From: a virus | Lineage: Duplodnaviria; Heunggongvirae; Uroviricota; Caudoviricetes | Length of the DNA stretch: 31,984 nt | Strand: one strand, 5' to 3' | Virus record (IMG/VR): IMGVR_UViG_2534682327_000012 | Shown here: piece by piece, positions 1 through 31,984 of the stretch | Layout of the letters: the number at the start of each line of letters is the position of its first letter | Numbering within the stretch: the first letter of the stretch is position 1 | Notes under the pieces: generated by a model | Database searches by the model: none | What the model was told of the DNA's origin: nothing | The model's input: the letters and a program-made list of their open reading frames with translations, nothing else | Program-made: the position numbers and the translations under genes

Positions 1-1011
1 TTATAACGTCACTCCGCCTTTTAGAGGATTCAGCGCGACGGCATTTTGCAGGTAGTCAGGCGCAAGGTGCGCATAGGCCATCGTCTGCTGAATGCTCGCA
101 TGTCCCAGAATCTGTTGCAGTGCGATTATATTGCCCCCATTCATCATGAAATGGCTTGCGAATGTATGACGCAGGATGTGGGTTGCCTGATTGGGTGGTA
201 TATCTGGCTTCACTCTGCGTAAAATCCCGCAAAACTTCTCATAATCAACTTTGAATAATTTAGCGCTGGCCTCCTCTTTAACTTTTTTCTCCAGTTCCTC
301 AGAAATCGGCACGGTTCGCTTTTTACCGTTTTTGGTTTTCAGGAAGGTAACCCTGCAATTTGTAATCTGTGCTGGTTTTAGCGTGGCAACTTCCGTCCAT
401 CTTCCTCCAGTGCTCAGACATAAAAGTGCGACAAGTAAGTCATCACCATCCAAAACATTTAACAGTTTTTCGATTTCTGCTTTTTCCAGGAACGTCATTT
501 CAGGGTTGGCCTCCGCCAGTGGCGGCAGTCCGTGAATTGGGTGTTGCCCGGAAAATTCATCCAATTGAATTAATTTTGTGAACATGCCGGATAATCGGTA
601 CATGTCACGGTTTATCGTTGCGGCACTGATACCATCACGTAGTCGCATGGAACGATAATCCATCAAAGCTCTTTTGCTCATCCGGCTCACTGGTATATCA
701 CCTATGCCGCTGATGGTTTTGAGCAGATGATTAAACTCTTTTGTTCCATGCTCGTGGTTTTGCCCGTGATATTTCCACCAGATGTCCAGCAACTCACTCA
801 AAGTTCTGCGATCTGCTCGCTGACCTGCCCATTCTTTCTGGCTGGCGTAGGCGATTGTGTATCGCTCAAATGCTACAGCCTCAGCTTTTCTTTCAAATTT
901 CCTGCGGATGCGTTTTCCGTCGCGACCGCGAGGTCTAATGTCCACTTCATAGCGTCCATCATCGAGCTTCTTAATTGACATAAGAAAGCCCTCTGACGCT
1001 GTATTCACCAT
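1..1011 (-). CDS. int: Tyrosine integrase (P2 Int family), 336 aa
   Basis: Translation has N-terminal IKKLDDGRYEVDIRP and C-terminal catalytic region HILRHTFASHF ... TMAYAHLAPDYL (His/Arg box and catalytic Tyr) typical of P2-type integrases; diverged from P2 Int itself. Confidence 0.93.
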   Translation of the reverse strand: MVNTASEGFLMSIKKLDDGRYEVDIRPRGRDGKRIRRKFERKAEAVAFERYTIAYASQKEWAGQRADRRTLSELLDIWWKYHGQNHEHGTKEFNHLLKTISGIGDIPVSRMSKRALMDYRSMRLRDGISAATINRDMYRLSGMFTKLIQLDEFSGQHPIHGLPPLAEANPEMTFLEKAEIEKLLNVLDGDDLLVALLCLSTGGRWTEVATLKPAQITNCRVTFLKTKNGKKRTVPISEELEKKVKEEASAKLFKVDYEKFCGILRRVKPDIPPNQATHILRHTFASHFMMNGGNIIALQQILGHASIQQTMAYAHLAPDYLQNAVALNPLKGGVTL

Positions 1012-1050
1012 CTTGGTAACAAATGGTGAAAATGTAATGTTTATAGAGTG

Positions 1051-1344
1051 TTAACCAGTCTGTTTTTCGGAGTGGTCTGATTCTGTTGGTTTTTGCCCAA
1101 TGTGTGCGAGAGCCGGCGCGATCTGACCAGCTTGTGGTGACGTATCACCAGTCATTAACCAGAGCGTATATTTTTTAAATAAAGGCGTATTTGTGACTCG
1201 CATAACGATGCTGAGACCAGGGTCTTTATGCCCACTTTCGTAATTTTTGACTGTTCCTAGAGCTATCCCGCTAATTTCGCTGAATTTCGCCTGTGTTAAG
1301 CCTTCTGCTTTCCTAATCGCTTTCAGTTTTTCGAATGTCTGCAT
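1051..1344 (-). CDS. C: Immunity repressor C (small HTH repressor, P2 C family), 97 aa
   Basis: Position between int and cox, divergent from cox; HTH-like segment LTQAKFSEISGIALGTVKNYESG; C-terminal GQIAPALAH resembles P2 C as I recall it. Confidence 0.85.
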   Translation of the reverse strand: MQTFEKLKAIRKAEGLTQAKFSEISGIALGTVKNYESGHKDPGLSIVMRVTNTPLFKKYTLWLMTGDTSPQAGQIAPALAHIGQKPTESDHSEKQTG

Positions 1345-1373
1345 TTGACAGTAACCTATTGGTGACTTATATT
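1345..1373 (+). promoter_or_regulatory. Candidate early promoter Pe: TTGACA (1345..1350), 17-bp spacer, TATATT (1368..1373), reading towards cox
   Basis: Near-consensus sigma70 -35 and -10 hexamers with ideal spacing, seen directly in the C/cox intergenic switch region. Confidence 0.5.
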
Positions 1374-1400
1374 CCCGTCAAAAGGTTGTGTATTGGTGAC
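1357..1400. promoter_or_regulatory. Candidate C-repressor operator: 10-bp direct repeat TATTGGTGAC at 1357..1366 and 1391..1400 (34 bp centre to centre) flanking the -10 hexamer
   Basis: Exact direct repeat seen in sequence; P2-type repressors bind direct repeats flanking the -10 of Pe (established); the 34-bp spacing recalls the W-phi-type switch rather than the P2 22-bp type (recollection, unverified). Confidence 0.45.
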
Positions 1401-1496
1401 CTTTTGAGTGTGTTAGCCAGTCCCTAGAAAGGACAGGGGCGACCTAGAAGGGACTGGATCTAATAAGGGTAACACGAAAGCAAAAAGGGCTAATCA

Positions 1497-1769
1497 ATGG
1501 AAGTCAATGACTATGTGATTCAGTACCCGATTGATGCGGTACATACGGTTAAGTTTGCAGAGTTACTTGGTAAGCCAGAAACGGCTGTAGTCAAGATGGT
1601 AAAAGAGAATAAATTGCCAGTTATTGAGCTTCGTGATCCAAGTAAGCCGAACGCTCGTGTCGGTGAGAAGTGGGTTTTCATTCCAGAGTTTAATCGCGCT
1701 GTACGAGAGGCGTTTTATAACCGACCAGTTGAACAGCGTGATGCATGGCTTTTGTGGATGGGGTTGTGA
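1497..1769 (+). CDS. cox: Cox (excisionase / early-promoter repressor), 90 aa
   Basis: First gene of the rightward early operon; C-terminus RDAWLLWMGL resembles the P2 Cox C-terminus; size and position fit. Confidence 0.8.
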   Translation: MEVNDYVIQYPIDAVHTVKFAELLGKPETAVVKMVKENKLPVIELRDPSKPNARVGEKWVFIPEFNRAVREAFYNRPVEQRDAWLLWMGL

Positions 1770-1771
1770 TT

Positions 1772-1942
1772 ATGAGTGAACCGCGTTGTATTGCTCAGTT
1801 ACTGCGTAACGAAAGCCCCAGGGCGATTGACTTCACCATCACCCACGGTAAGGGGCGTAAGGGAATCATTATCCGCACCAAAAAACAGAGTCCGTTAAAA
1901 AAGGCTCTGACCTTTCTGAAAAGCCGGAGGGTCTGGAAATGA
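1772..1942 (+). CDS. Small hypothetical early protein (P2 orf78 position), 56 aa
   Basis: ATG at 1772 just after the cox stop; ends in an ATGA overlap with the B start; no recognisable domain. Confidence 0.5.
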   Translation: MSEPRCIAQLLRNESPRAIDFTITHGKGRKGIIIRTKKQSPLKKALTFLKSRRVWK

Positions 1943-2439
1943 CAGTGATGACGCTCAATCTCGTTGAAAAACAGCCAGCAGCTATGCGCCGGATAATTGG
2001 TAAGCATCTTGCCGTTCCTCGCTGGCAGGAGATATGTGATTATTATAATCAGATGATGGAGCGCGAACGGCTAACGGTTTGCTTTCATGCGCAGTTAAAA
2101 CAGCGTCACGCAACGATGCGTTTTGAAGAAATGAACGACGTCGAACGTGAACGGCTGGTTTGTGCAATTGATGAACTGCGTGGGGCATTCTCAAAACGCC
2201 GTCAGGTCGGTGCAAGTGAGTATGCATATATTAGCTTTTTAACTGTCAGTCAGCGCCGTACTTTATTTATGCATGCCGGATTGACTGAAAAAGAATTCAA
2301 CCAGCCATACTGGCGAATTAATGAAGAGTCATGTTACTGGCGTGATGCTTTATTCCGTGCATTACGTGAATTATTCAGCCTGTTTGAGTATGCACCGACA
2401 ATTCTGACGTCGGTAAAACCAGAGCAATATCTGCATTAA
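1939..2439 (+). CDS. B: Replication protein B (helicase-loader-like), 166 aa
   Basis: Translation MTVMTLNLVEKQPAAMRRIIGKHLAVPRWQ... matches my recollection of P2 gpB in sequence and length. Confidence 0.85.
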   Translation: MTVMTLNLVEKQPAAMRRIIGKHLAVPRWQEICDYYNQMMERERLTVCFHAQLKQRHATMRFEEMNDVERERLVCAIDELRGAFSKRRQVGASEYAYISFLTVSQRRTLFMHAGLTEKEFNQPYWRINEESCYWRDALFRALRELFSLFEYAPTILTSVKPEQYLH

Positions 2440-2502
2440 ATAATTAACCAGAGTTTTTAACGCACTTAATCGTGCGGGGCTTCTTTTTGCCTGGAGAAAG
2501 TC

Positions 2503-2727
2503 ATGCATACAGTTTCTGAAAATCAGTGCGGTAAATACGCATTACTGCTGCAACAGGCCAGAACCGAAGCACAGGCCGACGCTGCGACGCGCTTTTCTTC
2601 TCATCTTGACGCCATGATTCGCCATATCACAAAGGCGGAGTTATCCCGCGTGGAGATAGTCGAGCTGCTCAGTCAGGAGTCGGAAAAATTTCACAATATC
2701 GGATTGTCTCGCGGGGAGGTGCTTTGA
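2503..2727 (+). CDS. Hypothetical early protein (P2 orf80-like position), 74 aa
   Basis: ORF in the early operon between B and A; coupled to the next ORF by a TGATG overlap. Confidence 0.55.
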
Positions 2728-3026
2728 TGTCCTGCTCTCATTCAGTTGTATTACTGAATAACGCCTTAAAAATCGCCGTTATGGAAAATGGTGATTTATC
2801 TCTTATTCAACTTTGTCTTGATAAAGAAAAACGCGACATAACTGAATCTGTTATCGCAATTTATCAGAATGAATTAAACCTCCTGTCTGATGTGGTCAAT
2901 TTACTTGTTAAACGCGCTGTATTCCACAAGCAAATTTCCTCAGTGGATGAAATGACAAAATTAACGACAGAACTTGCCAGTTATTGCGCTGATGTATCCA
3001 GGAAACTTAACGATAAAAGGAGCTGA
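2727..3026 (+). CDS. Hypothetical early protein (P2 orf81-like position), ~99 aa
   Basis: ORF in the early operon; start overlaps the previous stop. Confidence 0.55.
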   Translation: MSCSHSVVLLNNALKIAVMENGDLSLIQLCLDKEKRDITESVIAIYQNELNLLSDVVNLLVKRAVFHKQISSVDEMTKLTTELASYCADVSRKLNDKRS

Positions 3027-3028
3027 TA

Positions 3029-3253
3029 ATGCCGGACAACGTAGATTTTATTCAGGAACAACAGGCTGAATTACTGGAGCGCCAGATTAACGCGGCAAGG
3101 GTAAAACATTGCGGTGCTTCTGCGCTGGTTTGCGAAGAGTGTGACGCGCCAATACCTGCTGCCCGTCGTGCGGCTTACCCGTCAGCCACGCGTTGTGTTT
3201 CCTGTCAGTCAGTCTTTGAAGCAAAAAACAAACATTACCGGAGAACGGCATGA
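3029..3253 (+). CDS. TraR/DksA-family C4 zinc-finger protein (P2 orf82-like), 74 aa
   Basis: Two Cys pairs CEECD...CVSCQ with the spacing typical of phage TraR/DksA-like zinc fingers. Confidence 0.75.
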   Translation: MPDNVDFIQEQQAELLERQINAARVKHCGASALVCEECDAPIPAARRAAYPSATRCVSCQSVFEAKNKHYRRTA

Positions 3254-3525
3254 GTATTCGTATTGAAATTGGCGAACGTTATGTCGTTACCAGTGACAGC
3301 TTTCAGTTTATTCTCCACGAGAAAAAGAGAGCGGAAAGCGGTAAAAACGCCGGTCAGGAATGGCTGGCGGTGGTTGGTTATTATCCGAAATTAAGCCAGC
3401 TCGTTTCCGGCCTGATGCATCACGATATTCTGACCGGAAGCGCAAAGTCTTTTGCTGATTTAAACGCGCAGGTTGAGCAACTCAGCAAGCGTTGTTCAGA
3501 GGCTTTTGGCTCATATGGCCGTTAA
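3250..3525 (+). CDS. Hypothetical early protein (P2 orf83-like position), 91 aa
   Basis: ORF immediately upstream of and overlapping the A start. Confidence 0.55.
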   Translation: MSIRIEIGERYVVTSDSFQFILHEKKRAESGKNAGQEWLAVVGYYPKLSQLVSGLMHHDILTGSAKSFADLNAQVEQLSKRCSEAFGSYGR

Positions 3526-5800
3526 AGCCTCCGGGCATTTTGTCCCTCCGTCAGCATTTGCTGCAGGCACCGGTAAGGCGTTTACCGGTGCTTATGCATG
3601 GAACGCGCCACGCGAGGCTGTCGGGCGCGAAAGACCCCTTACACGTGACGAGATGCGTCAGGTGCAAGGTGTTTTATCCACGATTAACCGCCTGCCTTAC
3701 TTTTTGCGCTCGCTGTTTACGTCACGCTATGACTACATCCGGCGCAATAAAAGCCCGGTGCACGGGTTTTATTTCCTCACATCCACTTTTCAGCGTCGTT
3801 TATGGCCGCGCATTGAGCGTGTGAATCAGCGCCATGAAATGAACACCGACGCGTCGATGCTGTTTCTGGCTGAGCGTGACCACTATGCGCGCCTGCCGGG
3901 AATGAATGACAAGGAGCTGAAAAAGTTTGCCGCCCGTATCTCATCGCAGCTTTTCATGATGTATGAGGAACTCAGCGATGCCTGGGTGGATGCGCATGGC
4001 GAAAAAGAATCACTGTTTACGGATGAGGCTCAGGCTCACCTGTATGGTCATGTTGCTGGCGCTGCACGAGCTTTCAATATTTCCCCTCTCTACTGGAAAA
4101 AATACCGTAAAGGACAGATGACCACGAGGCAGGCATATTCTGCCATTGCCCGTCTGTTTAACGATGAGTGGTGGACTCATCAGCTTAAAGGCCAGCGTAT
4201 GCGCTGGCATGAAGCGTTACTGATAGCTGTCGGGGAGGTCAATAAAGACCGTTCTCCTTATGCCAGTAAACACGCCATTCGTGATGTGCGTGCGCGCCGC
4301 CAGGCAAATCTGGAATTTCTTAAATCGTGTGATCTCGAAAACAGGGAAACCGGCGAGCGCATCGACCTTATCAGTAAGGTGATGGGCAGTATTTCTAATC
4401 CTGAAATTCGCCGGATGGAGCTGATGAACACCATTGCTGGTATTGAGCGTTACGCCGCAGCAGAGGGTGATGTGGGGATGTTTATCACGCTCACCGCGCC
4501 GTCAAAGTATCACCCGACACGTCAGGTTGGAAAAGGCGAAAGTAAAACCGTCCAGCTAAATCACGGCTGGAACGATGAGGCATTTAATCCAAAGGATGCG
4601 CAGCGTTATCTCTGCCGTATCTGGAGCCTGATGCGCACGGCATTCAAGGATAATGATTTACAGGTCTACGGTTTGCGTGTCGTCGAGCCACACCACGACG
4701 GAACGCCGCACTGGCATATGATGCTTTTTTGTAATCCGCGCCAGCGTAACCAGATTATCGAAATCATGCGTCGCTATGCGCTCAAAGAGGATGGCGACGA
4801 AAGAGGAGCCGCGCGAAACCGTTTTCAGGCGAAACACCTTAATCGGGGCGGTGCTGCGGGGTATATCGCGAAATACATCTCAAAAAACATCGACGGCTAT
4901 GCACTGGATGGTCAGCTCGATAACGATACCGGTAAGCCGCTTAAAGATACTGCCGCGGCTGTTACTGCATGGGCGTCAACGTGGCGCATCCCGCAATTTA
5001 AAACGGTTGGTCTGCCGACAATGGGGGCTTACCGTGAACTACGCAAATTGCCGCGCGGCGTCAGCATTGCTGATGAGTTTGACGAGCGCGTCGAGGCTGC
5101 ACGCGCCGCCGCAGACAGTGGTGATTTTGCGTTGTATATCAGCGCGCAGGGTGGGGCAAATGTCCCGCGCGATTGTCAGACTGTCAGGGTCGCCCGTAGC
5201 CCGTCGGATGACGTTAACGAGTACGAGGAAGAGGTCGAGAGAGTGGTCGGCATTTACGCGCCGCATCTCGGCGCGCGTCATATTCATATCACCAGAACGA
5301 CGGACTGGCGCATTGTGCCGAAAGTTCCGGTCGTTGAGCCTTTGACTTTAAAAAGCGGCATCGCCGCGCCTCGGAGTCCTGTCAATAACTGTGGAAAGCT
5401 CACTGGTGGTGATACTTCGTTACCGGCTCCCACACCTTCTGAACACGCCGCAGCAGTGCTTAATCTGGTTGATGACGGTGTTATCGAATGGAATGACCCG
5501 GAGGTCGTGAGGGGGCTCAGGGGCGCATTAAAACACGGCCTGAGAACACCAAATCGTCAGCAAAGAAACGGAAGCCCGCTAAAACCACATGAAATTGCAC
5601 CATCGGCCAGGCTGACCCGGCCGGAACGATTGCAAATTACCCGTATCCGCGTTGACCTTGCTCAGAACGGTATCAGGCCTCAGCGATGGGAGCTTGAGGC
5701 GCTGGCGCGTGGCGCGACCGTAAATTATGACGGGAAAAAATTCACGTATCCGGTCGCTGATGAGTGGCCGGGATTCTCAACAGTAATGGAGTGGAAATGA
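3515..5800 (+). CDS. A: Replication initiation protein A (rolling-circle HUH endonuclease), 761 aa
   Basis: Translation from MAVKASGHFVPPSAFAAGTGK matches P2 gpA as I recall it; HUH motif TPHWHMMLF and Tyr motif AAGYIAKYISKNIDGY present; the track ORF begins 14 codons upstream at 3473, but the ATG at 3515 gives the P2-like N-terminus. Confidence 0.93.
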   Translation: MAVKASGHFVPPSAFAAGTGKAFTGAYAWNAPREAVGRERPLTRDEMRQVQGVLSTINRLPYFLRSLFTSRYDYIRRNKSPVHGFYFLTSTFQRRLWPRIERVNQRHEMNTDASMLFLAERDHYARLPGMNDKELKKFAARISSQLFMMYEELSDAWVDAHGEKESLFTDEAQAHLYGHVAGAARAFNISPLYWKKYRKGQMTTRQAYSAIARLFNDEWWTHQLKGQRMRWHEALLIAVGEVNKDRSPYASKHAIRDVRARRQANLEFLKSCDLENRETGERIDLISKVMGSISNPEIRRMELMNTIAGIERYAAAEGDVGMFITLTAPSKYHPTRQVGKGESKTVQLNHGWNDEAFNPKDAQRYLCRIWSLMRTAFKDNDLQVYGLRVVEPHHDGTPHWHMMLFCNPRQRNQIIEIMRRYALKEDGDERGAARNRFQAKHLNRGGAAGYIAKYISKNIDGYALDGQLDNDTGKPLKDTAAAVTAWASTWRIPQFKTVGLPTMGAYRELRKLPRGVSIADEFDERVEAARAAADSGDFALYISAQGGANVPRDCQTVRVARSPSDDVNEYEEEVERVVGIYAPHLGARHIHITRTTDWRIVPKVPVVEPLTLKSGIAAPRSPVNNCGKLTGGDTSLPAPTPSEHAAAVLNLVDDGVIEWNDPEVVRGLRGALKHGLRTPNRQQRNGSPLKPHEIAPSARLTRPERLQITRIRVDLAQNGIRPQRWELEALARGATVNYDGKKFTYPVADEWPGFSTVMEWK

Positions 5801-6252
5801 TGGCAAAAATTCACGAGGTAAAGCTGCACGCAAAATATTTTGACCTTGTGCTGGAAGGAAAGAAACGCGCAGAGTTTCGGAAAAATGACCGTAATTATGA
5901 GCGCGGGGACACGTTGATTTTGCATGAATGGGTGCAGGGTGTGTTTACGGGGCGAAAGGTTGAAGCCCGGATAACAGATGTTACTGACCTGTCAGACTGG
6001 CTGGAAGACTATGTCTTGCTAAGTATTGAGCTGCTTAATACAGGCGCATATGAGATTGTGAACTGGAAAGAACTTAGTGAGCGTGGCCTGGTATTCAGAA
6101 TTAATCATGAAATTATGCATCAGCTCGGCCTTGCTGTTATGTATGAACCAGAGACGGGGATGTCTGGCGGGGCAATGGTCGCCACGGATGGAGCATGGAA
6201 CTATTCAGATGAACAGATGGAGCGTGCACAGCAAAACGGGTGGCTTGGATAA
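5797..6252 (+). CDS. ASCH/PUA-like small protein (DUF3850-like), ~151 aa
   Basis: ATG overlaps the A stop; N-terminus KIHEVKLHAKYFDLVLEGKKRAEFRKNDRNYERGDTLILHEW resembles the DUF3850/ASCH family as I remember it (domain call moderate). Confidence 0.7.
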   Translation: MMAKIHEVKLHAKYFDLVLEGKKRAEFRKNDRNYERGDTLILHEWVQGVFTGRKVEARITDVTDLSDWLEDYVLLSIELLNTGAYEIVNWKELSERGLVFRINHEIMHQLGLAVMYEPETGMSGGAMVATDGAWNYSDEQMERAQQNGWLG

Positions 6253-6458
6253 TGCACAGAATACCAGGCGAGATACCGCACCATAAAACTAAAAATATCA
6301 AGCTGATGGCTATTGTTCAGCGTTTACAGCGGATTATGGTCAACGAAAATCTGACGCCCGATGAGCTGGTCGGGTGTGCCGAAATAGTCCGGGATAATTA
6401 CGGGCGGCTTAACTATATCGGTCAGTCCAGAGTTGCGCCACCACCACGCAGACGATAG
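6252..6458 (+). CDS. Small hypothetical protein, 68 aa
   Basis: TAATG overlap with the preceding gene suggests translational coupling; no recognisable domain; may not be real. Confidence 0.35.
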   Translation: MHRIPGEIPHHKTKNIKLMAIVQRLQRIMVNENLTPDELVGCAEIVRDNYGRLNYIGQSRVAPPPRRR

Positions 6459-6530
6459 AGAACGCCGCCAGTCGTGAAACTTGTTTTCAGGGCTGGCGGG
6501 GTTGAACAATGAGCGTAGCGAGGCGTTAGC

Positions 6531-7265
6531 CTATTTATTAAAAAATTCTAGAAGTGTAATTCCATTGGCTCCAAGGCTTACAAAGCCTTCAATACTATTA
6601 ATTGATGTGATTGTCTTTTTCAGAATGTTCTTTAGCTTTGAGCCTTCTTCGGTCGTAGTTATTACTTCGTTAAATTGCTCAGACATACAAGCATGCCCCA
6701 TTGTGGCTTCTGTTGCTGAAATTATTGGCTCAATACCAGTTATTTCATAGTCGTCAAAAGCTCTAATCATGTTGTCAATGTAATATAATATTTCTTTTTT
6801 TAGGTTAATTGGGAAGTCAGAATTAATTATGGATTCCTTCAGTTCTAATAATTGCCCCTTTATTTCAATTAACTGTTCATCTTTAAGTTTTCCAATCTGA
6901 CCTTTGGTCTTGAATAGGACTGATATCATCCCTAATTCATTTATGGCATTATCAGAGATTCTTTGGAGGGAATGGGACAGAGATTCTCCCAGATTTAAGT
7001 TTTCGAAAAAATCATTAACACTGGGCCTCCAGTGTGGTGCTGTGATTTCATCTTCTGGAAAGTAGTCTTTTAATGTGTTATCTATTTTTTTAGGCAAGCT
7101 CATGATTTTGGAAATCTTATCCCATAAGATGGTTTTATTATCTTCAGAACCCTCTAATTCAAACATTTGTAATAAAGCACGCTTTACCGTAATGTTATAT
7201 GGTTGTTGTGCTTTTAGCTTGGTGAAAAACTCTCGTAAGGTCAGTGCTGAATTGTCGATGTACAT
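6531..7265 (-). CDS. Low-GC cargo protein of unknown function in the tin/old slot, 244 aa
   Basis: Long uninterrupted ORF on the strand opposite the early operon, visibly AT-rich compared with flanking phage core; sits between gene A and cos where P2 carries tin/old; no motif I can recognise. Confidence 0.75.
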   Translation of the reverse strand: MYIDNSALTLREFFTKLKAQQPYNITVKRALLQMFELEGSEDNKTILWDKISKIMSLPKKIDNTLKDYFPEDEITAPHWRPSVNDFFENLNLGESLSHSLQRISDNAINELGMISVLFKTKGQIGKLKDEQLIEIKGQLLELKESIINSDFPINLKKEILYYIDNMIRAFDDYEITGIEPIISATEATMGHACMSEQFNEVITTTEEGSKLKNILKKTITSINSIEGFVSLGANGITLLEFFNK

Positions 7266-7467
7266 GGAAAAACCTAACAGTCAAATTATTAATAATAGAA
7301 CAACAAGATACTAATAAAATCTAACGTTAGTATCAATAACGAATATATGCGCATACTGCATGAAAATGCATTTTCTTTTAAGGGGGCGATATATCGAGTC
7401 GAGTCATGGTTGATGCGACATTAGTGTGCTGGTGCAACTGCATTCAAACAGACCCATGAAGCGGGCG

Positions 7468-7486
7468 GGCGAGGCGGGGAAAGCAC
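7468..7486. other. cos: cos site (19-nt cohesive-end sequence GGCGAGGCGGGGAAAGCAC)
   Basis: Exact 19-mer present ~170 bp beyond the 3' end of Q, matching my recollection of the P2 cohesive end and its position relative to Q. Confidence 0.6.
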
Positions 7487-7655
7487 TGCGCGCTGGCGGT
7501 GGTGCTGATTTTATTTTTTCAGCGTCTGAGCGCGTCGTGATGGCGTTTAGTCGGCCTGCCGGGGCGTTGGTGTGTCTGCGGGGTGTTTTGTACAGTGGCG
7601 AACGTGTGAGGGCGTGATGACGGGGTGTAAAAAAGCCGCCCGCAGGCGGCGATGT

Positions 7656-8690
7656 TCAGCCGTTGTCAGTGTCCAGTGAGTAGTTTTTAAATCGGATGAC
7701 CTCCTGACCGAGCCAGCCGTTTATCTCGCGGATCCTGTCCTGTAACGGGATAAGCTCATTGCGGACAAAGACCTTTGCTACTTTCTCAATATCGCCCAGC
7801 GACCCGACGTTCTCCGGTTTGCCGCCCATCAACTGAAAGGGGATGCGGTGCGCGTCCAGCAGGTCTGCGGCACTGGCTTTTTTGATATTAAAAAAATCGT
7901 CCTTCGTCGCCACTTCACTGAGCGGGATAATTTTAATGCCGTCGGCTTTTCCCTGCGGGGCATAGAGAAACAGGTTTTTAAAGTTGTTGCGGCCTTTCGA
8001 TTTCACCATGTTTTCGCGAAGCATTTCGATATCGTTGCGATCCTGCACGGCATCGGTGACGTACATGATGTATCCGGCATGTGCGCCGTTTTCGTAATAC
8101 TTGCGGCGGAACAGCGTGGCCGACTCATTCAGCCAGGCAGAGTTAAGGGCGCTGAGATATTCCGGCAGGCCGTACAGCTCCTGATTAATATCCGGCTCCA
8201 GCAGGTGAAACACGGAGCCGGGCGCGAAAGGTGTCGGCTCGTTGAAGGACGGCACCCACCAGTAAACATCCTCCTCAACACCACGGCGGGGATATTTTGC
8301 CGGTGAGGTTTCCAGTCTGATGACCTTACCGGTGGTGCTGTAGCGCTTTTCCAGAAACGCATTACCGAACACCAGAAAATCCAGCACAAAGCGGCTGAAA
8401 TCCTGCTGGGAAAGCCACGGATGCGGGATAAATGTCGAGGCCAGAATATTGCGTTTAACGTAAATCGGTGAGCTGTGATGCACGGCAGCACGCAGGCTTT
8501 TTGCCAGACCGGTAAAGCTGATTGGTGGCTCATACCATCTGCCGTTACTGATGCATTCGACGTAATCCAGAATGTCACGGCGGTCGAGTACCGGCACCGG
8601 CTCACCAAAGGTGAATGCCTCCATTTTCGGGGCGCTGGCGGTCATTGTTTTTGCCGCAGGTTGCGGTGTTTTCCCTTTTTTCTTGCTCAT
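7656..8690 (-). CDS. Q: Portal protein Q, 344 aa
   Basis: Position adjacent to cos and upstream-overlapping P (ATGA overlap on the minus strand); size and P2 gene order. Confidence 0.92.
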   Translation of the reverse strand: MSKKKGKTPQPAAKTMTASAPKMEAFTFGEPVPVLDRRDILDYVECISNGRWYEPPISFTGLAKSLRAAVHHSSPIYVKRNILASTFIPHPWLSQQDFSRFVLDFLVFGNAFLEKRYSTTGKVIRLETSPAKYPRRGVEEDVYWWVPSFNEPTPFAPGSVFHLLEPDINQELYGLPEYLSALNSAWLNESATLFRRKYYENGAHAGYIMYVTDAVQDRNDIEMLRENMVKSKGRNNFKNLFLYAPQGKADGIKIIPLSEVATKDDFFNIKKASAADLLDAHRIPFQLMGGKPENVGSLGDIEKVAKVFVRNELIPLQDRIREINGWLGQEVIRFKNYSLDTDNG

Positions 8691-10462
8691 CAGTAAAACT
8701 CCAGAATGGTGGATGTCAGCGGGGTGCTGATACCGGCGGTGAGTGGCTCATTTAACAGGGCGTGCATGGTCGCCCAGGCGAGGTCGGCGTGGCTGGCTTC
8801 CTCGCTGCGGCTGGCCTCATAGGTGGCGCTGCGTCCGCTGCTGGTCATGGTCTTGCGGATAGCCATAAACGAGCTGGTGATGTCGGTGGCGCTGACGTCA
8901 TATTCCAGACAGCCACGACGGATAACGTCTTTTGCCTTGAGCACCATTGCGGTTTTCATTTCCGGTGTGTAGCGGATATCGCGCGCGGCGGGATAGAACG
9001 AGCGCACGAGCTGGAACACGCCGACACCGAGGCCGGTGGCATCAATACCGATGTATTCGACGTTATATTTTTCGGTGAGTTTTCGGATGGATTCCGCCTG
9101 GGTGGCAAAGTCCATGCCTTTCCACTGGTGACGCTCAAGTATTCTGAATTTGCCACCGGCCACCACCGGCGGTGCCAGTACCACGCATCCGGCGCTGTCG
9201 CCACGGTGTGACGGGTCGTAACCAATCCATACCGGGCGGGAGCCGAACGGATTGGCGGCAAACGGCGCATAGTCTTCCCATTCTTCCAACGTGTCGACCA
9301 TGCAGCGTTGCAGCTCCTCGAACGGGAACACCGATGCCTTGTCGTCAACAAATTCACACATGAACAGGTTTTTAAAATCGTCGGCGCTGTTTTCGCGTTT
9401 GAGCTGCTCAATGTCGAACAGCGTGCAGCCGCCTTTCAGGGCGTCCTCAATGGTGACAATCTGTCGCCACTGGCCGTCCGCACAGAGAAGCCCACCGGCA
9501 AGGGCGTTATGACTGACGTCGATTTCCACACGTTCGGCGGCGCTGGCGCGTCCCCGGTTAAACAGTTCACCCGACCAGAACGGGTAGGCGTCGTGCGCCA
9601 GCGTGGACGGGGTGGAGAAATAGGTCGAGCGCAGGTGACTCTGTGAGGCCATACCTGATGCCACCTTACGCAGTACCTGAAAATTCGGGATCCAGAAAAT
9701 CTCATCGACGTACAGGTCGCCGTTATGACTCTGCGCGGTGTTGGAGTTGGTGCCGAGAAAAATCAGTTTTGCGCCGTTATTGCCCAGGACAATCGGGTCA
9801 CCGGTCAGGTCAACGTCAACCAGACGGGCAAAGGCGATGATGTATTCGCGGAACACATACGCCTGCGTTTTACTGGCCGACAGAAAAATCTGGTTATGAC
9901 CGGTTTTCAGGGCACGCAGCAGCGCCTCGCGGGAAAAATAAAACGTCGCGCCAATCTGGCGGGATTTCAGGATATCGCGGATGCGGTGCTCAAGCCCGGC
10001 GCGATACCAGTGCAACTGATAGTCGAAAGACTGCTCAAAGAAAATCTGCTCCAGCTTTTCGATGGCCTCGTCACTGAAAAAATTCTTTTTCGGTTTGCGA
10101 CGCCCGCCTTTGTTGCGGTTAGCGACGTTCGGATTAAGGTCTGCCTCGTTGCCGGTCTGACTGTAGCGGTTTACCCGTGCCAGTCGTTCAATCTGGCGTC
10201 CGAGCAGGTCAATTTCCTTGAAGTCACCACCGGTTTTCTGCGGTTTGATGATGAGCTGGGTCAGTCGCGCTTCCAGACTCATTTCGACACGGCTGATGGG
10301 GGCAACGCTGTCCCAGCCGTCGCGCTGTTTCCAGCTCTGCACCGTCGGGCGTTTCATCTGCAACATGGCGGCAATCTGCGGCACGGAAACCCCCTGCCAG
10401 TACAGCAGCGCCGCCTGACGACGCGGGTCGTGTAAAAGAGTGGTGTCTGTGGTGATGGTCAT
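8690..10462 (-). CDS. P: Terminase large (ATPase) subunit P, 590 aa
   Basis: Translation from MTITTDTTLLHDPRRQAALLYWQG matches P2 gpP as I recall it; the track ORF extends 10 codons upstream to 10492, but the ATG at 10462 gives the P2 N-terminus. Confidence 0.92.
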   Translation of the reverse strand: MTITTDTTLLHDPRRQAALLYWQGVSVPQIAAMLQMKRPTVQSWKQRDGWDSVAPISRVEMSLEARLTQLIIKPQKTGGDFKEIDLLGRQIERLARVNRYSQTGNEADLNPNVANRNKGGRRKPKKNFFSDEAIEKLEQIFFEQSFDYQLHWYRAGLEHRIRDILKSRQIGATFYFSREALLRALKTGHNQIFLSASKTQAYVFREYIIAFARLVDVDLTGDPIVLGNNGAKLIFLGTNSNTAQSHNGDLYVDEIFWIPNFQVLRKVASGMASQSHLRSTYFSTPSTLAHDAYPFWSGELFNRGRASAAERVEIDVSHNALAGGLLCADGQWRQIVTIEDALKGGCTLFDIEQLKRENSADDFKNLFMCEFVDDKASVFPFEELQRCMVDTLEEWEDYAPFAANPFGSRPVWIGYDPSHRGDSAGCVVLAPPVVAGGKFRILERHQWKGMDFATQAESIRKLTEKYNVEYIGIDATGLGVGVFQLVRSFYPAARDIRYTPEMKTAMVLKAKDVIRRGCLEYDVSATDITSSFMAIRKTMTSSGRSATYEASRSEEASHADLAWATMHALLNEPLTAGISTPLTSTILEFY

Positions 10463-10635
10463 GAATACCTCGCCGTGATGAATACACGGCAAGGCTACTG
10501 AGTCGCGCCCCGCGATTCGCTAAGGTGCTGTTGTGTCAGTGATAAGCCATCCGGGACTGATGGCGGAGGATGCGCATCGTCGGGAAACTGATGCCGACAT
10601 GTGACTCCTCTAATCACTATTCAGGACTCCTGACA

Positions 10636-11490
10636 ATGGCAAAAAAAGTCTCAAAATTCTTTCGTATCGGCGTTGAGGGTGACACCTGTGACGGGCGTGT
10701 CATCAGTGCGCAGGATATTCAGGAAATGGCCGAAACCTTTGACCCGCGAGTCTATGGTTGCCGCATTAACCTGGAACATCTGCGCGGCATCCTGCCTGAC
10801 GGTATTTTTAAACGTTATGGCGATGTGGCCGAACTGAAGGCCGAAAAGATTGACGATGATTCGGCGCTGAAAGGCAAATGGGCGCTGTTTGCGAAAATCC
10901 CCCCGACCGATGACCTTATCGCGATGAACAAGGCCGCGCAGAAGGTCTACACCTCAATGGAAATTCAGCCGAACTTTGCCAACACCGGCAAATGTTATCT
11001 GGTGGGGCTGGCCGTCACCGATGACCCGGCAAGCCTCGGCACGGAATACCTGGAATTCTGCCGCACGGCAAAACACAACCCCCTGAACCGCTTCAAATTA
11101 AGCCCTGAAAACCTGATTTCAGTGGCAACGCCCGTTGAGCTGGAATTTGAAGACCTGCCTGAAACCGTGTTCACCGCCCTGACCGAAAAGGTGAAATCCA
11201 TTTTTGGCCGCAAACAGGCCAGCGATGACGCCCGTCTGAATGACGTGCATGAAGCGGTGACCGCTGTTGCTGAGCATGTGCAGGAAAAACTGAGCGCCAC
11301 TGAACAGCGCCTCGCTGAGATGGAAACCGCCTTTTCTGCACTTAAGCAGGAGGTGACTGACAGGGCGGATGAAACCAGCCAGGCATTCAGCCGCCTGAAA
11401 AACAGTCTCGACCACACCGAAAGTCTGACCCAGCAGCGCCGCAGCAAGGCCACTGGCGGTGGCGGTGACGCCCTGATGACGAACTGCTGA
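10636..11490 (+). CDS. O: Capsid scaffolding protein O, 284 aa
   Basis: Translation from MAKKVSKFFRIGVEGDTCDGRVISAQDI matches P2 gpO as I recall it; divergent from P. Confidence 0.92.
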   Translation: MAKKVSKFFRIGVEGDTCDGRVISAQDIQEMAETFDPRVYGCRINLEHLRGILPDGIFKRYGDVAELKAEKIDDDSALKGKWALFAKIPPTDDLIAMNKAAQKVYTSMEIQPNFANTGKCYLVGLAVTDDPASLGTEYLEFCRTAKHNPLNRFKLSPENLISVATPVELEFEDLPETVFTALTEKVKSIFGRKQASDDARLNDVHEAVTAVAEHVQEKLSATEQRLAEMETAFSALKQEVTDRADETSQAFSRLKNSLDHTESLTQQRRSKATGGGGDALMTNC

Positions 11491-11548
11491 CCGGCGTCAG
11501 TCAGTCCGGGAAAACCTTCACGATTAACCCTTAATTTCAGGAAAAACT

Positions 11549-12622
11549 ATGCGCCAGGAAACCCGCTTTAAATTTAATGCTTACCTGTCCCGTGTTGCCG
11601 AACTGAACGGCATCGACGCCGGTGATGTGTCGAAAAAATTTACCGTTGAACCGTCGGTCACCCAGACCCTGATGAACACCATGCAGGAGTCCTCTGACTT
11701 TCTGACCCGCATCAACATTGTGCCGGTCAGCGAAATGAAAGGGGAAAAAATTGGTATTGGTGTCACCGGCTCCATCGCCAGCACCAGCGACCCCGCCGGT
11801 GGCACCGAGCGTCAGCCGAAGGACTTCTCGAAGCTGGCGTCAAACAAGTACGAATGCGACCAGATTAACTTCGATTTTTATATCCGCTACAAAACGCTTG
11901 ACCTGTGGGCGCGTTATCAGGATTTCCAGCTCCGTGTCCGTAACGCCATTATCAAACGCCAGTCCCTTGATTTAATCATGGCCGGTTTTAACGGCGTGAG
12001 GCGTGCCGAAACCTCTGACCGCAGCAGTAATCCGATGCTACAGGATGTGGCGGTCGGCTGGCTGCAGAAATACCGCAATGAAGCACCGGCGCGCGTGATG
12101 AGCAAGGTCACTGACGAGGAAGGGCACACCACCTCTGAGGTTATCCGCGTGGGTAAGGGCGGTGATTATGCCAGCCTCGATGCACTGGTGATGGATGCGA
12201 CCAACAACCTGATTGAACCGTGGTATCAGGAAGACCCTGACCTTGTGGTGATTGTGGGGCGTCAGCTACTGGCGGACAAGTATTTTCCCATCGTCAACAA
12301 GGAGCAGGACAACAGCGAAATGCTGGCCGCTGACGTCATCATCAGCCAGAAACGCATCGGTAACCTGCCGGCGGTACGCGTCCCGTACTTCCCGGCGGAT
12401 GCGATGCTCATCACAAAGCTGGAAAACCTGTCCATCTACTACATGGATGACAGCCATCGCCGCGTGATTGAGGAAAACCCGAAACTCGACCGCGTGGAGA
12501 ACTACGAGTCAATGAACATTGATTACGTGGTGGAAGACTACGCCGCCGGTTGTCTGGTGGAAAAAATTAAGGTCGGTGATTTCTCCACACCGGCTAAAGC
12601 GACCGCAGAGCCGGGAGCGTAA
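11549..12622 (+). CDS. N: Major capsid protein N, 357 aa
   Basis: Size and position after O; RBS AGGA upstream of the ATG. Confidence 0.92.
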   Translation: MRQETRFKFNAYLSRVAELNGIDAGDVSKKFTVEPSVTQTLMNTMQESSDFLTRINIVPVSEMKGEKIGIGVTGSIASTSDPAGGTERQPKDFSKLASNKYECDQINFDFYIRYKTLDLWARYQDFQLRVRNAIIKRQSLDLIMAGFNGVRRAETSDRSSNPMLQDVAVGWLQKYRNEAPARVMSKVTDEEGHTTSEVIRVGKGGDYASLDALVMDATNNLIEPWYQEDPDLVVIVGRQLLADKYFPIVNKEQDNSEMLAADVIISQKRIGNLPAVRVPYFPADAMLITKLENLSIYYMDDSHRRVIEENPKLDRVENYESMNIDYVVEDYAAGCLVEKIKVGDFSTPAKATAEPGA

Positions 12623-12625
12623 CCG

Positions 12626-13369
12626 ATGACGAGTCCCGCACAGCGCCACATGATGCGGGTCTCGGCAGCGATGACCGCGCAGCGGGAAGCCGCCCCGCTG
12701 CGACATGCAACTGTCTATGAGCAGATGCTGGTTAAGCTCGCCGCAGACCAGCGCACACTGAAAGCGATTTATTCAAAAGAGCTGAAGGCCGCGAAAAAAC
12801 GCGAACTGCTGCCGTTCTGGTTGCCGTGGGTGAACGGCGTGCTGGAGCAGGGCAAAGGTGCACAGGATGACATTCTGATGACGGTCATGCTGTGGCGTCT
12901 GGATACCGGCGATATTGCCGGTGCGCTGGAGATTGCCCGTTATGCCCTGAAGTACGGTCTGACCATGCCGGGTAAACACCGCCGTACCCCGCCGTACATG
13001 TTCACCGAGGAGGTGGCGCTTGCGGCCATGCGCGCTCACGCTGCCGGTGAGTCTGTGGATACCCGCCTGCTGACGGAGACCCTCGAACTGACCGCCACGG
13101 CTGACATGCCTGATGAAGTGCGCGCAAAGCTGCACAAAATCACCGGTCTGTTTCTGCGTGACGATGGTGATGCCGCCGGTGCGCTGGCGCACCTGCAACG
13201 TGCGACACAGCTCGACTGTCAGGCAGGCGTCAAAAAAGAGATTGAACGACTGGAGCGGGAGCTGAAACCGAAGCCGGAGCCGCAGCCAAAAGCGGCCACC
13301 CGTACCCCGCGTAAGACCCGGAGCGTGACACCGGCAAAACGTGGACGCCCGAAAAAGAAAGCCAGTTAA
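12626..13369 (+). CDS. M: Terminase small (endonuclease) subunit M, 247 aa
   Basis: Size and position after N; basic C-terminal tail. Confidence 0.9.
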   Translation: MTSPAQRHMMRVSAAMTAQREAAPLRHATVYEQMLVKLAADQRTLKAIYSKELKAAKKRELLPFWLPWVNGVLEQGKGAQDDILMTVMLWRLDTGDIAGALEIARYALKYGLTMPGKHRRTPPYMFTEEVALAAMRAHAAGESVDTRLLTETLELTATADMPDEVRAKLHKITGLFLRDDGDAAGALAHLQRATQLDCQAGVKKEIERLERELKPKPEPQPKAATRTPRKTRSVTPAKRGRPKKKAS

Positions 13370-13468
13370 CAACCGAATGCGCCCCGCGCCAGGGCGGCAC
13401 GCCGGTCAGTGAGAGTGAATCACCTGACACTGTACCGGCGTCCACCGCCCGACTTTTCAGAGGTAGTC

Positions 13469-13978
13469 ATGATGACGCTGATTATTCCGCGAAAGGAGGC
13501 TCCCGTGTCCGGTGAGGGTACGGTGGTTATCCCGCAACCGGCAGGCGACGAGCCGGTGATTAAAAACACGTTCTTTTTTCCCGATATCGACCCGAAGCGC
13601 GTCCGGGAACGTATGCGCCTTGAGCAGACCGTCGCCCCCGCCCGTCTGCGTGAGGCCATCAAGTCAGGCATGGCTGAAACGAATGCGGAGCTGTACGAGT
13701 ACCGCGAACAGAAAATTGCCGCCGGTTTTACGCGTCTGGCGGACGTTCCGGCGGACGACATCGACGGTGAAAGTATCAAAGTTTTTTACTACGAGCGCGC
13801 CGTGTGTGCGATGGCGACCGCGTCGCTTTATGAGCGTTATCGCGGCGTGGATGCCAGTGCGAAAGGCGACAAGAAGGCCGACAGCATTGACAGCACCATT
13901 GATGAACTGTGGCGGGATATGCGCTGGGCGGTGGCGCGTATCCAGGACAAGCCGCGCTGCATCGTGAGTCAAATCTGA
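13469..13978 (+). CDS. L: Head completion protein L, 169 aa
   Basis: Translation from MMTLIIPRKEAPVSGEG matches P2 gpL as I recall it; the track ORF starts earlier at 13409. Confidence 0.88.
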   Translation: MMTLIIPRKEAPVSGEGTVVIPQPAGDEPVIKNTFFFPDIDPKRVRERMRLEQTVAPARLREAIKSGMAETNAELYEYREQKIAAGFTRLADVPADDIDGESIKVFYYERAVCAMATASLYERYRGVDASAKGDKKADSIDSTIDELWRDMRWAVARIQDKPRCIVSQI

Positions 13979-14181
13979 TGAAGACCTTTGCGCTACAGGG
14001 CGACACGCTCGACGCCATTTGTGTCCGGTATTACGGGCGCACTGAGGGCGTGGTTGAGACCGTGCTCGCCGCAAATCCGGGACTGGCTGAACTGGGTGCG
14101 GTGCTGCCACACGGCACCGCCGTCGAACTGCCCGACGTTCAGACCGCGCCCGTGGCTGAAACTGTCAATCTGTGGGAGTAA
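13978..14181 (+). CDS. X: Tail protein X, 67 aa
   Basis: ATGA overlap with the L stop; small protein MKTFALQGDTLDAICVRYYG in the P2 X position. Confidence 0.85.
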   Translation: MKTFALQGDTLDAICVRYYGRTEGVVETVLAANPGLAELGAVLPHGTAVELPDVQTAPVAETVNLWE

Positions 14182-14184
14182 CGC

Positions 14185-14466
14185 ATGACAGCAGAAGAAA
14201 AAAGCGTCCTGTCGCTTTTCATGATTGGGGTGCTGATTGTTGTCGGCAAGGTGCTTGCCGGTGGTGAACCCATCACCCCGCGTCTGTTTATCGGGCGCAT
14301 GTTGCTCGGTGGTTTTGTCTCGATGGTTGCCGGTGTTGTTCTGGTGCAGTTTCCTGACCTGTCACTGCCTGCAGTGTGCGGCATCGGCTCCATGCTGGGT
14401 ATCGCCGGTTATCAGGTGATTGAGATTGCCATTCAGCGCCGCTTTAAGGGCAGGGGGAAACCGTAA
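14185..14466 (+). CDS. Y: Holin Y, 93 aa
   Basis: Small protein with hydrophobic transmembrane segments directly upstream of the endolysin. Confidence 0.85.
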   Translation: MTAEEKSVLSLFMIGVLIVVGKVLAGGEPITPRLFIGRMLLGGFVSMVAGVVLVQFPDLSLPAVCGIGSMLGIAGYQVIEIAIQRRFKGRGKP

Positions 14467-14963
14467 TGCCGGTAATTAACACGCATCAGAATATCGCCGC
14501 CTTTCTCGACATGCTGGCGGTATCCGAAGGGACGGCGAATCATCCGCTGACGAAAAACCGTGGCTATGACGTGATAGTCACCGGACTGGACGGGAAGCCG
14601 GAAATTTTCACCGACTACAGTGACCACCCGTTCGCACATGGCCGACCGGCGAAGGTGTTTAACCGTCGCGGTGAAAAATCCACGGCCTCCGGTCGCTATC
14701 AGCAGCTTTACCTGTTCTGGCCGCACTACCGCAAACAGCTTGCCCTGCCGGATTTCAGTCCGTTGTCACAGGACAGACTCGCCATTCAGTTGATCCGCGA
14801 ACGCGGTGCACTGGATGACATCCGGGCGGGACGCATTGAGCGCGCCATTTCACGCTGTCGCAATATCTGGGCGTCCCTGCCGGGTGCCGGTTACGGTCAG
14901 CGTGAGCATTCACTGGAAAAACTGGTCACCGTCTGGCGTACCGCTGGCGGCGTACCGGCTTAA
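14466..14963 (+). CDS. K: Endolysin K (lysozyme-like), 165 aa
   Basis: Position after the holin and P2 gene order; ATGA-type overlap with Y. Confidence 0.88.
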   Translation: MPVINTHQNIAAFLDMLAVSEGTANHPLTKNRGYDVIVTGLDGKPEIFTDYSDHPFAHGRPAKVFNRRGEKSTASGRYQQLYLFWPHYRKQLALPDFSPLSQDRLAIQLIRERGALDDIRAGRIERAISRCRNIWASLPGAGYGQREHSLEKLVTVWRTAGGVPA

Positions 14964-14977
14964 ACGGAGTAAACACC

Positions 14978-15403
14978 ATGAAGAAATTATCCCTTTCACT
15001 GACGCTGAACGTGTCGCTGGCGCTGATGCTGGCACTGTCCCTGATTTACCCGCAGAGCGTGGCCGTTAATTTTGTCGCCGCCTGGGCGATTATGGCGACG
15101 GTTATCTGTGTGGTTGCCGGTGGTGTCGGCATGTATGCCACTGAGTATGTACTGGAACGCTACGGGCGGGAGCTGCCGCCGGAATCGCTGGCCGTGAAGA
15201 TTGTCACGTCGCTGTTTTTGCAGCCGGTGCCGTGGCGCAGACGGGCGGCGGCTCTGGTAGTGATGGTGGCGACGTTTATCTCGCTGGTCGCTGCCGGGTG
15301 GATTTTTACTGCGCTGATTTATCTCGTGGCGTCGCTGTTTTTCCGGCTGATACGTAAAGCCTGTCGTCAGCGTCTTGAGGGGCGGGAACTATGTCAAAGC
15401 TGA
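14978..15403 (+). CDS. lysA: LysA lysis-timing membrane protein, 141 aa
   Basis: Highly hydrophobic multi-TM protein after K, as in P2. Confidence 0.8.
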   Translation: MKKLSLSLTLNVSLALMLALSLIYPQSVAVNFVAAWAIMATVICVVAGGVGMYATEYVLERYGRELPPESLAVKIVTSLFLQPVPWRRRAAALVVMVATFISLVAAGWIFTALIYLVASLFFRLIRKACRQRLEGRELCQS

Positions 15404-15816
15404 TGATTGTGCTGGTCGTGTTGTTATCGCTGGCGGTTACCGGTCTGTTTCTGGTGAAACACAAAAATGCCAGCCTGCGCGCCTCGCTGGACAGGGCGAA
15501 TAACGTCGCCAGTGAACAGCAGACGACCATCACCATGCTGAAAAATCAGCTTCATGTTGCCCTCACCAGGGCAGACAAAAACGAGCTGGCGCAGGTGGCA
15601 CTGCGTCAGGAACTGGAGAACGCCGCGAAGCGTGAAGCACAGCGCGAGAAAACCATCACGAGGTTACTCAATGAAAACGAAGATTTTCGCCGCTGGTACG
15701 GCGCTGACCTGCCTGATGTTGTGCGCCGGTTGCACCAGCGTCCGGCCTGCACCGACGCCAGTGATTGTCGCCAACGCCTGCCCGAAAGTGAGCCTTTGCC
15801 CGATGCCGGGCAGTGA
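15391..15816 (+). CDS. lysB: LysB (Rz-like inner-membrane spanin), 141 aa
   Basis: N-terminal TM segment then coiled-coil-like region; position after lysA. Confidence 0.8.
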   Translation: MSKLMIVLVVLLSLAVTGLFLVKHKNASLRASLDRANNVASEQQTTITMLKNQLHVALTRADKNELAQVALRQELENAAKREAQREKTITRLLNENEDFRRWYGADLPDVVRRLHQRPACTDASDCRQRLPESEPLPDAGQ

Positions 15817-15961
15817 CCCGCAGACGAACGGCGATTTAAGTGCCGATATCCGGCAGCTTGAGAACGCGCTGGCACGCTGTGCCAGCCAGGTAAAAATGAT
15901 TAAACACTGTCAGGACGAAAACGATGCTCAAACCCGACAGCCTGCGCAGGGCGCTGACTGA
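15671..15961 (+). CDS. lysC: LysC (Rz1-like outer-membrane lipoprotein spanin), 96 aa, embedded out of frame in lysB and extending into R
   Basis: ATG at 15671 in an alternative frame; signal peptide ending in lipobox LMLCAGC; Pro-rich mature part; classic embedded/overlapping spanin architecture. Confidence 0.7.
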   Translation: MKTKIFAAGTALTCLMLCAGCTSVRPAPTPVIVANACPKVSLCPMPGSDPQTNGDLSADIRQLENALARCASQVKMIKHCQDENDAQTRQPAQGAD

Positions 15962-16391
15962 TGCCGTCACGGTGCTGAAAACTAACCCCGATATGCTGCG
16001 GATATTCGTGGATAACGGGAGTATTGCCTCCACACTGGCGGCGTCGCTGTCATTCGAAAAGCGTTACACGCTCAATGTCATTGTGACCGACTTTACCGGT
16101 GATTTTGACCTGCTCATCGTGCCGGTGCTGGCGTGGCTGCGGGAAAATCAGCCCGACATCATGACCACCGACGCAGGCCAGAAAAAGGGCTTCACGTTTT
16201 ATGCAGACATCAACAATGACAGCAGCTTTGATATCAGTATCAGCCTGATGCTGACCGAGCGCACGCTGGTCAGTGAGGTTGACGGTGCGCTGCATGTGAA
16301 GAATATCCCGGAACCCACGCCGCCGGAGCCGGTCACCCGCCCGATGGAGCTTTATATCAATGGCGAACTGGTGAGCAAGTGGGATGAATGA
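15924..16391 (+). CDS. R: Tail completion protein R, 155 aa
   Basis: Size and position in P2 gene order. Confidence 0.88.
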   Translation: MLKPDSLRRALTDAVTVLKTNPDMLRIFVDNGSIASTLAASLSFEKRYTLNVIVTDFTGDFDLLIVPVLAWLRENQPDIMTTDAGQKKGFTFYADINNDSSFDISISLMLTERTLVSEVDGALHVKNIPEPTPPEPVTRPMELYINGELVSKWDE

Positions 16392-16836
16392 GTTTAAGCG
16401 TTTTGAAGACCGGCTGACCGGACTGATTGAGTCGCTGTCACCGTCAGGGCGTCGACGACTGAGTGCCGAACTGGCGAAACGTCTGCGGCAGAGTCAGCAG
16501 CGTCGGGTGATGGCACAGAAAGCCCCGGACGGCACACCCTACGTGCCACGCCAGCAGCAGAGCGCCAGAAAAAAGACTGGTCGTGTTAAGCGAAAAATGT
16601 TTGCGAAACTTATCACCAGTCGTTTTTTGCATATCCGCGCCAGCCCGGAACAGGCATCAATGGAGTTTTACGGCGGGAAGTCACCGAAAATCGCCAGCGT
16701 GCATCAGTTCGGTCTGTCGGAAGAAAACCGGAAAGACGGTAAGAAAATTGATTATCCGGCGCGTCCTCTGCTCGGCTTTACCGGTGAGGATGTGCAGATG
16801 ATTGAAGAGATTATCCTGGCTCACCTTGAGCGTTAG
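16384..16836 (+). CDS. S: Tail completion protein S, 150 aa
   Basis: Size and position in P2 gene order. Confidence 0.88.
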   Translation: MNEFKRFEDRLTGLIESLSPSGRRRLSAELAKRLRQSQQRRVMAQKAPDGTPYVPRQQQSARKKTGRVKRKMFAKLITSRFLHIRASPEQASMEFYGGKSPKIASVHQFGLSEENRKDGKKIDYPARPLLGFTGEDVQMIEEIILAHLER

Positions 16837-16866
16837 TTTTATCCAGGCAGAGGCTGATGCGCAATT

Positions 16867-16901
16867 AAACATTGAGCGGCCATGCTGGTCGCTCAATGTT
16901 T
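16867..16901. terminator. Hairpin between convergent genes S and the slot-2 cargo gene: AAACATTGAGCG, 11-nt loop, CGCTCAATGTTT
   Basis: Perfect 12-bp inverted repeat seen in sequence, located between two convergent stop codons; no strong U-tract. Confidence 0.45.
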
Positions 16902-16907
16902 AGAGGT

Positions 16908-17693
16908 TTATGAGTGATTTTTATTTGATGCTTTGTATTCTACAACCTTCTTATTGGCGTAAAGGAATTTTGTATATGACAGGAATATAACCAGACCTGA
17001 AATGAAATAGATGAGGGATATTATTAATAATGCTTTTTTTTGGCTGTTATTATCTTTAATCTCCTGACTTAACCATTCCGAGTCCTCCTCGTTTAGCTGT
17101 AAGAGCTTATTGCAGGCGATCTCAGGAAGTGTGTCTTTTATAAATACGTTTCGTAGCCTCTTGCAATCGGCAAGGCTATAAGTTTTATTGAATTCAACTG
17201 CTTTATTCTTGAAGGATAAGAGAACTTTGTCACTATAAACATAGTACATCATGTTTTTATATGGTATGCCTATGGCATCCCTTACTATAACGGATTGTTC
17301 GTTGTGTATGTAACATGCGAGGAGAATGCAAAAAATACTGGACAGAATTACAATTATTGTTTTAATTATGTGTGGTGTTTTTGTTATGTCACCCCAGATG
17401 CGAGTAAGGAAAAAACACGATGTTTTTAGTTTTCCATCAATCAGTCCCTGCTGTATCATTCTCACATTTTCAATGCCTGATACATTGATTCCGTTAATTA
17501 TTTTAAATAGTTGAATGTCGCGCCACTCGCGGTCAAGTCTTTTTAATTTTTTGTCTGAATACCCAAAATTGAAATAATGTGCAATAAGCCTCATAAGGTT
17601 ACTTTTACCAAAGCTAAAAAATGCTAATACTGCAAAGCTACAAAGGAAAAAAACGATTAGCCCCCACACATTAGTCACATTATAGCTGACCAT
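16908..17693 (-). CDS. Low-GC cargo membrane protein of unknown function in the orf30 slot, 261 aa
   Basis: Strong RBS AAGGAG 6 nt upstream of the ATG (minus strand); three hydrophobic segments (N-terminal, central, C-terminal); AT-rich; on the strand opposite the late tail operon. Confidence 0.8.
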   Translation of the reverse strand: MVSYNVTNVWGLIVFFLCSFAVLAFFSFGKSNLMRLIAHYFNFGYSDKKLKRLDREWRDIQLFKIINGINVSGIENVRMIQQGLIDGKLKTSCFFLTRIWGDITKTPHIIKTIIVILSSIFCILLACYIHNEQSVIVRDAIGIPYKNMMYYVYSDKVLLSFKNKAVEFNKTYSLADCKRLRNVFIKDTLPEIACNKLLQLNEEDSEWLSQEIKDNNSQKKALLIISLIYFISGLVIFLSYTKFLYANKKVVEYKASNKNHS

Positions 17694-17776
17694 TACGCTC
17701 TCCTTGAATGTTGTCTGGTAGTTCTACAAATGAATCCAGATAGCATAACTTTTATATATTGTGCAATCTCACATGC

Positions 17777-18412
17777 ATGAACACTCTCGCAAATATTCAG
17801 GAACTCGCGCGCGCACTGCGCAACATGATTCGCACCGGCATTATCGTCGAAACCGACCTTAACGCCGGTCGCTGCCGTGTGCAGACCGGCGGCATGTGCA
17901 CCGACTGGCTTCAGTGGCTGACCCATCGCGCCGGACGTTCGCGCACATGGGGGGCACCTTCCGTAGGGGAACAGGTGCTGATTCTGGCCGTGGGCGGTGA
18001 ACTCGACACGGCGTTCGTTCTGCCGGGGATTTATTCCGGCGATAACCCCGCGCCGTCTGCGTCGGCGGATGCCCTGCATATCCGTTTCCCTGACGGGGCG
18101 GTGATTGAGTATGAACCTGAAACCAGTGCGCTCACGGTAAGCGGAGTTAAAACGGCCAGCGTGATGGCTTCTGATTCTGTTACTGCCACGGTGCCGGTGG
18201 TTATGGTGAAAGCATCAACCCGCATCACCCTGGACACACCGGAAGTGGTCTGCACCAACAAACTGACTACCGGCACGCTGGAAGTGCAGAAGGGCGGGAC
18301 GATGCGCGGCAACATTGAACACACCGGCGGTGAACTCTCATCAAACGGTAAGGTACTGCATACCCATAAACACCCCGGCGACAGCGGCGGCACAACCGGG
18401 AGTCCTTTATGA
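17777..18412 (+). CDS. V: Baseplate spike/assembly protein V, 211 aa
   Basis: Translation from MNTLANIQELARALRNMIRTGIIVETDLNAGRCRVQTGGM matches P2 gpV as I recall it; the track ORF starts with a TTG at 17759. Confidence 0.9.
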   Translation: MNTLANIQELARALRNMIRTGIIVETDLNAGRCRVQTGGMCTDWLQWLTHRAGRSRTWGAPSVGEQVLILAVGGELDTAFVLPGIYSGDNPAPSASADALHIRFPDGAVIEYEPETSALTVSGVKTASVMASDSVTATVPVVMVKASTRITLDTPEVVCTNKLTTGTLEVQKGGTMRGNIEHTGGELSSNGKVLHTHKHPGDSGGTTGSPL

Positions 18413-18756
18413 CAGCGCGTTATCTCGGAATGAATCGCAGTGATGGCCTGACTGTCACTGACCTTGAGCATATCAGCCAGAGTATCGGCGATATCCTGCG
18501 CACACCGGTCGGCTCACGGGTGATGCGTCGTGATTACGGCTCGTTGCTGGCATCAATGATTGACCAGCCGCAGACCCCGGCGCTTGAGTTGCAGATTAAG
18601 GTCGCCTGTTACATGGCGGTGCTGAAATGGGAACCCCGCGTCACCCTGTCATCCGTCACCACTGAGCGCAGTTTTGACGGGCGAATGACGGTCACGTTAA
18701 CCGGCCAGCACAACGACACCGGCCAGCCACTTTCATTAACCATCCCTGTGAGTTGA
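18409..18756 (+). CDS. W: Baseplate protein W, 115 aa
   Basis: ATGA overlap with V; size and order. Confidence 0.88.
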   Translation: MTARYLGMNRSDGLTVTDLEHISQSIGDILRTPVGSRVMRRDYGSLLASMIDQPQTPALELQIKVACYMAVLKWEPRVTLSSVTTERSFDGRMTVTLTGQHNDTGQPLSLTIPVS

Positions 18757-18760
18757 AACC

Positions 18761-19669
18761 ATGCCGATTATCGACCTGAACCAGCTACCCGCACCGGATG
18801 TGGTCGAGGAGCTGGACTTTGAAACCATTCTTGCCGAACGCAAGGCGACACTGATTTCCCTTTACCCGGAAGACCAGCAGGAGGCGGTCGCCCGTACCCT
18901 GACGCTGGAATCCGAGCCTCTCGTCAAACTGCTGGAGGAAAATGCTTATCGTGAGCTTATCTGGCGTCAGCGTGTGAATGAGGCCGCACGGGCGGTAATG
19001 CTGGCCTGTGCCGCCGGTAATGACCTTGATGTGATTGGTGCCAATTACAACACCACGCGCCTGATTATCACCCCGGCAGATGATTCGACCCTCCCGCCGA
19101 CACCGGCAGTGATGGAATCTGACACGGATTATCGTCTGCGTATTCAGCAGGCGTTTGAAGGTTTAAGCGTCGCCGGGTCGGTGGGGGCCTATCAGTATCA
19201 TGGTCGCAGTGCCGACGGGCGTGTCGCGGATATTTCTGTAACCAGTCCGTCTCCGGCCTGCGTCACCATCTCTGTGCTGTCACGTGAAAATAACGGTGTC
19301 GCATCCGAAGACCTACTGGCGGTGGTGCGTAACGCCCTTAATGGTGAGGACGTCAGGCCGGTGGCCGACCGCGTGACCGTGCAGTCTGCCGCCATCGTTG
19401 AATACCAGATAAACGCCACGCTTTACCTTTACCCTGGTCCCGAAAGCGAACCCATACGCGCTGCTGCCGTGAAAAAACTGGAAGCGTACATCACGGCACA
19501 GCACCGGCTGGGGCGCGACATCCGTCTGTCTGCCATTTATGCCGCTTTGCATGTGGAAGGCGTGCAGCGTGTCGAACTGACTGCACCGCTGGCCGACATC
19601 GTGCTCAACAGTACGCAGGCGTCTTTCTGTACCGAATACCGCGTCGTGACCGGAGGCTCGGATGAGTGA
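18761..19669 (+). CDS. J: Baseplate protein J, 302 aa
   Basis: Size and order. Confidence 0.88.
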   Translation: MPIIDLNQLPAPDVVEELDFETILAERKATLISLYPEDQQEAVARTLTLESEPLVKLLEENAYRELIWRQRVNEAARAVMLACAAGNDLDVIGANYNTTRLIITPADDSTLPPTPAVMESDTDYRLRIQQAFEGLSVAGSVGAYQYHGRSADGRVADISVTSPSPACVTISVLSRENNGVASEDLLAVVRNALNGEDVRPVADRVTVQSAAIVEYQINATLYLYPGPESEPIRAAAVKKLEAYITAQHRLGRDIRLSAIYAALHVEGVQRVELTAPLADIVLNSTQASFCTEYRVVTGGSDE

Positions 19670-20192
19670 TTCGCGACTGCTGCCGACCGGCTCATCACCG
19701 CTTGAAGTTGCCGCCGCACAAGCCTGTGCGGAAATTGAAAAAACGCCGGTCAGGATTCGTGAACTGTGGAACCCGGATACCTGTCCGGCAAATCTGCTGC
19801 CGTGGCTGGCGTGGGCGTTTTCGGTCGACAGGTGGGATGAAAAGTGGCCGGAAGCGACAAAACGCGCCGTTATCCGCGATGCCTATTTCATCCACTGTCA
19901 TAAAGGCACTATCGGCGCAATCCGGCGTGTGGTGGAGCCGCTCGGCTATCTCATCAACGTGACGGAGTGGTGGGAAAACAGTGACCCGCCCGGCACCTTC
20001 CGGCTTGATATTGGTGTACTGGAAAGCGGCATCACAGAGGCAATGTATCAGGAAATGGAACGGCTTATTGCTGATGCCAAACCTGCAAGCCGTCATCTTA
20101 TTGGCCTGAACATTACCCGGGACATTCCCGGCTACCTGTTCGCCGGTGGTGTGGCTTACGACGGCGATGTAATTACGGTTTACCCCGGATAA
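19662..20192 (+). CDS. I: Baseplate/tail protein I, 176 aa
   Basis: Overlaps the J stop; size and order. Confidence 0.88.
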   Translation: MSDSRLLPTGSSPLEVAAAQACAEIEKTPVRIRELWNPDTCPANLLPWLAWAFSVDRWDEKWPEATKRAVIRDAYFIHCHKGTIGAIRRVVEPLGYLINVTEWWENSDPPGTFRLDIGVLESGITEAMYQEMERLIADAKPASRHLIGLNITRDIPGYLFAGGVAYDGDVITVYPG

Positions 20193-20202
20193 GTGAGGAA
20201 TA

Positions 20203-22497
20203 ATGAGCACAAAATTCAGAACCGTTATCACCACTGCCGGTGCAGCAAAGCTGGCAGCGGCAACCGCACCGGGAGGGCGGAAGGTCAACATTACCACGAT
20301 GGCCGTCGGGGATGGCGGTGGTAAATTGCCTGTCCCGGATGCCGGACAGACCGGGCTTATCCACGAAGTCTGGCGACATACGCTGAACAAAATCAGCCAG
20401 GACAAACGAAACAGTAATTATATTATCGCAGAGCTGGTTATTCCGCCGGAGGTGGGCGGTTTCTGGATGCGTGAGCTTGGCCTGTACGATGATGCGGGAA
20501 CGTTAATTGCCGTGGCGAACATGGCCGAAAGTTATAAGCCAGCTCTTGCCGAAGGCTCAGGGCGTTCGCAGACCTGTCGCATGGTCATCATCGTCAGCAG
20601 TGTGGCCTCGGTGGAGCTGACCATTGACACCACAACGGTGATGGCGACACAGGATTACGTTGATGACAAAATTGCAGAGCACGAACAGTCACGACGTCAC
20701 CCGGACGCCTCGCTGACCGCAAAAGGTTTTACTCAGTTAAGCAGTGCGACCAACAGCACGTCTGAAACACTGGCCGCAACGCCGAAAGCGGTAAAGGCCG
20801 CCTATGACCTTGCTAACGGGAAATATACCGCACAGGACGCTACCACTGCGCGAAAAGGTCTTGTCCAGCTCAGTAGTGCCACCAACAGCACGTCTGAAAC
20901 GCTTGCGGCAACGCCAAAGGCGGTTAAGACAGCGTATGACCTTGCTAACGGGAAATACACTGCACAGGACGCCACTACAGCGCGAAAAGGTCTTGTCCAG
21001 CTCAGTAGCGCCACCAACAGCGATTCTGAAACGCTTGCGGCAACACCAAAGGCGGTTAAGACAGCGTATGACCTTGCTAACGGGAAATACACTGCACAGG
21101 ATGCCACCACAGCGCGAAAAGGTCTTGTCCAGCTAAGTAGTGCCATCAACAGCGATTCTGAAACGCTGGCCGCAACGCCAAAAGCAGTGAAGTCTGCCTA
21201 TGACAATGCTGAAAAACGTCTTCAGAAAGATCAGAACGGTGCGGATATTCCGGGAAAGGATACCTTCACGAAAAATATCGGTGCCTGTCGTGCTTATAGC
21301 GGCGCTTTGAGCACTGAAGCCGGAAACTGGACAACCGCTCAGTTTATTGAATGGCTGGATTCCCGTGGTGCATTTAATCATCCGTACTGGATGTGCAAAG
21401 GCTCCTGGTCATATGCAAATAACAAAATCATTACGGATACCGGATGTGGTGATATCCACCTGGCTGGTTGTGTCGTCGAGGTCATGGGAACTAAATCTGC
21501 AATCACTATCCGAGTGACCACGCCAACAACATCAAGCGGTGGCGGTACAACCAGCGCGCAATTCACTTACATAAATCATGGGGACGGCTACTCCCCCGGC
21601 TGGCGTCGTGACTGGAATCGTCAGGGCGACTCAATGACCGGAACGATTAATCAGGATGGCGGAAGCCAGAATGCCTATATGTCTACGGCCTTATGTTCAG
21701 GCACCAGAGGCGGCAAAAAATATCTCAGAAAGTTTCGTGGTGGAGAAGGAGATACTATCTGGCATGAAACAGTTCAGGGCGGGGTAATTCGCTGGGCGAC
21801 AGGAAACAATGACGCTCAGGAAGAATTATCACTCAGCTCCGCTTATGGTCTCCGTTCAAGAGGTGAAATTACATCACTCAGTGCTAATGGTCTGCGCATT
21901 GCTTATGGCAATTATGGATTCTTTATCAGGAATGATGGCGGCAGCACATATTTAATGCTGACGGCCTCTGGCGATAAATTTGGGACATGGAACGGCTTAA
22001 GACCGCTGACTATCAATAACGCCAATGGCGGAGTGTCAATGGGGCATGGCCTGAGTGTTACAGGTGATATTGTCTCAAGTACCAAAGTACGTGCCGGTAG
22101 CGGGAAAAAGTTCACGGTCAGCAGCAGCAATACATCCACGAAGGAAGCCGCATTCAATTTGTGGGGAAACTCAAGTCGTCCTGTGGTGGCTGAATTAGGT
22201 GATGATGCAGGCTGGCATTTTTACAGTCAGAGAAATACAGATAACAGCATCACTTTTGCTGTTAACGGGCAGGTATCACCATCTAACTATAGTAATTTTG
22301 ATTCCCGTTATGTACGCGATATCCGGCTTGGGACTCGAGTTGTCCAGACCATGAAGAAAGGGGGGATGTATGAGAAAGCAGGGCACGTAATTACCGGGCT
22401 TGGTATTATCGGTGAAGTCGATGGTGATGACCCCGCAGTATTCAGACCAATACAAAAATACATCAATGGCACATGGTATAACGTCGCACAGGTGTAA
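20203..22497 (+). CDS. H: Tail fibre protein H, 764 aa, with an internal tandem repeat array
   Basis: Conserved N-terminal part MSTKFRTVITTAGAAKLAAATAPGG; Ser/Thr/Gly-rich C-terminal receptor-binding part; followed by tail fibre assembly gene G. Confidence 0.9.
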   Translation: MSTKFRTVITTAGAAKLAAATAPGGRKVNITTMAVGDGGGKLPVPDAGQTGLIHEVWRHTLNKISQDKRNSNYIIAELVIPPEVGGFWMRELGLYDDAGTLIAVANMAESYKPALAEGSGRSQTCRMVIIVSSVASVELTIDTTTVMATQDYVDDKIAEHEQSRRHPDASLTAKGFTQLSSATNSTSETLAATPKAVKAAYDLANGKYTAQDATTARKGLVQLSSATNSTSETLAATPKAVKTAYDLANGKYTAQDATTARKGLVQLSSATNSDSETLAATPKAVKTAYDLANGKYTAQDATTARKGLVQLSSAINSDSETLAATPKAVKSAYDNAEKRLQKDQNGADIPGKDTFTKNIGACRAYSGALSTEAGNWTTAQFIEWLDSRGAFNHPYWMCKGSWSYANNKIITDTGCGDIHLAGCVVEVMGTKSAITIRVTTPTTSSGGGTTSAQFTYINHGDGYSPGWRRDWNRQGDSMTGTINQDGGSQNAYMSTALCSGTRGGKKYLRKFRGGEGDTIWHETVQGGVIRWATGNNDAQEELSLSSAYGLRSRGEITSLSANGLRIAYGNYGFFIRNDGGSTYLMLTASGDKFGTWNGLRPLTINNANGGVSMGHGLSVTGDIVSSTKVRAGSGKKFTVSSSNTSTKEAAFNLWGNSSRPVVAELGDDAGWHFYSQRNTDNSITFAVNGQVSPSNYSNFDSRYVRDIRLGTRVVQTMKKGGMYEKAGHVITGLGIIGEVDGDDPAVFRPIQKYINGTWYNVAQV
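20722..21204 (+). repeat. In-frame 132-bp (44-aa) tandem repeat, about 3.7 copies, within H (unit KGLVQLSSATNSTSETLAATPKAVKTAYDLANGKYTAQDATTAR)
   Basis: Copies begin at 20722, 20854, 20986 and 21118; copies 2 and 3 are nearly identical at the DNA level. Confidence 0.9.
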
Positions 22498-22500
22498 TTT

Positions 22501-23028
22501 ATGCAGCATTTAAAAAATATTACTGCGGGTAATCCAAAAACTGTTGCCCAATATCAACTGACAAAAAATTTTGATGTTATCTGGTTATGGTCCGAAGAGG
22601 GAAAAAACTGGTATGAGGAAGTAAGTAATTTTCAGGCAGACACGATAAAGATTGTTTACGACGAGAATAATATAATTGTCGGCATCACCAGAGATGCTTC
22701 AACGCTTAACCCTGAAGGTTTTAGCGTTGTCGAGGTTCCTGATATTACCGCCAACCGACGTGCTGATGACTCAGGGAAATGGATGTTTAAGGATGGTGCC
22801 GTGATTAAGCGGATTTATACGGCAGACGAACAGCAACAACAGGCAGAATCACAAAAGGCCGCGTTACTTTCCGAAGCGGAAAGCGTTATTCAGCCACTGG
22901 AGCGCGCTGTCAGGCTGAACATGGCAACAGATGAGGAGCGTAGCCGACTGGAAGCATGGGAACGCTACAGTGTTCTGGTCAGCCGTGTGGATCCTGCAAA
23001 TCCTGAATGGCCGGAAATGCCGCAATAA
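22501..23028 (+). CDS. G: Tail fibre assembly protein G, 175 aa
   Basis: Immediately downstream of H; size and order. Confidence 0.85.
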
Positions 23029-23157
23029 GTGATATGATCTCTTGTGTTAGTTAACATAGCTATAGTACAGAGTAAGGCCTAATCTGACAGTCCGCTCTGT
23101 GCTAGGAGCGGACATTATCAACATCATGCTATGTTAATGTATAAAGTGAAGATAAAT

Positions 23158-23166
23158 TGATATAAT
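23158..23166 (+). promoter_or_regulatory. Candidate extended -10 promoter element TGaTATAAT upstream of the slot-3 cargo gene
   Basis: TG-n-TATAAT seen in the AT-rich G/FI intergenic region; no good -35 hexamer found. Confidence 0.3.
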
Positions 23167-23416
23167 AAGGCCACCATGAATATTTCAGAACCTTGTCAAA
23201 AGGTTTGCCCATACTCTAGTCTTGCAATGTGTAGTTGATAGTTCCACTGAGGAGGTTCTTCGACATTCTTTATAAAAATGTACATTTTCATCAATAATAA
23301 GAGGTAAAAGGGCTTTAATAGTTTTTGTGGATGTTATTTCTACTCATAAATTTTGAGATAAGTATTGAGTTGAGATAAAGTTAAACTCGTTAAATTCACC
23401 TTTAAAAGGATAAAAC

Positions 23417-23944
23417 ATGGACTGGAAAGATCTTGCATCAACCGCTGTGTATACAGGTATGACTGATGAAAATGAAAGCATATGGGAACGTGTTGATGGG
23501 GTTGACGTTGCCTTCATAGGTGCCTTTCTTACTGCGCACTTGAGCCTTGAAAAGTATATTACTGATTATCTTGGATTAAGATATCCTTCGTTAGCTTGGG
23601 GTGATGCAAAACTCACATTTTCACAAAAAATAGCTTTAATACAACATGAGCCTGCAAAACCCCCTTATGATGAAATATATTTAAGAATAAAAGACTTTAA
23701 CAGCATAAGAAATAAAATCAGTCATCAATTGAATTATCAGATTACGGATAAAGAAAAAAGTAAGTTTGTGGACTTCTATATGAAGATTACTAAAGCCAGT
23801 AAAACTAAACCAAATATTGATATTGATAACATGGCAGATTTGTTGGGTTTTTTCGTATCGATGACAAAATCCTATTTTGCTAGTGCTATTTCTTATTATC
23901 ATTATAATAAAAAGGTTGCAGGTAAAAGTAATAAAATTGATTAA
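23417..23944 (+). CDS. Low-GC cargo protein in the Z/fun slot, 175 aa; candidate HEPN-like RNase (motif R98-N-K-I-S-H103)
   Basis: RBS AAGGA ~7 nt upstream of the ATG; AT-rich; RNKISH encoded at 23708..23725 fits the HEPN Rx4-6H motif with the usual Asn after Arg; a terminator follows downstream. Confidence 0.75.
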   Translation: MDWKDLASTAVYTGMTDENESIWERVDGVDVAFIGAFLTAHLSLEKYITDYLGLRYPSLAWGDAKLTFSQKIALIQHEPAKPPYDEIYLRIKDFNSIRNKISHQLNYQITDKEKSKFVDFYMKITKASKTKPNIDIDNMADLLGFFVSMTKSYFASAISYYHYNKKVAGKSNKID

Positions 23945-24119
23945 TAAAACTGGACTTAGGGATAATTAATATATAGACGTTCTATCATTTTTAGAGTGTG
24001 CGGCAGCTCCATACATTCATGCGGATGTCAGCACCTCGCTCAAAGCAGACAGTCAGATTTGATAGCGTTTGGACTATGTAAATAGTCAGTTGGAAAATGA
24101 GTGAGTACAAATCAGGACA

Positions 24120-24146
24120 GGCGGGCGAATTGCCCGCCTTTTCTTT
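24120..24146 (+). terminator. Rho-independent terminator: GGCGGGC, loop GAATT, GCCCGCC, then TTTTCTTT
   Basis: 7-bp GC-rich stem, 5-nt loop and U-tract seen directly, ~175 bp downstream of the slot-3 cargo gene and ~100 bp upstream of FI. Confidence 0.75.
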
Positions 24147-24242
24147 ATCTGTTGTTTCATCCACTGACCAGCCAGGTCAAATAGCGTCTCATGCTCTGCA
24201 CAACAGAAAATAGTTGCACCCATTAACCACGGAGTTAAACGG

Positions 24243-25433
24243 ATGAGTGACTATCATCACGGCGTGCAGGTGCTGGAGATTAACGACGGCACCCGCGTCA
24301 TTTCCACCGTATCCACTGCCATTGTCGGCATGGTCTGCACGGCCAGCGATGCGGATGCGGAAACCTTCCCCCTCAATAAACCTGTGCTGATTACCAATGT
24401 GCAGAGCGCAATTGCAAAGGCCGGTAAAAAAGGCACGCTGGCGGCGTCGCTGCAGGCCATCGCTGACCAGTCAAAACCGGTCACCGTTGTCGTGCGTGTG
24501 GAAGACGGCACCGGCGACGACGAGGAAACGAAACTCGCGCAGACCGTTTCCAATATCATCGGCACCACCGACGAAAACGGTCAGTACACCGGACTGAAAG
24601 CCCTGCTGGCGGCGGAGTCGGTAACCGGTGTTAAACCGCGTATTCTCGGCGTGCCGGGACTGGACACCAAAGAGGTGGCTGTTGCACTGGCATCAGTCTG
24701 TCAGAAGCTGCGCGCTTTCGGGTATATCAGCGCATGGGGCTGTAAAACCATTTCCGAGGTGAAAGCCTACCGTCAGAATTTCAGCCAGCGTGAGCTGATG
24801 GTCATCTGGCCGGATTTCCTCGCATGGGATACGGTCAGCAGCACCACCGCCACCGCGTATGCCACCGCCCGTGCGCTGGGTCTGCGCGCTAAAATCGACC
24901 AGGAGCAGGGCTGGCATAAAACGCTGTCCAACGTCGGGGTAAACGGTGTTACCGGCATCAGCGCATCTGTATTCTGGGATTTGCAGGAGTCCGGCACCGA
25001 TGCTGACCTGCTTAACGAGTCAGGCGTCACTACGCTGATTCGCCGCGACGGTTTCCGATTCTGGGGTAACCGTACCTGCTCTGATGACCCGCTGTTCCTT
25101 TTTGAAAACTACACCCGCACCGCGCAGGTGCTGGCCGACACGATGGCTGGGGCGCACATGTGGGCGGTGGACAAGCCCATCACCGCAACGCTGATTCGCG
25201 ACATCGTTGACGGCATCAATGCCAAATTCCGTGAGCTGAAAACAAACGGCTATATCGTGGATGCGACCTGCTGGTTCAGCGAAGAATCCAACGATGCGGA
25301 AACCCTCAAGGCCGGAAAACTGTATATCGACTACGACTATACACCGGTACCTCCTCTTGAAAACCTGACCCTGCGCCAGCGTATTACCGATAAATACCTG
25401 GCAAATCTGGTCACCTCGGTTAACAGCAATTAA
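24243..25433 (+). CDS. FI: Tail sheath protein FI, 396 aa
   Basis: RBS GGAG upstream; size and order. Confidence 0.92.
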   Translation: MSDYHHGVQVLEINDGTRVISTVSTAIVGMVCTASDADAETFPLNKPVLITNVQSAIAKAGKKGTLAASLQAIADQSKPVTVVVRVEDGTGDDEETKLAQTVSNIIGTTDENGQYTGLKALLAAESVTGVKPRILGVPGLDTKEVAVALASVCQKLRAFGYISAWGCKTISEVKAYRQNFSQRELMVIWPDFLAWDTVSSTTATAYATARALGLRAKIDQEQGWHKTLSNVGVNGVTGISASVFWDLQESGTDADLLNESGVTTLIRRDGFRFWGNRTCSDDPLFLFENYTRTAQVLADTMAGAHMWAVDKPITATLIRDIVDGINAKFRELKTNGYIVDATCWFSEESNDAETLKAGKLYIDYDYTPVPPLENLTLRQRITDKYLANLVTSVNSN

Positions 25434-25445
25434 GGAGCCTGACCG

Positions 25446-25964
25446 ATGGCAATGCCGCGCAAACTCAAGTTAATGAACGTCTTTCTGAACGGCTACAGCT
25501 ATCAGGGCGTCGCGAAGTCCGTCACGCTACCAAAACTGACCCGTAAGCTCGAAAACTATCGCGGTGCGGGGATGAATGGCAGCGCACCGGTAGACCTCGG
25601 CCTTGATGACGATGCGCTGTCAATGGAGTGGTCGCTCGGTGGCTTCCCGGATTCGGTTATCTGGGAGCTTTACGCCGCAACCGGTGTGGATTCCGTACCG
25701 ATTCGTTTTGCAGGCTCTTACCAGCGCGACGATACCGGCGAAACGGTGGCCGTCGAGGTGGTCATGCGTGGACGTCAGAAAGAAATCGACACCGGCGAGG
25801 GCAAACAGGGAGAAGACACCGAGTCGAAAATCTCCGTGGTCTGCACCTATTTCCGGCTGACGATGGACGGTAAGGAGCTGGTCGAAATCGACACCATCAA
25901 CATGATTGAGAAGGTGAACGGCGTCGACCGGCTGGAGCAACACCGCCGCAATATCGGCCTGTGA
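25446..25964 (+). CDS. FII: Tail tube protein FII, 172 aa
   Basis: RBS AAGGAG upstream; size and order. Confidence 0.92.
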   Translation: MAMPRKLKLMNVFLNGYSYQGVAKSVTLPKLTRKLENYRGAGMNGSAPVDLGLDDDALSMEWSLGGFPDSVIWELYAATGVDSVPIRFAGSYQRDDTGETVAVEVVMRGRQKEIDTGEGKQGEDTESKISVVCTYFRLTMDGKELVEIDTINMIEKVNGVDRLEQHRRNIGL

Positions 25965-26020
25965 TTTTCATCCGGTCAGCCTGGCTGACCGGTTAACCCC
26001 GATTCAGAAGTGAGAAAACC

Positions 26021-26296
26021 ATGAACAAAGAAAATGTGATTACCCTGGACAATCCGGTCAAGCGTGGTGAGCAGGTTATCGAACAGGTCACGCTGATGAA
26101 ACCTAATGCCGGGACGCTGCGCGGTGTCAGTCTGGCTGCGGTCGCGAACTCCGAAGTCGATGCACTGATTAAGGTGCTGCCGCGCATGACGGCACCGATG
26201 CTGACCGAGCAGGAAGTCGCCGCGCTGGAACTGCCTGACCTTGTGGCGCTGGCCGGTAAGGTGGTCGGTTTTTTGTCGCCGAACTCGGTGCGGTAA
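26021..26296 (+). CDS. E: Tail assembly chaperone E, 91 aa
   Basis: Small ORF between FII and T; contains the slippery site near its 3' end. Confidence 0.88.
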   Translation: MNKENVITLDNPVKRGEQVIEQVTLMKPNAGTLRGVSLAAVANSEVDALIKVLPRMTAPMLTEQEVAALELPDLVALAGKVVGFLSPNSVR

Positions 26297-26448
26297 CGTT
26301 CCCGAAAAATCTCTCGGTCGATGACCTGATGGCGGATGTGGCAGTGATATTTCACTGGCCGCCATCAGAACTGTATCCCATGAGCCTGACCGAACTCATC
26401 ACATGGCGCGAAAAGGCGCTCCGGCGAAGCGGAAACACGAATGAGTAA
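26021..26448 (+). CDS. E': E+E' fusion made by programmed -1 ribosomal frameshift at 26269..26275
   Basis: After a -1 slip on T-TTT-TTG the reading frame stays open for 57 codons (VAELGAVTFPKNLSVDDLMADVAVIFHWPPSELYPMSLTELITWREKALRRSGNTNE) and stops at 26446..26448, overlapping the T start; same arrangement as P2 E/E' and analogous to lambda G/GT. Confidence 0.8.
26269..26275 (+). promoter_or_regulatory. Slippery heptamer T-TTT-TTG for the E/E' -1 frameshift
   Basis: Heptamer sits in the X-XXY-YYZ register relative to the E frame (codons GGT TTT TTG). Confidence 0.8.
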
Positions 26449-28888
26449 CAATGTAAAATTACAGGTATTGCTCAGGGCTGTTGACCAGGCATCCCGCCCG
26501 TTTAAATCCATCCGCACAGCGAGTAAGTCGCTGTCGGGGGATATCCGGGAAACACAAAAATCACTGCGCGAGCTGAACGGTCACGCATCCCGTATTGAGG
26601 GATTTCGCAAGACCAGCGCACAGCTTTCCGTGACTGGTCATGCACTTGAAAAGGCACGGCAGGAAGCCGAAGCCCTTGCCACACAGTTTAAAAACACCGA
26701 ACGTCCGACCCGTGCTCAGGCGAAAGTGCTGGAATCCGCAAAGCGTGCGGCGGAGGACTTACAGGCGAAATATAACCGCCTGACAGATTCCATTAAACGC
26801 CAGCAGCGGGAACTGGCCGCTGTGGGAATTAATACCCGCAATCTTGCACATGATGAGCAGGGACTGAAAAACCGTATCAGTGAAACCACCGCACAGCTTA
26901 ACCGTCAGCGTGACGCGCTGGCGCGTGTCAGTGCACAACAGGCAAAACTTAACGCAGTAAAACAGCGTTATCAGGCCGGAAAGGAACTGGCCGGAAATAT
27001 GGCCTCAGTGGGCGCTGCCGGTGTGGGGATTGCTGCTGCGGGAACGATGGCCGGAGTTAAGTTGCTGATGCCCGGTTATGAGTTTGCGCAGAAAAACTCA
27101 GAATTGCAGGCCGTGCTCGGTGTGGCAAAAGACTCCGCCGAAATGGCTGCACTACGCAAGCAGGCGCGCCAGCTCGGCGACAATACCGCAGCCTCGGCAG
27201 ATGATGCAGCCGGTGCGCAGATTATTATTGCGAAAGCCGGTGGGGATGTTGATGCCATTCAGGCGGCAACGCCGGTCACGCTGAATATGGCGCTGGCGAA
27301 CCGTCGCACGATGGAAGAAAACGCCGCCCTGCTGATGGGGATGAAATCCGCCTTTCAGCTTTCAAACGATAAGGTCGCTCATATCGGGGATGTTCTCTCC
27401 ATGACGATGAACAAAACCGCCGCCGATTTTGACGGTATGAGCGATGCGCTGACCTATGCCGCACCAGTGGCAAAAAATGCCGGTGTCAGCATTGAAGAAA
27501 CCGCCGCAATGGTCGGGGCGCTGCATGACGCAAAAATTACCGGTTCAATGGCGGGGACGGGAAGCCGTGCCGTGTTAAGCCGCCTGCAGGCACCGACGGG
27601 AAAAGCATGGGATGCACTGAAAGAGCTTGGTGTGAAAACCTCAGACAGCAAGGGAAACACCCGACCAGTATTTACCATTCTGAAAGAAATGCAGGCCAGT
27701 TTTGAGAAAAACCGGCTCGGTACTGCCCAGCAGGCTGAATACATGAAAACTATTTTCGGGGAGGAGGCCAGCTCAGCCGCCGCCGTGCTGATGACTGCCG
27801 CCTCAACTGGAAAGCTGGACAAACTGACCGCTGCGTTTAAAGCCTCAGACGGGAAGACTGCTGAGCTGGTAAATATCATGCAGGACAACCTCGGCGGTGA
27901 CTTTAAGGAGTTTCAGTCCGCTTATGAGGCGGTGGGGACTGACCTGTTTGACCAGCAGGAAGGCGCACTGCGTAAGCTCACGCAGACGGCCACAAAGTAT
28001 GTGTTAAAACTCGACGGCTGGATACAGAAAAACAAATCACTGGCGTCAACCATCGGCATCATTGTCGGTGGTGCACTGGCGCTGATTGGTGTCATCGGTG
28101 CCATTGGCCTCGTAGCCTGGCCGGTTATCACCGGCATCAATGCCATTATCGCGGCAGCAGGCGCAATGGGGGCAATCTTCACGACGGTTGGTAGTGCTGT
28201 TATGACCGCCATCGGGGCTATTAGCTGGCCGGTTGTGGCCGTGGTGGCTGCCATTGTCGCCGGTGCGTTGCTTATCCGTAAATACTGGGAGCCTGTCAGC
28301 GCATTCTTTGGTGGTGTGGTTGAAGGGCTGAAAGCGGCATTTGCGCCGGTGGGGGAACTGTTCACGCCACTTAAACCGGTTTTTGACTGGCTGGGCGAAA
28401 AGTTACAGGCCGCGTGGCAGTGGTTTAAAAACCTGATTGCCCCGGTCAAAGCCACCCAGGACACCCTGAACCGTTGCCGTGACACGGGCGTCATGTTCGG
28501 GCAGGCACTGGCTGACGCGTTGATGCTGCCGCTTAATGCGTTCAACAAACTGCGCAGTGGTATTGACTGGGTACTGGAAAAACTCGGTGTTATCAACAAA
28601 GAGTCAGACACACTTGACCAGACCGCCGCCAGAACTCATACCGCCACGTATGGTACCGGTGACTATATTCCGGCGACCAGCTCTTATGCAGGCTATCAGG
28701 CTTATCAGCCGGTCACGGCACCGGCTGGCCGCTCTTATGTAGACCAGAGTAAAAACGAATATCACATCAGCCTGACGGGGGGGACTGCGCCGGGGACACA
28801 GCTTGACCGCCAGTTACAGGATGCGCTCGAAAAATACGAGCGGGATAAACGTGCGCGCGCCCGTGCCAGCATGATGCATGACGGTTAA
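26441..28888 (+). CDS. T: Tail tape measure protein T, 815 aa
   Basis: Long ORF, Ala/Gly-rich with a hydrophobic central stretch; position after E/E'. Confidence 0.92.
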   Translation: MSNNVKLQVLLRAVDQASRPFKSIRTASKSLSGDIRETQKSLRELNGHASRIEGFRKTSAQLSVTGHALEKARQEAEALATQFKNTERPTRAQAKVLESAKRAAEDLQAKYNRLTDSIKRQQRELAAVGINTRNLAHDEQGLKNRISETTAQLNRQRDALARVSAQQAKLNAVKQRYQAGKELAGNMASVGAAGVGIAAAGTMAGVKLLMPGYEFAQKNSELQAVLGVAKDSAEMAALRKQARQLGDNTAASADDAAGAQIIIAKAGGDVDAIQAATPVTLNMALANRRTMEENAALLMGMKSAFQLSNDKVAHIGDVLSMTMNKTAADFDGMSDALTYAAPVAKNAGVSIEETAAMVGALHDAKITGSMAGTGSRAVLSRLQAPTGKAWDALKELGVKTSDSKGNTRPVFTILKEMQASFEKNRLGTAQQAEYMKTIFGEEASSAAAVLMTAASTGKLDKLTAAFKASDGKTAELVNIMQDNLGGDFKEFQSAYEAVGTDLFDQQEGALRKLTQTATKYVLKLDGWIQKNKSLASTIGIIVGGALALIGVIGAIGLVAWPVITGINAIIAAAGAMGAIFTTVGSAVMTAIGAISWPVVAVVAAIVAGALLIRKYWEPVSAFFGGVVEGLKAAFAPVGELFTPLKPVFDWLGEKLQAAWQWFKNLIAPVKATQDTLNRCRDTGVMFGQALADALMLPLNAFNKLRSGIDWVLEKLGVINKESDTLDQTAARTHTATYGTGDYIPATSSYAGYQAYQPVTAPAGRSYVDQSKNEYHISLTGGTAPGTQLDRQLQDALEKYERDKRARARASMMHDG

Positions 28889-28902
28889 GGAGGTGACGAA
28901 AA

Positions 28903-29382
28903 ATGATGCTCGCGTTAGGTATGTTTGTTTTTATGCGCCAGACGCTGCCACACCAGACCATGCAGCGTGAATCAGATTATCGCTGGCCGTCAAATTCCCG
29001 TATCGGTAAACGGGATGCCTTTCAGTTTCTCGGTGTGGGTGAGGAAAACATCACGCTGGCCGGTGTGCTTTATCCCGAACTGACCGGCGGCAAGCTGACG
29101 ATGACCACGCTCAGGCTGATGGCAGAGGAGGGGCGGGCGTGGCCGTTGCTGGATGGCACCGGCATGATTTACGGCATGTATGTCATCAGCAGGGTGAGTG
29201 AAACAGGGAGTATTTTCTTTGCAGACGGCACACCCCGGAAAATTGATTTTACGCTGTCACTCACCCGCGTTGATGAATCACTGGCCGCGCTTTATGGCGA
29301 TATCGGTAAACAGGCGGAATCGCTCATCGGTAAGGCCGGCAGTATGGCGACCAGATTCACAGGTATGACGGGGGCGGGATAA
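28903..29382 (+). CDS. U: Tail protein U, 159 aa
   Basis: Size and order. Confidence 0.88.
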   Translation: MMLALGMFVFMRQTLPHQTMQRESDYRWPSNSRIGKRDAFQFLGVGEENITLAGVLYPELTGGKLTMTTLRLMAEEGRAWPLLDGTGMIYGMYVISRVSETGSIFFADGTPRKIDFTLSLTRVDESLAALYGDIGKQAESLIGKAGSMATRFTGMTGAG

Positions 29383-30545
29383 TGCTGGATGCGCTGACAT
29401 TTGATGCAGGCAGTACGCTGACGCCGGATTACATGCTGATGCTCGACAGCAGGGATATTACCGGCAATATCAGCGACCGTCTGATGAGCATGACCCTGAC
29501 GGATAACCGGGGCTTTGAGGCTGACCAGCTTGATATTGAACTGAACGATGCCGACGGGCAGGTCGGGCTGCCGGTTCGTGGCGCTGTCCTGACGGTGTAT
29601 ATCGGCTGGAAAGGTTTTGCCCTGGTATGCAAAGGGAAATTTACCGTTGATGAGGTTGAACACCGGGGCGCACCGGATGTAGTCACCATCCGCGCCCGGA
29701 GTGCAGATTTTCGCGGGACGCTCAATTCCCGCCGGGAAGGCTCCTGGCATGACACCACGCTCGGTGCGATTGTTAAGGCGATAGCCACCCGTAACAGGCT
29801 GGAAGCCAGTGTCGCTCCGTCACTGGCCGGAATTAAAATCCCGCACATCGACCAGTCGCAGGAGTCTGATGCGAAATTCCTGACCCGTCTTGCAGAACGC
29901 AACGGCGGTGAGGTGTCGGTAAAAATGGGAAAACTGTTGTTTCTCAAAGCGGGGCAGGGGGTGACGGCCAGCGGTAAAAAAATCCCGCAGGTCACCATCA
30001 CCCGCAGCGACGGCGACCGCCATCATTTTGCGATTGCTGACCGTGGAGCCTATACCGGCGTAACGGCAAAGTGGTTACACACCAAAGACCCGAAGCCGCA
30101 AAAGCAGAAGGTAAAACTGAAACGCAAAAAGAAAGAAAAACACCTGCGCGCACTGGAGCACCCGAAAGCAAAACCGGTCAGGCAGAAGAAAGCGCCAAAA
30201 GTACCGGAAGCGCGCGAAGGTGAATACATGGCCGGTGAGGCTGACAACGTTTTTGCCCTGACCACGGTATATGCCACGAAAGCACAGGCCATGCGTGCCG
30301 CTCAGGCGAAGTGGGATAAACTGCAACGGGGCGTTGCGGAGTTCTCCATCAGCCTGGCTACCGGTCGTGCTGATATTTACACGGAAACACCGGTTAAAGT
30401 ATCAGGCTTTAAGCGCGTCATAGACGAGCAGGACTGGACAATCACTAAGGTGACACATTTTCTGAATAATAGCGGCTTCACGACGTCCTTAGAGCTTGAG
30501 GTCAGGCTTTCTGATGTGGAGTACGAAACAGAAGATGATGAGTGA
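29382..30545 (+). CDS. D: Tail protein D, 387 aa
   Basis: TAATG overlap with U; size and order. Confidence 0.88.
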   Translation: MLDALTFDAGSTLTPDYMLMLDSRDITGNISDRLMSMTLTDNRGFEADQLDIELNDADGQVGLPVRGAVLTVYIGWKGFALVCKGKFTVDEVEHRGAPDVVTIRARSADFRGTLNSRREGSWHDTTLGAIVKAIATRNRLEASVAPSLAGIKIPHIDQSQESDAKFLTRLAERNGGEVSVKMGKLLFLKAGQGVTASGKKIPQVTITRSDGDRHHFAIADRGAYTGVTAKWLHTKDPKPQKQKVKLKRKKKEKHLRALEHPKAKPVRQKKAPKVPEAREGEYMAGEADNVFALTTVYATKAQAMRAAQAKWDKLQRGVAEFSISLATGRADIYTETPVKVSGFKRVIDEQDWTITKVTHFLNNSGFTTSLELEVRLSDVEYETEDDE

Positions 30546-30626
30546 TGTAATTTATTTATCTGTTTGTTTTATAAGGATAAATTAACTAAAATGGCACTAT
30601 CAACAAAACCGGAAGAGGTGCTCGCG

Positions 30627-30845
30627 ATGTTTCATTGTCCTTTATGCCAGCATGCCGCACATGCGCGTACAAGCCGCTATATCACTGACACGACAAAAGA
30701 GCGTTATCACCAGTGTCAGAACGTGAATTGCAGCGCCACGTTCATCACCTATGAGTCGGTACAGAGATACATCGTGAAGCCGGGAGAAGTCCACGCCGTA
30801 AGGCCGCACCCGTTGCCGTCAGGGCAGCAAATTATGTGGATGTGA
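30627..30845 (+). CDS. ogr: Ogr late-gene transcription activator (C4 zinc finger), 72 aa
   Basis: Translation MFHCPLCQHAAHARTSRYITDTTKERYHQCQNVNCSATFITYESVQRYIVKPGEVHAVRPHPLPSGQQIMWM matches P2 Ogr as I recall it; the track ORF begins 21 codons upstream at 30564. Confidence 0.93.
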   Translation: MFHCPLCQHAAHARTSRYITDTTKERYHQCQNVNCSATFITYESVQRYIVKPGEVHAVRPHPLPSGQQIMWM

Positions 30846-30855
30846 TCACAAAAAT

Positions 30856-30882
30856 AGCCCCTCAGTTGAGGGGCTTTATTTA
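30856..30882 (+). terminator. Rho-independent terminator after ogr: AGCCCCTC, loop AGTT, GAGGGGCT, then TTATTTA
   Basis: 8-bp GC-rich stem and tetraloop followed by a T-rich tract, 10 bp after the ogr stop. Confidence 0.75.
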
Positions 30883-30973
30883 TGGTCGATGTGGACGCTA
30901 TGTGGACAGCGGTTGACATAAATCCATTTATATCATCAGGTTAGGTGCTTTTTTTTGACACCATCCCTGTCTT

Positions 30974-31000
30974 CCCCCACATGATGTGGGGGTTTTTTTT
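30974..31000 (+). terminator. Strong hairpin CCCCCACAT-g-ATGTGGGGG followed by T8; terminator at or near the prophage/host junction
   Basis: Perfect inverted repeat and 8-T run seen directly; could be a host terminator or part of the att region. Confidence 0.65.
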
Positions 31001-31081
31001 ATCCTCAATTTGCCTGCTGCTTAATGCATTGCAGATGATTTGCTTCCGTTATACTAGCGTCAGTTGATAGCGGGAGTATTT

Positions 31082-31984
31082 ATGAATCAATCTTATGGAC
31101 GGCTGGTCAGTCGGGCGGCGATTGCTGCGACGGCGATGGCTTCGTTGCTATTGCTGATTAAAATTTTTGCATGGTGGTATACCGGGTCGGTGAGTATTCT
31201 CGCCGCGCTGGTGGATTCGCTGGTGGATATCGGCGCGTCGTTGACGAATTTACTGGTGGTGCGATATTCCCTGCAACCTGCCGACGATAATCACTCGTTT
31301 GGTCACGGTAAAGCAGAGTCCCTCGCGGCGCTGGCGCAAAGTATGTTTATCTCCGGTTCGGCACTATTCCTGTTTTTGACGGGTATTCAACATCTGATAT
31401 CTCCAACACCGATGACAGATCCAGGCGTCGGGGTTATCGTGACAATTGTGGCGCTAATTTGTACGATTATCCTTGTCTCGTTTCAGCGTTGGGTGGTGCG
31501 CCGGACGCAAAGCCAGGCGGTGCGGGCTGATATGCTACATTACCAGTCTGATGTTATGATGAACGGCGCAATTCTGCTGGCGCTGGGGTTGTCCTGGTAC
31601 GGCTGGCATCGCGCCGATGCTCTGTTTGCATTGGGAATCGGCATCTATATTTTATATAGCGCGTTACGCATGGGATATGAGGCGGTACAGTCATTACTGG
31701 ATCGCGCATTGCCTGATGAGGAACGGCAAGAAATTATTGATATCGTGACTTCCTGGCCGGGTGTTAGCGGCGCTCACGATCTTCGCACGCGGCAGTCAGG
31801 GCCGACCCGCTTTATTCAGATTCATTTGGAAATGGAAGACTCTCTGCCTTTGGTTCAGGCACATATGGTGGCGGATCAGGTAGAGCAGGCTATTTTACGG
31901 CGTTTTCCGGGATCGGATGTAATTATCCATCAGGACCCCTGTTCCGTCGTACCCAGGGAGGGTAAACGGTCTATGCTTTCATAA
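31082..31984 (+). CDS. fieF: Host cation-diffusion-facilitator Fe/Zn efflux transporter FieF (YiiP), 300 aa
   Basis: Translation [54 protein letters not shown]... recognised as enterobacterial FieF; the track ORF starts at an upstream TTG, the ATG at 31082 gives the known N-terminus; stop at the window end. Confidence 0.93.

Follow-up and report, generated by a model that had tools for sequence, protein, structure and literature searches.

The DNA between the genes C and cox in the window (the whole stretch of 31,984 nucleotides that we analysed) is almost certainly the lysis/lysogeny, or immunity, switch of a Wphi-type P2-like prophage and, judged by its sequence, belongs to the published immunity class III. 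Indeed, positions 1040-1780 match phage Wphi (AJ245959, AY135739) and a dozen Wphi-like phages at every nucleotide (100% identity), and the six nucleotides by which positions 1-1806 differ from AJ245959 all lie to the left of 1004, in int or just beyond it. Positions 1345-1400 are the exact "Wphi wt Pe promoter/operator" oligonucleotide used for plasmid pEE938 (PMC1904263), and the promoter features of GenBank record AJ245959 fall on 1343-1379 (plus strand, Pe) and 1461-1497 (minus strand, Pc). Mutational and binding data, including repression in vivo and binding by C in electrophoretic mobility shift assays (EMSA), have been published for the identical sequence (PMC1904263, PMC1904268). The sequence, geometry and conservation described below were computed here, and the steps of repression are taken from that literature.

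The one detail that is possibly new is that two inverted repeats between Pe and cox appear to be conserved, covarying hairpins. No description of them was found in the literature searched, the reach of which ended short of the primary Wphi papers of 1999 and 2009 (the latter on Cox). The transcriptional switch of Wphi (Peduovirus Wphi) was described by Liu and Haggard-Ljungquist (1999) and studied in detail in work of 2007 to 2016, and its re-identification here is ordinary.

Prophage context and genes of the switch

Of 5426 complete E. coli genomes, 260 (~5%) carry the 200-bp switch, each in a single copy and with at least 99% identity. The window equals IMGVR_UViG_2531839485_000011 save for one base, and ~85% of it aligns to Wphi, at 94.7-97.6% identity. 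The ~15% for which Wphi has no counterpart consists of three cargo loci, the C-terminus of the tail fibre and the host flank. Since the final 0.9 kb belong to a cation-efflux gene of the host, the window represents an integrated prophage with host flank, and the start of that gene at 31082, together with the end of ogr homology at ~31003, places attR between the two; an attB coordinate for Wphi has been published (PMC3448106). A close direct repeat, CGCTGGTGGAT at 31206-31228, was considered as an arm site for Int and dismissed, as it lies inside the same host gene. The three cargo ORFs (Table 1) lie where P2-like phages classically carry variable cargo, and none of them has a Pfam or PADLOC match. 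Positions 21211-22104 likely encode a different host-range module. A preliminary description of this DNA, made from the letters alone, had suggested a mosaic phage; this holds for the cargo and tail-fibre segments, and not for the immunity region.

C is a homologue of P2 C, matching the P2 C structures 2xcj and 2l49 (E = 4.5e-25), and is read divergently from cox. Cox, in turn, is a homologue of P2 Cox (Pfam Phage_Cox, 83.5 bits; match to the P2 Cox structure 4lhf), and its gene is followed by orf78 and then B. Counting the stop codon, 325 of the 327 positions in the translated int frame are the same as in Wphi int. C and Int had both been described as diverged, which proved wrong for either protein, C being identical to that of Wphi.

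Table 1. Features of the switch and of the surrounding prophage, in window coordinates
Feature	Position	Strand	Basis or remark
int, tyrosine integrase (Wphi Int)	1-981	-	Pfam Int_N and Phage_integrase; annotated int in AJ245959
C, immunity repressor; first in the lysogenic transcript from Pc	1051-1344	-	100% identical to Wphi C; Pfam HTH_3
Pe, early promoter	1345-1373	+	-35 TTGACA 1345-1350, 17-nt spacer, -10 TATATT 1368-1373; start ~1379-1380
O1, C half-site TATTGGTGAC, within the Pe spacer	1357-1366	+	Exact copy; inside the pEE938 oligonucleotide
O2, C half-site TATTGGTGAC, ~Pe +12 to +21	1391-1400	+	Exact copy; PMC1904263, PMC1904268
Inverted repeat A: TCAAAAGGT (1378-1386), 12 nt, ACCTTTTGA (1399-1407)	1378-1407		Arms 9/9 complementary
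Inverted repeat B: CCAGTCCCT (1417-1425), 23 nt, AGGGACTGG (1449-1457)	1417-1457		Arms 9 bp
Imperfect direct repeat, presumed Wphi Cox operator	1423-1457	+	CCTAGAAAGGAC(AGG) / CCTAGAAGGGAC(TGG), 20 nt start to start
Pc, weak promoter for C and int, facing Pe	1461-1497	-	AJ245959 promoter feature; start ~1461
cox, first in the early operon; excision directionality factor that also represses Pc	1497-1769	+	100% identical to Wphi cox; Pfam Phage_Cox
Cargo ORF, 244 aa	6531-7265	-	Segment without Wphi counterpart
Cargo ORF, 261 aa	16908-17693	-	Segment without Wphi counterpart
Cargo ORF, 175 aa	23417-23944	+	Segment without Wphi counterpart
Host gene, 300-aa cation-diffusion facilitator	31082-31984	+	Pfam Cation_efflux and ZT_dimer

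The Pe promoter and the C operator

Pe agrees with the sigma70 consensus at 11 of 12 positions and is the only match this good with a 17-nt spacer in the window, where shuffles give 0.10 expected. The preliminary description had pointed out this near-consensus promoter directed towards cox, and it coincides with the mapped Pe of Wphi. Its start is derived from the published 82-nt overlap of the Wphi transcripts (PMC1904263). Two exact copies of TATTGGTGAC, 34 nt apart from start to start, flank the -10 hexamer. Their reading as a P2-family C-repressor operator was borne out by the identity of the region to Wphi, the published half-sites of which they match: these are 10 bp long, lie 34 bp apart and likewise flank the Pe -10 (PMC1904268). 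The likeness in spacing to Wphi rather than to P2, where the half-sites are 22 bp apart, had also been recognized correctly.

The evidence for the Wphi operator comes from EMSA, from chloramphenicol acetyltransferase (CAT) assays with mutated or hybrid half-sites and from DNA bending (PMC1904263). Wphi C is a dimer, which bends the operator by ~60 degrees; in vitro one half-site is enough for it to bind, and in vivo it requires both (PMC1904263). The distance of 60 nt between O2 and the Pc start in Wphi (PMC1904263) fits the coordinates in the window. According to the published work on this sequence, C dimers in the lysogen sit on O1 and O2, on either side of the -10 and the start site, bend the DNA by the same angle and turn Pe off; bound there, C occludes both the -10 and the start region of the promoter. 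Inside the C gene, 169 nt upstream of O1, the operator 10-mer recurs once more with one mismatch (TATTTGTGAC, 1188-1197, plus strand); isolated near-matches to the operator are considered unlikely to matter (PMC1904268).

The half-sites are conserved wherever the repressor is. O1 is invariant in all 21 IMG/VR loci whose C is 87-100% identical to that of the window, and O2 is identical in 18 of them, with one change in two loci and two changes in the 87% relative; positions and spacing of the half-sites are constant across these 21 loci. A lack of conservation among phages that share this repressor, which would have spoken against the operator, was thus not observed.

That the repeats are chance matches without function is hardly credible. 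By count alone they would not stand out, as the window contains four close 10-mer direct repeats, about the chance level, and CCTAGAARGGAC, allowing up to two mismatches, is not enriched. We judge the operator repeat to be non-random because of where it lies, on both sides of the -10 of the sole near-consensus promoter and within the 152-nt intergenic region; against chance also stand the published mutational and binding data on the identical sequence, the conservation of the half-sites in all same-repressor loci and the conservation, with covariation, of the inverted repeats described below. We give as little credence to the idea that the switch confers P2-type (class I) immunity, or a new specificity that arose by mosaicism. 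The gene order and the late genes are indeed P2-like, and the first 25 kb show ~97% identity to P2-like phages over 84-91% of their length. The P2 operator, GTTTAGAT repeated at 22 bp, is however absent, C is only ~45% identical to P2 C, and both C and the intergenic region are identical to those of Wphi, which speaks against P2-type and new immunity alike. The non-P2 specificity proposed in the preliminary description is therefore supported by the sequence, which points to that of Wphi.

Comparison with other switches of the P2 family

Within the switch we found no difference from Wphi: the sequence from C through the intergenic region to cox, the positions of Pe and Pc, the O1 and O2 10-mers at 34 bp and the geometry of the 82-nt overlap are all the same, and it is elsewhere that the prophage differs. 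With P2 (class I) the window shares a small helix-turn-helix repressor C and Cox, face-to-face Pc and Pe promoters, direct-repeat half-sites flanking the Pe -10, and a Pe -35 that abuts the C start codon. P2 differs in its half-sites, which are 8 bp long (P2 locus L007), in its transcripts, which overlap by only ~35 nt (PMC1904263), and in its Cox protein, which uses 9-bp cox-boxes, TTAAA(G/C)NC(A/C), instead of a 12-nt repeat (PMC5009727); moreover, P2 C is unable to bind a single half-site, whereas Wphi C can (PMC1904263). P2 Hy dis has C and Cox proteins of the same family and convergent promoters, but its 8-bp half-sites, 26 bp apart, flank the -35 rather than the -10 (PMC1904268).

Phage 186 likewise has convergent lytic and lysogenic promoters with transcriptional interference, and the product of its first lytic gene doubles as the excisionase. 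It differs in having its own CI repressor, a cII establishment gene and distant flanking operators (PMC3448106, PMC1904268). In the window the repressor is a P2 C homologue, and cox is followed by no gene of the cII type, orf78 and B standing there as they do in Wphi and P2; the switch is not of the 186 type.

Relatives with a 45-75% identical C keep the layout and have other repeat sequences. L-413C, for example, carries CTATATAGG twice at 34 bp and phiT5282H carries ATCTCTACCAT twice at 33 bp; repeats that differ from class to class are the known pattern of heteroimmune classes (PMC3448106). In five distant relatives (L024, L055, L019, L078 and L085) each half-site is itself a palindrome of 16-18 bp (GGTTCC...GGAACC type), repeated twice. 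Such palindromic half-sites fit one symmetric C dimer per half-site and bear on the puzzle of how P2 C reads a direct repeat (PMC2995052).

Pc, the presumed Cox site and convergent transcription

For Pc, we assign from the sequence a -35 hexamer TTGATT (1497-1492) and a -10 hexamer TGTTAC (1474-1469). The direct repeat CCTAGAA at 1423-1429 and 1443-1449, the coordinates of which had been given correctly, grows to 12 nt with one mismatch (CCTAGAAAGGAC and CCTAGAAGGGAC) and to 15 nt at 87% identity. Wphi Cox recognizes a 12-nucleotide direct repeat in the Pe-Pc region, and not the P2 cox-boxes (PMC5009727). No other imperfect direct repeat of 12 nt occurs between Pe and Pc, and the copies at 1423-1434 and 1443-1454 are therefore presumably the target of Wphi Cox.

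The Pe and Pc transcripts of Wphi overlap by 82 nt (PMC1904263), which is consistent with a Pe start at ~1380 and a Pc start at 1461, both placed by matching the sequence to the promoters mapped in AJ245959. The strong Pe would drive rightward transcription of cox and the replication genes, and the weak Pc leftward transcription of C and int. In the lytic phase, Cox would bind the imperfect repeat (1423-1454), which lies a short way downstream of the Pc start, and turn Pc off, and strong transcription from Pe may additionally interfere with Pc. Such interference of strong Pe transcription with the weak Pc is reportedly stated in the abstract of the 1999 Wphi paper.

A GATC (Dam) site at 1457-1460 lies directly 3' of the stem of inverted repeat B, at about +2 to +5 of Pc, and 41 of 51 relatives also have GATC after the stem. 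This could reflect plain conservation of the promoter and start region, or a methylation-sensitive element.

Conserved inverted repeats around O2 and the presumed Cox site

O2 lies within the loop and 3' arm of inverted repeat A, and inverted repeat B encloses the Cox-site repeats. The preliminary description had listed these downstream symmetric elements without interpretation. Its coordinates for A were accurate, and the arms are complementary at all nine positions; its second pair, CAGTCCC/GGGACTG, is real, but the left arm lies at 1418-1424 instead of 1419-1425, and the true arms are 9 bp long.

We compared loci of C homologues, 80 taken from one genome per species and 80 from IMG/VR, oriented like the window and anchored on the Pe -10. 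In most of the enterobacterial relatives the same arrangement recurs: the C start codon is followed by TTGACA, a 17-nt spacer and a TATATT-like -10, then by hairpin A (with O2), hairpin B (with the Cox repeats), GGATC and cox. In 51 diverged representatives both hairpin regions fold below dinucleotide shuffles, on either strand (mean z ~ -2.5, with 55-67% of the sequences under -2).

Pairing was scored by direct counts and in length-matched, motif-anchored ungapped alignments, in which the three innermost pairs of each stem served as anchors and the sequences compared are related to each other. Hairpin A takes the form GGT-N12-ACC in 59 of 72 distinct sequences, the loop being 12 nt in 56 of the 59; this GGT/ACC core, the three inner pairs of the stem, overlaps the operator unit itself. 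Across 52 distinct relatives, 84.1% of the cells of hairpin A pair when read as plus strand and 86.7% when read as minus strand, against at most 61% with a slid partner, and 8 of 11 pairs have changed on both sides (at one pair, for instance, U-A occurs 17 times and C-G 15 times). Hairpin B is paired to 70% among 51 relatives, against at most 42% when slid. In its class of 18 sequences of 47 nt these values are 80% and at most 52%; the covariation score of this class, like that of hairpin A, was reached by none of 500 shuffles, controls that only partly remove phylogenetic relatedness. Dozens of relatives with other immunity specificities thus keep both inverted repeats by compensatory change.

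RNAalifold on a plain MAFFT alignment (51 sequences, 105 nt) returned only four core pairs of hairpin A, because indels shift the stem registers. For hairpin B, a mixed-length MAFFT alignment put gaps in the 5' arm and was left out, so that only the 47-nt class was scored for covariation against shuffles. Rfam gave no match in 1000-1900 at E <= 1. A reading of the hairpins as terminators or attenuators was rejected, since the terminator scan was empty at both and neither is followed by a U-run.

Two relatives show an exchange of parts. In L108 (C 87% identical, same O1) hairpin B and the Cox site form a different module, and in L114 (C 70% identical, other operators) the hairpin B and Cox-site module of the window is almost unchanged. 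This exchange implies that the switch is modular, with recombination between the two hairpins.

Possible roles of the hairpins

Both inverted repeats fall in the segment where the two transcripts overlap. It is possible, though we put it forward tentatively, that they are no incidental symmetry but RNA hairpins, kept by compensatory change across many immunity classes, that structure the 5' leader of the Pc mRNA and the ~82-nt antisense overlap of the convergent transcripts. As part of the leader of the repressor message, they could stabilize this weakly made mRNA or modulate the interference between the Pe and Pc transcripts, the role that we consider likeliest, if with low confidence. In the fold predicted for the Pc leader RNA (positions 1461 to 1342, read leftward) just these two hairpins form, with the minimum free energy (MFE) structure equal to the centroid (-33.4 kcal/mol, z = -2.9). 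The fold predicted for the Pe leader is ambiguous, its MFE structure having an ensemble frequency of 0.004; in it, CCUUUU of the 3' arm of A (1399-1405) pairs with AAAAGG (1483-1489) beside the cox start codon, in place of hairpin A.

As to the strand on which the hairpins might function, the clean fold of the Pc leader, the extension of stem A to 2-5 bp upstream of the expected Pe start in many relatives, and the excess of plus-strand A-C mismatches (G-U pairs on the minus strand) over plus-strand G-U pairs, 69 to 41 in A and 80 to 35 in B, give a mild lean to the minus (Pc) strand. The folding energies lean the same way, the minus strand being the more stable in 33 of 51 sequences for A and 31 of 51 for B, and are, like the counts, not decisive. 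These same observations make it unlikely that the hairpins act in the early transcript, with A as a 5'-terminal stem-loop that stabilizes cox mRNA or as a competitor of the masking of the cox ribosome-binding site. A Pe start at ~1380 would indeed place a 7-bp stem at the very 5' end of this RNA, the pairing of the 3' arm of A with AAAAGG near the cox Shine-Dalgarno would offer a means of masking, and several relatives have plus-strand G-U pairs. However, where stem A reaches upstream of the Pe start those pairs would lie outside the Pe RNA, and plus-strand A-C mismatches outnumber the G-U pairs; the ambiguous Pe leader fold also compares poorly with the two clean hairpins of the Pc leader.

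Alternatively, the inverted repeats might act as DNA, as protein-binding palindromes that give the symmetric C dimer a second, less specific set of contacts at O2 or that are bound by a host factor. Not only the pairing but the sequence of AAAGGT-N12-ACCTTT itself is conserved, with a spacer of exactly 12 nt in 56 of the 59 relatives and a fixed position relative to the Pe -10. A crystal structure indicates that the symmetric P2 C dimer must contact sequence outside the direct repeat (PMC2995052), and flanking phage DNA alters the number of C-DNA complexes in EMSA (PMC1904263). On the other hand, the outer pairs covary among relatives (T-A to C-G, C-G to G-C or T-A), which a fixed host protein would not tolerate, and O1 has no comparable inverted-repeat flanks. 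Truncation of the constructs at 1401, which takes away the 3' arm of repeat A, leaves repression by C in vivo normal, so C can repress without this repeat; with these constructs, or with 6- or 10-nt deletions in the region of the 5' arm, repression was 91-99%, and the authors judged secondary C sites very unlikely (PMC1904263). We therefore regard a role as DNA palindromes as improbable.

One published observation may bear on the proposed RNA hairpins. When the phage flanks were swapped for vector DNA, expression of a Pe-cat reporter rose ~100-fold, which was left unexplained (PMC1904263). With those flanks, Pc, the whole of hairpin B and the 3' arm of hairpin A were removed.

Discussion

Wphi has one of the three P2-family switches with mapped operators. 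The practical value of the present analysis is a correct annotation of the region as Wphi (class III) immunity, with Pe, Pc, O1, O2 and the presumed Cox site placed to the base. If the proposed role of the hairpins is true, they could account for the ~100-fold anomaly of the Pe reporter (PMC1904263), which would make that anomaly testable, and they would add to the P2-type switch a post-transcriptional layer or one that tunes interference. The textbook picture of two repressors and convergent promoters would then lack an RNA-level component.

Follow-up and report, generated by a model that had tools for sequence, protein, structure and literature searches.

ORF244, the single gene of a variable cassette between gpA and cos of a P2-like prophage, is a candidate phage-exclusion gene

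In P2-like phages, the interval between gpA and gpQ/cos is a known hotspot of anti-phage systems, and its cargo is not always defensive, as partition systems and toxins are found there too (Rousset et al. 2022, PMC9122126). In reference P2, the slot between gpA and cos that holds tin also holds old. The window analyzed here, a P2-like prophage of 31,984 nucleotides, raises the question of which gene fills this slot when tin and old are missing, and what that gene may do. A sequence-only reading of the window had pointed to a low-GC gene of 244 aa (here called ORF244) as a possible defence cargo replacing tin/old. The same arrangement already appears in Table S5 of Rousset et al. 2022 (PMC9122126) with the label 'hypothetical', and ORF244 is absent among the constructs tested in that study.

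Variable cassette in the gpA-gpQ interval

ORF244 sits 200 bp from cos, between gpA and gpQ, and points the same way as tin and old do in P2 (Table 1). The position, strand and AT-rich composition expected of a gene in the tin/old slot were all found. The GC content of ORF244 is approximately 0.33; in 300-nt windows it stays at 0.31-0.35 throughout 6601-7350, with values of 0.51-0.56 on either side. Beyond cos, the portal and terminase genes span 7656-10492 on the minus strand.

Table 1. Features of the gpA-gpQ interval, in positions of the whole window
Feature	Position	Strand	Evidence
gpA replication endonuclease, left hotspot anchor	3473..5800	+	Pfam Phage_GPA 7.3e-124
ASCH/DUF3850 + DUF7415 gene	5797..6252	+	Pfam DUF3850 1.2e-17, DUF7415 2.2e-14, ASCH 2.4e-10
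Small 68-aa ORF, Wphi gp92-like	6252..6458	+	phrog_11386 4.1e-39; RefSeq WP_000554772
Inverted repeat, 19-nt arms, between two convergent genes	6461..6503		84% complementary; RNA fold z = -3.6
Variable cassette, 895 bp	6531..7425		alignment with other E. coli P2-like prophages breaks off at both ends
ORF244, sole gene of the variable cassette	6531..7265	-	ATG start, 244 aa
Sigma-70-like promoter of ORF244, TTGATA - 17 nt - TAGTAT	7308..7336	-	promoter geometry; upstream alignment
ATGCATTTTCATGCA motif, upstream of -35	7357..7371	-	conserved among ORF244-type cassettes
cos cohesive-end 19-mer, identical to P2 cosR	7468..7486	+	aligns with cosR feature of NC_001895
Portal protein gpQ, right hotspot anchor	7656..8690	-	ORF list; RefSeq annotation

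The genes on the gpA side overlap one another. The ATG of the ASCH gene overlaps the gpA stop (ATGATG), and the start of the small ORF overlaps the stop of the ASCH gene (TAATG); RefSeq places the gpA start at window position 3515 (annotation in DEC5E) and that of the ASCH gene at 5800. These two downstream genes are the counterparts of Wphi gp91/gp92, and the ASCH gene is kept across many P2-like phages. As the earlier reading had noted, an OLD-like ATPase/TOPRIM ORF is absent from the A-Q interval according to the ORF list, Pfam and PADLOC; PADLOC returned zero matches for any ORF of this interval, and Rfam had no match within 6200-7700. P2 Old (ABC ATPase plus TOPRIM nuclease) occupies the same hotspot in the reference phage, whereas such domains are absent from the slot examined here, where no ORF is long enough to encode them.

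The limits of the cargo were located by blastn against E. coli P2-like prophages. Homology to two related loci, L029 and L030, runs to 6530 and resumes at 7426/7433, and the variable cargo is therefore 6531-7425 only. The flanks are 92-99% identical in both loci, and the inserts between them differ, so the proposal that this is a variable cassette was borne out by the comparison of related prophages. Two genes that had been counted among the contents of the slot together with ORF244, the small ORF and the ASCH gene, are conserved flank by these alignments and lie outside the replaceable cargo; only ORF244 stands as variable cargo. The cassette consists of ORF244 and its own promoter. It was found in one of 5,426 complete E. 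coli genomes, 2,159 of which matched the flanks, and in one Yersinia phage. In eight P2/186-like loci the corresponding slot is filled by ORF244 homologues with 53-77% identity; gpA is only 36-39% identical in most of them.

The promoter travels with the gene, as seen in the upstream alignment, and cassettes homologous to this one share its geometry (TTGACC - 17 nt - TAGCAT in L023). The conserved motif upstream of the -35 box is a possible operator. The inverted repeat falls within the conserved flank and has no canonical T-run; it could possibly stop convergent transcription.

ORF244 family and predicted structure

The description of ORF244 as an orphan is right for its annotation and wrong for its family. 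Databases annotate it only as 'hypothetical protein', and the literature search found no mention of the protein accessions or of phage GMS190. A single library family matches ORF244, phrog_15904 of PHROGs (4.2e-171, residues 1-244 of 244), which carries no function and so names the family without explaining ORF244. A profile search nevertheless retrieved 783 distant representatives (clustered at 50% identity) of about 240 aa from Gamma- and Betaproteobacteria, and phrog_15904 matches 60/60 sampled members of this superfamily. Judged by these matches, ORF244 belongs to a large family without a name. The locus search with the close family recovered only two species genomes and seven viral contigs (the window being one of the seven), that with the mid-range alignment one viral contig, and a protein search with the broad profile returned largely close-family members again.

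No match to ORF244 was obtained from Pfam, NCBIfam, PADLOC or PDB. When 60 relatives were compared singly with Pfam, NCBIfam and PADLOC, scattered lone weak matches appeared and no common family. The proposed check against defence databases likewise came back negative, as PADLOC-DB v2 gave no family for ORF244 and none common to more than one of the 60 relatives. Two family sequence profiles searched against solved structures yielded nothing under E = 0.007, with designed helical proteins surfacing, and no informative fold relative of the ORF244 model was found. A weak ArsR/HTH signal (E 0.13-0.3) and an HTH_CHD6-9 match below the cut-off (E 0.019) were taken as noise. The four-helix bundles of Avd and 23S-rRNA-IVS scored as any up-down helical bundle does, with no sequence signal and Foldseek E > 0.3 (PDB).

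The earlier description of ORF244 as acidic, helical and devoid of a recognisable motif agrees with a pI of 5.0, the lack of a Pfam match and an AlphaFold model with 14 helices and no sheet (pLDDT 85.7, low at residues 221-244). On this model, the protein is predicted to be a soluble two-lobed helical bundle. Conserved columns of the family are mainly hydrophobic, Gly or Pro, and no conserved catalytic residues or motif were seen in its alignment. A family-wide N-terminal motif, M-x-x-D-N-P-A-x-R-L, takes the form D-N-S-A-L-T-L in the ORF244 clade; a turn, Y173-x-I-T-G177-x-x-P180, and residues E186/G190/H191 are conserved family-wide. Hydrophobicity across the family peaks in the last 30 residues (mean KD 1.1-1.4, with some members reaching 2.1), where each helix is too short for a classical hairpin. 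In ORF244 this tail is only weakly hydrophobic (KD19 maximum 1.09), so membrane action is unsupported in the ORF244 clade, and the same applies to a colicin-like or Bcl-2-like pore.

Two readings of the gene itself can be judged from these data. The notion that ORF244 is a spurious frame, or a pseudogene decaying within AT-rich junk DNA, is refuted by conservation. Its annotation never goes beyond a hypothetical protein, but full-length collinear homologues are found at 44-81% identity, Ka/Ks is approximately 0.1 (purifying selection), and the distant profile matches share its length; these three observations show ORF244 to be a real and well-conserved gene. The confident structural model and the conserved promoter also argue against decay. 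Homology to P2 Tin (NP_046797), the other reading, had been left undecided from the sequence alone. Tin resembles ORF244 in its gpA-cos slot, orientation, AT-rich composition, single-gene organization and length (253 vs 244 aa). However, the best BLASTP alignment between them has E = 4.1, hhalign of a 60-sequence ORF244 profile against a 20-sequence Tin profile gave a probability of 0.7%, and the Tin model is alpha/beta (9 strands, pLDDT 81.7), in contrast to the all-alpha model of ORF244. Moreover, neighbouring strands of the Tin model carry the invariant residues D103 and E121-x-K123 (a D..ExK-like motif), and its fold is not that of ORF244. Homology is thus refuted at the level of sequence, profile and predicted fold, leaving a highly diverged Tin with a negligible probability.

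Genomic neighbours and possible roles of ORF244

Superfamily members are carried by P2-like phages, a P4-like element (at its end), lambdoid prophages and IncF plasmids. An HD-CE protein neighbours an ORF244 homologue in the same hotspot. On plasmids, family members have as neighbours PifA (1.5e-290), SIR2, PDC-S06, TIR with PDC-M28ABC, Pycsar and RES proteins. In the equivalent P4 hotspot, 6/8 randomly picked unknown cargos were protective, and among P2 proteins without known function the predictor of the same preprint classes just 15-32% as antiviral (bioRxiv 10.64898/2026.02.27.708500).

From its position and the neighbours of its homologues, ORF244 is a good defence candidate. The reading we favour, to which we would give somewhat less than an even chance, is that it is a stand-alone, non-enzymatic phage-exclusion gene serving the lysogen. 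We counted for it the hotspot position, the protective unknowns of the P4 hotspot, the sharp boundaries at 6530 and 7426, the swapped cargos, purifying selection and the neighbours of homologues, as well as the all-alpha model lacking a catalytic motif; against it, we counted that no PADLOC model is consistent across ORF244 and 60 family members and that no fold relative was recovered, together with the non-defence cargo of the hotspot, the small share of P2 unknowns classed as antiviral, the weakly hydrophobic tail and the early-right position of a family member in two lambdoid prophages. The cassette is a self-contained single-gene cargo with its own promoter; under this reading, in which we infer every mechanistic step, its product would protect the lysogen. 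Because ORF244 is modelled as a helical bundle without conserved catalytic residues, its mode of action is probably binding and not catalysis. Binding without catalysis is also reported for Tin, which excludes T-even phages through the poisoning of T4 gp32. ORF244 could titrate away or poison some protein of the invading phage, following the logic of Tin with another fold. Alternatively, it might sense a product of the phage and respond via its C-terminal tail, which is conserved and moderately hydrophobic. The N-terminal motif and the Y173-P180 turn with E186/G190/H191 are candidate interaction surfaces.

Two other roles deserve consideration. ORF244 may be an accessory gene that benefits the element or the host in another way, as an adaptor or regulator of a VapBC-type TA system, a maintenance gene or a lysogenic conversion gene unrelated to phages; we find this rather unlikely, yet worth keeping in mind. 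Six plasmids carry a locked vapB-vapC-X unit, in which X is a family member and the flanks are unrelated on both sides, an AbrB/MazE-type antitoxin is retained upstream of the family member in L042, and the P2 hotspot does hold non-defence cargo. On the other hand, the gene stands alone in the window and in each of the eight P2/186-like loci, where the slot contains no TA partner, and other family members adjoin unrelated genes (DUF4062, DUF6680 and hypotheticals). TA-linked modules in such islands are often defence systems themselves, and for that reason this explanation overlaps with the phage-exclusion reading.

The other role, a counter-defence or establishment factor that, for example, blocks a host defence protein and thereby aids a phage, satellite or plasmid, seems improbable to us. 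Like many inhibitor proteins, ORF244 is acidic, helical and predicted to be non-enzymatic, and its family is spread over several kinds of mobile element. In two lambdoid prophages the family member lies in the early-right nin region, between rusA and ant/Q, a position that would suit a role in the lytic cycle or in counter-defence just as well, and a lambdoid phage with such an early-right member also has an Acb2/Tad1-like gene. The plasmid X protein diverges faster than its VapC neighbour (56-70% vs 81-93% identity). However, the P2-like ORF244 has its own promoter and is transcribed in opposition to the early operon, as are tin and old, which the lysogen expresses. In the plasmid regions inspected, members lie beside repE/ccd/vapBC/pif or else distal to traI, and the annotation around them shows no genes of a classical leading region. 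In addition, recognisable anti-defence genes occur in only 28/1,511 P2 elements, and a strong DNA mimic would not be expected to have the pI of ORF244.

New immune systems have been shown to come from the gpA-gpQ hotspot of P2-like phages, which in about a fifth of P2 elements contains unknown genes only. One of these unknowns has now become a defined and testable object, an 895 bp cassette with its own promoter and a confident model. If ORF244 protects, a new protein family would be added to bacterial immunity and a conserved three-gene VapBC module would be explained; if it does not, it would provide a counter-example to the assignment of function by hotspot position alone. A broader and more speculative proposal, which we hold to be doubtful, is that ORF244 founds a large and so far unrecognised family of 'sensor' proteins, helical and non-enzymatic, that work alone or wired to effectors, as in vapB-vapC-X, where a fast-evolving third protein might detect phage infection and release the PIN toxin. 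If true, this would represent a new and widespread class of anti-phage immunity on P2-like and lambdoid phages, P4-like satellites and IncF plasmids.

Among known systems, the plasmid vapB-vapC-X unit with its fast-evolving third gene resembles CmdTAC-like three-gene TA defence modules. ORF244 itself is solo and unlike a SecB-type chaperone, and its link to VapBC is a syntenic one. The DUF4238 protein, validated in the P2 hotspot by Rousset et al. 2022, belongs to a different family from the PADLOC-negative ORF244 and is likewise encoded by one gene without a recognisable enzymatic domain.

Slot layout and cassette limits

ORF244, a 244-aa ORF, is a single-gene cassette under selection that carries its promoter with it, moves between divergent peduoviruses and occupies the tin/old slot, the gpA-gpQ interval near cos. 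The window holds a complete P2-like prophage, whose right boundary falls at about 30.6-31.0 kb given the integrase at the left end and the host FieF-like gene at the right. Gene order, coordinates, minus strand and low GC (0.31-0.35 in ORF244 vs 0.51-0.56 in the flanks) were all confirmed, together with the position of cos and the portal and terminase genes, so the sequence-only reading had described the slot accurately. An inverted repeat lies between the two convergent units, the early operon and the ORF244 cargo gene.

Features of the window and of the plasmid units
Feature	Position	Strand	Remarks
Phage integrase	1-1011		left window end
gpA	3' end at 5800		Phage_GPA, 7.3e-124
ASCH/DUF3850+DUF7415 gene	end 6252		start inside ATGATG overlapping gpA stop
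68-aa ORF	end 6458		start in TAATG overlap with ASCH/DUF3850 gene
Inverted repeat	6461-6503		19-nt arms; conserved flank
ORF244	6531-7265	minus	convergent with gpA, ASCH gene and 68-aa ORF
Sigma-70-like promoter	7336-7308		TTGATA-17-TAGTAT; upstream of ORF244
ATGCATTTTCATGCA motif	7371-7357	minus	upstream of -35
P2 cos 19-mer	7468-7486		GGCGAGGCGGGGAAAGCAC
Portal and terminase genes	beyond cos	minus	
Host cation-efflux (FieF-like) gene	31064-31984		right window end
vapB-vapC-X, plasmid L031	6544-7735		
vapB-vapC-X, plasmid L032	6317-7735		
vapB-vapC-X, plasmid L034	5319-6735		
vapB-vapC-X, plasmid L037	5317-6735		
vapB-vapC-X, plasmid L038	5324-6735		
vapB-vapC-X, plasmid L039	5324-6735		

Up to 6530, and once more from 7426-7433 onwards, the window shares 92-99% identity with other E. 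coli P2-like prophages; the cassette therefore spans 6531-7425, that is, ORF244 and 160 bp of upstream DNA. Between these points, prophage L029 carries a 214-bp insert with a 54-aa ORF and prophage L030 a 1.1-kb insert encoding an unrelated 313-aa protein. Such differing inserts within the same flanks bear out the proposal of a variable cassette: the flanks were matched in 2,159 of 5,426 complete E. coli genomes, only one of which (DEC5E, O55:H7) has the cassette. The variable part is ORF244 with its upstream DNA, whereas the ASCH/DUF3850 gene and the 68-aa ORF, previously counted among the slot contents, are conserved flank outside the cassette and also occur in Wphi and many other phages. 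In the window, L029 and L030, the left recombination junction (6530/6531) coincides with the cargo gene's stop codon.

The promoter and the ATGCATTTTCATGCA motif are both kept in homologous cassettes of other phages, so ORF244 brings its own expression signals along. A further ATGCA after ATGCATTTTCATGCA is conserved in ORF244-type cassettes of different phages (upstream alignment A6), and ATGCATTTTCATGCA may serve as a site where a regulator binds. The motif also resembles a TGCAxxTGCAT stretch in the conserved cos-proximal flank (7437-7448).

Two more AT-rich islets were seen in the window. One (16908-18079, minus strand, GC ~0.35), among tail and baseplate genes, is another cargo slot, and its 261-aa and 128-aa ORFs have no Pfam or PADLOC match. 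The other (23200-24200, GC ~0.34) follows the tail-fibre assembly gene, where P2 has Z/fun; the 175-aa ORF there (23417-23944, plus strand) likewise has no match in Pfam or PADLOC.

Distribution of ORF244 and its family

ORF244 is a real gene under selection, with Ka/Ks of 0.09-0.20 against five homologues. Full-length homologues form 17 clusters at 90% identity (44-81% identical to ORF244) from Escherichia, Enterobacter, Klebsiella, Cronobacter, Kosakonia and Serratia. The exact protein occurs on 81 contigs, always annotated as hypothetical, and among 50,697 phage records the cassette was found solely in Yersinia phage GMS190. A homologue lies between the portal gene and gpA in eight P2/186-like loci (Klebsiella, Enterobacter, Scandinavium and metagenomes), oriented as in the window and, in most cases, as the sole cargo. 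Its GC is ~0.36 against a background of 0.5, and the cargo is 53-77% identical to ORF244 whereas gpA in most is just 36-39% identical to that of the window. In the P2-like contig L021, the homologue shares the slot with a 912-aa protein (4980-7718, minus strand) that has an HD-CE domain (Pfam, 8.5e-46) and partially matches the C-terminal part of a DRT UG24 model.

When 1.84 billion representatives were searched exhaustively with a profile, 783 proteins matched at E <= 0.001, of which 219 reached E <= 1e-10. Almost all of them are ~240 aa long and align end to end, and those with a named source belong to Gamma- and Betaproteobacteria. ORF244 belongs to a large unnamed family with members beside defence genes. 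Family members lie in settings typical of accessory genes carried by mobile elements: one end of a P4-like element (Serratia), a P2 remnant beside an SMEK_N protein (Enterobacter), a prophage end (Chromohalobacter), directly upstream of a DUF4062 protein (Shewanella), an islet with a SocA/Panacea gene (Pseudoxanthomonas), next to an integrase (a viral contig), and, in two lambdoid prophages (L040 and L041:7001-7717), the nin region, with rusA on one side and the ant/Q genes on the other. An Acb2/Tad1-like gene is present as well in L040, close to the lysis genes. Members were further found on 34 plasmids, 23 of them conjugative, where their neighbours include PifC-PifA (PifA, 1.5e-290), SIR2, a PDC-S06 ATPase, TIR together with PDC-M28ABC, a Pycsar pair and RES proteins. 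Full-length BLASTP alignments (7e-27 and 1e-38) confirm that the family members on plasmids are genuinely homologous to ORF244.

Protein features and possible roles

As the sequence-only reading had predicted, ORF244 is acidic (pI 5.0) and helical: the AlphaFold model (pLDDT 85.7) is all-alpha, with 14 helices in two lobes (roughly residues 1-120 and 129-244). Positions conserved across the family are mostly hydrophobic, Gly or Pro. Besides these, the family shares an N-terminal D-N-P-A-x-R-L motif (D-N-S-A-L-T-L in the ORF244 clade) and the turn Y173-x-I-T-G177-x-x-P180, with E186, G190 and H191 after it; no residue set points to catalysis. The last 30 residues are the family's most hydrophobic stretch (mean Kyte-Doolittle 1.1-1.4, up to 2.1 in some); in ORF244 the value is just 1.09 and the model is uncertain there.

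ORF244 belongs to no named family. Whether it might be a diverged Tin had been left as a question, and this identity was rejected: P2 Tin gave no BLASTP match, hhalign of a 60-sequence ORF244 profile against a 20-sequence Tin profile gave a probability of 0.7%, and ORF244 is without sheet, unlike the mixed alpha/beta model of Tin. The Tin family (P2 tin at L001:4685-5446; alignment A3) has invariant R98-x-G-R-x-D103 and C-A-I-E121-V-K123-G. In the AlphaFold model of Tin, D103 and E121-x-K123 are placed on adjacent strands, which would be a PD-(D/E)xK-nuclease-like signature; no mention of this signature in Tin was found, and Tin has no PDB relative by sequence.

The gpA-gpQ interval is a P2 defence hotspot (Rousset et al. 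2022, PMC9122126), and Table S5 of that study lists this arrangement as 'DUF3850/ASCH + hypothetical + hypothetical' (hypothetical = WP_001461844), which is absent from the systems tested there. Since cargo variation at this hotspot has been described before and a published table includes the locus, its content would not surprise a specialist. New here are the exact cassette definition, the evidence against homology to Tin, the family's size and genomic settings, and the vapB-vapC-X module; ORF244 is a good candidate for wet-lab testing, not in itself a discovery.

The prior for a defence role is fair. In the P4 hotspot, six of eight random unknown cargos protected, while an antiviral role is predicted for just 15-32% of the unknown proteins of P2 (bioRxiv 10.64898/2026.02.27.708500). 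We infer, at even odds or slightly less, that ORF244 protects the lysogen against other phages. Because it has no catalytic signature, action by binding is favoured: it would either tie up a protein of the invading phage or detect such a protein and then act through its C-terminal tail, although this mechanism is a guess and an unlikely one. Some other accessory role, such as that of a toxin-antitoxin adaptor, is a lesser, somewhat doubtful possibility. A counter-defence or establishment factor would suit the family members in the lambdoid nin region, but it is quite improbable, as the promoter arrangement of ORF244 is of the lysogen type and the inspected plasmid positions are near repE/ccd or distal to traI.

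The plasmid vapB-vapC-X unit

On six plasmids from six genera, vapB, vapC and a gene X make up a conserved unit (same strand, 24-31 nt gap), X being a member of a subfamily within the ORF244 superfamily that is carried by plasmids. This unit looks like an undescribed three-component VapBC module. Between plasmids, X is 56-70% identical vs 81-93% for VapC. The DNA on both sides is unrelated between the six plasmids, and each unit has different genes downstream of it (SIR2, PifCA, Pycsar, RES).

Follow-up and report, generated by a model that had tools for sequence, protein, structure and literature searches.

The window analyzed here, which is the whole 31,984-nucleotide stretch of DNA, is an integrated P2-type prophage that begins with int on the left and extends to ogr and an attachment site near 30935, and it is collinear with P2 at ~97% identity, known variable regions excepted. 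The lysC gene has the same place as in P2, within a Y-K-lysA-lysB-lysC-R-S operon, and closes a series of lysis genes that opens with holin Y and continues with endolysin K, lysA and lysB (Table 1). The upstream lysis cassette was placed by its open reading frames together with the P2 annotation at the same relative positions, with 97.6% collinear identity to P2, and lysA matches NF038378. The R gene lies outside the spanin and sets the boundary of the lysC overlap.

The ATG of lysC (15671-15673) opens a run of 96 sense codons closed by a TGA that ends at 15961, and its translation is MKTKIFAAGTALTCLMLCAGCTSVRPAPTPVIVANACPKVSLCPMPGSDPQTNGDLSADIRQLENALARCASQVKMIKHCQDENDAQTRQPAQGAD. With lysB as the reference, lysC is in the +1 frame, and R in turn is +1 to lysC, which puts lysC at -1 with respect to R. 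The gene starts within lysB, overlaps it by 146 nt and ends 145 nt beyond the lysB stop, having entered R by 38 nt. The final 146 nt of lysB double as the code for LysC residues 1-48 and part of codon 49, and the first 38 nt of R encode LysC residues 85-96 and the stop codon; between these two overlaps lies the only DNA that lysC does not share with a neighbor. The start and the 96-codon frame given in the initial annotation were confirmed by sequence and translation, as were its overlaps with both neighboring genes, and the string LMLCAGC that it reported is found at LysC residues 15-21. The lysC gene is real, intact and correctly delimited, and it is ordinary relative to P2.

Table 1. Features at and around lysC (window coordinates)
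Feature	Coordinates	Strand	Details
Upstream lysis cassette	14185..15403	+	holin Y 14185-14466, endolysin K 14466-14963, lysA 14978-15403
lysB, Rz-like i-spanin partner	15391..15816	+	141 aa; N-terminal transmembrane segment
GAGG Shine-Dalgarno of lysC	15660..15663	+	7 nt upstream of ATG
lysC, o-spanin (predicted Rz1-like outer-membrane lipoprotein precursor)	15671..15961	+	96 aa
LysC signal peptide (predicted), residues 1-20	15671..15730	+	n-region K2/K4, h-region I5-L17, lipobox L17-C18-A19-G20
Mature LysC (predicted)	15731..15958	+	76 aa
Stretch coded by lysC alone, lysB stop to R start	15817..15923	+	107 nt
Hairpin within lysC	15868..15886	+	8-bp, GC-rich; equivalent to P2 'putative transcription attenuator, O operon'
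R, tail completion gene	15924..16391	+	P2 R annotated at equivalent position; collinear with P2

Several other loci of the prophage depart from P2. Positions 1-1770, which hold the integrase, the immunity repressor and cox, are 72-79% similar to P2 or unrelated, and the immunity and integration module differs from P2's own. At the other end, P2 similarity stops near 30935, just beyond ogr, and 30935-31984 is a flank that marks the host junction; from 31064 it encodes what we take, by eye, to be a FieF/YiiP-like cation-efflux protein. At the position of the P2 tin/old anti-phage locus there is an AT-rich 244-aa ORF (6531-7265, minus strand; phrog_15904, function not known) without Pfam or PADLOC match, a candidate cargo or defense gene in a variable locus. 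Another variable cargo locus is a segment of ~900 bp that replaces P2 Z/fun between the tail-fiber assembly gene G and the sheath gene FI; its 175-aa ORF (23417-23944, plus strand; phrog_5483, function not known) likewise had no match in Pfam or PADLOC. A homolog of P2 orf30 (16908-17693, minus strand; 261 aa, AT-rich, membrane-like, phrog_2407) is situated between S and V and marks a third variable spot, since E. coli 0-4 (L012) has a second P2-type prophage copy from which it is missing. The 162-aa protein encoded at 5764-6252 (plus strand), at the P2 orf91 position on the edge of P2 similarity, has ASCH/DUF3850 and DUF7415 domains. Within the tail-fiber gene H, a 132-nt tandem repeat (20743-21204; 3.5 copies, 89% match) has copies that all align by local blastn to a single P2 stretch, 13252-13461.

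Family membership and conservation of the lysC frame

LysC matches two family models over their full lengths, scoring 127.1 bits against NCBIfam NF038368 ('Rz1-like lysis system protein LysC'; profile positions 1-85 of 85) and 62.2 bits against Pfam PF23793 (LysC; 1-69 of 69), where the cut-off is 27 bits for either model. It also matches phrog_456 and phrog_952, both 'Rz-like spanin'. Its neighbor LysB scores 172.9 bits against TIGR03495 (cut-off 92.75), matches phrog_89, another 'Rz-like spanin' group, and begins with ~22 strongly hydrophobic residues (hydropathy 2.5-3.4). The frame is almost certainly lysC, its product being the o-spanin that pairs with LysB in the two-component spanin of a P2-type (Peduovirus) prophage, and the earlier identification of an Rz1-like lipoprotein partner of lysB is borne out by the agreement of the family models with P2 orthology.

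The lysC gene of the window is already known, as the ortholog of P2 lysC. In the comparison with P2 that the initial annotation had proposed as a check, P2 LysC (AAM83596.1 / NP_757382.1), also of 96 aa, was 95% identical to the window protein over all 96 residues, and the gene (8202-8492 of the P2 record) had the same overlaps; the 801 bp around the window lysC are 97% identical to P2. The two genes share the GAGG Shine-Dalgarno context, a start in the +1 frame that precedes the lysB stop by 146 nt, and the 38-nt overlap with R, and the two proteins share the LCAG lipobox followed by Cys and the four periplasmic cysteines. They differ by five substitutions, K2R, A11V, V24A, R25P and A34P (window residue, position, P2 residue), all of which fall in the part of LysC that overlaps lysB. 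Orf28 of phage 186 and gp12 of PSP3 (Eganvirus) are also 96 aa long and 71-72% identical, their genes have the same geometry, and they retain the conserved cysteine pattern; the 186 protein differs in its lipobox, CVGC.

By tblastn, the lysC frame was found in 273 phage records, with identities from 99% to ~35%, in phages of Klebsiella, Yersinia, Salmonella, Burkholderia, Pseudomonas (phiCTX) and Shewanella, the ~35% level being that of phiCTX, Burkholderia and Shewanella. Conservation of the frame thus extends over the Peduoviridae, down to ~35% identity. Base-by-base inspection of nine relatives found the frame open in every one, with its start inside the LysB homolog, a lipobox at the same place and an end 8-62 nt into the R homolog. 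A frame not conserved in related phages, the outcome that had been named as fatal to the gene, is thus not what the 273 records and the nine relatives show. In an alignment of 10 diverse LysC sequences, C21, C37, C43 and C70 are invariant, C80 is present in nine and G20 is nearly invariant; the most variable part is the C-terminal tail, which is encoded in the R overlap.

The pattern of nucleotide substitution is that of a coding sequence. When the 107 nt coded by lysC alone are compared with phage 186, 33 positions differ, and the third position of the lysC codon accounts for 19 of these (binomial p=0.0036); the same bias is seen in an R-only, single-coding control (67 of 125). In the same comparison, the dual-coding stretch has diverged by 20.5% versus ~29% for single-coding DNA (p=0.04). 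The wobble bias, the lower divergence of the dual-coding DNA and the conserved frame and cysteines together show that the LysC protein is under purifying selection. The lysC-only stretch also contains a hairpin whose P2 counterpart is annotated at 8399-8417 and is identical in sequence, and a 51-nt segment that includes it (15855-15905) folds at -16.4 kcal/mol (z = -2.4). We rejected this hairpin as the cause of the conservation of the stretch; the fold is modest, a T-run was looked for at the hairpin and is absent, and the P2-type hairpin is not conserved in phages 186 or PSP3. The conservation is explained by protein coding.

It is vanishingly improbable that the alternative frame is a chance opening in GC-rich coding DNA from which no protein is made. 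Long stop-free stretches in alternative frames are indeed commonplace here, with 87 stop-to-stop frames of at least 96 codons in the window. The scores of LysC against curated models, however, lie far above their cut-offs, the protein is conserved down to 35% identity in other genera, the lipobox cysteine and three further cysteines are invariant, the substitutions in the lysC-only stretch are wobble-biased and a Shine-Dalgarno sequence stands at the correct spacing before the ATG. In P2, moreover, lysC was genetically defined, according to the passages of PMC3091744 and PMC3556154 that refer to Markov et al. 2004. The chance-frame reading is already effectively refuted. The window contains 411 frames that open with ATG and reach 40 aa or more; a relaxed lipoprotein-signal pattern was matched by two of them, one of which is lysC. 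The other (30050-30229, minus strand), which runs antisense to the tail gene D, probably matches by chance.

Signal peptide, start codon and public annotation

The N-terminus of LysC has the organization that the initial annotation had described as a signal peptide with lipobox, namely K2 and K4, an uncharged hydrophobic core and L-C-A-G immediately before C21, and its homologs align with it. Cleavage by signal peptidase II is predicted before C21 (codon 15731-15733). The lipobox is non-canonical in having Cys at -3, and LysC fails the strict patterns [LVI][ASTVI][GAS]C and [ILMFTV][^REKD][GAS]C as well as a PROSITE PS51257-like rule. This failure was not counted against a lipoprotein because canonical lipoboxes align at the same column, where homologs have LSGC, LAGC, FAGC, LCAC or CVGC. 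For the P2 family, the supplements of PMC6139136 (Kongari et al.) list an 'LCAG' lipobox, a 20-residue signal, a 76-residue mature form and four periplasmic cysteines; the predicted lipidation of C21 rests on this published annotation together with the family alignment. Two other cysteines, C18 (with Leu at -1) and C14 (with Thr at -1), were rejected as lipidation sites, neither being conserved as a lipobox.

The N-terminal half of mature LysC is proline-rich, with seven prolines (P26, 28, 30, 38, 44, 46 and 50), and the C-terminal half consists of a proline-free segment followed by a single distal proline, P91. Its four periplasmic cysteines are C37, C43, C70 and C80. A lipoprotein that lacks Asp at +2 goes to the outer membrane via Lol; the +2/+3 residues of LysC are T22/S23, with no Asp inner-membrane retention signal, and by the Asp+2 rule sorting to the outer membrane is predicted. 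The protein fits the anatomy described for P2-type outer-membrane spanins, a Pro-rich N-terminal part and a helical C-terminal part (PMC3556154).

Public records use three different starts for lysC: the ATG at 15671, Met16 and Met45. The E. coli 0-4 record begins lysC at Met16, for a product of 81 aa (L012 1917-2162), and the OU784750 record begins it at Met45, for a product of 52 aa (L013 433-591); with either start the signal peptide is lost. There is only a very slim chance that lysC is a real gene that starts at Met16 (ATG 15716) and specifies an 81-aa product without a signal peptide. Met16 is the PGAP/RefSeq start in strain 0-4, whose DNA is 100% identical over the 801 bp compared, and the annotation of OU784750 begins even further down, but no Shine-Dalgarno-like sequence precedes 15716, whereas GAGG lies 7 nt before 15671. 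A Met16 start would leave just five residues ahead of the lipobox cysteine, which cannot serve as a signal peptide, and it would discard residues 1-15, which carry the n- and h-regions and are conserved across the family, with G9 and L15 invariant and C14 nearly invariant. The NF038368 profile alignment begins already at residue 4, and the upstream ATG is the start used for P2 in GenBank and RefSeq and in the curated spanin database of PMC6139136. For fiAA91-ss, a P2-family member, that database gives the same GAGG as the o-spanin Shine-Dalgarno sequence.

A longer LysC product is excluded by a stop codon that lies four codons upstream of the homologous ATG in 186 and PSP3. We rejected a 135-aa ORF from the ATG at 15554, which would add a charged N-terminal extension, lies outside the family profile and is closed in both of these phages. 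The ATG at 15671, as chosen in the initial annotation, is the right start codon on the grounds of its Shine-Dalgarno sequence, the conservation of the family and the upstream stop in 186 and PSP3.

The statement that such a gene is typically missed holds in part. The L-413C and S164 records do not annotate lysC, and the 0-4 and OU784750 records start it late, but P2 lysC is annotated in full in both GenBank and RefSeq. The 801-bp lysC-centered query is present in ~29% of the complete E. coli genomes searched (1570 of 5426), and 12 of the 12 E. coli matches listed carry the annotation 'lysC: Rz1-like lysis system protein LysC'. As of 2018, 196 of 528 spanin systems lacked an identified o-spanin, and in 64 its start had been called wrongly (PMC6139136). 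Family HMMs now catch lysC routinely, sometimes with a truncated start.

Overlapped architecture and relation to other spanins

Spanin gene pairs are classed by their arrangement, the paradigms being P2 lysB/lysC for 'overlapped', lambda Rz/Rz1 for 'embedded' and the T4 pair for 'separated' (PMC6139136, PMC3556154). An overlapped pair is one whose o-spanin gene, in a different frame, has its start within the i-spanin gene and its end beyond the stop of that gene (PMC6139136, PMC3556154), and this is the arrangement of lysB/lysC in the window. An embedded o-spanin gene lies wholly within the i-spanin gene. Since lysC ends at 15961, past the lysB stop at 15816, the pair is overlapped rather than embedded, and the term used in the initial annotation for an Rz/Rz1-like arrangement has to be corrected. 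Nor is the overlap with two genes special to the window: it recurs in each of the nine relatives examined, and the extension of lysC into R is the P2 arrangement given in the passage of PMC3091744 that cites Markov et al. 2004.

Like LysC, lambda Rz1 is a small Pro-rich outer-membrane lipoprotein encoded in the +1 frame inside an i-spanin gene (PMC6139136, PMC3091744), and the two proteins would play the same part in the final lysis step. They differ in that Rz1 is wholly inside Rz and lysC passes lysB into the next gene. No sequence similarity is detectable between them; the lambda Rz1 family is absent from the Pfam scan of LysC at E<=0.01, which returned PF23793 (LysC) as its sole family. 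LysC has four periplasmic cysteines versus one in Rz1 and is lower in proline. Mature lambda Rz1 is ~40 aa long, and mature LysC, with 76 aa, is about twice that length. The T4 PseT.3/PseT.2 pair (separated) and T1 gp11 (unimolecular) belong to the same functional class of proteins that disrupt the outer membrane at lysis (PMC6139136). Unlike lysB/lysC, the T4 genes do not overlap, and unlike LysB/LysC, T1 gp11 combines a lipobox and a C-terminal TMD in a single protein.

Proposed function of LysC and the V24-R25 allele

The fusion mechanism of spanins has been worked out mainly for lambda Rz/Rz1. P2 lysB and lysC together reportedly complement lambda Rz/Rz1 null mutants, and lysC itself is said to have been defined by gor suppressors of an rpoC mutant. 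By analogy with lambda Rz/Rz1 and P2 LysB/LysC, the LysC protein of the window would be located in the outer membrane, bind LysB and take part in membrane fusion.

A sequence of steps can be proposed. Translation of LysC would start independently at the GAGG-ATG inside lysB. The precursor would then follow the course of lipoprotein biogenesis, in which it would be exported by Sec, diacylglycerylated at C21 by Lgt, cut after G20 by signal peptidase II (LspA) and acylated at its new N-terminus by Lnt, and the 76-residue protein would be carried by the Lol pathway to the inner leaflet of the outer membrane. There its periplasmic domain would bind that of LysB at the C-terminal end; LysB would be held in the inner membrane by its N-terminal helix, so that the complex would span the periplasm through the peptidoglycan mesh. 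The four periplasmic cysteines of LysC probably form disulfide bonds that stabilize the complex, as in lambda Rz/Rz1. Once holin Y had released endolysin K and the wall had been degraded, the LysB/LysC complexes would be free to move and change shape. The overlap of lysB and lysC saves coding space and links both subunits genetically.

It is highly unlikely that LysC is mainly a regulator of lysis timing rather than a structural subunit for membrane fusion. The P2 record does describe it as 'non-essential; regulation of lysis', and 'lysis regulatory protein' is the term in many phage records. The protein nevertheless has the anatomy of an o-spanin, with the signal of an outer-membrane lipoprotein, an N-terminal TMD in its overlapped partner and a gene that comes last in the lysis cassette, and current curated resources class LysC as an o-spanin. 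A non-essential gene that affects timing also fits the laboratory phenotype of lambda Rz/Rz1, which are non-essential and affect timing when no divalent cations are added. The regulatory and o-spanin roles are not mutually exclusive.

At window positions 15740-15745, LysC has V24-R25 in the place of A24-P25 in P2, so that the first proline of mature P2 LysC is replaced. It seems improbable that V24-R25 is a natural lysis-timing allele, or that the Cys-rich signal peptide (C14, C18 and C21) and its CAG-Cys lipobox reflect a peculiarity of processing; we regard both as candidates. A passage of PMC3556154 cites Markov et al. on lysC alleles. The V24-R25 allele is also present in phage record OU784750 (Peduovirus P2), and V-R occupies positions 24-25 in Klebsiella and Salmonella relatives, which makes an ordinary neutral polymorphism the most likely explanation, likelier than a timing allele.

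Beyond correct annotation the lysC frame matters little, and the practical point is the calling of its start codon. With lysC, the lysis set of the prophage is complete, comprising holin, endolysin, LysA, i-spanin and o-spanin, and the complete cassette speaks for a prophage that is still able to lyse its host.

What the first reader, a model, noticed from the sequence alone, without database searches (positions are those of the whole stretch)
16837..17776. orf30-slot cargo: reverse-oriented low-GC membrane protein inserted between tail genes S and V
A 261-aa AT-rich ORF on the minus strand interrupts the otherwise co-directional late tail operon. It has a near-perfect RBS (AAGGAG, 6-nt spacer) and three hydrophobic segments (approx. 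residues 10-28, 110-130, 225-245) flanking soluble regions. A 12-bp perfect inverted repeat (16867..16901) separates it from the convergent S gene. Membrane proteins in moron positions are frequently superinfection-exclusion or abortive-infection factors; I recognise no family.
Basis: partly seen in the sequence, partly recalled or inferred. Interest (0 to 1): 0.62.

Follow-up and report, generated by a model that had tools for sequence, protein, structure and literature searches.

The report
Phage P2 orf30 membrane protein gene
This is the long-known but still uncharacterised orf30 gene of phage P2, a three-pass inner-membrane protein carried between two tail-gene operons; it most likely protects the lysogen from other phages, but that has not been shown.

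Summary
In detail: a 261-aa ORF (16908..17693, minus strand, GC 0.34 against about 0.57 in the flanks), an AAGGAG ribosome-binding site, three hydrophobic helices and a strong hairpin. It is not unrecognised cargo. It is P2 Orf30 itself (95% amino-acid identity, same slot and orientation; phrog_2407). It was described in the 1990s as nonessential with unknown function, and no source or paper I could search assigns a function.

New here:
- The family has about 44 clusters at 50% identity and touches Pfam DUF6216 only weakly.
- Relatives only 20-34% identical occupy the same S-V slot, antisense, in P2-like prophages of Serratia, Yersinia and other Enterobacterales, where V is 69-83% identical.
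- The gene stays intact in decayed prophage remnants (E. coli B, Serratia, Enterobacter). It is under purifying selection in the one remnant pair tested (Serratia, omega about 0.17).
- All 25 aligned members share the predicted topology (N-out, conserved basic loop in, Cys-pair domain out, C-in).
- The slot is polymorphic in E. coli: about 28% orf30, most empty, a few with other low-GC cargo.

There is no sequence or fold match to any known exclusion or defence protein. Best reading: a lysogen-benefiting inner-membrane protein, probably superinfection exclusion at DNA entry. This is inferred, not shown.

The parts
16837..17776 (.). The orf30 cassette: low-GC DNA that replaces the whole S-stop to V-start spacer (940 bp here, 66 bp in empty-slot phages)
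   Evidence: GC 0.34-0.38 against about 0.57 in the flanks. Homology to empty-slot phage pro147 and to three other slot variants breaks right after the S stop codon and resumes at the V ATG.
16866..16902 (.). 17-bp-stem hairpin between the convergent S and orf30 genes; candidate two-way terminator
   Evidence: z -5.3 and -6.1. Corresponds to the 'putative rho-independent terminator for O operon' in the P2 record. It has no clear T-tract and was not picked up by the terminator scan. Empty-slot phages carry a different hairpin.
16908..17693 (-). orf30 coding sequence, 261 aa: TM1 (about 9-28), conserved basic loop 1 (29-107), TM2 (108-131), loop 2 alpha/beta domain with Cys177/Cys194 (132-219), TM3 (220-243), basic tail
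   Evidence: 95.4% amino-acid identity to P2 Orf30; phrog_2407 E 1.4e-146.
17700..17705 (-). Ribosome-binding site AAGGAG, 6 nt before the orf30 ATG
   Evidence: Read from the sequence. AAGGAG or GAGGAG in all seven E. coli alleles aligned.
17708..17735 (+). Activator (Ogr) binding site of the late V promoter, inside the 83-bp orf30-V divergent spacer
   Evidence: Position transferred from the P2 record feature 10239..10266. The spacer is 98% conserved among E. coli alleles. A TTGT core is kept at a similar distance upstream of V in all slot variants aligned.
16384..16836 (+). Flanking gene S (tail completion), last gene of the O operon
17777..18412 (+). Flanking gene V (baseplate spike), first gene of the V operon

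Best explanation
The feature is the P2 orf30 cassette: a hairpin terminator, a reverse-oriented gene and its own version of the late V promoter, sitting between the S and V tail genes of a complete P2-like prophage.

The product is predicted to be a three-pass inner-membrane protein with this layout:
- a short uncharged N-terminus in the periplasm;
- a conserved, net-positive, roughly 80-residue helical loop in the cytoplasm;
- a roughly 90-residue alpha/beta domain, held by a conserved cysteine pair, in the periplasm;
- a basic C-terminal tail in the cytoplasm.

I propose that it is made from the prophage and is not needed for virion production. I propose that it benefits the lysogen by acting at the inner membrane against incoming phages, most likely by blocking DNA entry (superinfection exclusion, working like P22 SieA or HK97 gp15).

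Shown: gene identity, anatomy, predicted architecture, slot polymorphism, persistence in decayed prophages, and purifying selection in one remnant pair.
Inferred: topology, expression in the lysogen, and the exclusion function itself.
For: Identity: 95.4% amino-acid identity to P2 Orf30, same position and strand; phrog_2407 over its full length.

Real protein: omega 0.3-0.5 among E. coli alleles; the two loops are constrained (pN/pS about 0.3) and the TM helices are free to vary.

Architecture: kept in 25 relatives at 15-39% identity. All have the Cys177(174)/Cys194 pair, zero Lys/Arg in the N-tail, loop 1 net +5, loop 2 net about 0, and a basic C-tail. The AlphaFold model is confident: pLDDT 87.5, pTM 0.76.

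Same slot, deep divergence: relatives 20-34% identical sit antisense between S and V in intact P2-like prophages of Serratia, Yersinia, an unclassified Enterobacteriaceae genome and one metagenome contig. V in these is 69-83% identical.

Survival without a working phage:
- Intact gene in decayed remnants in S. rubidaea and S. odorifera at the same chromosomal locus, 53% amino-acid identity, pN 0.30 against pS 0.71, omega about 0.17.
- Also intact in Enterobacter (L026), in E. coli B (Q-to-S deletion), in an E. coli strain with truncated V, and in metagenome remnants.

Accessory nature: present in about 28% of E. coli S-V junctions; the P2 record marks it nonessential.

[quoted passage not shown] One family member sits in a P4-satellite remnant between the primase fragment and the element end, a location reported as a minor P4 defence hotspot, next to an AAA_15/21 + HNH gene pair.
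Against: - No experiment supports it. No paper found assigns a function, and the P2 hotspot studies do not mention orf30.
- No convincing sigma-70 promoter upstream, so expression in lysogens is unproven.
- The most conserved part is the cytoplasmic loop, not the periplasmic domain that would face an incoming phage.
- None of the other cargos in this slot is a recognised defence gene.
- The selection test rests on one remnant pair with saturated pS, so its omega is approximate.
- Retention in remnants shows a benefit or low cost to the host. It does not show phage defence specifically.
Confidence: 0.4

Rival explanations
1. Abortive-infection effector. Orf30 would be a membrane protein whose conserved cytoplasmic loop senses a phage product. 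It would then oligomerise through its three TM helices to depolarise the membrane, killing the infected lysogen before the invader replicates.
For: Single-gene, low-GC accessory cassette in a prophage whose two other hotspots classically carry abortive systems (old, tin, fun). The most conserved region is cytoplasmic, as expected for a sensor. It is kept in dead prophages.
Against: No PADLOC or annotated PHROG match. No pore-former or known effector fold. The conserved periplasmic Cys-pair domain has no obvious role in this model. No toxicity data exist.
Confidence: 0.2
2. A lysogenic-conversion factor unrelated to phages. It would be an envelope protein that changes host physiology, for example tolerance to bacteriocins, tailocins or contact-dependent toxins, stress signalling across the membrane, or colonisation.
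For: Purifying selection in a chromosomal remnant pair shared by two Serratia species shows a host-level benefit without saying which. The bipartite layout (cytoplasmic domain, TM, periplasmic disulfide domain) loosely recalls membrane-tethered sensors; this is from my own knowledge of ToxR and CadC and was not tested. Weak link to DUF6216, a bacterial family of unknown function.
Against: In the contexts examined the family is tied almost entirely to the tail-gene slot of P2-like phages, plus one P4-like remnant. It was never seen in ordinary chromosomal operons. No enzyme or DNA-binding domain was detected.
Confidence: 0.2
3. A function in P2's own cycle, for example fine-tuning lysis, tail assembly or late transcription. 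It could act through the protein, or merely through the AT-rich DNA, terminator and promoter that the cassette brings.
For: Location between two late operons. The cassette supplies the hairpin after S and its own version of the V promoter. The orf30-V spacer is 98% conserved. Low GC (0.33-0.36) is maintained across the whole family.
Against: Marked nonessential in the P2 record. Most E. coli P2-like prophages, and phage isolates such as pro147, lack it entirely. It is antisense to late transcription. The protein is under purifying selection and survives where the tail genes around it are fragmented, so a role confined to virion production does not explain its retention.
Confidence: 0.1

Closest known systems
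Bacteriophage P2 Orf30 (AAD03281; 'Uncharacterized 30.4 kDa protein in S-V intergenic region'; phrog_2407)
   Same: 95.4% amino-acid identity, same length, same slot between S and V, same reverse orientation, same hairpin and V-promoter spacer.
   Different: Only allelic differences, mostly in TM1 and TM2. The prophage here carries different cargo in the other two variable regions: no Pfam or PADLOC hit in the old/tin slot or the Z/fun slot.
P22 SieA superinfection-exclusion protein
   Same: Prophage-encoded and predicted three-TM. The gene is convergent to the end of a late operon. The family is split into types less than 30% identical to each other. SieA blocks DNA injection by related phages.
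   Different: No detectable homology (hhalign probability 0.3%). SieA is 162-164 aa with short loops, whereas Orf30 has two domains of 80-90 residues. SieA has an annotated promoter and a demonstrated function; Orf30 has neither.
HK97 gp15 moron (inner-membrane exclusion protein among the tail genes)
   Same: An accessory gene inserted among tail genes with its own terminator. From my own knowledge it encodes an inner-membrane protein that stops DNA entry.
   Different: gp15 is 62 aa, co-directional with the tail genes, and not homologous (hhalign probability 0.8%).
Pfam DUF6216 (family of unknown function)
   Same: Eight of 25 family members give weak hits, best E 8.7e-7, over the N-terminal two-thirds of the profile. 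Proteins are of similar length.
   Different: The window protein gives no hit. The one scoring member whose bit score was read falls below the gathering threshold (24.3 against 27.3 bits). DUF6216 has no known function, so the link explains nothing.
P2 accessory hotspots: old/tin (between A and Q) and Z/fun (after G)
   Same: Low-GC, variable, horizontally exchanged cargo at fixed positions between conserved P2 genes. The orf30 region is listed with them as the third variable region.
   Different: Those two hotspots have experimentally shown anti-phage cargo. No cargo of the S-V slot has a shown function, and the hotspot papers I read do not name orf30.

Membership tests
P2 Orf30 / phrog_2407 | Full-length match to the family profile | tested here: met
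   phrog_2407 E 1.4e-146, residues 1-261 against profile 1-261. All 25 aligned relatives also hit it.
P2 Orf30 / phrog_2407 | Located between tail genes S and V, antisense to them | tested here: met
   The same holds for relatives in L006, L013, L020, L024 and L028.
Pfam DUF6216 | Score at or above the Pfam gathering threshold (27.3 bits) | tested here: not met
   No hit for the window protein. 8 of 25 relatives hit weakly, best E 8.7e-7. P0037 scores 24.3 bits, below the cutoff.
P22 SieA-type exclusion proteins | Sequence homology to SieA | tested here: not met
   hhalign of the family profile against P22 SieA: probability 0.3%.
P22 SieA-type exclusion proteins | Integral inner-membrane protein with three TM helices | tested here: met
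   Prediction only: three hydropathy peaks and three long helices in a confident model. Charge distribution is consistent across 25 members. Membrane localisation was not tested.
P22 SieA-type exclusion proteins | Expressed from the prophage and blocks DNA injection by related phages | not testable with these tools
   No promoter match in the 83-bp upstream spacer. No expression or infection data were found.
HK97 gp15-type tail-region moron | Sequence homology to gp15 | tested here: not met
   hhalign probability 0.8%.
HK97 gp15-type tail-region moron | Self-contained unit (own promoter and terminator) inserted between tail genes | tested here: inconclusive
   Strong hairpin present, and the insertion is sharply bounded. 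No convincing promoter.
Known anti-phage defence systems (PADLOC-DB 2.0) | Match to any defence-protein model | tested here: not met
   0 families even at E up to 10.
O-antigen or envelope-modifying conversion enzymes (Gtr, Oac and similar) | Match to a glycosyltransferase, acyltransferase or flippase domain | tested here: not met
   No Pfam or NCBIfam family for the window protein, and none among the 25 relatives beyond chance-level hits.

The most novel reading that the evidence does not exclude
Orf30 would be the founding member of an old, fast-diverging class of inner-membrane immunity proteins hard-wired at the S-V junction of P2-like phages across Enterobacterales. These proteins would couple a disulfide-braced periplasmic domain to a conserved cytoplasmic domain, and would be repeatedly domesticated by bacteria from dying prophages. 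This would be a third functional defence locus of P2, with a mechanism unrelated by sequence or fold to SieA, Imm, gp15 or any catalogued system.
Probability: 0.3. Interest if true: 0.6.

Novelty: already known. Interest (0 to 1): 0.35.

Why it matters
P2 is a model temperate phage, and its other two variable loci turned out to be rich sources of anti-phage systems. orf30 has carried the label 'nonessential, unknown function' for about thirty years and is absent from the recent P2 hotspot papers I read.

The comparative results give a concrete reason to test it:
- deeply diverged relatives fixed in the same slot across genera;
- intact copies in dead prophages, including the one in E. coli B, with purifying selection shown in one Serratia pair;
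- a conserved bipartite membrane architecture.

They also point to specific residues and domains to mutate. If it is an exclusion protein, it would add a new family to the short list of inner-membrane blocks to phage DNA entry. It could also affect phage susceptibility of the roughly 9% of complete E. coli genomes that carry it (464 of 5426).

Tried and rejected
- Pfam, NCBIfam and PADLOC scans of the window protein gave nothing.
- Foldseek against viral structures found no hit below E 0.06. The AFDB library was unavailable.
- PDB sequence search found nothing meaningful.
- Profile comparison with P22 SieA and HK97 gp15 was negative.
- No plasmid copies. No phage isolates outside the 21 P2-type records, even when querying with distant members.
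- The three alternative cargos of the slot have no secure domain or defence hit, so the slot cannot be called a defence hotspot by association.
- The promoter scan found no sigma-70 match upstream of orf30 here or in two relatives.
- Literature searches for orf30, P2 hotspots, P2 lysogen exclusion and DUF6216 found no functional data.
- Holin role rejected: P2 has its own lysis genes upstream; the gene is antisense to late transcription; its loops are large soluble domains.
- 'Non-coding AT-rich spacer' rejected because of purifying selection and the conserved architecture.

Full report
**1. Observation**

The ORF is real and at the stated place: 16908..17693 on the minus strand, 261 aa, ATG start. 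Its GC is 0.344, against 0.55-0.62 in the neighbouring tail genes. AAGGAG lies 6 nt upstream of the ATG. A 19-residue Kyte-Doolittle scan gives three peaks at residues 9-27, 109-127 and 221-239.

It has 17-nt arms (16866-16882 and 16886-16902), one mismatch and a 3-nt loop. It folds far better than shuffled sequence on either strand (z -5.3 and -6.1). The finding's limits, 16837..17776, are exactly the S stop to V start interval.

**2. What it is**

The window is a complete P2-like prophage. It runs from the integrase at 1..1011 through A, Q, P and the late genes to D, followed by a host cation-efflux gene.

The ORF is P2 Orf30 itself. It is 95.4% identical in amino acids to AAD03281, in the same position and orientation. 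The 2.2-kb S-orf30-V stretch is 97.1% identical to P2. It matches phrog_2407 (unknown function) from end to end.

The P2 record calls the gene 'nonessential'. It calls the hairpin the 'putative rho-independent terminator for O operon'. It places the activator binding site of the V promoter in the 83-bp orf30-V spacer. So orf30 lies between two late operons, not inside one.

Public sources name the protein only 'hypothetical' or 'Uncharacterized 30.4 kDa protein in S-V intergenic region'.

Papers that mention orf30 say its function is unknown. They list it with the old/tin and Z/fun regions as one of three variable, horizontally acquired P2 regions. The recent P2 hotspot and defence papers I read do not mention it.

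**3. The slot**

Homology with an empty-slot phage (pro147) stops right after the S stop codon and resumes at the V start. The empty spacer is 66 bp and has a different hairpin. The cassette therefore brings the hairpin, the gene and its own version of the V promoter region. A TTGT core upstream of V is kept in all slot variants aligned.

Occupancy in 5426 complete E. coli genomes:
- 1631 have the S-V junction;
- 464 carry the orf30 cassette, 460 of them covering at least 80% of the query;
- in an evenly spaced sample of the hits, most of the rest are empty;
- a few hold unrelated low-GC genes.

The three alternative cargos examined are a 247-aa soluble protein, a 347-aa protein with two C-terminal TM helices, and a 246-aa protein with a weak HNH signal. 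None has a secure family or defence hit. Nothing in it has a known function.

**4. The protein family**

A word-indexed search found only four close clusters and one 40%-identical Enterobacter protein. An exhaustive profile search of 1.84 billion representatives found 44 clusters at 50% identity, about 25 of them full length at 250-270 aa.

All numbering below is for the full-length protein. The alignments and models lack Met1, so their numbers are one lower.

The alignment of 25 members at 15-39% identity keeps one architecture:
- TM1;
- a conserved loop of about 79 residues with the motif D-x-Q-L-F-[RK]-x3-G-I-N-V-x4-D-A;
- TM2;
- a loop of about 82 residues;
- TM3;
- a basic tail.

Every member has a cysteine pair at positions 177 (or 174) and 194.

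The charge pattern is uniform. The N-tail has no Lys or Arg in any member. Loop 1 has net charge +5.0 on average and loop 2 has -0.4. The C-tail is the most basic segment. By the positive-inside rule this gives N-out, loop 1 in, loop 2 out, C-in. That places the cysteine pair in the oxidising periplasm. This topology is an inference.

With the deeper alignment AlphaFold gives a confident model (pLDDT 87.5, pTM 0.76). It has three long helices, three short helices in loop 1, and four strands plus helices in loop 2.

No solved or viral predicted structure matches beyond generic membrane-helix similarity. Eight of the 25 members hit Pfam DUF6216 weakly. The window protein does not, and the member whose score was read is below threshold. 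PADLOC and NCBIfam give nothing.

**5. Evolution and context**

Among seven E. coli alleles:

| Gene | omega | Mean dN |
|---|---|---|
| orf30 | 0.3-0.5 | 0.069 |
| R | 0.03-0.19 | 0.011 |
| S | 0.05-0.17 | 0.009 |

Within orf30 the loops are constrained (pN/pS about 0.3) and TM1 varies freely. The gene is therefore a real, constrained protein that evolves several times faster than its structural neighbours.

Distant relatives keep the same address. They sit antisense between S and V in intact P2-like prophages of Serratia ureilytica and S. nevei, Yersinia frederiksenii, an unclassified Enterobacteriaceae genome and a metagenome contig. Orf30 identity in these is 20-34% while V is 69-83%.

The gene is also intact where the phage is dead:
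- S. rubidaea and S. odorifera share a remnant at the same chromosomal locus. The flank is 85% identical. The tail genes are reduced to fragments in S. odorifera, and in S. rubidaea only V and a short S fragment remain.
- In that pair the orf30-like genes are 53% identical, with pN 0.30 against pS 0.71. Omega is about 0.17; this is approximate because pS is saturated.
- Intact copies also sit in an Enterobacter remnant, in E. coli B (deletion from Q into S), in an E. coli strain with truncated V, and next to I and int fragments in metagenome contigs.

In Leclercia the gene lies between a P4-type primase fragment and the end of a satellite remnant. That remnant also carries an integrase, an AAA_15/21 ATPase plus HNH gene pair, and psu. 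A 2026 preprint reports that location as a minor P4 defence hotspot.

All family genes keep GC at 0.33-0.36 whatever the host GC (0.45-0.61). This is unexplained.

**6. How it most likely works**

The data show an accessory inner-membrane protein. It is dispensable for the phage, common but not fixed, fast-evolving, tied to P2-type elements, and still intact after several prophages have died (with selection tested in one pair). That points to a benefit to the host cell in the prophage state.

The best-fitting mechanism is superinfection exclusion at the inner membrane. Orf30 is predicted to have a periplasmic domain facing the point where an incoming tail delivers DNA. It is a single gene. Its anatomy parallels P22 sieA: three TM helices, convergent to the end of a late operon, and sequence types less than 30% identical. 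It also parallels the HK97 gp15 moron among tail genes.

It is not a member of either family.

Weak points:
- no promoter is recognisable in the conserved 83-bp spacer;
- the cytoplasmic loop, not the periplasmic one, is the most conserved;
- there is no experimental evidence at all.

I put superinfection exclusion at about 0.4, abortive infection at 0.2, a non-phage conversion function at 0.2 and a role in P2's own cycle at 0.1.

**7. Verdict**

The feature is real and already known as P2 orf30. The claim of an unrecognised family is wrong.

The added value is comparative: slot fidelity across genera at about 20% identity, survival in decayed prophages, a conserved Cys-pair topology, and a weak DUF6216 link. 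This turns an old 'unknown' into a well-defined experimental target.

Noticed in passing
window 6500-7500 (ORF 6531..7265, minus strand, 244 aa): The old/tin hotspot of this prophage (between A and Q) is a low-GC island (0.35-0.39). It holds one 244-aa ORF with no Pfam or PADLOC hit, so it is not P2 old/tin.
   Followed up: partly
window 5764..6252 (+): A 162-aa ORF just after gene A carries DUF3850/ASCH and DUF7415 domains. Its function was not examined.
   Followed up: no
window 23000-24000 (ORF 23417..23944, plus strand, 175 aa): The Z/fun hotspot after gene G is the lowest-GC stretch of the window (0.30-0.36). It holds a 175-aa ORF with no Pfam or PADLOC hit.
   Followed up: partly
L003 1051-1794, L004 940-1983, L005 855-1595: Three unrelated low-GC genes occupy the S-V slot in other E. 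coli prophages. They are 247 aa soluble, 347 aa with two C-terminal TM helices, and 246 aa with a weak HNH signal on the forward strand. None is annotated or matches a defence model.
   Followed up: partly
L007 7272-9021; L021 and L022 6252-8674: Serratia rubidaea and S. odorifera share a decayed P2-like remnant at the same chromosomal site next to an Asp-Al_Ex transporter gene. It contains ogr and pieces of D, V, S and R. Only the orf30-like gene is intact in both species; S. rubidaea also retains a near-full-length V.
   Followed up: yes
L027 258-6750: In Leclercia adecarboxylata an Orf30-family gene sits at the edge of a P4-like satellite remnant. The remnant has a split integrase, an AAA_15/21 ATPase plus HNH gene pair (Septu-like by domain content), psu and a primase fragment.
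   Followed up: partly
L019 (E. coli B-LamR) 286-2057: The defective P2-like prophage of E. coli B has a deletion joining the portal gene to a fragment of S, but keeps an intact 261-aa orf30.
   Followed up: partly
window 16908-17693 and family loci L006, L007, L013, L024, L026-L028: Every family member has GC 0.33-0.36 despite divergence to about 20% identity and host GC of 0.45-0.61. The AT-richness is therefore maintained and is not a trace of recent import.
   Followed up: no
database cluster of the window's Orf30 sequence: The exact window protein is filed in a 90%-identity cluster whose representative and most listed members are 197-aa 'recombinase family proteins'. This looks like a clustering artefact of the collection.
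   Followed up: no

Follow-up and report, generated by a model that had tools for sequence, protein, structure and literature searches.

What does the 83-bp interval between the reverse-oriented gene orf30 and the baseplate spike gene V control, and does it serve one gene or two? The window, as we call the whole 31,984-nucleotide stretch of DNA analysed here, is a P2-type prophage. It is an integrated one: the integrase gene occupies the left end (1-1011, minus strand), the late activator gene ogr lies close to the right end (30627-30845), and beyond ogr comes a host gene for cation efflux (FieF-like), which begins at 31064 (31064-31984). The prophage is not P2 itself; identity to P2 is 97.2% for orf30 and 97.3% for the first 300 nucleotides of V, and the two phages differ in the pF activator site and in the cargo of the Z/fun slot. 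The preliminary description of this locus gave the distance between orf30 and V as 83 bp, which is exact, as orf30 starts at 17693 and the V ATG at 17777. The G+C content of the interval is 36%, as against 59% in V.

On the left of the interval, gene S ends at 16836 and is followed by a hairpin with a fold energy of -26.8 kcal/mol (z = -7.1); P2 nucleotides 9397-9433 are annotated in GenBank record AF063097 as a 'putative rho-independent terminator for O operon'. The orf30 gene (34% G+C) encodes 261 aa. Its product matches phrog_2407 (PHROG 2407), a family of unknown function, and domain searches with it returned no Pfam or PADLOC match; orf30, gpV and gpS are absent from the main text of the P2 defence-hotspot papers PMC9122126 and PMC13586616. 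On the right, within the V operon, the tail fibre gene H (20203-22497) contains a tandem repeat of ~42 residues in several copies (about 20750-21150), with the protein pattern …AATPKAVK.AYDLANGKYTAQDATTARKGLVQLSSATNS.SETL…, seen both in translation and as long antisense ORFs. The features that bear on the control of V are collected in Table 1.

Table 1. Positions of the genes and control elements discussed in the text, in window coordinates.
Feature	Coordinates	Strand	Basis
Activator site common to divergent pP and pO	10529..10552	+	P2 annotation 3057-3087; top PWM match
Hairpin terminator between S and the orf30 3' end	16866..16902		P2 annotation 9397-9433
orf30, nonessential AT-rich cargo gene	16908..17693	-	ORF list and AF063097 annotation
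orf30-V intergenic region, the P2 pV control region	17694..17776		ORF ends and P2 identity
Activator (Ogr) binding site TGTTGTCTGGTAGTTCTACAAATG	17709..17732	+	P2 annotation, family position, PWM, variation pattern
TGT-N11-ACA string TGTCTGGTAGTTCTACA	17712..17728	+	Exact match
Putative extended -10-like element TGcAATCTC	17762..17770 (-15..-7)	+	Sequence and family alignment
V-operon transcription start, A of the V ATG	17777	+	P2 annotation at 10308
Gene V (baseplate spike), first of late operon V-W-J-I-H-G	17777..18412	+	ORF list, P2 identity and annotation
Activator site of pF	24150..24173	+	Second PWM match; ~70-93 bp upstream of FI (start 24243)
ogr, cognate zinc-finger late activator	30627..30845	+	Pfam PF04606 Ogr_Delta, E = 1e-21

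Comparison with P2 answers the first part of the question. Positions 17694-17776 are 100% identical to P2 10225-10307, and the wider segment 17600-17900 matches phage P2 at 99.3% identity and several P2-like phages at 100%. In AF063097, nucleotides 10239-10266 (window 17708-17735) are annotated as 'activator binding site; activation of pV promoter', and nucleotide 10308, the first base of the V coding sequence (window 17777), as 'transcription start site for V operon'. It is very likely that this interval is pV, the late promoter that Ogr activates in a P2-type prophage, and that it directs a V start at or next to 17777; the start point and Ogr binding rest on the GenBank annotation and a secondary citation. 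The finding of pV is real, and this promoter is already mapped and annotated for P2. The activator, a protein of 72 aa, is encoded within the same prophage as pV. The proposals of the preliminary description that the 83 bp contain the V late promoter, and that a TGT/ACA dyad within them is its Ogr/Delta-type activator site, are both borne out: pV spans -66 to -1 relative to V, and AF063097 annotates exactly such a site. The alignment with the P2 late promoters that it called for gives identity to pV over the full 83 bp and site-to-start distances at pO/pP and pF that agree.

Among 5,426 complete Escherichia coli genomes, 463 carry the orf30-type junction (17640-17830) at full length, and at least the V part of this segment is found in 1,480. 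When 19 distinct loci of the orf30 type are compared, 4 of the 83 columns (4.8%) are variable, compared with 21% for orf30 and 12% for V. Within the activator site, variation is confined to the spacer positions 17715 and 17720, and conservation in the region is highest in the pV core at 17733-17776, where a single column out of 44 varies.

The activator site is partly symmetric, reading GTTGT...ACAAA at 17710-17730, with the left half TTGT at 17711-17714 (-66 to -63) and the right half at 17726-17730. The TGT-N11-ACA string TGTCTGGTAGTTCTACA that had drawn attention to the locus is present, but 4 nt to the right of the position first given for it (about 17708-17724). The consensus TGT-N12-ACA, which the preliminary description had given, is the published one; PMC3931495 gives it for pP, pO, pV and pF, citing Christie & Calendar 1985 and Julien & Calendar 1995. 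Such strings are not enriched in the window: TGT-N11-ACA occurs seven times, which is not above chance (8.6 ± 2.5 expected), and perfect TGT-N12-ACA three times (8.3 expected). The three perfect strings, at 15446, 20331 and 30901, were set aside, as all lie inside genes and none at a late promoter. The significance of the dyad derives from its identity to the annotated P2 site, its distance of ~56 bp from the annotated start and its conserved position. Taking the start from the annotation (17777), the site centre at 17720.5 (N12 register) falls at -56.5; at the other three P2 late promoters, site centres lie 55.5-57.5 bp from the annotated starts (pO and pP, 55.5; pF, ~57.5).

Two further elements were considered and rejected. 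An imperfect 11-bp inverted repeat, ATGTTGTCTGG (17708-17718) and CCAGATAGCAT (17736-17746), spans the activator site with a fold z of -2.4; a lineage of orf30 variants changes 17715 from C to A with no compensating change, and the plus strand is untranscribed there if the start is 17777, on which grounds we regard the repeat as probably fortuitous. A second TTGT, at -18, recalls the Delta site that P4 Psid has at -18; it is seen in the orf30 type alone, and its score against the position weight matrix (PWM) described below is low.

To place the site in its family, we assembled 160 loci encoding gpV relatives from IMG/VR and GTDB species genomes, anchored each on the V ATG, and grouped them at <70% identity over -80 to -1 of V into 42 clusters. 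In 39 of the 42, TTGT starts at -66 or -65 of the V ATG, and the remaining three keep TGT within 1 bp. The position is the same where cargo is absent (Wphi type, S ending 66 bp upstream), where it runs forward (L018, L040) and where it is reversed (orf30 type, L047, L072). The homology that the window shares with Wphi-type phages stops precisely at the V ATG; the promoter sequence has thus been fully turned over while the site has kept its place. The site consensus is an imperfect 22-bp palindrome, G(-1)-TTGT-g-T-c-A ... R14. M16. A18 A19 C20, where T0 is the first T of TTGT.

A PWM was then built from 38 clusters, leaving out that of the window, and both strands of the 32-kb window were scanned with it. 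The two best matches are the pO/pP site at 10529-10552 (20.9 bits) and the pF site at 24150-24173 (20.5 bits); as neither belonged to the training set, the motif is validated as a late-activator site. The pV site scores 10.4 bits and ranks fourth in the window, the lowest of the four late sites, below the weakest of the 38 training sites (13.8 bits) and below the best match in shuffled windows (mean 13.0 bits). The P2-type pV site is real but is the poorest match in its family; given this low score and the chance-level frequency of the dyad, it is weak by sequence alone. Could the dyad then be a chance match, with the V operon expressed from elsewhere? Pattern frequency and PWM score are both what a chance match would give, but AF063097 annotates this exact site and start, the position is conserved in 39 of the 42 clusters, and a terminator separates S from orf30, which speaks against V being expressed from elsewhere. 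We consider a chance match scarcely credible.

With the site identified as that of pV, its spacing can be examined. The preliminary description had called the dyad one base pair shorter than the consensus; TGT-N11-ACA is indeed present, but a real 1-bp compression is not established, since the count depends on the register chosen. Against TGT-N12-ACA, the pV site matches at four of six positions in the N12 register (TGT-N12-CAA) and at all six with N11. The P2 pO/pP and pF sites and the pF site of the window read TGT-N12-CCA, so that the other P2 late sites match at five of six positions. No late site of P2 or of the window is a perfect N12 dyad, those of P4 alone being perfect, and an imperfect N12 dyad is therefore normal at these promoters.

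A true spacing variant would hold the half-sites TTGT and ACAA of P2-type pV at 11 rather than 12 bp, altering the efficacy of Ogr. TTGT-N11-ACAA forms a perfect 4+4 inverted repeat, where the N12 register yields only CAAA on the right; pV is also the lowest-scoring of the four late sites, and in other clusters ACAA matches best at N10 or N11 (tally of best registers across clusters: N12, 15.1; N10, 9.5; N11, 5.9). The right-half columns of the family motif tell against it, since A18 (35 of 39) and A19 (30 of 39) are satisfied at pV without any shift, and the family varies in the length of its A run (ACAAC, ACAAAT, ACAAAAC) between fixed outer columns TT…AA. The PWM cannot tell the registers apart (likelihood ratio ~0.84, from cluster counts). 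We regard an authentic spacing variant as rather unlikely.

Downstream of the activator site, the core of pV appears to be a poor sigma-70 promoter with only the extended -10-like TGcAATCTC. A scan of both strands of 17600-18100 with the sigma-70 consensus found no promoter, which for pV is expected, the promoter being activator-dependent. The family alignment gives a core of aTTGcc at -37 to -32 and GCATCCT at -14 to -7; its best-conserved -10-like columns are G at -14, A at -12 and -11, and T at -7. No Shine-Dalgarno sequence precedes V in the window, and a 4-mer resembling one is found upstream of V in only 3 of the 42 clusters. The scarcity of Shine-Dalgarno sequences, together with a -10-like element ending at -7, agrees with transcription beginning on the A of the ATG or beside it, and the V mRNA appears to be leaderless across the family. 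We take P2 V to be a classic leaderless mRNA, and the start annotated in GenBank supports this.

A model for the activation of V can be proposed from these elements. In the established P2 model, activation works through RNA polymerase's alpha subunit. Ogr, made from 30627-30845, would bind the site at 17710-17730, centred ~56 bp upstream of the start, and would bring the host's RNA polymerase to a core whose -35 region is weak and whose -10-like element is of the extended kind; we infer both where the -10 lies and how Ogr activates. Transcription would begin at or next to 17777, giving a leaderless V-W-J-I-H-G mRNA.

The second part of the question is whether the same 83 bp also control orf30. 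Of the 83 bp, pV takes 66, and the remaining 17 hold only the ribosome-binding site of orf30, whose Shine-Dalgarno sequence AAGGAG is the reverse complement of 17700-17705. The preliminary description had assumed an orf30 promoter in the interval shared with V; none is established within the 83 bp, as no sigma-70-like site occurs on either strand of 17600-18100. It had also suggested that orf30 and V might be co-regulated; a shared Ogr site would be one way. A precedent exists in P2, where the single pP/pO site drives two promoters, and the pV site is itself partly symmetric, so that one Ogr site could be imagined to drive both V and orf30. The geometry contradicts this. The site centre at 17720.5 is only ~27 bp from the orf30 ATG (17693); a leftward start ~55 bp away would fall at ~17665, within orf30 and 28 nt beyond its ATG, and even one ~41 bp away (~17679) would lie in the coding sequence, where the next Met is codon 34. 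Moreover, orf30 is annotated as nonessential cargo and not as a late gene. We reject co-regulation through a shared site, a very improbable arrangement on this evidence, and keep to an Ogr site that serves V.

A different arrangement would add to the pV reading without replacing it: a minus-strand promoter for orf30 interleaved with the pV core. RNA polymerase or Ogr at pV would then silence orf30 late in infection, and in the lysogen pV would face competition from transcription of orf30. Only 17 bp separate the orf30 ATG and the activator site, which obliges any orf30 promoter either to overlap pV or to sit in V. Two sequence features point the same way: i) in reverse-cargo types the pV core is AT-rich and free of the hairpin all the way to the V ATG, and ii) no stretch of the region is more conserved than the pV core at 17733-17776. 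In L047, which has reverse cargo and the same 83-bp spacing, a minus-strand TCGATA-N18-TATCAT lies at -25 to -54, over the right half of the site. On the other hand, the minus strand of 17600-18100 has no promoter-like site, nor is there one in type F, and our literature search found no orf30 expression data. Such a switch is a tentative proposal, which we hold to be possible and not probable; mutual interference between orf30 and V, as raised in the preliminary description, may likewise occur.

The hairpin bears on this proposal from both sides. A GC hairpin in the promoter core occurs in 13 of 16 clusters whose upstream neighbour is co-directional (S or forward cargo) and in 3 of 19 with a reverse neighbour, 16 of which do without; the association with neighbour orientation gives a Fisher p of 1.5e-4, the clusters not being independent. 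The example in L003 (Wphi), GCCGCCGG-N6-CCGGCGGC at 1466-1489, folds at -19.5 kcal/mol and has no U tract, and the same type of GC hairpin is seen at many loci among L086-L165, at -35 to -12 of the V ATG. This core hairpin may stop transcription arriving from upstream within the promoter that follows. The association is explained equally well if co-directional genes require a terminator behind them; this weakens it as support for an interleaved orf30 promoter, as does the fact that the hairpin counts come from clusters that are not phylogenetically independent.

Cargo is widespread in the S-V slot: inserts of 0.8-2.3 kb, in either orientation, are found in 29 of the 35 clusters in which S could be located. 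In three clusters, those of the window, L047 and L092, a reverse cargo gene starts 82-83 bp from the V ATG. A second slot invites comparison. The Z/fun slot (23417-23944) of the window holds a plus-strand ORF of 175 aa without a Pfam match in place of fun(Z), and the pF activator site (region 24100-24250) is TGTTGTTTCATCCACTGACCAGCC, where P2 has GGTTGTGCTGTCGATTAGCCAACC; these differences in site and cargo indicate promoter turnover beside the cargo slot there too.

A broader speculation extends the interleaved arrangement to the family. Reverse cargo cassettes would carry their own rebuilt pV with the cargo promoter interleaved, making late transcription and cargo expression mutually exclusive; we think this unlikely. 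The same reading would have the exchangeable unit take in all of the promoter as far as V's first base, a corollary to which we likewise attach a low probability. If true, the cargo would have a built-in lysogeny/lysis switch, and the weak, N11-readable P2-type site would be a by-product of double use.

Taken together, the 83 bp are the textbook pV of P2, annotated in GenBank, and the comparative results leave the known picture of late gene control unchanged. They describe an activator half-site that keeps a fixed distance to the V start codon through full turnover of the sequence and of the neighbouring cargo, and a promoter core whose character changes according to the direction in which the upstream gene runs. 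These results could help annotators of cargo (defence) slots in P2-like prophages to place promoter boundaries.

Among known systems, P2 pV (AF063097) is the closest: it has the same 83 bp, the same flanking genes orf30 and V, and the same annotated site and start, so that as a promoter it shows no difference from that of the window. The pP/pO pair of P2 shares with pV the activator, the left half TGTTGT and a centre ~55 bp from the start. In AF063097, one site at 3057-3087 serves the starts 3016 and 3127, each ~55.5 bp away. The pair thus differs from pV in that one site feeds two late promoters 111 bp apart, whereas at pV the leftward partner would lie inside orf30, and its site matches the family motif far better (20.9 versus 10.4 bits). 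The P4 promoters Psid and PLL (see PMC3931495) resemble pV in their TGT...ACA dyad and in responding to the same activator family (Delta/Ogr), and differ in having perfect TGT-N12-ACA, of which Psid has two (9493, 9531). Lastly, the Wphi-type and 186-type V promoters, which have no S-V cargo, are like that of the window in carrying TTGT at -66/-65 and in lacking a Shine-Dalgarno sequence; their cores place a GC hairpin between the -35-like and -10-like elements, whereas the core in the window is AT-rich and hairpin-free.

Follow-up and report, generated by a model that had tools for sequence, protein, structure and literature searches.

In adenovirus fibres the shaft is made of repeats, and its length differs by whole units between related viruses. 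Among tailed phages, the P2 fibre is ~54 nm long, has 'two repeat domains (RBPseg-D19)' after the adaptor and contacts the sheath through its anchor domains (P2 cryo-EM preprint, bioRxiv 10.64898/2026.09.14.750843). Prophage fibres of EHEC contain collagen and heptad tracts of variable length, and a single Pf2 unit is flanked by the collagen domains (PMC3368898). The tail-fibre repeat of ~40 residues is catalogued in Pfam as PF03406 (Phage_fiber_2). A pseudotyping paper did not employ the repeat as a fusion point (PMC9594776), and our literature search found nothing specific on copy-number variation of the PF03406 unit in P2-like phages.

We analyzed a 31,984-nucleotide stretch of viral DNA (IMG/VR record IMGVR_UViG_2534682327_000012; the window), which carries a P2-like prophage with the following tail-fibre features:

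20203..22497, + strand: tail-fibre gene H of the P2-like prophage, 764 aa (Pfam PF12571, PF03406 four times and PF21446; gene order)
20203..20721, + strand: N-terminal adaptor/tail-collar domain, aa 1-173, the fibre-to-baseplate joint (PF12571)
21202..21663, + strand: Mu S'-like middle domain, aa 334-487 (PDB 8ju3; best stretch 238.7 bits, i-Evalue 1.4e-69)
21205..21252, + strand: conserved junction NAEKRLQKDQNGADIP, aa 335-350, after which alternative distal modules diverge
21820..22014, + strand: gp34-type trimerisation/beta-helical knob domain, aa 540-604 (PF21446, E 4.1e-24)
22501..23028, + strand: tail-fibre assembly chaperone G (PF02413 Caudo_TAP, E 1.6e-36)

The operon ORFs (18409-18756, 18761-19669 and 19662-20192, then H, then 22501-23028) place H in a V-W-J-I-H-G baseplate/fibre operon, with W-J-I-H-G in the order found in annotated P2 and in E. 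coli BS15R-A, and the Pfam labels in locus L188 agree with the same gene order. At the DNA level H is 99.5% identical to a RefSeq gene annotated 'tail fiber protein'; NCBIfam contains no model matching it. The PF12571 match covers residues 1-151 (E 3.7e-58), and the N-terminal domain protein is 98-100% identical among 80 IMG/VR loci, while the knob domain is matched by the T4 gp34 structures 4uxe and 5nxf. Downstream of H we found only G and a 175-aa ORF without assigned function, and a search there with the Pfam library, reverse transcriptases and invertases included, revealed no family that would indicate a DGR or a Mu Gin/P1 Cin-type system.

A sequence-only reading of the window had proposed that the shaft region of H contains a 132-bp in-frame tandem array with a partial last copy. 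The array was recovered by TRF as a single indel-free array spanning 20743-21204, with 3.5 copies of a 132-nt period and 89% matches (score 686), by a repeat search, which returned three in-register 226-nt copies spaced 132 and 132 nt apart with the first at 20721, and by self-comparison at an offset of 132, where the identity across 20722-21204 was 0.883 vs 0.259 ± 0.023 in 1000 shuffles (maximum 0.348). In the frame of H, the units start at 20722, 20854, 20986 and 21118, corresponding to residues 174, 218, 262 and 306 of the 764-aa ORF 20203-22497:

20722..20853, + strand: repeat unit 1, KGFTQLSS... type, aa 174-217 (TRF, repeat search, unit alignment)
20854..20985, + strand: repeat unit 2, aa 218-261 (unit alignment)
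20986..21117, + strand: repeat unit 3, aa 262-305, the type amplified in 5- and 6-copy relatives (unit alignment)
21118..21204, + strand: repeat unit 4, partial, 29-residue core only, aa 306-334 (TRF array end; fourth PF03406 stretch)

Unit 4 has only its first 29 residues in common with the others and ends at 21204, so that the description of the last copy as partial was right. Over the full 132 nt, neighbouring units are 83.3%, 94.7% and 65.2% identical, with in-register exact runs of 23, 56 and 21 bp. Units 1 and 2 share 41 of 44 residues. Copies 2 and 3 had been called almost identical; the wording was mildly overstated, since 7 of 132 nucleotides differ (with one amino-acid change). Every pair of units has at least 7 differing sites, and the longest exact repeat within the array is present in two copies:

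20914..20969, + strand: 56-bp exact block, copy one
21046..21101, + strand: 56-bp exact block, copy two, an exact repeat of 20914-20969

This block would be the best substrate in the array for unequal exchange.

Four stretches of H matched PF03406 with 257.3 bits against a gathering cut-off of 22 (E 3.6e-78), the best of them spanning profile positions 1-41 of 42. The exact 44-aa period, the PF12571 N-terminus and the Caudo_TAP neighbour agree with the definition of this family. The array is the catalogued 'phage tail fibre repeat', already known and an ordinary finding. The earlier reading of the window had not identified the unit as PF03406.

We consider it very probable that the array consists of four PF03406 units, three full and one truncated, which form the proximal shaft of trimeric gpH and turn over by whole units. 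The units lie between the N-terminal domain, which binds the baseplate, and the receptor-binding distal part, which is Mu S/S'-like. From the P2 preprint and the homology to P2 H, they are predicted to adopt the RBPseg-D19 trimeric shaft fold; an AF2 single-chain model of residues 156-366 (pLDDT 41, pTM 0.23) was too poor for fold comparison. Each unit may add a fixed increment to fibre length, the units acting purely as spacers. Between lineages, unit number changes in whole 132-bp steps; gains and losses could result from unequal exchange between units or from slippage between them during replication, and sequence may be exchanged among units by gene conversion.

Comparison with related prophages and phages confirmed that copy number varies in exact 44-aa steps. 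A strict 44-aa period starting from residue 173/174 was present in 102/102 scored homologues, and the 98 complete ones contain one (n = 7), two (22), three (10), four (48) or five (11) units, with up to six found in the protein database. Within the distal class of H itself, 2, 3, 4, 5 and 6 units occur in 1, 4, 26, 1 and 1 of the 33 genes, and the corresponding protein lengths are 676, 728, 764/772, 816 and 860 aa. Four is the commonest number among the relatives and the one that P2-like prophages of E. coli usually have, with two-unit P2 at the short end. The sequence-only reading had described H as longer than its P2 counterpart, and it is (764 vs 669 aa); two added 44-aa units make up 88 of the 95 residues by which it exceeds P2 H. 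The Yersinia phages P37 (3 units) and vB_YpM_46 (4 units) have the same distal part, and the host in both records is Y. pestis EV76; therefore, both fibre lengths function. We also considered whether repeat number is offset by the rest of the protein, and rejected this, as the non-repeat part ranges from 466 to 596 aa with no consistent inverse relation.

Copy number follows the distal class: P2-type genes always have two units, the 709-aa class mostly five, and several classes always four. This pattern is accounted for equally well by linkage as by tuning of fibre length. It appears unlikely to us that selection uses unit number as a quantised tuner and that fibre length does not simply drift neutrally. 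If it did, the number could be adapted to how deep the surface polysaccharide of the host is or to the sheath-docking register of the folded-back fibre, and the unusually high synonymous divergence between units might persist as protection against recombinational loss.

The copy number could be wrong, if short-read assembly had collapsed or inflated the near-identical repeats. The exactly identical H protein was found only in a multi-contig WGS assembly (GCA_000356985.2, contig APYB01000068.1), which is the source assembly and hence no independent confirmation, and the array contains the ends of some IMG/VR contigs, at H nt 822 in L063, ~667 in L134 and ~574 in L138. However, no exact repeat is longer than 56 bp and each pair of units has at least 7 differences, so that reads or k-mers longer than 56 nt resolve the array. 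Confirmation came from the complete genome of E. coli BS15R-A, which has the same four units and differs at 1 nucleotide of the array and at 11 of 2295 nt, and arrays from two other IMG genomes (L003 and L004) are 99.6% identical. Among complete genomes of E. coli listed for this type of allele, the 2295-bp form (n = 33) and the 2163-bp form (n = 5) occur in proportions that agree with those in draft contigs. Contig ends within H fall in the array in 4 of 14 cases, and the array makes up ~24% of the gene, so there is no enrichment. An assembly artefact is thus extremely unlikely, and the warning that the array is a likely assembly collapse point did not hold up against the 56-bp limit and the same four-unit array of BS15R-A.

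The array was also inspected for signs of selection and turnover. Codon differences between units 1 and 2 comprise 15 synonymous and 3 nonsynonymous changes, and 119 of 158 allelic variants in the array are synonymous; at the protein level, each unit is under strong purifying selection. Two observations speak for exchange among units. Nucleotide diversity is 0.061 in the array vs 0.019 in the N-terminal domain. Of the synonymous variants, 61/119 are present at the same offset in another unit, vs 41 expected (p ~1e-4), an enrichment that is only 1.5-fold and to which shared codon preference could contribute. Of the six copies at locus L147, three are of the unit-3 type, and adjacent ones among these are 98.9-100% identical over their 87-nt cores; in locus L022 units 2 and 3 are identical. 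Some 3-copy alleles retain unit type 2 and others type 3; therefore, these losses were independent. The positional identity of units is mostly kept among alleles that differ by ~6% over the array, and this, together with the four-copy mode, indicates that the array is older than the alleles and not fast-cycling. Expansion and contraction thus appear, from these comparisons, to be real but infrequent.

The array had previously been described as a hot spot for RecA-dependent expansion and contraction. In its strongest form, this would make it a contingency locus, a hypermutable RecA-driven switch that frequently alters fibre length within a lineage. The minimum for RecA-mediated exchange is ~25 bp, which the 56-bp exact block of units 2 and 3 exceeds. 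The occurrence of 2 to 6 copies with one and the same distal module and the very recent duplications in L147 and L022 also speak for such a switch. Against it, four copies are modal and fairly stable (48/98 overall, and 26/33 in the same distal class), and units mostly hold their position among alleles ~6% apart. Repeats of classical contingency loci are essentially identical, whereas the neighbouring units here, at 83%, 95% and 65% identity, do not show the near-identical unit DNA of a contingency or VNTR locus. In addition, the prophage has no Chi site; the two that were found (31207 and 31219) are in the host flank. Short tandem repeats also rearrange through RecA-independent slippage. We therefore regard a contingency locus as very unlikely, and the term hot spot as too strong.

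Two repetitive ORFs overlap the array:

20802..21149, - strand: spurious antisense repetitive ORF, 115 aa, open in 16/48 other four-copy alleles, with 4 stop variants
20804..21136, + strand: spurious out-of-frame repetitive ORF, 110 aa, open in 7/48 other four-copy alleles

Variants in the second of these comprise 96 nonsynonymous and 8 stop changes vs 11 synonymous ones. We rejected both ORFs as real genes because of the natural stop variants (4 and 8) and because they are closed in most alleles; stops in other four-copy alleles agree with the earlier suggestion that these repetitive ORFs, one on each strand, do not represent genes but are spurious.

The evidence from the distal modules bears on a further explanation, in which the repeat is mainly a patch of DNA homology to unrelated phages (lambda Stf and Mu S among others) for swapping distal receptor-binding modules, and additional copies arise as by-products of the exchange. 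Over nucleotides 10-75, the unit matches lambda stf (orf-401) with 93.9% identity, and similar units are also present in further phages outside the P2-like group, among them Xuanwuvirus and lambdoid phages that have side tail fibres. Fibre S of Mu has one homologous unit followed by a homologue of the junction, DNANARLAKDRNGADIP. Among the E. coli IMG/VR loci, the post-array junction is common to all non-P2-type distal classes (one 3-copy outlier excepted), which share ...AVKSAYDNAEKRLQKDQNGADIP and diverge directly after GADIP; in the P2 type, the distal part is joined within the last unit, following AVK. Matches occur in half of complete E. coli genomes, at a median of 2 places and a maximum of 15 per genome. 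However, one unit would suffice for such a role, which leaves three full units unexplained, and the strong amino-acid conservation together with synonymous divergence between units indicates selection on protein rather than on DNA identity. As the main function of the repeat, a recombination adaptor is possible but rather doubtful; it is compatible with the explanation of the array as a shaft repeat.

The importance of the array is low in itself, the same allele being already annotated 'tail fiber protein' in RefSeq genomes and isolated phages. Natural fibres with 2-6 units on one receptor-binding module indicate that the segment tolerates length change, and this tolerance, together with GADIP as a natural point of module divergence, is useful for the design of chimeric P2 or tailocin fibres. 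For annotators, the overlapping repetitive ORFs can be ignored, and there is no need to suspect the array as an assembly error.

Compared with known systems, H is most readily set beside P2 gpH (669 aa; NC_001895 12734-14743). The two are alike in gene position (W-J-I-H-G) and N-terminal domain, the 44-aa unit starts from residue 174 in both, unit 1 of P2 H is 97.0% identical in DNA to unit 1 here, and the distal tips are related; megablast gave 88% identity over the proximal half of the genes. They differ in unit number, P2 H having two units (one full and one truncated) against four here, and in the distal join, which in P2 lies inside the last unit after AVK, whereas here a Mu S/S'-like part follows the GADIP junction. 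The same H allele type is found in the E. coli BS15R-A prophage (99.5% nucleotide identity; four-unit array with one nucleotide different), in Yersinia phage vB_YpM_46 (97.0% over the whole gene; 4 units) and in Yersinia phage P37 (91.7%), which has one internal unit fewer (3 units, 720 aa). Phage Mu S/S' (PDB 5yvq and 8ju3) has the homologous unit, the junction motif, the S'-like middle domain and the tip in common with H, and the lambda side tail fibre Stf shares the homologous repeat unit, but in each of them the match found covers a single unit, and the N-terminal attachment domains differ from that of H. The fibres of EHEC prophages and adenovirus resemble H in varying in length by whole units, but differ in unit length and fold. 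The unit is the same in kind as that of Pfam PF03406, whose entry is without the copy-number spectrum that P2-like phages display.

TRF returned one strong tandem array in the window, at 20743-21204 (period 132, 3.5 copies, 89% matches, 0 indels, score 686), the remaining rows scoring 46 or less, and a repeat search found three in-register 226-nt copies from 20721 at 132-nt spacing. At an offset of 132 the self-identity of 20722-21204 was 0.883, compared with 0.259 +/- 0.023 in shuffled sequences (n=1000, maximum 0.348). The array is in frame with the open reading frame of the tail-fibre gene H (20203-22497, 764 aa), with units placed as follows:

20722 (start), + strand: repeat unit 1, H residue 174
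20854 (start), + strand: repeat unit 2, H residue 218
20986 (start), + strand: repeat unit 3, H residue 262
21118-21204, + strand: partial repeat unit 4, H residue 306, sharing only its first 29 residues with the others

The coordinates and description given in the sequence-only reading are thus correct. Its wording that units 2 and 3 are almost identical was slightly generous, as they differ at 7 of 132 nucleotides (94.7% identity) and in a single residue. Between units 1 and 2, DNA identity is 83.3% and 41 of 44 residues match, the codon differences being 15 synonymous and 3 nonsynonymous. In Pfam, the units correspond to four PF03406 Phage_fiber_2 ('phage tail fibre repeat') matches (257 bits, cut-off 22, E 3.6e-78). 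The array thus exists where it was placed and is genuine biology, but it belongs to a catalogued repeat family, sits in a gene that is already annotated and has the commonest configuration.

Pfam searches placed a tail-collar fibre domain (PF12571) at the N-terminus of H (residues 1-151) and a gp34 trimerisation domain (PF21446) at residues 540-604; the following gene (22501-23028) encodes a Caudo_TAP fibre-assembly chaperone. Residues 334-487 (21202-21663) closely match the phage Mu S' fibre in the G(-) orientation (PDB 8ju3, 238.7 bits), and in the search of solved structures the C-terminal third matched Mu S (5yvq). Since its middle is close to Mu S' and its tip is similar to those of Mu S and P2 H, the protein is a P2/Mu S'/Mu S mosaic, a make-up that may bear on host range. 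The window, which is IMG/VR contig IMGVR_UViG_2531839485_000011, carries an almost complete P2-like prophage whose genes run W-J-I-H-G, the order seen in P2 and in the Escherichia coli BS15R-A prophage. In RefSeq, BS15R-A has a 'tail fiber protein' gene 99.5% identical to the window H, and H of Yersinia phage vB_YpM_46 is 97% identical. The P2 gpH fibre is described as ~54 nm long with eight domains, 'two repeat domains (RBPseg-D19)' following the adaptor (2026 P2 virion preprint, bioRxiv 10.64898/2026.09.14.750843).

The comparison drew H from 80 IMG/VR contigs and from 22 genomes of other species, 102 related loci in all, and counted units by means of an HMM built on 31 residues of the unit (the 29-residue core plus two residues). 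In every locus scored (n=102), the array started at residue 173 or 174 and kept a strict 44-aa period. Among 98 complete genes, 7 had one unit, 22 had two, 10 had three, 48 had four and 11 had five, and a six-unit protein is present in the protein database, so that copy number varies from 1 to 6 units. P2 H has 669 aa and two units (one full, one truncated); the window H is longer, as the sequence-only reading suggested, and its two extra units make up 88 of the 95 additional residues. Four units are thus the commonest number among relatives; P2 is the short variant and the window H is no unusual expansion. A second scan, with the distal half of the window H as the query, yielded 33 complete genes that belong to its distal class.

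Unit number and H length in the window's distal class
2 units: 676 aa, 1 gene
3 units: 728 aa, 4 genes
4 units: 764 or 772 aa, 26 genes
5 units: 816 aa, 1 gene
6 units: 860 aa, 1 gene

Lengths differ by exact multiples of 44 within 728/772/816/860 and within 676/764. Among the complete E. coli genomes listed with the allele type of the window H, the gene measures 2295 bp in 33 and 2163 bp, 132 bp less, in 5. The distal part is also that of phage P37, whose 720-aa H has 3 units, and of vB_YpM_46, which has 4; as the records of both name Y. pestis EV76 as host, 3- and 4-unit fibre lengths both work.

Two IMG/VR relatives (L029 and L050) have a shortened H of 322 and 265 aa that stops within the array or shortly beyond it, which could reflect a frameshift, sequencing error or a decaying prophage. 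Contigs labelled Vagococcus sp. WN89Y (a Firmicute) and Chryseobacterium sp. 18061 (Bacteroidota) carry P2-like H genes whose N-terminal domain is 74-79% identical to the enterobacterial one, likely through contamination or mislabelling of the assemblies.

Unit type mostly follows position in the array: units that come first, second, third or last in other alleles match window units 1, 2, 3 and 4 best, with exceptions in 8 of 49 second units, which are of type 3 or type 1. Recent events do occur: a six-unit relative (L147) has three type-3 units with 87-nt cores 98.9-100% identical between neighbours, and units 2 and 3 are 100% identical in one locus (L022) and 99.2% identical in another (L001). 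Some three-unit alleles have kept type 2 and others type 3, so units were lost independently. Across 49 four-unit alleles, nucleotide diversity reached 0.061 in the array, against 0.019 for the N-terminal domain; among same-length alleles the array is 93-95.5% identical and the segment just after it 98-99%. Of 158 distinct array variants, 119 were synonymous, and 61 of these match the base at the same offset in another window unit, versus ~41 expected from a random draw of synonymous alternatives (p about 1e-4). Our reading is that units exchange sequence with one another while the protein is under strong purifying selection; the excess is a modest one, to which shared codon preference may contribute. 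Window units 2 and 3 are closer to each other than in most alleles (typically 85-90%) and share a 56-bp exact block (20914-20969 and 21046-21101), consistent with a past conversion tract.

The interpretation in the sequence-only reading held in part: the added length relative to P2, the variation in copy number and the spurious reading frames stand, a hot spot and assembly collapse are not supported, and any RecA dependence is conjectural. Unit number does change on evolutionary time scales; the array is not obviously a hot spot, since one number is common to most alleles of a class and its organisation predates allele divergence. Adjacent units share exact in-register stretches of 23, 56 and 21 bp. 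A window scan found no Chi site in the prophage; the only two (31207 and 31219) lie 12 bp apart, within a 12-bp direct repeat in the host flank. Divergence of 5-20% strongly depresses RecA-mediated exchange, and tandem repeats of such size in E. coli also change via RecA-independent slippage.

Assembly collapse, also suggested for this region, was not supported. The longest exact repeat in the array is 56 bp, so longer reads or k-mers resolve it. The four-unit array recurs in the complete-level genome of BS15R-A with a one-nucleotide difference, and the arrays of two further loci (L003 and L004) are 99.6% identical to that of the window. Contig ends inside H (nt 219, 441, 574, 667, 822, 1110, 1393, 1495, 1508, 1555, 1647, 2088, 2223 and 2226) are not enriched in the array, which holds 4 of 14 within it or at its edge and occupies ~24% of the gene. 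The exact window H protein was found in only one assembly, the multi-contig WGS GCA_000356985.2. Two repetitive open reading frames overlap the array:

20804-21136, + strand: open in 7 of 48 other alleles
20802-21149, - strand: antisense, open in 16 of 48 other alleles, with 4 stop variants

Variants in the first comprise 96 nonsynonymous, 8 stop and 11 synonymous changes. Both frames are broken in most other alleles, and their earlier description as spurious is correct.

Other loci of the window were also noted:

5764-6252, + strand: 162-aa ORF after the replication gene, with DUF3850/ASCH and DUF7415 domains
6531-7265, - strand: 244-aa ORF adjoining the Q gene, at the P2 old/tin-type cargo position
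16908-17693, - strand: 261-aa ORF between S and V
17693-18079, - strand: 128-aa ORF adjoining the former with a 1-nt overlap
23417-23944, + strand: 175-aa ORF between the fibre chaperone G and the tail sheath FI
31064-31984, + strand: cation-efflux (FieF/YiiP-like) gene, PF01545 and PF16916, host DNA at the right end

The last marks the prophage-host junction. The 244-aa, 261-aa, 128-aa and 175-aa ORFs had no Pfam, PADLOC or NCBIfam matches. Among PHROGs of unknown function, the 244-aa ORF matched 15904 over its full length, the 261-aa ORF 2407 and the 175-aa ORF 5483 only; the 128-aa ORF had no match. In the otherwise near-identical BS15R-A prophage, V follows S directly, and the pair inserted at 16908-18079 may form a moron or defence cassette of two genes. 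The 175-aa ORF, annotated 'hypothetical protein' in BS15R-A, occupies the P2 fun(Z) position, reportedly a hot spot for anti-phage cargo in the work of Rousset and colleagues from 2022.

The array end is also the place at which distal modules change. Among E. coli IMG/VR loci, with one 3-copy outlier set aside, ...AVKSAYDNAEKRLQKDQNGADIP is common to all non-P2-type distal classes and divergence follows directly, while the P2-type distal part is joined inside the last unit, after AVK. H matches occur in half of complete E. coli genomes, at a median of two places and a maximum of 15. What is mildly new is descriptive only: unit numbers that range from 1 to 6 and peak at four, an excess of synonymous diversity that bears a signature of exchange between units, and module junctions that cluster at the last unit. 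Residues 99-173 of Mu S are homologous to the last unit and the junction motif ...DNAEKRLQKDQNGADIP, lambda stf is 93.9% identical to nucleotides 10-75 of the unit, and further phages that are not P2-like, among them Xuanwuvirus and lambdoid phages that bear side tail fibres, have units resembling it. The junction pattern fits the long-standing view, said to originate with Haggard-Ljungquist and colleagues in 1992 and Sandmeier in 1994, that unrelated phages swap receptor-binding modules at conserved fibre motifs, a role that accounts for one conserved unit better than for three.

Follow-up and report, generated by a model that had tools for sequence, protein, structure and literature searches.

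The window analysed here is a stretch of 31,984 nucleotides from a tailed-virus genome (Caudoviricetes; IMG/VR record IMGVR_UViG_2534682327_000012), and its region of interest is the 388-bp spacer at 23029-23416 that separates the tail fibre assembly gene G from a downstream cargo gene. The initial annotation had presented this spacer as an AT-rich, structured non-coding region with a 10-bp inverted repeat enclosing a tighter hairpin, an extended -10 element and a direct repeat, and had read it as the boundary scar of a cassette exchange, a regulatory operator, or a small structured RNA partner of the cargo protein such as an RNA antitoxin. Direct reading and a repeat search recovered all of these features in their places, and the measured GC content of 0.31-0.38, versus 0.5-0.6 in the flanking phage genes, bears out the AT-richness. 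The spacer and its surroundings comprise the following features:

22501-23028, + strand: gene G, tail fibre assembly protein (Pfam Caudo_TAP, E 1.6e-36), the left backbone flank of the cargo slot
23029-23113, no strand: backbone 'left inverted repeat' of the P2 Z/fun slot, the first ~85-110 bases of the spacer, with a GenBank-annotated homologue
23051-23060, no strand: 5' arm of the 10-bp inverted repeat, TTAACATAGC, inside the backbone left repeat, where the consensus is CTTACATATC
23090-23113, no strand: site A, a 24-nt palindromic core GTCCGCTC-TGTGCTAG-GAGCGGAC (hairpin), with the backbone/cassette junction after position 15
23114-23175, + strand: cassette leader of the lost gene 1, aligning upstream of gene 1 in Citrobacter L134 and Superficieibacter L133
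23128-23137, no strand: 3' arm of the 10-bp inverted repeat, GCTATGTTAA, a cassette-leader sequence that falls within a degenerate ATGTTAAT motif
23176-23325, + strand: pseudogene, the 5' part (about 58 codons) of cassette gene 1 (blastn, tblastn and alignment)
23326-23416, + strand: predicted promoter and ribosome-binding-site region of the cargo gene (blastn against the segment upstream of gene 2 in L134, 72%, E 2e-18)
23417-23944, + strand: cargo gene for a 175-aa HepS-like HEPN-motif protein (homologues, PDB profile and AF2 fold match)
23945-24035, + strand: cassette trailer, closing with the cassette's own half of site B; conserved, as far as B, in the copies of Citrobacter, Superficieibacter and Serratia
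24027-24050, no strand: site B, GTCAGCAC-CTCGCTCA-AAGCAGAC, the heterologous counterpart of site A in inverted orientation, with backbone again from B10 (24036)
24036-24242, + strand: right backbone flank upstream of FI, with the right inverted-repeat arm (TGTCAGATT, GCTATGTAAAT) and an intrinsic terminator at 24119-24139

The cargo protein has homologues in Enterobacterales at 59-89% identity, belongs to no family in Pfam, NCBIfam or PADLOC, and is encoded in 50 of 5,426 complete E. coli genomes (about 1%). Residues R98, N99, K100 and H103 are invariant, R98 and H103 having been checked in 21 homologues, and an Rx4-6H motif lies in an all-helical domain that the AF2 model builds from six helices. 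A profile search against the PDB matched HepS (9oij_A, E 7.7e-4) over the RNKxxH region, and HepS was also the best Foldseek match of the AF2 model (pLDDT 72.8), with a probability of 0.99, a TM-score of 0.44 and an E value of 0.034. HepS is a HEPN nuclease from the Gifsy-1 prophage that acts in abortive infection as a single protein (Sargen et al. 2026, PMC13043305). The cargo protein is likewise prophage-borne, small and all-helical, with an invariant RNKxxH and with HepS as its best PDB match in both sequence profile and fold; it differs in that identity to HepS is only 16-18%, with a TM-score of 0.44 and a profile E value of 7.7e-4. On these comparisons the cargo is a putative HEPN nuclease, and as such potentially toxic; as a single gene it is a candidate anti-phage system.

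Gene G stops at 23028, and a block of homology to other P2-like phages starts at 23029-23033. The stretch 23029-23113 matches about 1,200 E. coli genomes together with P2, Wphi and L-413C, whatever the cargo (the common block running from 23033 to 23116 or 23138), and the remaining spacer is confined to the 50 genomes that carry the same cassette. The homologous stretch is annotated as 'left inverted repeat' in AJ512676-83 (including AJ512680 and AJ512683), where a 'right inverted repeat' precedes FI; identity is 77-86% to these annotated repeats (query 5-84/110) and 80-88% to whole-phage records, for example P2 and Yersinia phages. A right inverted repeat, inverted relative to the left one, also precedes FI in the window: in the alignment the TTACATA-type and AATCTGACA (23081-23089) blocks of the left repeat recur inverted on the right side, and 23081-23115 matches 24025-24059 in inverted orientation at 28/35 positions (E 6e-6). 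The left and right inverted repeats of the Z/fun slot are already described (Nilsson, Karlsson & Haggard-Ljungquist 2004, Mol Biol Evol 21:1), and, as a review summarises that work, the authors are reported to have proposed that the repeats mediate exchange between phage and bacterial genomes. The elements of the window share the position of those repeats (after G and before FI), their sequence, and the foreign low-GC cargo between them; the records of that study (AJ512676-AJ512683) differ in being without the HepS-like HEPN gene of this window and its decayed partner gene.

The left repeat ends in site A, whose arms at 23090-23097 and 23106-23113 enclose the loop tgtgctag. This hairpin is present as initially described and is conserved at cargo boundaries; among 2,000 dinucleotide-preserving shuffles of the 388-nt spacer, a GC-rich 8-bp hairpin of this kind has P = 0.001. 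Its reality follows, independently of the shuffle test, from its conservation in more than 1,000 genomes. As single-stranded DNA, site A folds at -9.2 kcal/mol (z -4.1). The same shuffles gave P = 0.055 for a perfect inverted repeat 10 bp or longer whose arms lie within 100 nt of each other and P = 0.065 for a perfect direct repeat 9 bp or longer whose copies lie within 30 nt, and of the listed repeats the hairpin alone clearly exceeds chance by itself. The outer 10-bp inverted repeat is present with arms that are 100% complementary, and its 5' arm is invariant in six copies of the cassette, but it is not conserved as a boundary mark: the ATGTTAAT motif that holds the 3' arm belongs to the cassette leader, is common to about 10 different cassettes (seen in L021, L014, L083, L044 and EC46), and in the Citrobacter cassette the identical CATCATGCTATGTTAATGTATAGAGTGA stands without any 5' partner. 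A backbone block and a related block of the cassette leader match here, by accident or through homogenisation, and so give the 10-bp repeat.

Rightwards of site A, the aligned leader holds TGATATAAT at 23158-23166, just as the initial annotation reported, followed by an AAGG Shine-Dalgarno sequence at 23167-23170. In the alignment TGATATAAT overlies the ribosome-binding-site region of the dead gene 1, and intact cassettes are without its TATAAT, having GTTAAT and AATGAT there instead. Where intact, gene 1 encodes a 170-aa Rx4H protein. In the window it is frameshifted as a result of 19-nt and 5-nt deletions and meets a stop after 20 codons, and about 540 nt are deleted relative to the intact two-gene cassette of Citrobacter and Superficieibacter. 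The match to the intact Citrobacter cassette extends over 250 nt at 72% (blastn, E 8e-38), tblastn returned matches in two frames (E 4e-4 and 0.01), and an independent blastn with the Citrobacter cassette as query retrieved the 50 E. coli genomes with this cassette at 83% (E 5e-29). The pseudogene had gone unnoticed in the initial annotation.

The 91 bases before the cargo gene contain the direct repeat TTGAGATAA, 9 nt long with a 17-nt period, at 23353-23361 and 23370-23378, so that the earlier placement at about 23355-23385 was approximately right. A -35-like box TTGAGA (23370-23375) and a -10-like TAAATT (23391-23396) are separated by 15 nt, and AAGGA at 23406-23410 forms the cargo ribosome-binding site. 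The GGAT of the latter is invariant in 6/6 aligned taxa, and TTGAGA or TTGATA is kept in 4/6, having diverged in Citrobacter and Superficieibacter. From these alignments we infer that TTGAGA/TAAATT may be the active cargo promoter. A sigma-70-type scan of 22400-24400 found 6 promoter-like sites versus 6.5 expected. Most simply, copy 2 of the direct repeat would be the -35 of this promoter and copy 1 a half-conserved upstream copy; copy 1 is absent in Superficieibacter and weakly recognisable in Serratia, Yersinia and Pectobacterium. Among six phages with the same cassette, the 148 nt of 23029-23176 hold 0 variable sites, compared with 4.0 per 100 nt in the pseudogene and 3.4 in the coding sequence, and this invariance could reflect constraint on the leader or merely the small sample of six copies.

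Taken together, the 388-bp spacer appears to consist of four pieces of different origin with no single structured element, a reading to which we give a probability of roughly 0.8. Piece i (23029-23113) would be phage backbone, the left boundary of the P2 Z/fun cargo slot ending in site A; piece ii (23114-23175) a leader brought by the incoming cassette; piece iii (23176-23325) the remains of cassette gene 1 after the frameshifting deletions and the ~540-nt deletion; and piece iv (23326-23416) the promoter and ribosome-binding site that would serve the surviving HepS-like HEPN gene. The homologies, the junction positions, the pseudogene and the absence of an RNA-structure signal are matters of direct observation. 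What had looked RNA-like is mainly a known recombination boundary plus a dead gene. The proposal of a boundary scar holds for the 5' third of the spacer, in which 23029-23113 is homologous to the annotated left inverted repeat, similarity to the backbone stopping within the hairpin across 56 different cargo junctions, but the word scar does not fit a conserved site that has an inverted partner across the cargo. Likewise, the suggested comparison of G/FI regions across P2-like loci found that the hairpin marks cargo boundaries and that the 10-bp inverted repeat does not.

Two other readings would place the function of the spacer at the level of RNA or of an operator. A structured small RNA partnering the cargo, for example a type III antitoxin made from the direct repeats, or an operator formed by those repeats, would account for the perfect extended -10, for a 9-nt repeat of 17-nt period just upstream of the cargo ribosome-binding site, and for a potentially toxic putative HEPN nuclease beside it; a repeat preceding a putative nuclease gene, in a setting of phage defence, also recalls ToxIN-like type III toxin-antitoxin systems. 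The window differs from these systems in having no tandem ~36-nt units, no terminator, another toxin fold, and a repeat whose conservation does not follow that of the gene: the 9-nt unit occurs just twice, Tandem Repeats Finder reported no tandem array in the spacer, no terminator lies between repeat and gene, and copy 1 has the patchy distribution described above. The RNA form of this reading further conflicts with an Rfam search of the spacer that returned noise only (E 0.9 and 9.5), a whole-spacer folding z-score of -1.0, the missing TATAAT of intact cassettes, and the single-protein action of the characterised relative HepS. Moreover, in other genomes 23140-23365 does not accompany the cargo gene, no more than about 50-80 nt upstream of the ATG is common to its closest homologues in other contexts, and Serratia has the gene 70 nt past site A without any of 23140-23350; the operator form has to contend with a cassette without a regulator gene. 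With no Rfam match, tandem array, covariation or unusual fold energy, and with most of the sequence being decayed coding sequence, the RNA partner or RNA antitoxin of the initial annotation is not borne out. The reading as a whole, RNA partner or operator, strikes us as extremely improbable; for an operator by itself the results speak neither way, and the spacer may yet yield a transcript from TGATATAAT or a processed RNA. The nested hairpins might alternatively act on the late V-W-J-I-H-G transcript as a terminator, an attenuator or a 3'-end stabiliser after G. The site A hairpin lies 62 nt past the G stop on the sense strand and is kept throughout the P2-like phages, G-U pairing would accommodate several of its variants, and in the RNA fold of 23029-23176 (z -2.05) the nested helices are the minimum-free-energy structure. 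Yet the stem is followed by ATTATCAAC, without a U-tract, and a terminator scan found nothing within 23029-23416; the annotated P2 V-operon terminator is a different element further downstream; and site A also works in either orientation and, on plasmids and chromosomes, in places that are not transcribed. Across 71 distinct A sites, arm positions are paired in 79.4% of cases versus 80.0% for shuffled partners, so that the covariation check suggested earlier came out negative. An apparent compensatory change in the hairpin, seen by eye between Wphi (GTCCAC/GTGGGC) and the window (ATAGC/GCTAT), likewise had no counterpart in the counts on the 71 sites. A transcript-level role is unlikely on this evidence, and the spacer is best read as the composite of four pieces set out above.

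How cassettes enter and leave the slot can be approached through the boundaries themselves. Sampling of 120 IMG/VR phage loci gave 56 distinct junctions on the left and 47 on the right, and in every one the backbone gives way to cargo at the same positions within A and B; one cargo class stops exactly after GTCCGCTCTGTGCC, without the 3' arm. On the left, conservation over the 56 junctions is mostly 76-100% from position -59 to +15, counted from site A (one position 44%, one 67%), and within the site profile A1-15 stand at 87% or more, A16-17 at 53-55% and A18-24 at 69-100%, followed by TT at +26/+27 and then background. On the right, the profile from 47 junctions has B1-7 at 63-95%, B8-9 at 48-57%, and B10 onwards mostly above 85% (lowest 65%), and a 365-nt query (24036-24400) is 94-100% identical (two loci 88%) in more than 100 phage loci. 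The sites bracket at least 48 distinct cargos, with 830-5,824 nt between them in the phage loci and a cargo GC of 0.26-0.40 versus 0.5-0.6, and site B lies 83-101 nt past the cargo stop codon in every context. Cargo cassettes would be exchanged between sites A and B, the outer half of each site staying with the backbone and the cassette bringing the inner half together with the flanking GTT or AAC; the probable route, we infer, is recombination at these two sites or close beside them. At least some exchange is nevertheless ordinary homologous recombination in G and not at site A, since in six phages with this cassette the left inverted repeat moves together with it, and G is mosaic, with 13.6 variable sites per 100 nt at its 3' end (22801-23028). 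An empty slot was found in none of the 5,426 E. coli genomes or 120 phage loci, the shortest interval being about 440 nt. The two ends of a cassette were also examined for co-variation of rare variants, and this idea was dropped (365 identical positions versus 365.3 expected; p = 0.53, permutation, 36 cassettes).

The sites extend beyond phages. In chromosomes of Superficieibacter, Citrobacter, Pectobacterium and Serratia that are without P2 genes, A and B enclose the same cargo gene, and two Serratia strains have identical sequence to the right from position 2 of a B site and unrelated sequence to the left. More generally, A and B sites, often as B-A doublets, bound accessory modules on chromosomes and plasmids across Enterobacterales. 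The pattern used in a genome-wide scan was too loose, most matches in high-GC taxa being chance, and both full sites occurred in Enterobacterales matches only. The 28 distinct B-A doublets lie between operons with linkers of 14-18 nt and show covariation above shuffles under neither a long-hairpin nor a two-hairpin model. Mean column identity is 86-88%, and the centres of the sites are near-invariant. AAC, AAT or AAG precedes B in 34 cases and GTT or ATT follows A in 28, and the fold is closed by AAC/GTT. An Rfam search of the doublet loci gave no match, and a literature search for the site sequences found nothing.

What moves the cassettes has two principal explanations. A and B may belong to a REP/BIME-like family of palindromes, the slot lying between two half-doublets and the cargo moving by homologous or illegitimate recombination with no dedicated enzyme, a view we put slightly below an even chance. 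It fits short palindromes arranged as inverted, intergenic doublets with 14-18 nt linkers, neighbours that are ordinary accessory operons (LysR, aldo-keto reductases, MFS transporters, GNAT, ars, ncr), no recombinase found among the 118 ORFs around the sites, the mosaic G beside an invariant left inverted repeat, and one phage in which the G 3' end and left inverted repeat are duplicated. Homologous recombination alone, however, would not predict a junction at one fixed nucleotide in a 24-nt site; the sites occur at 1-6 places per E. coli genome, consistent with P2-like prophages only; and the GT(A/G)G head typical of REPs is absent. That fixed junction nucleotide, in 56 left and 47 right junctions, is what would be expected if A and B were recognition sites of a dedicated site-specific system that swaps cassettes precisely among P2 slots, plasmids and arrays on chromosomes. 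Both sites are laid out as arm, centre and arm of 8-8-8, and the centres, GTGCCA in A and TCGCTCA in B, are conserved across genera even in arm-only searches; the arms are kept as sequence without compensatory change, as expected of a protein-binding site. Outside phages, AAY precedes B (34 cases) and GTT or ATT follows A (28 cases), the B-A doublets fold as long imperfect hairpins closed by AAC/GTT (z -4.1 to -4.7) and occur on 319 plasmids, and Ewingella has 10 sites in 8 kb between small co-oriented ORFs, including GNAT and ASCH. A dedicated system remains doubtful in our judgement: no recombinase family that might act on A or B recurs among the 118 ORFs around the sites (8-kb slices), the two ends of one cassette do not co-vary, the breakpoints of this cassette lie in G and not in A, cargo orientation in the P2 slot is mixed, and neither an empty site nor a circular cassette junction was seen. 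A further form of it, in which A and B would be heterospecific sites of a trans-acting Enterobacterales cassette-exchange system with its own site type and no linked integrase, we hold to be rather unlikely.

A/B doublets resemble integron attC sites: each is an imperfect palindrome of about 70 nt that separates cassettes and is closed by AAC...GTT, and the small co-oriented ORFs of GNAT or unknown type between the Ewingella sites, as well as cassettes shared between replicons, are integron-like. The differences are that in A and B the sequence itself is conserved and not structure alone, with no covariation; that the phage slot consists of two half-sites in inverted order and not of one complete site; and that A/B cassettes carry their own promoters and occur in both orientations. 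Integrases, IntI included, are absent among the 25 most frequent Pfam families of the 118 neighbouring ORFs in the 8-kb slices. With REP, BIME and REPIN elements, A and B share short palindromic units in inverted pairs with short linkers, extragenic at operon ends, but in E. coli they lie at P2-type slots only, and no RAYT or GTAG-type head was identified. No REP element is known from a fixed cargo slot of a phage. In the pdif modules of Acinetobacter plasmids, accessory genes lie between XerC/XerD sites of alternating orientation with no recombinase in the module; the likeness is one of logic only, A/B modules also being bounded by short alternating sites on plasmids and chromosomes without a recombinase gene, and by eye A and B are unlike dif-type XerC or XerD arms. 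XerCD/dif is no more than a lead, a XerD-arm-like TTATGTTAAT being present in some cassette leaders only, with no XerC-like arm before it. The core of the R64 shufflon sfx site, GTGCCAA, equals the centre of site A, with different arms. ERIC elements, with which two 10-mers seemed to be shared, were ruled out, the sites not being multi-copy in E. coli.

For the annotation of P2-like prophages, the composite origin of the spacer means that gene remnants such as the one described here are to be expected beside cargo genes. Recent surveys state as unknown how P2 hotspots swap defence genes, whether among phages or with other mobile elements, and the A and B sites of the Z/fun slot offer a concrete, testable candidate for the mechanism of cargo exchange. 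If the heterospecific-site proposal were true, accessory and anti-phage modules would be moved precisely between the Z/fun slot, plasmids and chromosomal arrays, in the manner of an integron or of recombinase-mediated cassette exchange.

The window comes from an E. coli prophage of the P2-like (Peduovirus) type, and the 388-nt spacer under study occupies the upstream part of its Z/fun cargo slot, which is already known and which recent surveys name as a hotspot. The slot and the features considered here are as follows:

up to 23028: G, tail fibre assembly gene (Caudo_TAP)
23029-23416: the spacer
23051-23060 and 23128-23137: arms of a 10-bp inverted repeat
23090-23113: site A, the 24-nt palindromic core formed by a GC-rich hairpin
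23158-23166: extended -10 element
23353-23361 and 23370-23378: copies 1 and 2 of a 9-bp direct repeat
23417-23944: cargo ORF, 175 aa
24027-24050: site B, inverted partner of site A
from 24243: FI, sheath gene

All four spacer features described in the initial annotation, namely the inverted repeat, the hairpin, the -10 element and the direct repeat, are real and lie where it had placed them. Against 2,000 dinucleotide-preserving shuffles, the GC-rich 8-bp hairpin exceeds chance (P = 0.001); the 10-bp inverted repeat and the direct repeat are both borderline, at P = 0.055 and P = 0.065 respectively. Promoter-like sites around the spacer occur in the number expected, and no terminator-like site is found in the spacer, the sole one lying 3' of the cargo at 24119-24139. 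GC content is ~0.5-0.6 in the phage genes versus 0.26-0.40 in the DNA between them.

Of 5,426 complete E. coli genomes, 49-50 contain the entire G-to-FI interval at 99% identity, and so does one sequenced phage. In another ~1,200 E. coli genomes, conservation (~80-90%) is limited to the initial 85-110 nt of the spacer (23033-23116/23138); the same holds for P2, Wphi, L-413C and numerous phages of Yersinia and E. coli. In GenBank records AJ512676-83 (Nilsson, Karlsson & Haggard-Ljungquist 2004), this block carries the feature 'left inverted repeat', and another one located before FI carries 'right inverted repeat'; the boundary function proposed for the hairpin is thus correct but had been published before.

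The main local novelty lies in the make-up of the spacer, two-thirds of which consists of a pseudogene remnant and a probable promoter. In Citrobacter and Superficieibacter, the cargo homologue is the second of two genes, the first encoding 170 aa with its own Rx4H motif. By sensitive blastn, window 23101-23325 aligns with the Citrobacter leader and first ~58 codons of gene 1 (72% over 250 nt, E 8e-38), and 23314-23446 with the last ~105 nt upstream of gene 2 (E 2e-18); ~540 nt between the two Citrobacter-matching segments are absent from the window. The retained gene 1 codons carry 19-nt and 5-nt deletions in the alignment, tblastn matches to the gene 1 N-terminus fall in two different frames (E 4e-4 for one, 0.01 for the other), and a 20-codon ORF at 23176 (MNISEPCQKVCPYSSLAMCS) is the decayed form of MNTSEHCKEVYAYFGLAMYR... 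In default blastn against E. coli, the Citrobacter cassette matches the same 50 genomes only (83%, E 5e-29), with no intact two-gene cassette among the matches. In the intact cassettes (Superficieibacter locus L133, 2194-2706; Citrobacter locus L134, 2181-2693), both small genes encode an Rx4H (HEPN-type) motif, and gene 1 gives a weak HepT_toxin match (E 0.015). The upstream neighbour in Pectobacterium (L127:2284-2784) differs from gene 1, being a cargo paralogue (34% identity, E 4e-8).

This cassette origin alters the reading of the other features. The 10-bp inverted repeat is not a conserved boundary feature; its 3' arm (GCTATGTTAA) lies within the cassette leader and is identical in Citrobacter, there without a 5' partner. 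That arm belongs to a degenerate ATGTTAAT motif that follows site A in ~10 unrelated cassettes and resembles the right-arm backbone block GCTATGTAAAT; the 5' arm is a backbone block in a form particular to this lineage (TTAACATAGC where the consensus has CTTACATATC). The extended -10, TGATATAAT, overlies the stretch immediately preceding the Shine-Dalgarno of the dead gene, where the intact cassettes have GTTAAT and AATGAT. Copy 2 of the direct repeat (TTGAGA, 23370-23375) aligns with TTGAGA or TTGATA in three of five other taxa, Citrobacter having TTAAGG and Superficieibacter TTGGGT, and TAAATT follows 15 nt after it, then a ribosome-binding site with an invariant GGAT core. This arrangement makes copy 2 a putative -35 element for the cargo gene's promoter. 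Of copy 1, Citrobacter has a clear equivalent and Superficieibacter none; in Yersinia and Pectobacterium it can be made out only weakly.

The cargo protein has homologues at 59-89% identity in Citrobacter, Superficieibacter, Serratia, Pectobacterium, Yersinia, Ewingella and unrelated phages. Against the PDB, HepS ranks first for the cargo protein both by profile (E 7.7e-4) and by fold (TM 0.44). HepS, from a Salmonella prophage, is a HEPN abortive-infection nuclease that works as a single protein, without a partner (Sargen et al. 2026, PMC13043305). In a different P2-type phage (L128:3001-5177), a homologue (62% identity) follows the tail fibre gene beside an AbiGi-family gene, and the family recurs in phage accessory slots adjoining known abortive-infection genes.

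The suggestion that the spacer encodes a small structured RNA partner of the cargo protein found no support. Rfam returned only noise within the spacer, Tandem Repeats Finder reported no tandem array, and the whole spacer folds like its own shuffles (z -1.0); the z of -2.05 for its first 148 nt is due to the nested repeats. In a set of 71 distinct A sites, pairing reached 79.4% of cells, versus 80.0% with shuffled partners; the arms are conserved as sequence, not as helix. Further downstream, window 23900-24149 (+) gives a sub-threshold Rfam match to STnc150, a Salmonella Hfq-binding RNA (E 0.0024 on 411 nt; 24.7 bits where the gathering score is 60), spanning the right inverted-repeat arm and the terminator; an isrF match is weaker. 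The Salmonella 'sRNA' STnc150 may be the 3' end of Z-slot transcripts from a P2-like prophage.

The anatomy of the sites was derived from 120 P2-like loci, taken from IMG/VR by a pattern built on the conserved block, which contain at least 48 distinct cargos, 0.8-5.8 kb in size, and among which none has an empty slot. With left junctions aligned on the hairpin, site A reads GTCCGCTC-TGTGCCAG-GAGCGGAC. Conservation of the backbone is mostly 76-100% as far as site A position 15 and falls to 53-55% at positions 16-17; a semi-conserved 3' arm (69-100%) is followed by TT at +26/+27 and background beyond. The right side mirrors this: after AA at -2/-1 comes the 5' arm GTCCGCT, which is semi-conserved, then two variable bases and, from TCGCTCAAAGCAGAC onwards, backbone that is mostly >85% conserved (lowest 65%). 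Site B approximates the reverse complement of site A (19/24 by eye), with a different but equally conserved centre; short blocks outside the cores are also inverted (AATCTGACA/TGTCAGATT, TTACATA/TATGTAA), and window 23081-23115 matches 24025-24059 in inverted orientation (28/35, E 6e-6). The site A centre, GTGCCA(A/G) (window 23098-23104), is identical to GTGCCAA, the presumed 7-bp core of sfx sites in the R64 shufflon; the arms differ. One cargo class ends exactly at GTCCGCTCTGTGCC|, without the 3' arm. Individual loci vary further. In L083 (IMG/VR 2541047968_000016), duplication of the G 3' end and left inverted repeat has given a tandem of two cassettes, and the second left site is cut off exactly after GTGCC. 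The right junction of E. coli S10 (L260:1501-1534) is a perfect 14-bp-stem palindrome, TGACAGTCTGCTTT-TCGCTC-AAAGCAGACTGTCA (ssDNA z -5.4), whose cassette-side half looks like a copy made from the backbone half. In E. coli THO-015 (L259:330-790) the Z slot is the shortest encountered, ~440 nt from A to B, and its cargo interval contains no annotated gene; a 55-aa RefSeq 'hypothetical protein' on the minus strand over its right repeat and terminator (equivalent window ORF 23991-24164, minus strand) is probably spurious.

The same A and B sites bound cargo homologues in chromosomes without P2 genes, A lying ~60-95 nt upstream of the first gene and B 83-101 nt past the stop codon. Non-phage sites in general have AAY before B and GTT/ATT after A. 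Two Serratia rubidaea genomes are identical for 3.6 kb rightwards from position 2 of a B site and unrelated leftwards. In a genome-collection scan, noisy in high-GC taxa, true B-(14-18 nt)-A doublets were confined to Enterobacterales (Ewingella, Erwinia, Pantoea, Silvania, Scandinavium, Enterobacter, Yokenella, Citrobacter, Phytobacter and Cedecea). Ewingella americana ATCC 33852 (L221, NZ_JMPJ01000038.1 72001-80000) has ten A/B sites in 8 kb, separating small co-oriented ORFs of 125-355 aa (GNAT, ASCH and unknown families), an array that is integron-like but without an integrase in the 8-kb slice. A doublet query matches 319 plasmids, mainly of Klebsiella, Pantoea and Enterobacter, where doublets sit between accessory modules, as directly after the ncrABCY nickel-resistance operon of the K. 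pneumoniae IncN plasmid pCTX-M15_Kpn2166 (L261:4004-4069).

How the cargo is exchanged can be read in two ways. Recent large surveys describe the exchange mechanism at P2/P4 hotspots as unknown and do not mention these repeats. A site-specific process acting at A and B would fit the fixed junction nucleotide, the two different conserved centres, and the cassette limits that are identical in phage and chromosome. As ssDNA, the doublets form one long imperfect hairpin with AAC/GTT closing (z -4.1 to -4.7), recalling integron attC sites; unlike these, however, they are conserved in sequence, covariation favours no fold, and no recombinase family recurs among the 118 ORFs neighbouring the sites; these ORFs belong to the ordinary accessory repertoire, LysR regulators, reductases and transporters among them. 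REP/BIME-like elements describe the doublets as well as attC does. The alternative is that plain homology would account for exchange. Among six phages sharing this cassette, the G 3' end (22801-23028) is a recombination mosaic with 13.6 variable sites per 100 nt, whereas the adjoining 148 nt (23029-23176) are identical; crossovers in those phages fell in G. This, the phage with a duplicated G end and left repeat, and the failure of the two ends of a cassette to co-vary (p = 0.53) count for homology or against site-specific exchange. That the A/B family constitutes a distinct site-specific cassette system carries modest prior odds, roughly one in five, and the family is worth follow-up in its own right.

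Follow-up and report, generated by a model that had tools for sequence, protein, structure and literature searches.

The window analysed here, a stretch of 31,984 bp taken at its full length, is a P2-like prophage of E. coli in which one intact open reading frame, located between the tail genes G and FI (the Z/fun slot of P2), probably encodes a standalone HEPN endoribonuclease of the HepS type that is carried as lysogenic-conversion cargo. HepS (STM14_3211), which the Salmonella prophage Gifsy-1 encodes, is an abortive-infection HEPN protein that works alone as an anticodon nuclease (Sargen et al., Nature 2026, PMC13043305). The different parts of this reading are held with different confidence. 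Structure prediction makes a HEPN fold almost certain for the 175-aa product, which is predicted with good confidence to be an active RNase; a role against phages is predicted as fairly likely; and the idea that, as in HepS, a phage protein activates the enzyme and tRNA is its target is put forward tentatively, by analogy. The original prediction had regarded the gene as a candidate single-gene HEPN abortive-infection RNase, a proposal that is supported computationally by the HEPN fold, by the conservation of R98, N99 and H103, and by the relation to HepS.

A small protein with a conserved HEPN active-site motif

The gene and its main elements are the following:

23417..23944, plus strand: solo HEPN protein of 175 aa (phrog_5483), predicted to be a dormant endoribonuclease, and a candidate effector of abortive infection
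23406..23410, plus strand: Shine-Dalgarno sequence AAGGA, 6 nt 5' of the ATG, read from the sequence
23537..23551, plus strand: second conserved block, codons H41-E45 of the first core helix, at least 90% conserved in the 125-sequence alignment A2
23708..23725, plus strand: HEPN Rx4-6H catalytic motif, codons R98-N99-K100-I101-S102-H103 (RNKISH), identified by conservation and by alignment to HepS

The predicted ORF, which starts with ATG and has an intact reading frame, was confirmed together with its own Shine-Dalgarno sequence, and the AAGGAT block at the ribosome-binding site was found to be kept in three related loci outside P2-like prophages (L011, L020 and L021). In RefSeq, the gene product is named only 'hypothetical protein' (WP_001461859.1). 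The RNKISH sequence proposed as a HEPN motif was indeed located at residues 98-103, with Asn following Arg; the HEPN criterion is an Rx4-6H pattern in which the Arg precedes a polar residue (N/D/H) (PMC3710099). The bare motif is weak evidence, the signal coming from conservation and fold: an Rx4-6H pattern was present in 25% of composition-matched shuffles of the 175-aa protein, and the more restrictive R[NDH]x3-5H in 4% of them.

R98, N99 and H103 do not vary among close homologues and are retained in distant ones. The close family comprises 24 clusters from Enterobacterales with at least 59% identity, which share the block D-F-N-x-I-R-N-K-[IL]-S-H-x-L-N-Y and in which R98, N99 and H103 are invariant (alignment A1). 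Beyond it, an exhaustive profile search delineated a larger superfamily of standalone proteins of approximately 150-220 aa, with 368 clusters at E <= 1e-3, 89 of which were also found at E <= 1e-10. The R-N-x3-H pattern was present in 139 out of 147 distant relatives, with the consensus R-N-[KR]-[LFI]-[SAG]-H. In a second alignment (A2; 125 sequences that are only 20-29% identical to the query), the sole invariant columns were R98, N99 and H103. Because A2 had been picked for motif-bearing sequences, the unbiased motif figure is 139/147. Columns at least 90% conserved in A2 were G35, L38, H41, L42, E45, L66, F68, K71 and N95, several of which fall in the first core helix, with the pattern G35-x2-L38-x2-H41-L42-x2-E45. 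HEPN families typically possess a second conserved acidic residue, usually within an E-x3-[KR] motif (PMC3710099); in A2, E45 is not accompanied by a conserved K/R four residues on. Across the family, dN/dS values ranged from 0.13 to 0.23, and the gene is under purifying selection.

An AlphaFold2 (AF2) model built from 125 diverse sequences (pLDDT 92.4, pTM 0.83) consists of a single HEPN domain preceded by a short N-terminal hairpin, with no other Pfam domain, and the predicted structure displays the all-alpha HEPN fold with its four-helix up-down core. A first model of lower confidence had given the same structural picture, HepS being its sole confident Foldseek match (prob 0.99). The structural check by AF2 and Foldseek that had been suggested for the protein thus predicts a HEPN fold and, together with the conserved active-site motif, this fold is established as far as computation allows.

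None of the Pfam, NCBIfam or PADLOC models matched the 175-aa protein (PADLOC, 0 families; Pfam, none above cut-off), and among the Pfam and PADLOC models without a match were those for AbiV, Abi_2/AbiD/F, AbiJ and AbiU2. Superfamily members did show weak, sub-threshold Pfam matches, mostly to families of the HEPN clan (RiboL-PSP, Cthe_2314, DUF4145, Csm6_HEPN, MAE_28990 and Abi_2 were the families recorded). The earlier remark that the protein is not recognisable as any named family holds for Pfam, NCBIfam and PADLOC, but has to be amended in two respects, as the protein is assigned to phrog_5483, a PHROG without known function, and lies within iterative-search reach of HepS.

Relation to HepS

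The structures of HepS are available (PDB 9OIJ/9OIK). At rest the protein is a tetramer, which opens when the siphovirus tail-tip protein J binds directly to N- and C-terminal HepS segments that are disordered in the free protein; once activated, HepS cleaves tRNA anticodon loops, a function for which R100 and H105 are essential, R100, N101 and H105 all being needed for HepS activity (PMC13043305). For the comparisons, full-length HepS was recovered from a viral contig, using as query two joined fragments taken from PDB alignments. A tblastn search of the phage collection with a HepS fragment gave no match.

Profile methods detected the relationship. The family profile searched against the PDB retrieved HepS with an E-value of 2.4e-7, the next best match being the HEPN domain of Csm6. 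The hhalign comparison gave 95.7% against the single HepS sequence and 98.1% against a 17-sequence HepS family alignment (E 7e-14, 91 columns, 20% identity), aligning residues 35-127 of the 175-aa protein with residues 38-129 of HepS. In an iterative HMM search started from the close HepS family, for which E-values were calculated as for a database the size of nr (7e8 sequences), the first round retrieved 8 superfamily members and the second the 175-aa protein (E 2e-12). In the HepS study, 'HepS homologues' were defined by 5-round PSI-BLAST, with 393 of them listed (PMC13043305). Since the phrog_5483-type family was reached from HepS in the second round of the iterative search, it would very probably be included under this definition. 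The database check proposed for the gene returned no characterised non-defence protein matching by sequence, HepS being the nearest characterised relative.

At the residue level, R100, N101, H105, I107 and Y109 of HepS correspond to R98, N99, H103, L105 and Y107 of the 175-aa protein, and both proteins display the identical block R-N-K-x-[SA]-H-x-[LI]-x-Y-x-[IL]-T-D. Both are also small standalone HEPN proteins (175 aa here versus 210 aa for HepS) that prophages carry as cargo, apparently lacking a fixed partner gene. Nevertheless, they share approximately 20% identity and fall into different PHROGs (phrog_5712 for HepS, phrog_5483 here), and the present gene is carried in a slot among the tail genes of a P2-type myovirus. 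Of the HepS tetramer-interface residues F66, K78 and L83, which correspond to W61, A73 and E78, only the aromatic position is conservative; the tRNA-contacting K71 of HepS is replaced by L66 and is not conserved, and the trigger-binding termini of HepS (S13/D15 and S202/T203) did not align with the 175-aa protein. With the termini unaligned and K78, L83 and K71 not kept, neither the oligomeric state nor the trigger nor the RNA target can be transferred from HepS. HepS and the 175-aa protein are thus distinct lineages with a homologous catalytic core. Both lineages are present in Pectobacterium sp. PL64.

The G-FI slot and its borders

The surroundings of the gene comprise the following features:

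22501..23028, plus strand: tail fibre assembly gene G of P2, bordering the slot on the left (Pfam Caudo_TAP, E 1.6e-36; RefSeq and phage-record annotation)
23090..23113, plus strand: GC-rich hairpin GTCCGCTC-N8-GAGCGGAC where the conserved left backbone ends, read from the sequence, with no T-run
23117..24018, no strand assigned: swapped AT-rich cargo cassette of approximately 0.9 kb (blastn versus Wphi, 12474III and P2; GC 0.29-0.37)
24119..24149, plus strand: rho-independent terminator with a 9-bp stem, 7 GC pairs and a T-run, found by terminator scan in conserved P2 backbone
24150..24219, plus strand: P_F late promoter, with the activator (Ogr) site at approximately 24150-24175 and the transcription start at approximately 24217-24219 (pairwise alignment to the NC_001895 annotation)
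24243..25433, plus strand: P2 gene FI, tail sheath, right flank (Pfam Phage_sheath_1, Phage_sheath_1C and Gp18_domIII_N)

The placement of the gene between G and FI proved correct, with a Caudo_TAP protein on the left and the tail sheath on the right, and so did its low GC content relative to the flanking late genes: values of 0.29-0.37 extend over approximately 23000-24050, compared with 0.48-0.60 in the flanks. In blastn comparisons with Wphi, 12474III and P2, backbone homology ends at 23112-23116 and restarts at 24019-24035. The hairpin segment of the left backbone also borders the islands in the non-P2 loci mentioned above (L020, L021 and L011).

Two regulatory elements had been attributed to the cargo. 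The proposed upstream promoter was not upheld, as promoter-like hexamer pairs occurred at chance frequency (6 found versus 5.0 +/- 2.2 expected). The terminator that had been placed at 24120..24146 does correspond to a terminator-like hairpin with a T-run (24119-24139, followed by TTTTCTTTATC), but it belongs to the P2 backbone. It is common to P2, Wphi, vB_EcoM-12474III and 569R9 despite the different cargo in the first three of these phages, and it lies 175 nt beyond the stop codon of the ORF, abutting the activator site of P_F. Because it is located in backbone conserved in P2, Wphi and 12474III, it is not the cargo's own terminator, although it would still stop rightward transcripts of the cargo gene.

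Elsewhere, the slot is occupied by orf44 in Wphi, by a SMEK-domain gene in vB_EcoM-12474III and by fun(Z) in P2, the last two on the opposite strand. The G-FI slot is therefore a variable cargo space. Its description as a cargo hotspot is borne out by fun(Z) in P2, by the unrelated genes in P2-like phages and by the literature, a 2026 survey of P2-like phages mentioning a tail-gene hotspot; Rousset et al. 2022 dealt with a different hotspot, the gpA-gpQ locus. Like the 175-aa gene, fun(Z) is non-essential lysogenic-conversion cargo at the G-FI position and, once cloned, blocks the growth of T5 (NC_001895 annotation). In contrast, its sequence is unrelated (P2 matches the window only from 24035 on), it lies on the opposite strand and it is approximately three times longer.

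A decayed upstream gene and the varying partners of the family

Between the left border of the cassette and the ORF, a further feature was identified:

23176..23289, plus strand: remains of a second small gene (phrog_12893 type), a pseudogene reduced to its first ~46 codons, from the DNA alignment to a Dryocola island (L020) and a three-way alignment

Positions 23082-23289 show 78-83% DNA identity to positions 5087-5317 of the Dryocola locus, a segment where a 170-aa gene begins, with its ribosome-binding site, ATG and initial ~46 codons, and the similarity resumes at 23336, equivalent to position 5920 of that locus. The remnant has suffered a 19-nt deletion at approximately 23235, a stop at 23236-23238, after codon 20, and the loss of approximately 556 nt (junction 23290-23335). 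Its 20-codon ORF, MNISEPCQKVCPYSSLAMCS followed by the stop, corresponds to MDTSEHCKEVYAYFGLAMYR... of the intact protein. The intact upstream protein (phrog_12893) has no assigned function and carries its own HEPN-like K-R-N-W-L-A-H motif, the short RNxxAH motif being the only feature that it has in common with the 175-aa family. Its identification as an AbiV-like protein or as a paralogue of the family was considered and rejected (no similarity by blastp, 0.8% by hhalign, no PDB match).

The intact upstream gene is absent from all 5,426 complete E. coli genomes, in which the truncated cassette is the only form (52 genomes, each retaining at most 28% of the upstream region), and intact tandem pairs of the upstream gene and a family gene were found in Dryocola (L020, 5087-6600) and Superficieibacter (L021). 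The cassette once contained two genes, the first of which decayed, 'single gene' describing what remains. The notion of a single-gene cargo is thus correct in that one intact gene is left, but the 300 nt upstream of it contain the truncated remnant of a second gene and are not a plain spacer.

The neighbourhood of the family gene differs among loci. In two P2/186-like prophages (L012 and L031) it follows the tail-fibre gene and lies beside AbiGi; in a third (L014) it is found beside the CI repressor, with a PIN-domain gene; and in a fourth (L029) it directly follows gene A, beside HicB and an FRG-domain gene. A tandem partner gene is lacking in these four prophages. In a Pectobacterium island (L011) it occurs with a tandem paralogue and a DUF2971 gene, whereas its neighbours in the Dryocola island are the upstream-type gene, a resolvase and a SIR2 gene (PDC-S25). 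In an island of Enterobacter pasteurii (L022), an AbiV gene lies 48 nt downstream (PADLOC E 3e-73), followed by a DUF2971 gene (PDC-S31). Altogether, four loci contain a second small tandem gene encoding a HEPN protein or a protein with a HEPN-like motif, the neighbours otherwise varying. One further locus (L032) contains the upstream-type gene without a family gene, adjoining a reverse transcriptase gene and a SLATT_5 gene. An obligate two-gene system was rejected as the main reading, each gene occurring without the other.

These data bear on an alternative interpretation, namely that the ORF is an orphaned relic: a two-gene unit, either a hetero-oligomer or a regulator plus effector, would have lost its first gene, leaving an ORF that is inactive or altered and in decay. 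Besides the clear upstream remnant and the exclusive presence of the truncated form in E. coli, this interpretation could draw on the intact tandems of Dryocola and Superficieibacter and on the tandems with a second HEPN gene in Pectobacterium (the paralogue) and Enterobacter (AbiV). Furthermore, the allele of phage 569R9, the only sequenced variant to bear the same truncation, differs from the 23417-23944 gene by 3 synonymous and 3 non-synonymous changes (its apparent 91% identity is due to a run of Ns in the 569R9 record), a divergence too small to show selection since the truncation. Nevertheless, the partner varies by locus, with three unrelated second genes, and is missing in the four P2/186-like prophages, and the upstream-type gene also stands alone. 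The ORF, the Shine-Dalgarno sequence and every conserved residue are intact, and HepS is a HEPN protein of the same type that works alone (PMC13043305). An orphaned relic is therefore considered unlikely, and the surviving gene, the candidate HepS-type RNase, is presumed to act by itself after the decay of its upstream neighbour.

Distribution and defence-associated context

The same cassette was found in 49 out of 5,426 complete E. coli genomes, with 99.8-99.9% identity, and in one sequenced Peduovirus, vB_EcoM-569R9. The flanks of the slot were matched in approximately 2,023 E. coli genomes, among which these 49 carry the gene. A scan of genome contigs with the close-family profile yielded 3 loci. 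More distant superfamily members lie beside DarT-Macro (DarTG) and HigB-HTH (HigBA) genes, or alone among housekeeping genes. The overall pattern is that of an autonomous, mobile, defence-associated gene.

Elements that would indicate a toxin-antitoxin arrangement were sought around the gene. Near 23417-23944 there is no ORF for an MNT-type antitoxin. As for a partner RNA of the ToxIN/AbiF type, no tandem repeats were detected, the upstream region showed a fold z of +0.79, and no Rfam family was matched at threshold; conservation of the upstream non-coding sequence was seen only around the ribosome-binding site. A HEPN toxin-antitoxin system, whether HEPN-MNT or AbiF/ToxIN-like, was consequently rejected, in view of the missing MNT ORF, repeats, structured RNA and Rfam match.

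A second alternative is that of an active HEPN RNase working on behalf of its own prophage, either as a toxin in addiction or stabilisation or by modulating host or phage transcripts in lysogeny or late development. HEPN domains also occur in toxin-antitoxin systems and in RNA processing (PMC3710099), and the gene lies on the same strand as H and G, so that read-through from the late H-G operon is possible, only the T-run-less hairpin at 23090-23113 being present between G and the gene and the first strong terminator being that at 24119. However, neither an antitoxin gene nor an antitoxin RNA is adjacent, and the gene is dispensable cargo, present in only 49 of the approximately 2,023 flank-matching genomes. 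In addition, known or candidate defence genes recur among its neighbours, and the nearest characterised relative is a defence protein. A function in the service of the prophage thus seems improbable in comparison with the proposed anti-phage cargo.

Comparison with other HEPN proteins

The abortive-infection proteins AbiV, AbiD/AbiF (Abi_2), AbiJ and AbiU2 (Anantharaman et al. 2013, PMC3710099) resemble the 175-aa protein in having a HEPN fold, a small size, a location on mobile elements and a predicted role as RNase effectors. Unlike AbiF, the gene has no AbiF-type partner RNA beside it, and whereas AbiV is devoid of the canonical Rx4-6H (PMC3710099), the motif is invariant in the 175-aa family.

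The best structural matches of the AF2 model were the MtlR/YggD regulators (PDB 3BRJ, 3C8G and 6KCR), some of which are non-catalytic; other matches included AF0298, HI0074, TTHA0636, several HEPN toxins, AbiA and the HEPN domain of sacsin. The likeness to MtlR/YggD is structural only, with 13-17% identity, and a large part of the MtlR family has lost the catalytic motif (PMC3710099), which is invariant in the 175-aa family. A non-catalytic HEPN-fold protein of the MtlR/YggD type, acting in RNA binding or regulation, is thus very improbable, given that R-N-x3-H is invariant over the superfamily at 20-29% identity, as expected of a catalytic site, that no Pfam MtlR match was obtained, that the gene lies among prophage tail genes and not in a mannitol or sugar operon, and that the sequence profile points to the HEPN nucleases HepS and Csm6.

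Proposed mechanism and significance

In the HEPN superfamily, endoRNase activity is metal-independent and comes from a composite site to which the two motifs of a dimer contribute. By analogy with HepS, the lysogen would contain the protein as an inactive homo-oligomer that keeps its paired Rx4-6H motifs separated. During infection, a protein of the incoming phage would dock onto the variable N- and C-termini, which are unlike the HepS termini, and open the active sites, so that R98 and H103 of paired subunits could be brought into a working site. The enzyme would then cut cellular RNA, most likely tRNA anticodon loops, with translation coming to a halt and the infection being aborted. The P2-type carrier would escape because it does not make the trigger.

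A more speculative extension, to which a low probability is assigned, is that this branch has replaced the trigger-binding termini of HepS and so senses another phage component than the siphovirus J tail tip, possibly one from T5-like or contractile-tailed phages, and that the tandem HEPN/HEPN-like pairs may be functional as well. A trigger from T5-like or contractile-tailed phages would fit the P2 carrier. The tandem pairs may represent layered or hetero-oligomeric HEPN sensors, built and broken by cassette exchange at short conserved boundary sequences.

What is new here is the divergent lineage, whose trigger is probably another than that of HepS, since both a prophage-borne solo HEPN abortive-infection nuclease and the exclusion-gene slot were already known. 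If the HepS-type reading is true, the gene would be a defence gene missed by Pfam, NCBIfam and PADLOC, standing for a superfamily with no fewer than 368 clusters (50% identity), and phrog_5483 and WP_001461859 could receive a label in annotation. With its remnant of a lost gene and its shared boundary sequences, the cassette also illustrates concretely how hotspots in P2-like phages are remodelled. Furthermore, the model of a dormant solo HEPN nuclease switched by a phage protein would extend to P2-type myoviral prophages and to other sensor termini, and a comparison of the HepS and phrog_5483 lineages could show how trigger specificity is encoded.

Tandem arrangement and other matches to the family

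The family gene, which in the window encodes the 175-aa HEPN-type protein, was recurrently found in same-strand tandem with a second small gene. This second gene varies between loci, encoding either a HEPN protein or one with a HEPN-like motif. The four tandem pairs are as follows:

Pectobacterium (L011), 4284-4784 and 5001-5510: second gene a paralogue, 34% identical
Enterobacter pasteurii (L022), 6001-6516 and 6564-7190: second gene a true AbiV
Dryocola (L020), 5181-5693 and 6001-6519: second gene, lying upstream, encoding a phrog_12893 protein with KRNWLAH
Superficieibacter (L021), 5194-5706 and 6001-6513: second gene, lying upstream, encoding a phrog_12893 protein with KRNWLAH

The tandem genes may be independent neighbours or may form hetero-oligomeric pairs.

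The family profile also matched three giant proteins, P0039 (4271 aa), P0147 (3978 aa), and P0152 (2278 aa). The matches fall at 7-16 distinct places, every one of them with the motif region (profile positions ~84-145) at its centre. They could be artefacts of composition or of repeats, or the proteins could contain multiple HEPN-like repeats.

In the record of phage vB_EcoM-569R9 (ON470601.1, L002 3001-3552), a run of N lies within the homologous gene, and as a consequence the annotated protein carries 13 X residues over the catalytic motif and shows an apparent identity of only 91%. The real differences from the window gene amount to three synonymous and three non-synonymous substitutions.

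Possible non-coding signals around the HEPN gene

Positions 23900-24149 (+) gave a sub-threshold Rfam match (E 0.002-0.008) to STnc150, an Hfq-binding sRNA of Salmonella; its bit score was 24.7, where the gathering score is 60. A weaker match to isrF overlaps it. Most of the STnc150 signal comes from AU-rich sequence and the hairpin of the backbone terminator, and it is probably not meaningful. On the 5' side, an imperfect palindrome (ATTCTTTATAAAAATGTAC / GTACATTTTCATCAATAAT) was detected at 23265-23298. It lies within the pseudogene remnant, ahead of the HEPN start codon by ~120-150 nt, and the upstream region in Pectobacterium retains part of it. It may serve as an operator or promoter element, or may be no more than relic coding sequence.

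Other low-GC islands and the tail-fibre repeat

A second low-GC island (GC 0.37) occupies the classic gpA-gpQ (old/tin) hotspot, and a third (GC 0.36) is located between the tail gene S and the baseplate spike gene V:

5764-6252 (+), ASCH/DUF3850 plus DUF7415 protein adjoining the 244-aa ORF
6531-7265 (-), 244-aa ORF of the gpA-gpQ island
16384-16836, tail gene S
16908-17693 (-), 261-aa ORF of the S-V island, on the opposite strand
17759-18412, baseplate spike gene V
20203-22497, tail-fibre gene H, with a repeat region at ~20700-21250

Neither the 244-aa nor the 261-aa ORF had a match in Pfam or PADLOC; the former is possibly an additional uncharacterised cargo or defence gene. In the H protein, a ~42-aa unit (…ATPKAVK.AYDLANGKYTAQDATTARKGLVQLSSATNS.SETLA…) is repeated in tandem about four times. 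Other frames and the opposite strand show long spurious ORFs that mirror this repeat.

Slot boundary sequences flanking chromosomal islands

Short copies of the P2-slot boundaries, of 16-26 bp for the right piece, were found bordering islands of 4.5-5.4 kb at two loci:

Window, 23090-23113: left hairpin segment
Window, 24035-24060: right backbone piece
Superficieibacter (L021), 5102-5140 and 10584-10609: boundary copies
Pectobacterium (L011), 4115-4148 and 8691-8706: boundary copies, the 16-bp right-boundary match being of only marginal significance

These copies border islands at loci without P2 G, FI or FII genes. The sequence comparison suggests that cassettes move between P2 hotspots and chromosomal islands via recombination at short boundary anchors.
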